DNA of 24,000 nt from positions 1,143,822 through 1,167,821 of the forward strand of contig NZ_CP129013.1 of NCBI RefSeq assembly GCF_020524035.2. Direction: 5' to 3'. Below, in pieces: positions 1 through 24,000 of this stretch. The notes beneath the pieces were generated by a model, which worked only from the letters and a program-made list of their open reading frames with translations, was not told where the DNA came from and made no database searches. Position 1 is the stretch's first letter; each line of letters opens with the position of its first letter. Position numbers and translations under genes: made by a program. The stretch is from Bacillus carboniphilus. GTDB taxonomy: Bacteria > Bacillota > Bacilli > Bacillales > JAIVKR01.

Positions 1-244
1 TTGCGGCTAAAAATATCATGGTCGTGCCATGCATTGTCATTAATTGATTATACAAACCTGCACTAACGAAGTCATTATTAGGCTCCATTAATTGAATCCG
101 GATTAGCATCGCTTCTAATCCACCAATGAGGAAAAAGATCCCTCCTGCTACCAAGTAGAGGATGGCAATTTTTTTATGATCGACAGTCGTTAAATAATCC
201 CAAACCGTCGCTCCAAATCCTTTTTTTTGAGTTAACGTACTCAC
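1..244 (-). CDS. ctaD: cytochrome c oxidase subunit I, N-terminal part (runs off the left edge)
   Basis: Minus-strand translation from GTG at 244 gives VSTLTQKKGFGATVWDYLTTVDHKKIAILYLVAGGIFFLIGG, the conserved CoxI/CtaD N-terminus. GGGAGG lies at 252-257, 7 nt upstream. The gene follows ctaC as in B. subtilis ctaCDEF. Confidence 0.85.
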   Translation of the reverse strand, partial: MSTLTQKKGFGATVWDYLTTVDHKKIAILYLVAGGIFFLIGGLEAMLIRIQLMEPNNDFVSAGLYNQLMTMHGTTMIFLAA

Positions 245-268
245 AGTGCTACCTCCCTTTTAATGCAA

Positions 269-1342
269 TTATTCATTCTCAACGGATAAACTTTGTAAAT
301 AAGCCGTTAAAGCATCTATTTCTTTTTCATCAAGGTCTTGATAAGTTCCTGTCATTAAGTTTCCAGGTTTTATTTCACCTGGGTCTTCTAACCAAGTTTT
401 AATATTTTCTACATTATTTTCCCTAACACCTGCTACCATTTCACGGTCTGCGAAATTAGATAAGTTAGGACCTGTACTTGATTGCTCCGGAGAAATAGCG
501 TGACAACCAATACAGCCTTTATCAGTAAATAACTCCTCACCCTGCTTTGCAAGATCAGTTGTAGCACTTGCTTCGTAGTTCTGCATGTTTGAAGCCCAAG
601 CATCAAATTCATCGCGAGAAACAGCTTTAACTTTAAAATCCATTAATGCATGAGACGGACCACAAAGCTCTGCACATTTTCCATAAAAAATTTCTCCCGC
701 TTCTTCAGCTTTTTGTTGATCGAACTCAAGCCAGAACTGATTTTCGTTTTCAGTATTGGTATCCATCTTTCCTCCTGCAGATGGAATCCAAAACGAATGC
801 TTTACGTCCGTAGAAATCAGGTTAAAGTAAACTTTCTCGTCTGTCGGTACGTATAAATCTTGACTTGTAATAACTCCATATCCTGGGTATTCGAATTCCC
901 ACCAATAAAGATTGGCTGTTACATTAACAACTAGCGGATCTTTCCCGCCATTTTCTGAATCAGCAAGTGCTTCTTCCATCGGTGTAACATCAGCGAATTT
1001 GAATACATAGGAAACAACTGGTACAGCAAGGACAAGTAAAAGTAAAATAGGAATAACAGTCCAAATTATTTCTAACTTATGGCTTCCTTCTACTTGTTTA
1101 GGAATACTTTTGTCCCCTTCACGTCTTCTAAATTTCAATACAACGTAAATGAATATGATTGTCACCACTACGACTACAAAACTCATCATTAAGGTACTTA
1201 AGACCATAAGTGAGTATTGATCACTTGCGACTTCTCCCGCAGGACGAAGTGTAGACAAAAATGGCTCCCCACAGCCAGCTAGGAACAGTGCCAGCATTGC
1301 AAAGAGTGCAAGTGGACGTCCTTTTGTTAGCCACTTTTTCAT
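269..1342 (-). CDS. ctaC: cytochrome c oxidase subunit II with C-terminal cytochrome c domain (caa3-type), lipoprotein
   Basis: 357-aa ORF with lipobox LFLAGC and two TM helices. CuA site motif CAELCGPSHALM and heme c site CIGCH are present. Position is between ctaB and ctaD. Confidence 0.95.
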   Translation of the reverse strand: MKKWLTKGRPLALFAMLALFLAGCGEPFLSTLRPAGEVASDQYSLMVLSTLMMSFVVVVVTIIFIYVVLKFRRREGDKSIPKQVEGSHKLEIIWTVIPILLLLVLAVPVVSYVFKFADVTPMEEALADSENGGKDPLVVNVTANLYWWEFEYPGYGVITSQDLYVPTDEKVYFNLISTDVKHSFWIPSAGGKMDTNTENENQFWLEFDQQKAEEAGEIFYGKCAELCGPSHALMDFKVKAVSRDEFDAWASNMQNYEASATTDLAKQGEELFTDKGCIGCHAISPEQSSTGPNLSNFADREMVAGVRENNVENIKTWLEDPGEIKPGNLMTGTYQDLDEKEIDALTAYLQSLSVENE

Positions 1343-1448
1343 AGTTCAATCAAACCCCTCTTTCGATATATTCATTCTCTTAAGCAAGAACGATAAAATA
1401 ATTCTTATTTGTCGAGGAAGACCCTCAATTTATTTAAACTCTTTTATA

Positions 1449-1468
1449 GATGCTGTTTGAAAAGTCAT
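1449..1468. repeat. solo motif resembling the MITE terminus (GATGCTGTTTGAAAAGTCAT), preceded by TTATA
   Basis: 17/20 identical to the solo copy at 8727-8746. Close to the reverse-complemented right end of the MITE copies (GAGGTTGTTCAAAAAGTCC). Lies in the ctaB-ctaC intergenic region. Confidence 0.3.
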
Positions 1469-1521
1469 AAGGTAAACCAATATTGAGACTTTCCCCACGA
1501 GCTTCCATGAAGGAGTTTTTC

Positions 1522-2460
1522 CTAATTCCAATTAGCAGTAAAGATTACCATTGCTACAAAAAGTATAGTTAAATAATTTAATGAATAAACAAACATTCTT
1601 TGTGACCACTTAATATCATCTTTTGTTTTGAAACCAGATAGTGCAAGAACAATCCAGCCTATATTAAGGATCGTTGCCAAAACAATAAATCCAGTGCCTA
1701 AACTAAATAAGTAAAATGGTAAAGGCAATAAACAAATGACCCATATAGTCATCATTCTTTTCGTAACAGCAAAACCATATACAACAGGTAGCATAGGAAT
1801 GCCAGCTGCCCTGTATTCTTCAACCCGCTTCATAGCGAGTGCTAAGAAATGCGGAGGCTGCCAAAAAAACATAATTAAAAATAATACCCAAGCAACCGTA
1901 CTTAAATCTGGGTCAATAGCCGCCCACCCAATGAGAGGAGGGATGGCGCCTGGAATACTCCCAACAATGGTATTAGTAGCGTATCGCCGTTTTGTCCACA
2001 TCGTATAAACAAAAACATAAGAAAAAACGCCTACTATTCCAATAAGAGTTGCTGTTGGTGTGGTAAACATGAGTGAGACGATACCTAAAAGTATAAAAGC
2101 AATTCCTAGAGTAAGAACTTGAAAATTATTTACTTGTCCGGTCACAGTAGGACGATTCTTTGTTCGTTCCATCAATTGATCGATATCGCGATCATAATAA
2201 TTATTGATTGCACATGATCCAGCCATAATTAACGCTGAACCAACTAATGTATAAAAAACTATATGGAGATTAGATAAAAAACTAAGACCCGAAAAATACA
2301 TCGCAAGCCATATTCCTGTAAAGGTAGTAATTAAATTAGAATTAACGATTCCTATTTTAATCAAAGCCGTAAATGCTTGAACTAAACTTTTCGTTGATTT
2401 TTTTGATTGTTCTAACTGTTGGGGAATTGTTATTTCACTCCCTCCCCTAATTTGAGCCAT
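1522..2460 (-). CDS. ctaB: protoheme IX farnesyltransferase (heme O synthase)
   Basis: UbiA-family polytopic membrane protein with motifs NNYYDRDID and MERTKNRP. The ORF extends to 2502, but the ATG at 2460 (MAQIRGG...) has AAGGGGGA 9 nt upstream. Synteny ctaA/ctaB/ctaC supports the call. Confidence 0.92.
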
Positions 2461-2617
2461 AATTTTTGATCCCCCTTTTCTCTTAAAACCGACTACTTTC
2501 ATTTAAAAGTGATCGTTTCAATAACATTTCTCACATATTTTAATCTAATACTTATCATACTAGAAGTTTTAAATGAAAAAAATCCTTCATTGTTATTAAA
2601 TCATAATTTGACAAGCT

Positions 2618-2661
2618 TTTGTGAAGTTTTTATGAATAAATGTTGTCCGATTTGTGAAGTT
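2618..2661. promoter_or_regulatory. two direct copies of TTTGTGAAGTT (2618-2628, 2651-2661), candidate ResD-type boxes in the ctaA/ctaB divergent region
   Basis: Exact 11-nt direct repeat with 33-bp spacing. It resembles the TTTGTGAAT motif proposed for B. subtilis ResD (from memory). The first copy lies between a TTGACA (2608-2613) and TATGAA (2631-2636). Confidence 0.3.
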
Positions 2662-2951
2662 GGTATATTTTTCATTATGGAGTAATAAGTCCGTACGACT
2701 ATACTTCGATTATTTCAAGGTTTGAGACCTTATCACAATTCATTCACGAATTGTTCTCACCTATCTATTTCTAGCAAAATTTGAAACAAATATCAACTAT
2801 TAAAGTGAATTTTCGTATGATTGATTTCATATCTTCTCTTCATTTAACATTTAAGTTTTGAAGTTCATACTTTATTCATTGAGTTTTCCCTGAAGTTTAT
2901 GTAATATCAAGACGTGTACTGTAAGAAGGGCTCTATAAATCCTTCCTCTAA

Positions 2952-2960
2952 TGTTATACT
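2952..2960 (+). promoter_or_regulatory. extended -10 element TGTTATACT, candidate ctaA promoter
   Basis: TGnTATACT lies 44 nt upstream of the ctaA TTG start. The -35 region is weak (TCTATA). Confidence 0.35.
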
Positions 2961-3003
2961 ATAACTTTAACCCGCACATATCGCTAAAGAAGGTGAACTT
3001 AAT

Positions 3004-3906
3004 TTGAATAGAGCAGTTAAATGGTTAGCCGTTATAACAACCGTTGTCATGTTAATGGTCTTACTTGGGGGCGCCCTTGTCACAAAAACCGACTCCGGAA
3101 TGGGTTGCGGAAGATCATGGCCTCTTTGTCATGGCGAATGGATTCCTAGTAATATTTCGATTGAATTGATTATAGAATTAGCCCATAGAGTAGTCAGTGG
3201 GGTCGCAGGAATTTTAGTGTTAGCACTATCGATTACTTGCTGGTTCACTATCGGGCATATTAGGGAAACCAAGTTTTTATCCATTCTCTCATCGTTCTTT
3301 TTAATATTGCAAGCATTAATTGGAGCAGCCGCTGTGGTTTGGCAGCAATCAGACGCGATTTTAGCTCTTCATTTTGGAATATCTTTAATCTCTTTTGCTT
3401 CTGTTGTTCTATTAACTTTATTAATTTTTGAAGTAGATAAGAAATTTGATGCCACAAAGCTGAAGTTAAAGCCATTGATGAAGTTCCATATAATTGGAAT
3501 TACCATCTATAGTTATCTCGTTATCTATACCGGTGCATACGTCCGTCATAAAGAAGCAAGCTTAGCGTGTCCCAATTGGCCATTGTGTAGTGATAGGGCC
3601 AATGGTATGCCTGTCTCAAGTCATGAATGGGTACAAATGGGGCATAGACTTGCTGCTGGATTAATCTTTATATGGATTTTAATCGCAACTTTTGATGCGA
3701 TTAAAAACTACAAGAATCAACGTGTGATTTATTGGGGGTGGATTCTTGCTTTTTCTCTAGTATTTTTACAAGTATTAACTGGAGCACTGATAATTTTTAC
3801 GGGCCTAAATTTGTTTATCGCACTTTTTCATGCTTTCTTTATCTCATGTCTATTTGGTCTCTTGTCCTACTTCATTCTACTTGTCAGCAGACAAAAGAAA
3901 GCGTAA
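3004..3906 (+). CDS. ctaA: heme A synthase
   Basis: 300-aa polytopic membrane protein with paired Cys motifs ([11 protein letters not shown] and ACPNWPLC) and conserved His residues typical of CtaA/COX15. TTG start has GAAGGTG upstream. It is divergent from ctaB as in B. subtilis. Confidence 0.93.
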
Positions 3907-3946
3907 AAAAACTGTCCCCCTTTTTAAGGAAGGACAGTTTTTTTTA
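3906..3946. terminator. bidirectional rho-independent terminator between convergent ctaA and pyc
   Basis: AAAAAAACTGTCCCCC-TTTTTAAGGAA-GGACAGTTTTTTTTT: CTGTCC/GGACAG stem flanked by an A-run and a T-run. It overlaps the pyc stop codon. Confidence 0.6.
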
Positions 3947-6900
3947 TATCTTCATCTTTATTAATAAATCCCCTGTTTGAATTGATTCGCCGTTCTCAAT
4001 AAAGATATCTTCAATTTCTCCGGTATACGGGGCTTGAACAGTAGTTTCCATTTTCATAGACTCTGTTATGATTAAATGATCTCCTTTGGCTACCTTATCT
4101 CCTTTACTAACGAGAAGTTTAACAACCGTTCCTGGCATTGATGCACCAATATGCTGTTTATTACTAGGATCTGCCTTCGCCTTTGAGACAACAGTAGATT
4201 TTACATTCTCATCTTTGATGAGCACTTCCCTAGGCTGACCATTTAATTCGAAATAAAATACTCTATTTCCATCTGGTTGAGGTTCTCCAATAGAAACAAG
4301 TTTAACAATTAGTGTTTTTCCTTTTTCGATTTCTACTTCGATCTCTTCACCTAATCTCATACCGTAGAAAAAGGTGGCAGTATCTAAAACCGAAACATTA
4401 CCAAATTGATTGAATGTTTTAATGTAATCTTTAAACACTTTCGGATAAAGAGCAAAAGAGAGGAGCTCATGGTCAGTTACAGGTCTTTTAAGCATGTCGT
4501 ACAATTCATTCTTTAACAACGTGAAATCTACATCAGGCAATAATTCGCCTGGTCTGACTGTAATTTGTTCTCTTCCTTTAAGGATTACCTTTTGTAGTTT
4601 TTCTGGAAATCCTCCGTGTACTTGTCCTAAATAACCTGAGAACAGTTCAATAACTGAGTCTGGGAAGTCTAAATATTCTCCTCTTTCAAAGATATTCTCC
4701 TCATCTAAATTATTTTGGACCATAAATAAAGCCATATCTCCAACTACTTTAGAAGAAGGGGTCACTTTTACAATATCTCCAAACAGATCATTCACACGAC
4801 GATACATCTCTTTCACTTCATTCCAGCGATCACCAAGCCCAACCCCTTTTGCTTGTTGTTGAAGGTTACTATATTGTCCCCCTGGCATTTCATGCATATA
4901 AACTTCCGTATGTGGAGATTTCATCCCACTTTCAAAGTCTTGGTAATACTCTCGTACAACTCCCCAATAATGGGATAGTTGTTCAACCGCCTCGATATCT
5001 ATATTAGGTTGTCTATCTAAGCCCTTCAAGGCATAATACAATGAATTCATACTTGGTTGTGATGTCAATCCTGACATTGTACTATTAGCGACATCCAATA
5101 TATCTACTCCTGCTTCAATCGCTTTTGCATAAGTAAAAATTCCATTTCCACTTGTGTCATGAGTATGAAGATGAATAGGAATATTTACAGTTTCCTTTAA
5201 GGCTGAAATCAAATCGTAAGCTGCTTGAGGCTTTAATAAACCTGCCATGTCTTTTATCGCTAATATATGTGCACCAGAGCTCTCTAATTCTTTTGCTAAC
5301 GATGTATAGTAGTGTAAATCGTATTTTCGTCTAGACGGATCTAATATATCTCCTGTATAACATAAAGCAGCCTCTGCCACCTTACCAGAGTTTCTGACGG
5401 CATCAATAGCAAGGGTCATCCCTTTAACCCAATTCAAACTATCAAAAATTCTAAAAACATCGATCCCAGCTTGAGCAGATTTTTCAACAAACTCGTTAAT
5501 AACATTATCAGGATAGTTTTTATAACCAACTGCATTCGATGCCCTCAATAGCATTTGAAGCAAAACGTTTGGCATTTGATTACGTATTGTTAATAGGCGT
5601 TCCCAAGGGTCTTCCTTGAGAAAACGGTAGGCTACGTCATAAGTCGCTCCTCCCCACATCTCAACAGAAAAAAGGTTTGGAAGGAGTTTTGCTGTTGGTT
5701 CAGCAATACGAGTTAAATCAGTTGTCCTCACTCTAGTGGCAAGTAATGATTGATGAGCATCTCTAAAGGTCGTATCCGTTAAGAGAACTTCATCTCTATT
5801 GTTAATCCAATCAACAAGACCAGATACACCTTGCTTATCTAAAATCGATTTTGTCCCCAGTGGAAATTCATCACTTTGCACTCTTGGAATGGGTGGTTTT
5901 TCAAAAATAGGTTTACTTTTCTTCCCTATACCAGGAAATCCGTTAATAGTGACATTCCCTATATAGGAAAGCATTTTAGTTCCTCGATCCTTCGGCTGAG
6001 GAAAAATAAATAATTCCGGTGTGGCATCAATAAAAGTTGTATCGTAATTTCCTGATAAAAACTTCTCATGCTTAACGACATTTTTTAAAAAAGGAATATT
6101 TGTTTTAATTCCTCTAATTCTAAATTCTCTTAAGTTTCGCGACATTTTAGCCGCTGCCTGTTCAAACGTTAACGCCCAAGTAGAAACCTTTACTAGTAAA
6201 GAATCGTAATGTGGAGTAATAACTGCTCCTTGAAAGCTATTTCCTGTATCTAAACGAACACCAAATCCACCACTGGAACGGTACGCTAAAATCTTACCTG
6301 TATCAGGCATAAAATTATTTAAAGGATCCTCTGTCGTTACACGTGACTGTATAGCATAACCTCTCGTATAAATCTCTTCTTGTTTTGGAATTCCAACCAC
6401 GTCACTATGAAGCGAGAAACCAGAAGCAATAAGAAGTTGAGTTTGAACAATATCAATCCCTGTAATCATTTCCGTTATCGTATGCTCAACCTGGACTCTT
6501 GGATTGACTTCAATAAAATAAAATTCGTTATTTGCAACTAAAAATTCTACAGTTCCCGCATTTATATAGTTTACATTTCTCATTAACGTTACGGCAGCTT
6601 CGTTTATTTCATCTCTTAACGTTTGTGAAATGGACACACTAGGAGCAATCTCTACCACTTTTTGATGCCTGCGTTGAACAGAACAATCTCTTTCATATAA
6701 ATGAACAATCTGTCCCTCATGATCGCCAATAATTTGAACTTCTATGTGCTTCGGTTTTTCAATAAGTTTTTCTACATATACTTGATCATTTCCGAATGCT
6801 GCTTTAGCTTCCGATTTTGCCCGATCGTATGAATCAACTAAACTATTATGATCCTTTACAATTCTCATTCCACGGCCACCACCGCCTAAAGCGGCTTTAA

Positions 6901-7384
6901 TAATAAAAGGATACCCATAGTTATTTGCAAATTCTTTAACCTCTTCAATATTTGATACGGGACCTTCACTACCTGGAATCACAGGAATTCCCGCCTTCTC
7001 AGCTTGGTAACGAGCACTTACTTTATCTCCAAACATTTCTAAATGTTCTGAAGTGGGTCCAATAAAAATGATCCCTTCTTCTTCACAGCGTTTAGCAAAG
7101 GTGATATTTTCAGATAAGAAGCCATACCCAGGATGAATAGCATCAACATTATTTTGCTTTGCAATCTCAATAATTCCTTCAATATCCAGATAGGCATCTA
7201 TTGGTTTTTTCCCTTCCCCTACCAAGTAAGCTTCATCCGCTTTATAACGGTGATACGATCCTGTGTCTTCTTTTGAGTAAATAGCAACTGTTCGTAAATT
7301 TAATTCATTACAAGCTCGAAAAACTCGAATCGCTATTTCTCCTCTATTAGCGACAAGTACTTTTCTAATTTTATTTTTCCTCAT
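3944..7384 (-). CDS. pyc: pyruvate carboxylase
   Basis: 1146 aa with an N-terminal biotin carboxylase/ATP-grasp domain (GGGGRGMR), a central carboxyltransferase domain (HLHTHDTSG) and a C-terminal biotinyl domain (ESMKMET). GGAGG lies 6 nt before the ATG. Confidence 0.97.
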   Translation of the reverse strand: MRKNKIRKVLVANRGEIAIRVFRACNELNLRTVAIYSKEDTGSYHRYKADEAYLVGEGKKPIDAYLDIEGIIEIAKQNNVDAIHPGYGFLSENITFAKRCEEEGIIFIGPTSEHLEMFGDKVSARYQAEKAGIPVIPGSEGPVSNIEEVKEFANNYGYPFIIKAALGGGGRGMRIVKDHNSLVDSYDRAKSEAKAAFGNDQVYVEKLIEKPKHIEVQIIGDHEGQIVHLYERDCSVQRRHQKVVEIAPSVSISQTLRDEINEAAVTLMRNVNYINAGTVEFLVANNEFYFIEVNPRVQVEHTITEMITGIDIVQTQLLIASGFSLHSDVVGIPKQEEIYTRGYAIQSRVTTEDPLNNFMPDTGKILAYRSSGGFGVRLDTGNSFQGAVITPHYDSLLVKVSTWALTFEQAAAKMSRNLREFRIRGIKTNIPFLKNVVKHEKFLSGNYDTTFIDATPELFIFPQPKDRGTKMLSYIGNVTINGFPGIGKKSKPIFEKPPIPRVQSDEFPLGTKSILDKQGVSGLVDWINNRDEVLLTDTTFRDAHQSLLATRVRTTDLTRIAEPTAKLLPNLFSVEMWGGATYDVAYRFLKEDPWERLLTIRNQMPNVLLQMLLRASNAVGYKNYPDNVINEFVEKSAQAGIDVFRIFDSLNWVKGMTLAIDAVRNSGKVAEAALCYTGDILDPSRRKYDLHYYTSLAKELESSGAHILAIKDMAGLLKPQAAYDLISALKETVNIPIHLHTHDTSGNGIFTYAKAIEAGVDILDVANSTMSGLTSQPSMNSLYYALKGLDRQPNIDIEAVEQLSHYWGVVREYYQDFESGMKSPHTEVYMHEMPGGQYSNLQQQAKGVGLGDRWNEVKEMYRRVNDLFGDIVKVTPSSKVVGDMALFMVQNNLDEENIFERGEYLDFPDSVIELFSGYLGQVHGGFPEKLQKVILKGREQITVRPGELLPDVDFTLLKNELYDMLKRPVTDHELLSFALYPKVFKDYIKTFNQFGNVSVLDTATFFYGMRLGEEIEVEIEKGKTLIVKLVSIGEPQPDGNRVFYFELNGQPREVLIKDENVKSTVVSKAKADPSNKQHIGASMPGTVVKLLVSKGDKVAKGDHLIITESMKMETTVQAPYTGEIEDIFIENGESIQTGDLLIKMKI

Positions 7385-7403
7385 CGTATTCCTCCATAAA
7401 AAA

Positions 7404-7436
7404 ATTAGTATAACCTATTTCACATTAGTATAACAT
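7404..7436 (-). promoter_or_regulatory. tandem -10-like repeats upstream of pyc (ATTAGTATAAC x2 on plus; ATGTTATACTAAT and GGTTATACTAAT on minus)
   Basis: 11-nt direct repeat at 7404-7414 and 7424-7434. The distal copy forms an extended -10 (TGTTATACT, 7427-7435 minus) 43 nt from the pyc ATG, the same motif and distance as at ctaA. Confidence 0.35.
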
Positions 7437-7446
7437 TATCATTGTG

Positions 7447-8619
7447 CTAATTTGCATCTTTTGTTGAATTATGTGAAAAAGCTTCTTTATAATTGACAAA
7501 CATCGAGATATTTACAAGTAAGCCCATTGAGAGAAGAAGTGTTAGTAAAGAAGATCCACCATAACTTATGAATGGAAATGTGACACCCGTAATAGGAATT
7601 AACCCTGTTAATCCCCCAAGATTTATAGAAGCTTGTATCGCCAACATACTAGAAATTCCAACAGCTAAAAGCGTACCAAAAGGATCTTTACACCTTTTCG
7701 CAACATTAAATCCTTTAAAAATTATCATTCCTAATAAACCAATCACAATCATAATACCAATAATCCCTAATTCTTCAGCGACAATAGCCATAATAAAGTC
7801 TGTATGGGCTTCAGGTAAATAACCATACTTTTGCATTCCTTCACCTAAACCTAATCCTGTTAATTCCCCATTATTAATCGCAATGTATGAGTTTACTAGT
7901 TGATAGCCACTCCCTTGCTCATCAGCAAAGGGATCAGTGAAAGAAGTGAATCTAGCCATCCTTGTATCTGTAAAAATATCATCATGATTCCACAAGATTA
8001 CAGGACTAAGGATCATAAATGTAAAAAGAGCTAATACAGAAAGTTTAAACATACTTTTCCCATTCATACCTGAGCAGAAAACAATACAAATAGCGATAAA
8101 AGCAATAATAGAAGCCGTTCCAATATCCGGCTGTAGTATGATGAGTATACAAATAATACATGTAAAGATAATGGGCGGTAATAAGCCTTTTCCGACCTTA
8201 TTTATGTAAGAGTGTTTCTTTTCATAAACGGCCGCTAAATAAATTATAATGCCCAGTTTGATAAACTCTGAGGGCTGAAGTTGGAAATTTCCAATTTCAA
8301 TCCAGCTTTGTGCATTATTTTTAGCTTCCCCAAAGGCTAATACGGCAATCAACATAATAATGGAACCAAAGAAAATCAGTTGCTGAATTTTACTACTTAA
8401 CCATAAACGGTAAGGTAACAAAGCAAACACGAAAAAAACGAATAAACCAATTAATAAAAAAATTATCTGCCTTTGAAAGAAAAAACTCGGTGTAAGGTCA
8501 TACTTTGTAACAGCGGTTACCATACTAGAGCTATAAATCATCACCACTCCAAAACCACATAAAGCAAGAACCGAAACTATTAACAAAAAATCATATGATT
8601 TCACTATTTTCTTCATCAT
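7447..8619 (-). CDS. ftsW: SEDS-family cell-division protein FtsW (FtsW/RodA/SpoVE family)
   Basis: 390-aa, roughly 10-TM protein with SEDS motifs (QPSEFIKL, LPEAHTDFI, GGSS). Its position between ylaN and pyc matches B. subtilis ftsW (ylaO). Confidence 0.85.
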   Translation of the reverse strand: MMKKIVKSYDFLLIVSVLALCGFGVVMIYSSSMVTAVTKYDLTPSFFFQRQIIFLLIGLFVFFVFALLPYRLWLSSKIQQLIFFGSIIMLIAVLAFGEAKNNAQSWIEIGNFQLQPSEFIKLGIIIYLAAVYEKKHSYINKVGKGLLPPIIFTCIICILIILQPDIGTASIIAFIAICIVFCSGMNGKSMFKLSVLALFTFMILSPVILWNHDDIFTDTRMARFTSFTDPFADEQGSGYQLVNSYIAINNGELTGLGLGEGMQKYGYLPEAHTDFIMAIVAEELGIIGIMIVIGLLGMIIFKGFNVAKRCKDPFGTLLAVGISSMLAIQASINLGGLTGLIPITGVTFPFISYGGSSLLTLLLSMGLLVNISMFVNYKEAFSHNSTKDAN

Positions 8620-8726
8620 TTCAATCTTCCTTACTCAACCTTTTTGTTTTATTGTACTATAAGGAGAGATTATAAATCTATCTAGCTATGAAAGGTTGTC
8701 CAAAAACTCTTCTATAACTTTTATTA

Positions 8727-8746
8727 GAGGTTGTTTAAAAAGTCAT
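8727..8746. repeat. solo MITE terminus (GAGGTTGTTTAAAAAGTCAT)
   Basis: The first 18 nt are identical to the reverse complement of the right end of the copy at 19894-20047 (GAGGTTGTTTAAAAAGTC). It is preceded by TTATTA. No partner end is detectable nearby. Confidence 0.4.
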
Positions 8747-8876
8747 TGGCTCCTTAGAAACCTAAAATATATTTTACCAAAAAAATAATGAGATGAAAAG
8801 TTATCGTCAGAATATTAAGTATTTATTAAATATTAGTGGTCCATTCAAAAATGTTCATTCCTAGTGATAACAGTAT

Positions 8877-8907
8877 AAAAAAACCCAAACTAGTTTATCA
8901 GTTTGAG
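8877..8907 (-). terminator. weak terminator-like hairpin after ylaN
   Basis: On the minus strand: CAAACT-8 nt-AGTTTG followed by GG and T7. The stem is AT-rich and only 6 bp, so support is modest. Confidence 0.3.
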
Positions 8908-8917
8908 TTAGTTCTGT

Positions 8918-9199
8918 TTATTTTCTTGTAAATGCCTCATGTAGCGAAGATAATTCTTGTTCTAATGACGAGATAATTGACTTTCCTTCCTCTTCTGCAA
9001 TTAACCCTAGTCTTACAGCAAAGTCAATCTCTCTAGATAAACCAAACATTTGGGTATCAAGAACTTCCTCATATAAAGGACATTGAGGCATTGTTAGATT
9101 ATCCATCTGTACCTGTATTAACTTCATTATTTTATCTGCATCTGCTCTTAACAGAGCATAAGCTTTTTCACGGTGATTGATTGCAATATCTGAAGTCAA
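8918..9199 (-). CDS. ylaN: UPF0358 protein YlaN
   Basis: 93-aa helical protein. Its position between glsA (ylaM) and ftsW matches the B. subtilis ylaN locus. Sequence recognition is from memory only. Confidence 0.8.
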
Positions 9200-9282
9200 A
9201 AGAATCCCTCCGTTCCCCCGGGCGATTACCTAACCTATCTCTTAATATTAAATGCAAAAATCAAAAAATGCAAGATAGATCA

Positions 9283-10212
9283 TTAAAAAATACTAAGTTT
9301 ATAATTGGCAGACAGGCGTTCTAACAAGCCAATTCCTGCAATACTGTTCCCTTTGTCGTCTAAAGCTGGTCCAAATATTCCAATCCCACATAGTTCAGGG
9401 ACAACAGCTAAAATCCCTCCTGATACACCACTTTTGGCGGGAACTCCTACTTTAATAGCAAATTCACCCGAGGCATTATACATTCCACATGTAACCATAA
9501 AGGTTTTACATAATTGAGCAATTTTCTCTGGGATCACTCGTTTATTTGTTGAAGGGTGCAATCCATTATTAGCAAAAACAGAAGCCGTCTTCGCCAATTC
9601 TATACTGTGCATTTTTATGGAGCATTGCTTCGTATACACTTCTATTAAATGATCTACACTCCCCTTTATTATGTCATGCTCTTTCATAAAATAACACAGA
9701 GATCGGTTTAGCCAAGCAGTGTTATATTCTGATTGAGCAACGATTGTGTCATAAGTAATCGAATCTGAATCGGCTAATTCTTTTATAAAGTTTAAAAGTC
9801 TTGTAAATTGCTCATCTTTATCAGAACCTTTAATCATATTAGTCACCGCTAATGCACCTGCGTTTATCATCGGGTTTAATGGTTTAGACGGGTTATTTGT
9901 CTCTAATTTTACAATTGAATTAAAAGGATCTCCTGTCGGTTCCATTCCTACATGCTCAAAAACATACTCTTCTCCATGATCCATTAATACAAGCGCTAAA
10001 GATAAAACCTTCGAAATACTTTGCAACGTGAAGCTATGCTCAACATCTCCTGCTGATACACAAGTTTTATCTAAATAGTATATTGAAGCACACAAATGCT
10101 CTTTATTCTCATTTGCTAAAGCAGGAATGTAATCCGCTAATTTTCCTTTAGTTGTCAAAGACTTTACTTGATTAATAATCCTTTGTAGTTGTTCGTCCTT
10201 TTTACAATGCAT
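9283..10212 (-). CDS. glsA: glutaminase A
   Basis: Serine-dependent glutaminase family motifs (SISK, NPMINAGA, KSGVSGG). The ORF starts at GTG 10221, but the ATG at 10212 has AAAGGTG 6 nt upstream. Position matches B. subtilis ylaM. Confidence 0.92.
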   Translation of the reverse strand: MHCKKDEQLQRIINQVKSLTTKGKLADYIPALANENKEHLCASIYYLDKTCVSAGDVEHSFTLQSISKVLSLALVLMDHGEEYVFEHVGMEPTGDPFNSIVKLETNNPSKPLNPMINAGALAVTNMIKGSDKDEQFTRLLNFIKELADSDSITYDTIVAQSEYNTAWLNRSLCYFMKEHDIIKGSVDHLIEVYTKQCSIKMHSIELAKTASVFANNGLHPSTNKRVIPEKIAQLCKTFMVTCGMYNASGEFAIKVGVPAKSGVSGGILAVVPELCGIGIFGPALDDKGNSIAGIGLLERLSANYKLSIF

Positions 10213-10374
10213 TTTCTTCACCTTTCTTTATGTCAAAGGGAATGTGAAATAACATTAACACCACATCAATACCAAGAATATTGCAAATGATTGATATCAT
10301 TATCTTTACCCATCTATGATGAAAAGTGACAAAGTTTTTGTTAACCTTTATACTTTTATAGGGGAGGGGTAAAT

Positions 10375-10830
10375 ATGTCAGATATTATTCAAATTAAAGG
10401 AAGCGTACAGTTTGAAATCACTCTTGATCCTAGCACATGGATTTTTGATGATCGAAAGGTCGATTTATCCACTTGCTTTCAAGATCAAAATAATTTAGAC
10501 GAGATCCAATTTGAAACCGAATTGTACCGACCACCTACTGCAAAATCAGAACAAAAATTTCAAAAAGAAAAAATATTAACTGGCTCCTTTGCGATTCCGC
10601 TCGCACCTTTTTTAAAAAATAGCGAACCTAAATCAAGCGCAACTTTCGTTTCATTTCAAACAAATGATGAAAAAATAACTATACCTATTCACGATGCTGA
10701 AAAGATATTACTAGCCTTCAGTAAGGATGGAAAACCATTGAAGGATGATGGACCTGTCCATGTATACTATAAGGATGGTTCAAACCAACACTCACCTATA
10801 AAAAGGGTTGATGGGATCATTATTTCTTGA
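10375..10830 (+). CDS. ylaL: uncharacterised protein, YlaL-like by position
   Basis: 151-aa ORF with a strong RBS (GGGGAGGGG). Located between glsA and the phoH-like gene, as ylaL is in B. subtilis. No recognisable catalytic motif. Confidence 0.65.
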   Translation: MSDIIQIKGSVQFEITLDPSTWIFDDRKVDLSTCFQDQNNLDEIQFETELYRPPTAKSEQKFQKEKILTGSFAIPLAPFLKNSEPKSSATFVSFQTNDEKITIPIHDAEKILLAFSKDGKPLKDDGPVHVYYKDGSNQHSPIKRVDGIIIS

Positions 10831-10836
10831 ATATAA

Positions 10837-11184
10837 GAAAAGCGTAAGCGCCCGTTTAGCGACGCAGGTGAAAAGGTACGTCAACTAAGTACAGTCACGA
10901 CGCGCAAACTAACGGTGACGCTAGGACTTCCTGTGCATCGCCGCATGAGATAAAGGAAACACGAAAACCAGAAAGTAGATGATCTACTAACTACCGCCAC
11001 GTCCTGTGGTAACGTAGATCCACTTCCCTCCTGGAGGCGTCTCCGTTGACTTATCGTAAAGGTAATGGAACATTATCTAAAAACGCCCAAGTCATGTGGG
11101 CAACGATGATGCTAGCACGTCGTGTGCTTTGAAAGCAACACAAGACGCTGGGCAATGGAGCTAGACAACGGTGAAAACACCTTT
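10837..11184. mobile_element. 348-bp GC-rich composite intergenic repeat (type B), three degenerate ~100-bp tandem units sharing modules with the MITE family
   Basis: Candidate TATAA duplication at 10832-10836 and 11185-11189. Internal units start near 10885, 10984 and 11086 and share CTAAGTACAGTCACG / AACGRTGAYGCTAG strings with the copies at 12893-12955 and 23643-23700. I counted 31 G+C in 60 nt at 10861-10920, against AT-rich flanks. There is no ORF of 60 aa or more. Boundaries are +/- 5 bp. Confidence 0.6.
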
Positions 11185-11221
11185 TATAAAGGACAAAGTT
11201 TATACATTCTTCTTTTTTAAG

Positions 11222-11268
11222 AAAAGGGACATCTTAAAGTCTTTTTACGACTAAGATGCCCCTTTTTT
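11222..11268. terminator. bidirectional rho-independent terminator shared by ylaL (plus) and ylaK (minus)
   Basis: GGGACATCTTA (11226-11236) pairs with TAAGATGCCCC (11252-11262) at 10 of 11 positions. An inner GTC/GAC stem is present. T6 follows on the plus strand and A4 precedes. Confidence 0.7.
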
Positions 11269-12595
11269 ATAATATATCGGCTGCCAGCTGCGCTAAATTT
11301 GAACGTTCACCCTTAATTAGCCTCACATGTCCAGAAACTTTTTGCTCTTTAAACCTTTCAACAATATAGGTTAATCCATTATTATAAGCATCCAAATATG
11401 GATGATCAATTTGTTCTGGATCTCCCATTAAGACAATTTTACTTCTTTCCCCTACTCTTGTTAATATGGTTTTAACCTCATGCTTCGTTAAGTTTTGCGC
11501 TTCATCTATAATAATAAAATGGTCTGGAATACTTCTACCACGAATATACGTAAGAGCTTCAACTTCAATAGAACCCATACCAGCTAGGATCGCATCAAGC
11601 TCACCTGGCTTTTTCGTATTAAATAAATATTCTAGGTTATCATAGATTGGCTGCATCCAAGGCCTCAATTTTTCTTCCTTTTCTCCTGGAAGGTAACCTA
11701 TATCTTTTCCCATCGGTACAATAGGTCTTGCCACAACAAGTTTATTAAACTGTTGCAAATCCTCCGTCTGCATTAATCCTGCTGCTAACGCTAGCAATGT
11801 TTTTCCTGTACCTGCTTTTCCAATTAAAGTGACAAGAGGTATGTCATTTCGAAGGAGAAGCTCTAAAGCCATAGTTTGCTGGACATTTCGCGAGCGTATT
11901 CCCCAAACATGCTCTTGATTGAAAATTAATTTTTGAATATTTTCCCCTTTATCATCAACAATTCCAAGAGCAGAAGATGAACTCCCTAATACATCCTTCA
12001 TAACGATAAATTGTCTAGGAAAAAAAGTTTGCTGACTAATTTCTGAAATTTTTATATAGTTTTTTTCATAGAAGGATGTAAGTTGCTCTGTAGTTATGTA
12101 ATACTCGGAGAAGCCCGTATAAATTTGATTAGAATCGACTACACGATCACTTAAAAAATCTTCTGTTAACACCCCAATGGCATCCGCTTTCACTCTTACT
12201 AAAGTGTCTTTACTTACTAAAATAACGGGCTTGCCTCGATCTTTTCCATTCTCCTCATCCGTTAAATTTTTTGCAACAGCTAATATTCGATTATCATTAG
12301 TTTTTTCAATAAAGATTTCTTGTAAGTCATGGAAGGAGCGGTGATTTAATTCTATGCGTATCGTTCCCCCATTAGGAAGTGGAATTTTCTCATGTAATCT
12401 CCCTTTATTTCTTAATTCATCTATTAACTTTGAGATATATCGAGCATTTTTCCCTATTTCATCCATGTATCTTTTTTTTGAGTCCACCTCTTCTAAAACA
12501 ACAGCCGGGATCACAACATCATTGTCCTCAAAAGAAAAAATCGATTTTGGATCTTGTAAAAGTACGTTTGTATCTAAAACGTAAACTTTGCTCAA
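11267..12595 (-). CDS. ylaK: PhoH-like ATPase with N-terminal PIN domain (YlaK family)
   Basis: 442 aa. The N-terminus YVLDTNVLL is PIN-like. Walker A GKAGTGKT and Walker B IIIDEAQN are present. TTG start has GGAGG 7 nt upstream. Confidence 0.9.
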   Translation of the reverse strand: MSKVYVLDTNVLLQDPKSIFSFEDNDVVIPAVVLEEVDSKKRYMDEIGKNARYISKLIDELRNKGRLHEKIPLPNGGTIRIELNHRSFHDLQEIFIEKTNDNRILAVAKNLTDEENGKDRGKPVILVSKDTLVRVKADAIGVLTEDFLSDRVVDSNQIYTGFSEYYITTEQLTSFYEKNYIKISEISQQTFFPRQFIVMKDVLGSSSSALGIVDDKGENIQKLIFNQEHVWGIRSRNVQQTMALELLLRNDIPLVTLIGKAGTGKTLLALAAGLMQTEDLQQFNKLVVARPIVPMGKDIGYLPGEKEEKLRPWMQPIYDNLEYLFNTKKPGELDAILAGMGSIEVEALTYIRGRSIPDHFIIIDEAQNLTKHEVKTILTRVGERSKIVLMGDPEQIDHPYLDAYNNGLTYIVERFKEQKVSGHVRLIKGERSNLAQLAADIL

Positions 12596-12764
12596 TCTTC
12601 CGCCTCCTATACATTGTTTTAGGAAGTTAAGTCGTATTCAAAAAATCGGGAATAACTTACTCCTGCAAGTACTTGAGCAATATCCATTTACCTATATATA
12701 TGAATTTTTGAATAAAGATAGAAGGTTGTTAAGACAATAAGTATAAATCAACTATACACTTATA

Positions 12765-12971
12765 GTGCATGTTCAAAAAGTAAGGAAAAAAGGACGCTGA
12801 ATCAAAAAGCTAAAGTCCTTTGCTCACACTAGGGCGAGCATAACGTGAAGGTGTTCTTTACCTTTTCAAAGTATTTGACTATTTCAGAAGATCTACTAAG
12901 TACAGTCACGTCCTGTAACTAACGATGATGCTAGGCCATCCACGCCATCGTAGGACTTTTTGAACAAACTC
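12765..12971. mobile_element. MITE-like element, 207-bp copy
   Basis: Left module GTGCATGTTCAAAAAGTAAGGAAAAAAGGACGCTGAA and right end ...CGTAGGACTTTTTGAACAAACTC. Flanking 5-mers are TTATA (12760-12764) and TTAAA (12972-12976), 4/5 identical. Internal strings are shared with the copies at 23456 and 14291. Confidence 0.8.
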
Positions 12972-13024
12972 TTAAAGACCTCGCAGTATGACTATTACAA
13001 ATTAAGCTTGTAAAGGAGAAAAAA

Positions 13025-13618
13025 ATGACAATCAGCCATAAAATTTGTATCGCATGTATGTTACTTTTAGTGAGCTGTTCAAATCAACAAGCGGAGTCAA
13101 ATGGTAAAGAGAATAAAATCAATGTAAGAAACACAGCTGTGGAAAAAACGGAACAAAAAACAGGTCAGGATATAGCGAAACATTTAGTATCTTTAGCAAA
13201 TGATAATCCTGATGTAAATGATGCTACTGCTATCGTAATTGGGAATTTTGCAGTAGTAGGAATCGATGTTAATTCAAAGATAGATCGAAGTAAAGTTGAA
13301 ACCATAAAATATACTGTGGCGGAAACATTAAAAAAAGATCCTTACGGCGCTAATTCTGTTATCATCGCAGACCCAGATACAAATGAGAGGTTGCGTGCAA
13401 TGGGAAAAGAAATTGCAAACGGTCGCCCTATAGCAGGAATTCTGGATGAACTTGCCGCGATCACCGGTAGGATCATCCCAGACGTCCCAAAAGAACAAAT
13501 AACTCCAGATAAAAAATTAGCACCTGATGCAGAAAAAGACCAACTTGATAACCAGGAAGAACAGAACATTGATGAAATTCAAAACAAGCAATCAAACGAT
13601 TACCTAAAAGATCAATAA
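13025..13618 (+). CDS. ylaJ: YhcN/YlaJ-family sporulation lipoprotein
   Basis: 197 aa with lipobox LLLVSC. The central region (ATAIVIGNFAVVGIDV, VETIKYTVAETLKKDPYGANSVIIADPD) is typical of the YlaJ/YhcN family. RBS AAAGGAG; position next to ylaK. Confidence 0.8.
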   Translation: MTISHKICIACMLLLVSCSNQQAESNGKENKINVRNTAVEKTEQKTGQDIAKHLVSLANDNPDVNDATAIVIGNFAVVGIDVNSKIDRSKVETIKYTVAETLKKDPYGANSVIIADPDTNERLRAMGKEIANGRPIAGILDELAAITGRIIPDVPKEQITPDKKLAPDAEKDQLDNQEEQNIDEIQNKQSNDYLKDQ

Positions 13619-13723
13619 AACATAAAATGGTGTTCAAGATAGCAAGTACAAAGTAAGGGAAATTAATAAGCCAGCTAAATACAAAAACATCAATCATTAT
13701 TGAAAACCATTTCTATATTAAAA

Positions 13724-14183
13724 TCATTTACATCTTTTCATTGCCTCGATAACAGCTTGGTCAAGTTTTTCAGCAGCCTGTTTATCATATGTTTTTTCAT
13801 AAGCAGGCTTAGCTGAAATTTTAGACCCATAAAACATCACATCATGAACTTCGTTTATCTTTAACTCAAAAAGTACTAGTTTTAAAGGAACTCCAGCAAG
13901 CCTTTCTTCTTTCATGTTGGCAAATCCATTAATGGAGTAAGTCGTTCCATTTGTAATTACATTTATAACTACTGCTGGATGTTTTTTTTATGTTTTCTAC
14001 AATGCGAGAACTTTCATCAACTGTAAAATAAACTCGTTGACGATCAGGAGCATATACCCAAGAGATGACACTGACTGACGGGACAGATGTTTCGTGATCA
14101 ATCGTTGCAACGTGAACAAAATGTTCTTTTTGAAGACTTTCAAATAATGGATCAATCATAGAAGTTTCAATCCTATTTGCCAT
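13724..14183 (-). pseudogene. pyridoxamine 5'-phosphate oxidase-like (FMN-binding split-barrel) protein, interrupted by a +1 frameshift in an A8 run
   Basis: ORFs 13929-14219 and 13724-13915 are two halves of one gene. Deleting one base of the T8 run at 13982-13989 (A8 on the coding strand) gives a continuous 152-aa product ...VENIKKHPAVVINVITNGTTYSINGFANMKEERLAGVPLK.... ATG at 14183 has GGAGGTG upstream. The family assignment is tentative. Confidence 0.7.
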
Positions 14184-14290
14184 TTTCACACCTCCATTTC
14201 CAGTGTATAATTCTATCATAACGATTTTTCACAAATTGGTCCATTCATAATTATGAAATTTTTGGTTCCCTTTAGAATAAAACAATAGAA

Positions 14291-14409
14291 GTGCATGTTC
14301 AAAAAGCAGGGAAAGAGGATGCTGAATAGAAAAGCTGAAACCCTGTAGGTCCATCCTTAACGAAGATGCTAGGCAATCCATTCCAACGTAGGACTTTTTG
14401 AACAACCTC
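14291..14409. mobile_element. MITE-like element, minimal 119-bp copy
   Basis: Perfect TAGAA duplication (14286-14290 and 14410-14414). Left module GTGCATGTTCAAAAAGCAGGGAAAGAGGATGCTGAA and right end CGTAGGACTTTTTGAACAACCTC. Confidence 0.8.
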
Positions 14410-14426
14410 TAGAAAGGAATTTTGAA

Positions 14427-14618
14427 ATGAAAGTAAAATGTGTACTATGTGAAGTAATAGAAACAATTGATGATGATACATTAATCGCAAAAAGACTAAG
14501 GAATCGTCCAATCCATACTTATTTATGTAGCAATTGCTATAACCGTATAGAAGAAAAAACGCTCAAAAGAAAACAAACGCATCCCTTATCAAAAGAGGAA
14601 TCAGACTATACACAATGA
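14427..14618 (+). CDS. ylaI: small zinc-ribbon-like protein YlaI (DUF2197-like)
   Basis: 63 aa with two CxxC pairs (CVLC ... CSNC) and the RLRNRPIHTY motif recalled from B. subtilis YlaI. Adjacent to ylaJ. Confidence 0.75.
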   Translation: MKVKCVLCEVIETIDDDTLIAKRLRNRPIHTYLCSNCYNRIEEKTLKRKQTHPLSKEESDYTQ

Positions 14619-15055
14619 AAAAGGTGTATTATTATGGTGCTATCTCAGGGTTAGTTTCTGGTATTTTAATGGGGATGTTCCTTAAAGTGTTGGAAGAGAA
14701 AACGGGTGAAAAAGTTTATACCCTTTTATTAAATATTGATTTTATTTATGAAAACCCTCTTCCTGAACTAGTTGAGTTTTCACTCCATTTATTAGTGGCT
14801 ATTGGTATTGGTGTTTTATTACAAATAATTGTGTCAATGACAGATAAGAGTTCTTTTAATTCAATCCTCATATACTCTTTTCTTTTAACAGCGCCTACCA
14901 TTATTTTATTTTTCCCTTTAACAACCATCGCCAATAAGCCAACCCCAGAAATGAGCGATGTATTGGCCCTTTCCTTATGGACCGTTGGTCATATCATTTT
15001 TGCTTTTATTTTAGGATTATTGCTACATTGCCTCTATAAGAGGAATCAACCATGA
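14615..15055 (+). CDS. hypothetical integral membrane protein (4 predicted TM helices)
   Basis: 146-aa hydrophobic ORF. Its start overlaps the ylaI stop (ATGA at 14615-14618), suggesting translational coupling. No family recognised. Confidence 0.65.
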   Translation: MKKVYYYGAISGLVSGILMGMFLKVLEEKTGEKVYTLLLNIDFIYENPLPELVEFSLHLLVAIGIGVLLQIIVSMTDKSSFNSILIYSFLLTAPTIILFFPLTTIANKPTPEMSDVLALSLWTVGHIIFAFILGLLLHCLYKRNQP

Positions 15056-15079
15056 TTTTCATGCTTCATGGTTGATTTT
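15046..15079. terminator. hairpin terminator between convergent genes
   Basis: Perfect 10-bp stem TCAACCATGA (15046-15055) / TCATGGTTGA (15066-15075) with a 10-nt loop, then TTTT. It includes the stop codon of the upstream plus-strand gene. Confidence 0.65.
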
Positions 15080-15082
15080 CAC

Positions 15083-15665
15083 TTACTGAGGAATTAGTAA
15101 AGTAACTTCAACTCTCTCCTCCTCTAAATTAATGTCATTCGCTTTTATCTTATACCCACTGCCTACTTCCAATTCCGTTAACAAGACGTAAATTGATTCT
15201 TCTTCTTTATCAATAACAACCTCATTTGGAATGGCATATTGGCTATTAACATAATTTAACACAAATGATACAGGAAGACTGAAACTACCTAAAGTCAAAT
15301 CATCAACTTTTAACTGTACATTTCCTTCTTCAGTTACAATAGGAATTAAATCCATCGTCATATTAATATCTTTCCCAAAAGCAACTATTTTTCCTACCAC
15401 TCGTACTTTATCATTTACTATCACTTGATACTGTAATGGTTGATTATTCGATTCTTTTTCTAAAAATTGATTAATGATCCTCTCCACTGCTTCTAAATCA
15501 GATTCAAGGCTAATTTCTGCATAACGATCCATCGATATGGGTTCATCAAGCTCGAGTTCAGGTTCACTACTGTTAGTGAATAATAAAACAAACAATGTTG
15601 AAATACTCAAAACATTTAAAGCAAGAAGGAGCAAAAAAAGCCCTTTTCCAACTTATATACTTCAT
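15083..15665 (-). CDS. ypmS: YpmS-like membrane-anchored protein (DUF2140-like), with an apparent +1 frameshift in an A7/T7 run 10 codons after the likely true start
   Basis: The long ORF is 15083-15634 (TTG). ATG at 15665 has GGAGGAG 8 nt upstream and encodes MKYISWKRAF. Removing one base from the run at 15633-15639 joins this to LLLLALNVLS..., recreating a KWKR-plus-TM N-terminus like B. subtilis YpmS. Confidence 0.75.
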
Positions 15666-15666
15666 A

Positions 15667-16446
15667 TTATTCTCCTCCGTCATTAAAATGAATAGTATCT
15701 AAAATTCTGTCAGCCATATTGGAATAGCCTTCCTCATTAGGATGGAATAAATCATCAGATAACAACGTTGGTTCGAAGTTAAAAATGTCATCAATCGAGA
15801 CGAAATAAATTGGATTGTAGTTACTCACAACTTGTTTGGAAAGTTGATTATAATCACTCATAATTAGTTCAATTTCAGGAATATCAGAAACAAGGTAACT
15901 AAAAGGGTTATATAAAGAAAGAAAAACGATAAAAGCATTTGAATTTACATCTCGAATATAAGACAATATTTGATTCAGTCTTTTCTTGTAAGAGGATTGG
16001 TCTTCCATAAATTTTTCATAGTCTAACTGAAACACATTCTTTTTAAAAACGTACATAATATCATTCGCACCTATGGTAATAAAGATCATATCCGCATCTT
16101 CAATTTTCTTTTTAGTCTCTTCTTCTTTTAATCTCTTCATCATGTTGGTCGTTTTATCACCCTCAACCGCATAATTGGCTAGCTCAATATCAGAGTGTCC
16201 TTCTTTTTCAAATTTCTCTTTCACCCTGTCTATATAGCCTCTCTCTTCTTTATCTCCCACACCTTCCGTTAATGAATCTCCCAAACCAACAATCAACATC
16301 TCATCCCTTAAATAGGATTCAACGGTATATGGTTTTTGTTTCATGGCAACCTCATGGGAAGCTAAAAGTTTTGTTTCGTTAGTTGTACAACCGATAAGGA
16401 GCATAGGTATAAGAACAATGAAGAAGCCTATTTTAACCGCGTTCAT
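15667..16446 (-). CDS. ypmR: SGNH/GDSL-family hydrolase lipoprotein (YpmR-like)
   Basis: 259 aa with lipobox LLIGC, GDSLTEG block I, GAND block and DxxH (DLFHPN) block. RBS GAAGGTGA. Lies between sco and ypmS as in B. subtilis. Confidence 0.85.
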   Translation of the reverse strand: MNAVKIGFFIVLIPMLLIGCTTNETKLLASHEVAMKQKPYTVESYLRDEMLIVGLGDSLTEGVGDKEERGYIDRVKEKFEKEGHSDIELANYAVEGDKTTNMMKRLKEEETKKKIEDADMIFITIGANDIMYVFKKNVFQLDYEKFMEDQSSYKKRLNQILSYIRDVNSNAFIVFLSLYNPFSYLVSDIPEIELIMSDYNQLSKQVVSNYNPIYFVSIDDIFNFEPTLLSDDLFHPNEEGYSNMADRILDTIHFNDGGE

Positions 16447-16538
16447 TTGTTTATCACCTTCTAATCTTAAACATTTTCCTTGCTAGTCTTTTGGCATATC
16501 ATATGGGATTTCTTTTTTAAAGGTACTCCATTCATTTT

Positions 16539-16595
16539 AAAAAAGACTGGAAAAGGATAAAGTACCTGCAACGGTACATCACTCTTCAGTCTTTT
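16539..16595 (-). terminator. nested hairpin terminator downstream of sco
   Basis: Outer stem GACTGGAA/CTTCAGTC (imperfect) and inner stem GTACC/GGTAC. An A6 run on the plus strand gives T6 after the stem on the minus strand. Confidence 0.45.
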
Positions 16596-16619
16596 TAGAC
16601 GTTCTTTAGAAAGGTTGTT

Positions 16620-24000: not shown

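Follow-up and report, generated by a model that had tools for sequence, protein, structure and literature searches.

The window considered here is a 24-kb stretch of the Bacillus carboniphilus genome, in which a ylaL-like gene (10375–10830, plus strand; 151 aa, from the ORF list and its translation) runs convergently to ylaK (11267–12595, minus strand). The ylaL stop codon is the TGA at 10828–10830, with a further in-frame TAA at 10834–10836. Its product has no Pfam family match, and is 43–52% identical to proteins adjoining PhoH/YlaK, in syntenic positions, in Aeribacillus, Metabacillus, Litchfieldia, and Oceanobacillus. YlaK, recognized by its PIN and PhoH ATPase domains (PF13638 and PF02562), is 100% identical to a PhoH family protein listed by NCBI for B. 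carboniphilus. The ylaK stop codon (11267–11269) abuts a strong hairpin with an A-tract on its 5′ side and a T-tract on its 3′ side (11222–11268), which from folding of each strand appears as a bidirectional intrinsic terminator common to both genes. Both the ylaL stop and this terminator lie where the first-pass annotation, made from the sequence alone, had put them.

The DNA between them stands out in base composition: 10837–11184 has 48.9% G+C, while the window averages 35.2% and each of the flanking genes about 35%. A recount of 10861–10920 gave the same 31 of 60 G+C as had been reported, and the region is, as described then, a GC-rich block with no ORF of 60 aa or more; the longest is at most 39 aa. 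With no ORF above that length and no start context, a small protein gene is rejected, as are a tRNA or tmRNA (neither was found in the block, including by a tRNA search), a CRISPR array (identical repeats and spacers are absent), a riboswitch or leader (there is no such Rfam match, and the block is 3′ of a gene), and an independent sRNA gene (a search for promoter-like sites inside the block found none).

The GC-rich block is composed of three diverged tandem copies of Bacillaceae-1 (Rfam RF01690; model length 67, gathering score 35 bits), all on the plus strand and all covering the full model. Bacillaceae-1 is the only Rfam family with a match in the block. The module opens with a Shine-Dalgarno (SD)-like leader (AUAAAGGAA). 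A stem, P1, encloses the inner hairpin, P2, and a further hairpin, P3, follows; canonical copies have UCCU loops. Unit 2 (10971–11037; 56.6 bits, E = 3.8e-8, model positions 1–67) is canonical: its 7-bp P1 is perfect and its loops read CGUCCUG and CUCCUG, while unit 3 (11061–11128; 44.6 bits, E = 2.5e-5) retains every stem and has its loops altered to GUCAU and GUCGU. These two are above the gathering score. Unit 1 (10869–10937), at 25.0 bits, is below it and is counted as a decayed copy rather than a threshold-passing member; its P1 and P3 pair, and its first loop is CGACGCG, not CGUCCUG. A local model, R1, scores it at 72.9 bits, with unit 1 itself included in the training set. Spacer 1 (10938–10970) contains GATAAAGGAAAC (10949–10960), a copy of the 5′ leader of the units (consensus aauaAAGGAa); spacer 2 covers 11038–11060. 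The RUCCU loop consensus persists in three of the six array loops (the second of unit 1 and both of unit 2) and has been lost from the other three (the first of unit 1 and both of unit 3), making a loop-dependent function doubtful for units 1 and 3.

The units are just 51–60% identical to one another, and ordinary repeat searches miss them for this reason: Tandem Repeats Finder reported no periodicity in the block, and word-7 blastn no match within it. Covariance models and shuffle-tested alignments were needed to detect them. With these, the three tandem, degenerate units of ~100 bp proposed at first pass are upheld, at start-to-start distances of 102 and 90 nt between covariance-model matches, and with local alignments that exceed those of shuffled sequences (p < 0.0005 for units 1 and 3, p = 0.019 for 1 and 2, p = 0.011 for 2 and 3). 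The strings by which they had been noticed do begin at 10885, 10984, and 11086. Their identity as a known family had been overlooked; the block is a real, lineage-specific repeat insertion, and it is not a new kind of element.

Copies of Bacillaceae-1 occupy three separate intergenic contexts within the window, and the other two are MITE-like elements. The element M1 (about 12756–12975) includes a unit at 12880–12947 (plus strand, 21.3 bits) which looks chimeric, with a 5′ half like unit 2, a 3′ half like unit 3, and a broken P1. M4 (about 23447–23772) includes one at 23627–23694 (plus strand, 42.7 bits, E = 6.6e-5). Matches between block units and MITE-borne units range from E = 8e-9 (unit 1 and the M1 unit, 77% identical over 60 nt) to 1e-3, confirming that unit modules recur in the MITE copies, and each block unit is closer to a MITE-borne unit than to its neighbors in the block. 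Homology between unit 1 and M4 extends into spacer 1. When the four MITE-like elements of the window are aligned, their ends are common to all and their interiors vary: M3 has no unit, M2 half of one, and M1 and M4 one each, which suggests that the whole family is a mosaic, BOX-like repeat. They are bordered by locus-specific, AT-rich direct repeats of 4 bp (AGAA/AGAA, TATA/TATA, ACAA/ACAA, and TATA/TAAA). A search of the 24-kb window for a transposase or partner protein found none. BLAST gave no match for the block in the plasmid or phage collections, and none for M4 in the plasmid collection. A loose motif pattern had more than 120 chance matches in viral contigs, none fitting the model; a stricter one identified a single locus in metagenomes, with a single copy.

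The enclosing stem, inner hairpin, and second hairpin are supported by covariation. Over 17 base pairs in five Bacillaceae-1 copies (those of the array and the MITE-borne ones), 77.6% of cells are paired, compared to 61.5% in shuffles, and 10 of the 17 pairs include double (compensatory) changes; none of 500 shuffles reached the observed values by any measure. Sliding the pairing register by 1–3 columns leaves just 26–38% paired. RNAalifold independently recovers P1 and P3, with covariation in nine of 11 pairs, and P2 is weak in unit 1 and in the M1 unit. That compensatory changes have kept the stems at 51–60% identity argues that the hairpin is the selected object, either as RNA or as single-stranded DNA. 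Stem conservation in the five copies could also reflect in part descent from already diverged masters, rather than selection at ylaL. Unpaired columns are generally better conserved than paired ones (in nine of ten unit pairs). A pseudoknot between the AAGGA leader and a UCCU loop was considered and dropped, as the five copies, compared by eye, gave no convincing covariation. On either strand, the block as a whole is more stably folded than its shuffles (z = −4.2 for plus, −4.8 for minus), and G-U and A-C counts are equal (5 to 5), so that no strand can be assigned from them.

To the left of the units is a 32-nt module, AAGAAAAGCGTAAGCGCCCGTTTAGCGACGCA (10835–10866, plus strand), with two further plus-strand copies in the window. 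One (19016–19047; 81% identity, E = 1.5e-4) is directly 3′ of the stop codon of an HlyIII-family gene (19012–19014) and is followed by a terminator; the other (22283–22314; 89% over 22283–22309, E = 6e-5) follows a possible 24-codon ORF (22207–22281) and precedes a terminator-like hairpin. All three lie 0–3 nt 3′ of an in-frame TAA. At 19016 and 22283 the module leads into homologous terminator sequence with no units between, while at ylaL homology to this terminator lead resumes only at ~11209. On its own the module does not fold stably (z about 0), and an early candidate structure, a hairpin with a GNRA tetraloop, was discarded as neither stable nor conserved. It is weakly similar to a MITE internal segment, TGAATAGAAAAGCTGAAGCCCTTT (p = 0.01–0.03). 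What had been taken for the left end of an element therefore recurs without one, after stop codons and before terminators, and judging from these sites is more likely a pre-existing 3′-end sequence than an element terminus.

To the right, the units are followed by a tail (11129–11208, plus strand) made up of AAGACGCTGGGCAAT (11142–11156), GCTAGACAA (11160–11168), and TATAAAGGAC (11185–11194), a fourth leader. The first of these is like half a unit and matches the half unit of M2 (p = 0.005), and the second is found, as previously stated, both at 11160 and at 23604. The right end, AAAC-ACCTTTTATA, resembles the right end of M3 over 15 nt (p = 0.011, uncorrected and one of 16 tests); taken whole, the tail matches no MITE end (p = 0.08 and 0.43). 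In inverted orientation, the two ends of the block do not match each other either. The earlier statement that the ends differ from the MITE terminal inverted repeats is thus correct, with no significant similarity between them. TATAA is present on both sides, at 10832–10836 and 11185–11189, as had been pointed out. As a target-site duplication it is weak, because the right copy belongs to TATAAAGGAC, which fits the unit leader consensus and has the near-identical GATAAAGGAAAC inside the block at 10949; the apparent duplication is probably part of the AUAAAGGA leader of a unit. There are 58 occurrences of TATAA on the plus strand of the window.

The distance from the ylaL stop to the ylaK stop is 436 bp in B. 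carboniphilus. In the nearest relatives available, from genera whose YlaK is only ~80% identical, it is 53 bp (Metabacillus herbersteinensis), 67 bp (two other Metabacillus genomes), and 94 bp (Litchfieldia salsa), and there is no RF01690 match at this locus in those Metabacillus and Litchfieldia genomes. Set against these relatives, the array reads as a lineage-specific insertion.

Two explanations had been offered at first pass, a second non-autonomous element or a recombinant array built from shared hairpin modules, and the latter fits better. The array of Bacillaceae-1 modules is probably a BOX-like mosaic repeat, inserted or expanded after ylaL and likely within its 3′ UTR. In this genome the module also serves as an optional cassette inside MITE-like elements that have inverted repeats at their borders, in a family that joins conserved end modules to varying numbers of hairpin modules in the interior. 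At ylaL, an array lacking the MITE inverted-repeat ends would have been inserted, or have expanded, in a convergent spacer of 50–95 bp in relatives, most likely between the recurrent post-stop module and the shared terminator. The suggestion that the block forms a long structured 3′ UTR of ylaL holds as far as position is concerned: transcription of ylaL would meet its only terminator 3′ of the block, and no promoter-like site was found inside it; from this we infer co-transcription, in the ylaL sense, as a structured 3′ UTR of roughly 390 nt. The repeat itself is most likely selfish or neutral, its hairpins serving as a recognition structure for a putative and possibly dimeric partner. As a by-product, the folded 3′ end could slow 3′-to-5′ decay of ylaL mRNA.

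The second-element explanation would make 10837–11184 a discrete, non-autonomous element of 348 bp with its own ends (GAAAAGCG... and ...AACACCTTT), mobilized like the MITEs and leaving TATAA as a 5-bp target-site duplication. Removing the block and one TATAA would leave a spacer of 83 bp, inside the range of the relatives, and the AT-rich direct repeats beside the four MITE-like elements are similar in kind; the weak resemblance of the right end to a MITE right terminus and the two other occurrences of the left end in the window also speak for it. Its two ends, however, form no inverted repeat with one another or with MITE ends, the whole tail is unlike the latter, and the left module is found at two sites without either units or a matching right end. 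The terminator lead that follows this module elsewhere appears at ylaL only at ~11209, outside the proposed element, and the TATAA pentamer is both frequent in the window and, on the right, part of a leader motif that also occurs internally. A second mobile element with its own ends is distinctly unlikely.

A functional, multivalent RNA is also rather unlikely, if somewhat less so. Here the array, within a 3′ UTR or processed from one, would be a regulator rather than passive repeat DNA, its up to six UCCU-type loops and several AAGGA leaders serving a dimeric RNA-binding protein as platform or sponge, or else mimicking SD or anti-SD sequences and acting on other mRNAs. The second loop of unit 2, CUCCU, is the same as the anti-SD core at the 16S 3′ end. 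The stems covary, single-stranded motifs (CUAAGUAC, AACG, and the leader) are better conserved than the stems, and every copy here is sense to the upstream gene. Weinberg et al. (2010) judged the motif to be a real RNA, likely trans-acting, with RUCCU loops suggesting a homodimeric protein, and in four of the six seed rows they display there is a co-oriented stop codon just upstream. Against this, UCCU is kept in only half of the array loops, unit 1 is below the Rfam threshold, and the array is not conserved at the ylaL–ylaK locus of relatives; that the module is optional MITE cargo, with a chimeric M1 copy whose P1 is broken, looks like decay rather than maintained function. Were the minus strand the functional one, the loops would be of AGGA type and the array might be a CsrA-binding sponge, as Gardner and Eldai proposed on finding that RF01690, in reverse complement, matches a CsrA-binding motif, with the strand called uncertain (PMC4333381). 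Minus-strand folds are slightly better (z = −4.76 compared to −4.24). On that strand, however, the block comes after the ylaK terminator, and no promoter-like site was found within or beside it; GGA would be read in just three of the six loops, the G-U and A-C counts are neutral, and no validation was found in the literature searched. This reading is highly improbable.

A broader conjecture, speculative and rather improbable, is that Bacillaceae-1 is a portable structured cassette and not a stand-alone sRNA gene. It would have been captured by different MITE backbones, those of B. subtilis and B. licheniformis having ends of TCAGCGTG type and those here of GTGCATGTTCAAAAAG type, and could multiply without them into tandem arrays. 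One such array, placed in a 3′ UTR, would offer a multivalent decoy to a dimeric RNA-binding protein or for SD/anti-SD pairing. If so, Gram-positive bacteria would have an equivalent of the CsrB-type sponges, with a mobile repeat as its origin.

What this means for ylaL itself is probably modest, amounting to a 3′ UTR that is long and structured. Of the sRNA families in Rfam, Bacillaceae-1 is among the more abundant (PMC9029176). Within one 24-kb stretch the double hairpin is found in two forms, as a cassette in MITE-like elements and as a bare tandem triple 3′ of a gene, and in both the stems are held by compensatory change while the loops decay; this argues for reannotating such matches, not as independent sRNA genes but as mosaic-repeat modules. 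The array is also a natural test case for hairpin binding or the stability of upstream mRNA, with one canonical unit beside two loop-mutant ones.

Several known systems resemble the array to different degrees. REP/BIME clusters in enterobacterial 3′ UTRs and the CsrB/RsmZ sponges also have multiple hairpins in a transcribed non-coding stretch, and function as exonuclease barriers or multivalent protein decoys. They have no sequence or structural homology to the ylaL array, and the likeness is one of analogy; where CsrB/Rsm RNAs have many GGA loops on the transcribed strand, the array has GGA only on the minus strand, in three of six loops. The bcr repeats of the B. cereus group (Okstad 2004; Klevan 2007; Kristoffersen 2011; as summarized in PMC3184786, PMC6542083, and PMC3446304) are, by published description, interspersed repeats of Bacillaceae of about 150 bp, with short flanking direct repeats and two independent compensated stem-loops, and often located in 5′ or 3′ UTRs. 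One of them, bcr1, is a transcribed repeat whose two stem-loops are kept by compensatory changes (PMC3184786); it is reported to be confined to the B. cereus group, to which B. carboniphilus does not belong.

Closest in sequence is the Bacillaceae-1 motif as described by Weinberg et al. (2010; PMC2864571). The array has the same architecture (AAGGA leader, P1, a CUAAG...AACG internal loop, and two UCCU-loop hairpins), the same taxon (Bacillaceae), and the usual position 3′ of a co-oriented gene. It differs in having three tandem copies 90–102 nt apart, an arrangement for which no parallel was found in the literature searched, with one copy below threshold and UCCU lost from half of the loops. 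Also, Rfam lists a stand-alone sRNA, while here the motif behaves as a module of interspersed repeats. The B. subtilis genome paper of 1997 is said to describe an interspersed repeat of ~190 bp in B. subtilis and B. licheniformis. For these two species, the seed rows displayed by Weinberg et al. (2010) show the motif as part of a longer conserved repeat whose termini are inverted (TCAGCGTG...CACGCTGA), just 3′ of co-oriented genes. Those rows share with the elements here a Bacillaceae-1 core embedded in such a repeat and adjoining terminators; the copies displayed are single rather than in arrays, and the termini are of the TCAGCGTG... type as opposed to GTGCATGTTCAAAAAG... in B. carboniphilus.

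In organization, there is a parallel with the BOX elements of Streptococcus pneumoniae, boxA-(boxB)n-boxC, which are often co-transcribed in UTRs and have been proposed to impede 3′-to-5′ exonucleases (Croucher et al., 2011; PMC3049150). This is an analogy of organization and not of membership: the ylaL array lacks family end modules, and its internal modules, at 51–60% identity, are far more diverged than those of a recently slipped boxB array. Common to both is a composite repeat whose end modules are conserved and whose internal modules, self-folding and in tandem, vary in number, and that organization holds across the B. carboniphilus family, from M3 with no unit through M2 with half of one and M1 and M4 with one each to the ylaL array, with three plus fragments.

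The G+C-rich block at 10837-11184 lies where the first-pass annotation had placed it and is real: the ylaL-like ORF ends with its stop codon at 10828-10830, and a strong bidirectional terminator hairpin, against which the convergent gene ylaK (PIN/PhoH) ends, occupies 11222-11268. In the ylaL sense, the block is 5' of this sole terminator. At 48.9% G+C it exceeds the window as a whole (35.2%) and each of its two flanking genes (~35%); the earlier count of 31/60 G+C at 10861-10920 is exact, and the unit strings then quoted, the 9-mer GCTAGACAA and both TATAA 5-mers were all located. The block has no ORF of 60 aa or more, as proposed (the largest is at most 39 aa), and neither a tRNA nor a match to a sigma-70-like promoter.

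The block contains three Bacillaceae-1 double-hairpin motifs (Rfam RF01690) in tandem. When the window was scanned against Rfam, RF01690 (gathering score 35 bits) matched at 10971-11037 (unit u2; 56.6 bits, E=3.8e-8), 11061-11128 (u3; 44.6 bits) and, under the threshold, 10869-10937 (u1; 25.0 bits), and also within two MITE-like elements, M4 (23627-23694; 42.7 bits) and M1 (12880-12947; 21.3 bits). All matches cover the full model and are on the plus strand; no other Rfam family matched the block. The matches coincide with the three degenerate ~100-bp units described earlier, 102 and 90 nt apart, and a covariance model from the five local copies finds just these five in the window and no further match on either strand. 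Tandem Repeats Finder and plain blastn did not detect the periodicity because u1, u2 and u3 are only 51-60% identical to one another; shuffle-tested local alignments between the units are significant (u1-u3, p<0.0005; u1-u2, p=0.019; u2-u3, p=0.011). The block is a new instance of a known motif family, in an unusual arrangement, tandem and without end modules.

The unit stems covary, and the hairpins are conserved in structure but not in sequence. In an alignment of the five copies (17 pairs), standard pairs make up 77.6% of pair cells as against 61.5% in column shuffles, and 10 of the 17 pairs have changes on both sides. The observed values were not attained by any measure in 500 shuffles, and pairing falls to 26-38% when the 3' partners are slid by 1-3 columns. 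The outer stem and second hairpin also emerge independently from RNAalifold, in which nine of 11 pairs covary. The outer stems of the tandem units are very dissimilar helices (CGUCA.C/GGUGACG, GAUCUAC/GUAGAUC, CAUUAUC/GAUGAUG), while single-stranded motifs are kept across units (CUAAGUAC, AACG and the leader); unpaired columns are more conserved than paired ones in nine of ten pairwise unit comparisons.

The four MITE-like elements, M1 to M4 (approximately 12756-12975, 14282-14414, 19885-20055 and 23447-23772, all on the plus strand), have left and right ends in common (GTGCATGTTCAAAAAGT... and ...GGACTTTTTGAACAACCTCT) and mosaic interiors. M1 and M4 each contain one Bacillaceae-1 unit, M2 only the 3' half and M3 none, so that the modules of the block are common to this family, as suggested earlier, with RF01690 matches inside two of the four elements. 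Each block unit is nearer to a unit from a MITE-like element than to the units beside it (u1 and the M1 unit share 77% identity across 60 nt, E=8e-9), so the array did not arise by recent triplication in place. The unit of M1 appears chimeric, with a u2-like 5' half, a u3-like 3' half and a broken outer stem, which points to recombination among units. By GC skew, the strand carrying all five units and M1-M4 is the lagging-strand sequence. A solitary MITE right end, inverted (TATTAGAGGTTGTTTAAAAAGTC), is located at 8722-8744 between ftsW and a DUF1507 gene, with no matching left end seen nearby. The inverted-repeat family of M1-M4 is also found in Oceanobacillus sp. CFH 90083 (L004 2945-3025), O. 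sojae (L006 9620-9825) and one IMG/VR contig (L132 2296-2626), so the MITE-like backbone is more widespread than the B. carboniphilus genome. The interiors of these copies differ and have no Bacillaceae-1 core; that of Oceanobacillus sp. is an ~80-bp element directly 3' of the ylaL stop.

YlaK is 100% identical to a Bacillus carboniphilus protein, the next best match being 81% (Metabacillus). The ylaL-ylaK stop-to-stop spacer, 436 bp in this window, is 53 bp in Metabacillus herbersteinensis, 67 bp in two other Metabacillus genomes and 94 bp in Litchfieldia salsa, where an empty site of about 80 bp had been expected, and none of these syntenic spacers has an RF01690 match. The block is thus not orthologously conserved, and by this comparison appears to be an insertion relative to the Metabacillus and Litchfieldia relatives. 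In Aeribacillus composti, ~275 bp of unrelated, non-G+C-rich sequence (L001 10495-10772) indicates that the spacer grew independently in another lineage.

The left 32 nt of the block (10835-10866; GAAAAGCGNAAG...CCGTTTAGCG) recur on the plus strand at 22283-22314 (89%) and 19016-19047 (81%). All three copies begin 0-3 nt past an in-frame TAA: at ylaL within TGA-ATA-TAA, at 19016 the natural stop of an HlyIII-family gene (19012-19014), and at 22283 the end of a possible 24-codon ORF (22279-22281). Their in-frame translations are EKRKRPFSDA, EEKRKGTFNHA and KEKRKQPFSVV; no stable fold was found for this module, and its similarity to a MITE internal segment is weak (p=0.01-0.03). At 19016 and 22283 a terminator lies within ~10 nt of the module, with a lead (TTTTGTAAAAAAGGCA...) homologous to ylaL ~11209-11236 (T1-T2, p=0.01; T2-T3, p=0.004); at ylaL this lead appears only past the array. 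Most simply, a stop codon, the module and a terminator would make up a recurring arrangement, one copy of which would enclose the array (~10867-11208). The possible ORF (22207-22281; MYETALIVASFATLSYFIYLTVTD), preceded at 8 nt by a GGGGG ribosome-binding-like site, would encode a hydrophobic mini-protein; its end falls immediately 5' of the third module. The HlyIII-family gene (18366-19014) and a DegV-family gene (17209-18061) are both broken into two ORFs that overlap (near 18754-18767 and 17627-17649, respectively), apparent frameshifts that are either pseudogenes or sequencing errors.

Bacillaceae-1 was defined from 149 sequences, in many gene contexts and at times beside rRNA operons, and was judged a real RNA, probably trans-acting, with RUCCU loops "suggestive of binding to a homodimeric protein" (Weinberg et al., 2010, PMC2864571). 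B. subtilis has eight copies in BSGatlas; no assigned function was found in the literature searched. In six seed rows from Weinberg et al. (Additional file 4, Bacillaceae-1.sto; NC_006270 B. licheniformis, NC_000964 B. subtilis), the motif forms part of a longer conserved repeat whose termini are inverted (TCAGCGTG...CACGCTGA), just 3' of co-oriented genes. In two of the six, the local terminator hairpin is present on both sides of the repeat in nearly identical form, as if duplicated upon insertion. Judging by these rows, the MITE-like and terminator association is therefore not peculiar to B. carboniphilus, and the backbones differ. A single copy, within a ~170-bp G+C-rich island, occurs at one metagenomic locus whose core is like that of B. 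carboniphilus.

The block is probably a passive mosaic repeat. A separate second element flanked by a TATAA target duplication would be in keeping with M1-M4, which do show locus-specific flanking 4-bp direct repeats (TATA/TAAA, AGAA/AGAA, TATA/TATA, ACAA/ACAA), but the right-hand TATAA forms the first bases of TATAAAGGAC, which fits aauaAAGGAa, the consensus of the Bacillaceae-1 5' leader. The block contains a near-copy, GATAAAGGAAAC, at 10949, and two of only four occurrences of ATAAAGGA on the plus strand of the window are at these two positions. TATAA is indeed present on both sides, but since the right copy belongs to the leader motif it is not accepted as a demonstrated duplication, and such an element is quite unlikely. 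The right end of the block has a 15-nt likeness to the MITE right terminus (p=0.011, uncorrected), which comparison of the whole tail with the MITE ends does not back (p=0.08 and 0.43).

Unit u2 is canonical and u1 and u3 are loop-decayed; the UCCU signature survives in just three of the array's six terminal loops. A functional multivalent RNA, in favour of which the stems covary, seems unlikely. The reverse complement of RF01690 matches a CsrA-binding motif, with the strand uncertain (Gardner and Eldai, 2014, PMC4333381). Relative to shuffles, the block folds more stably on either strand (z = -4.2 and -4.8). G-U and A-C pairs number 5 to 5, so the strand is not revealed by these copies. A minus-strand CsrA sponge is very improbable.

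As a passive mosaic repeat, the array would have originated when repeat modules were inserted or recombined and would be co-transcribed with ylaL as a ~390-nt structured 3' UTR. The unit hairpin may be a recognition structure for a putative, possibly dimeric, partner, with a possible side effect on 3'-to-5' decay like that proposed for BOX and REP. The block yields evidence that Bacillaceae-1 behaves as a mosaic-repeat cassette. BOX elements (PMC3049150) likewise combine end modules with self-folding internal modules in varying number, as does the repeat family of this window; in the ylaL array, by contrast, the internal module is multiplied and the end modules are absent.
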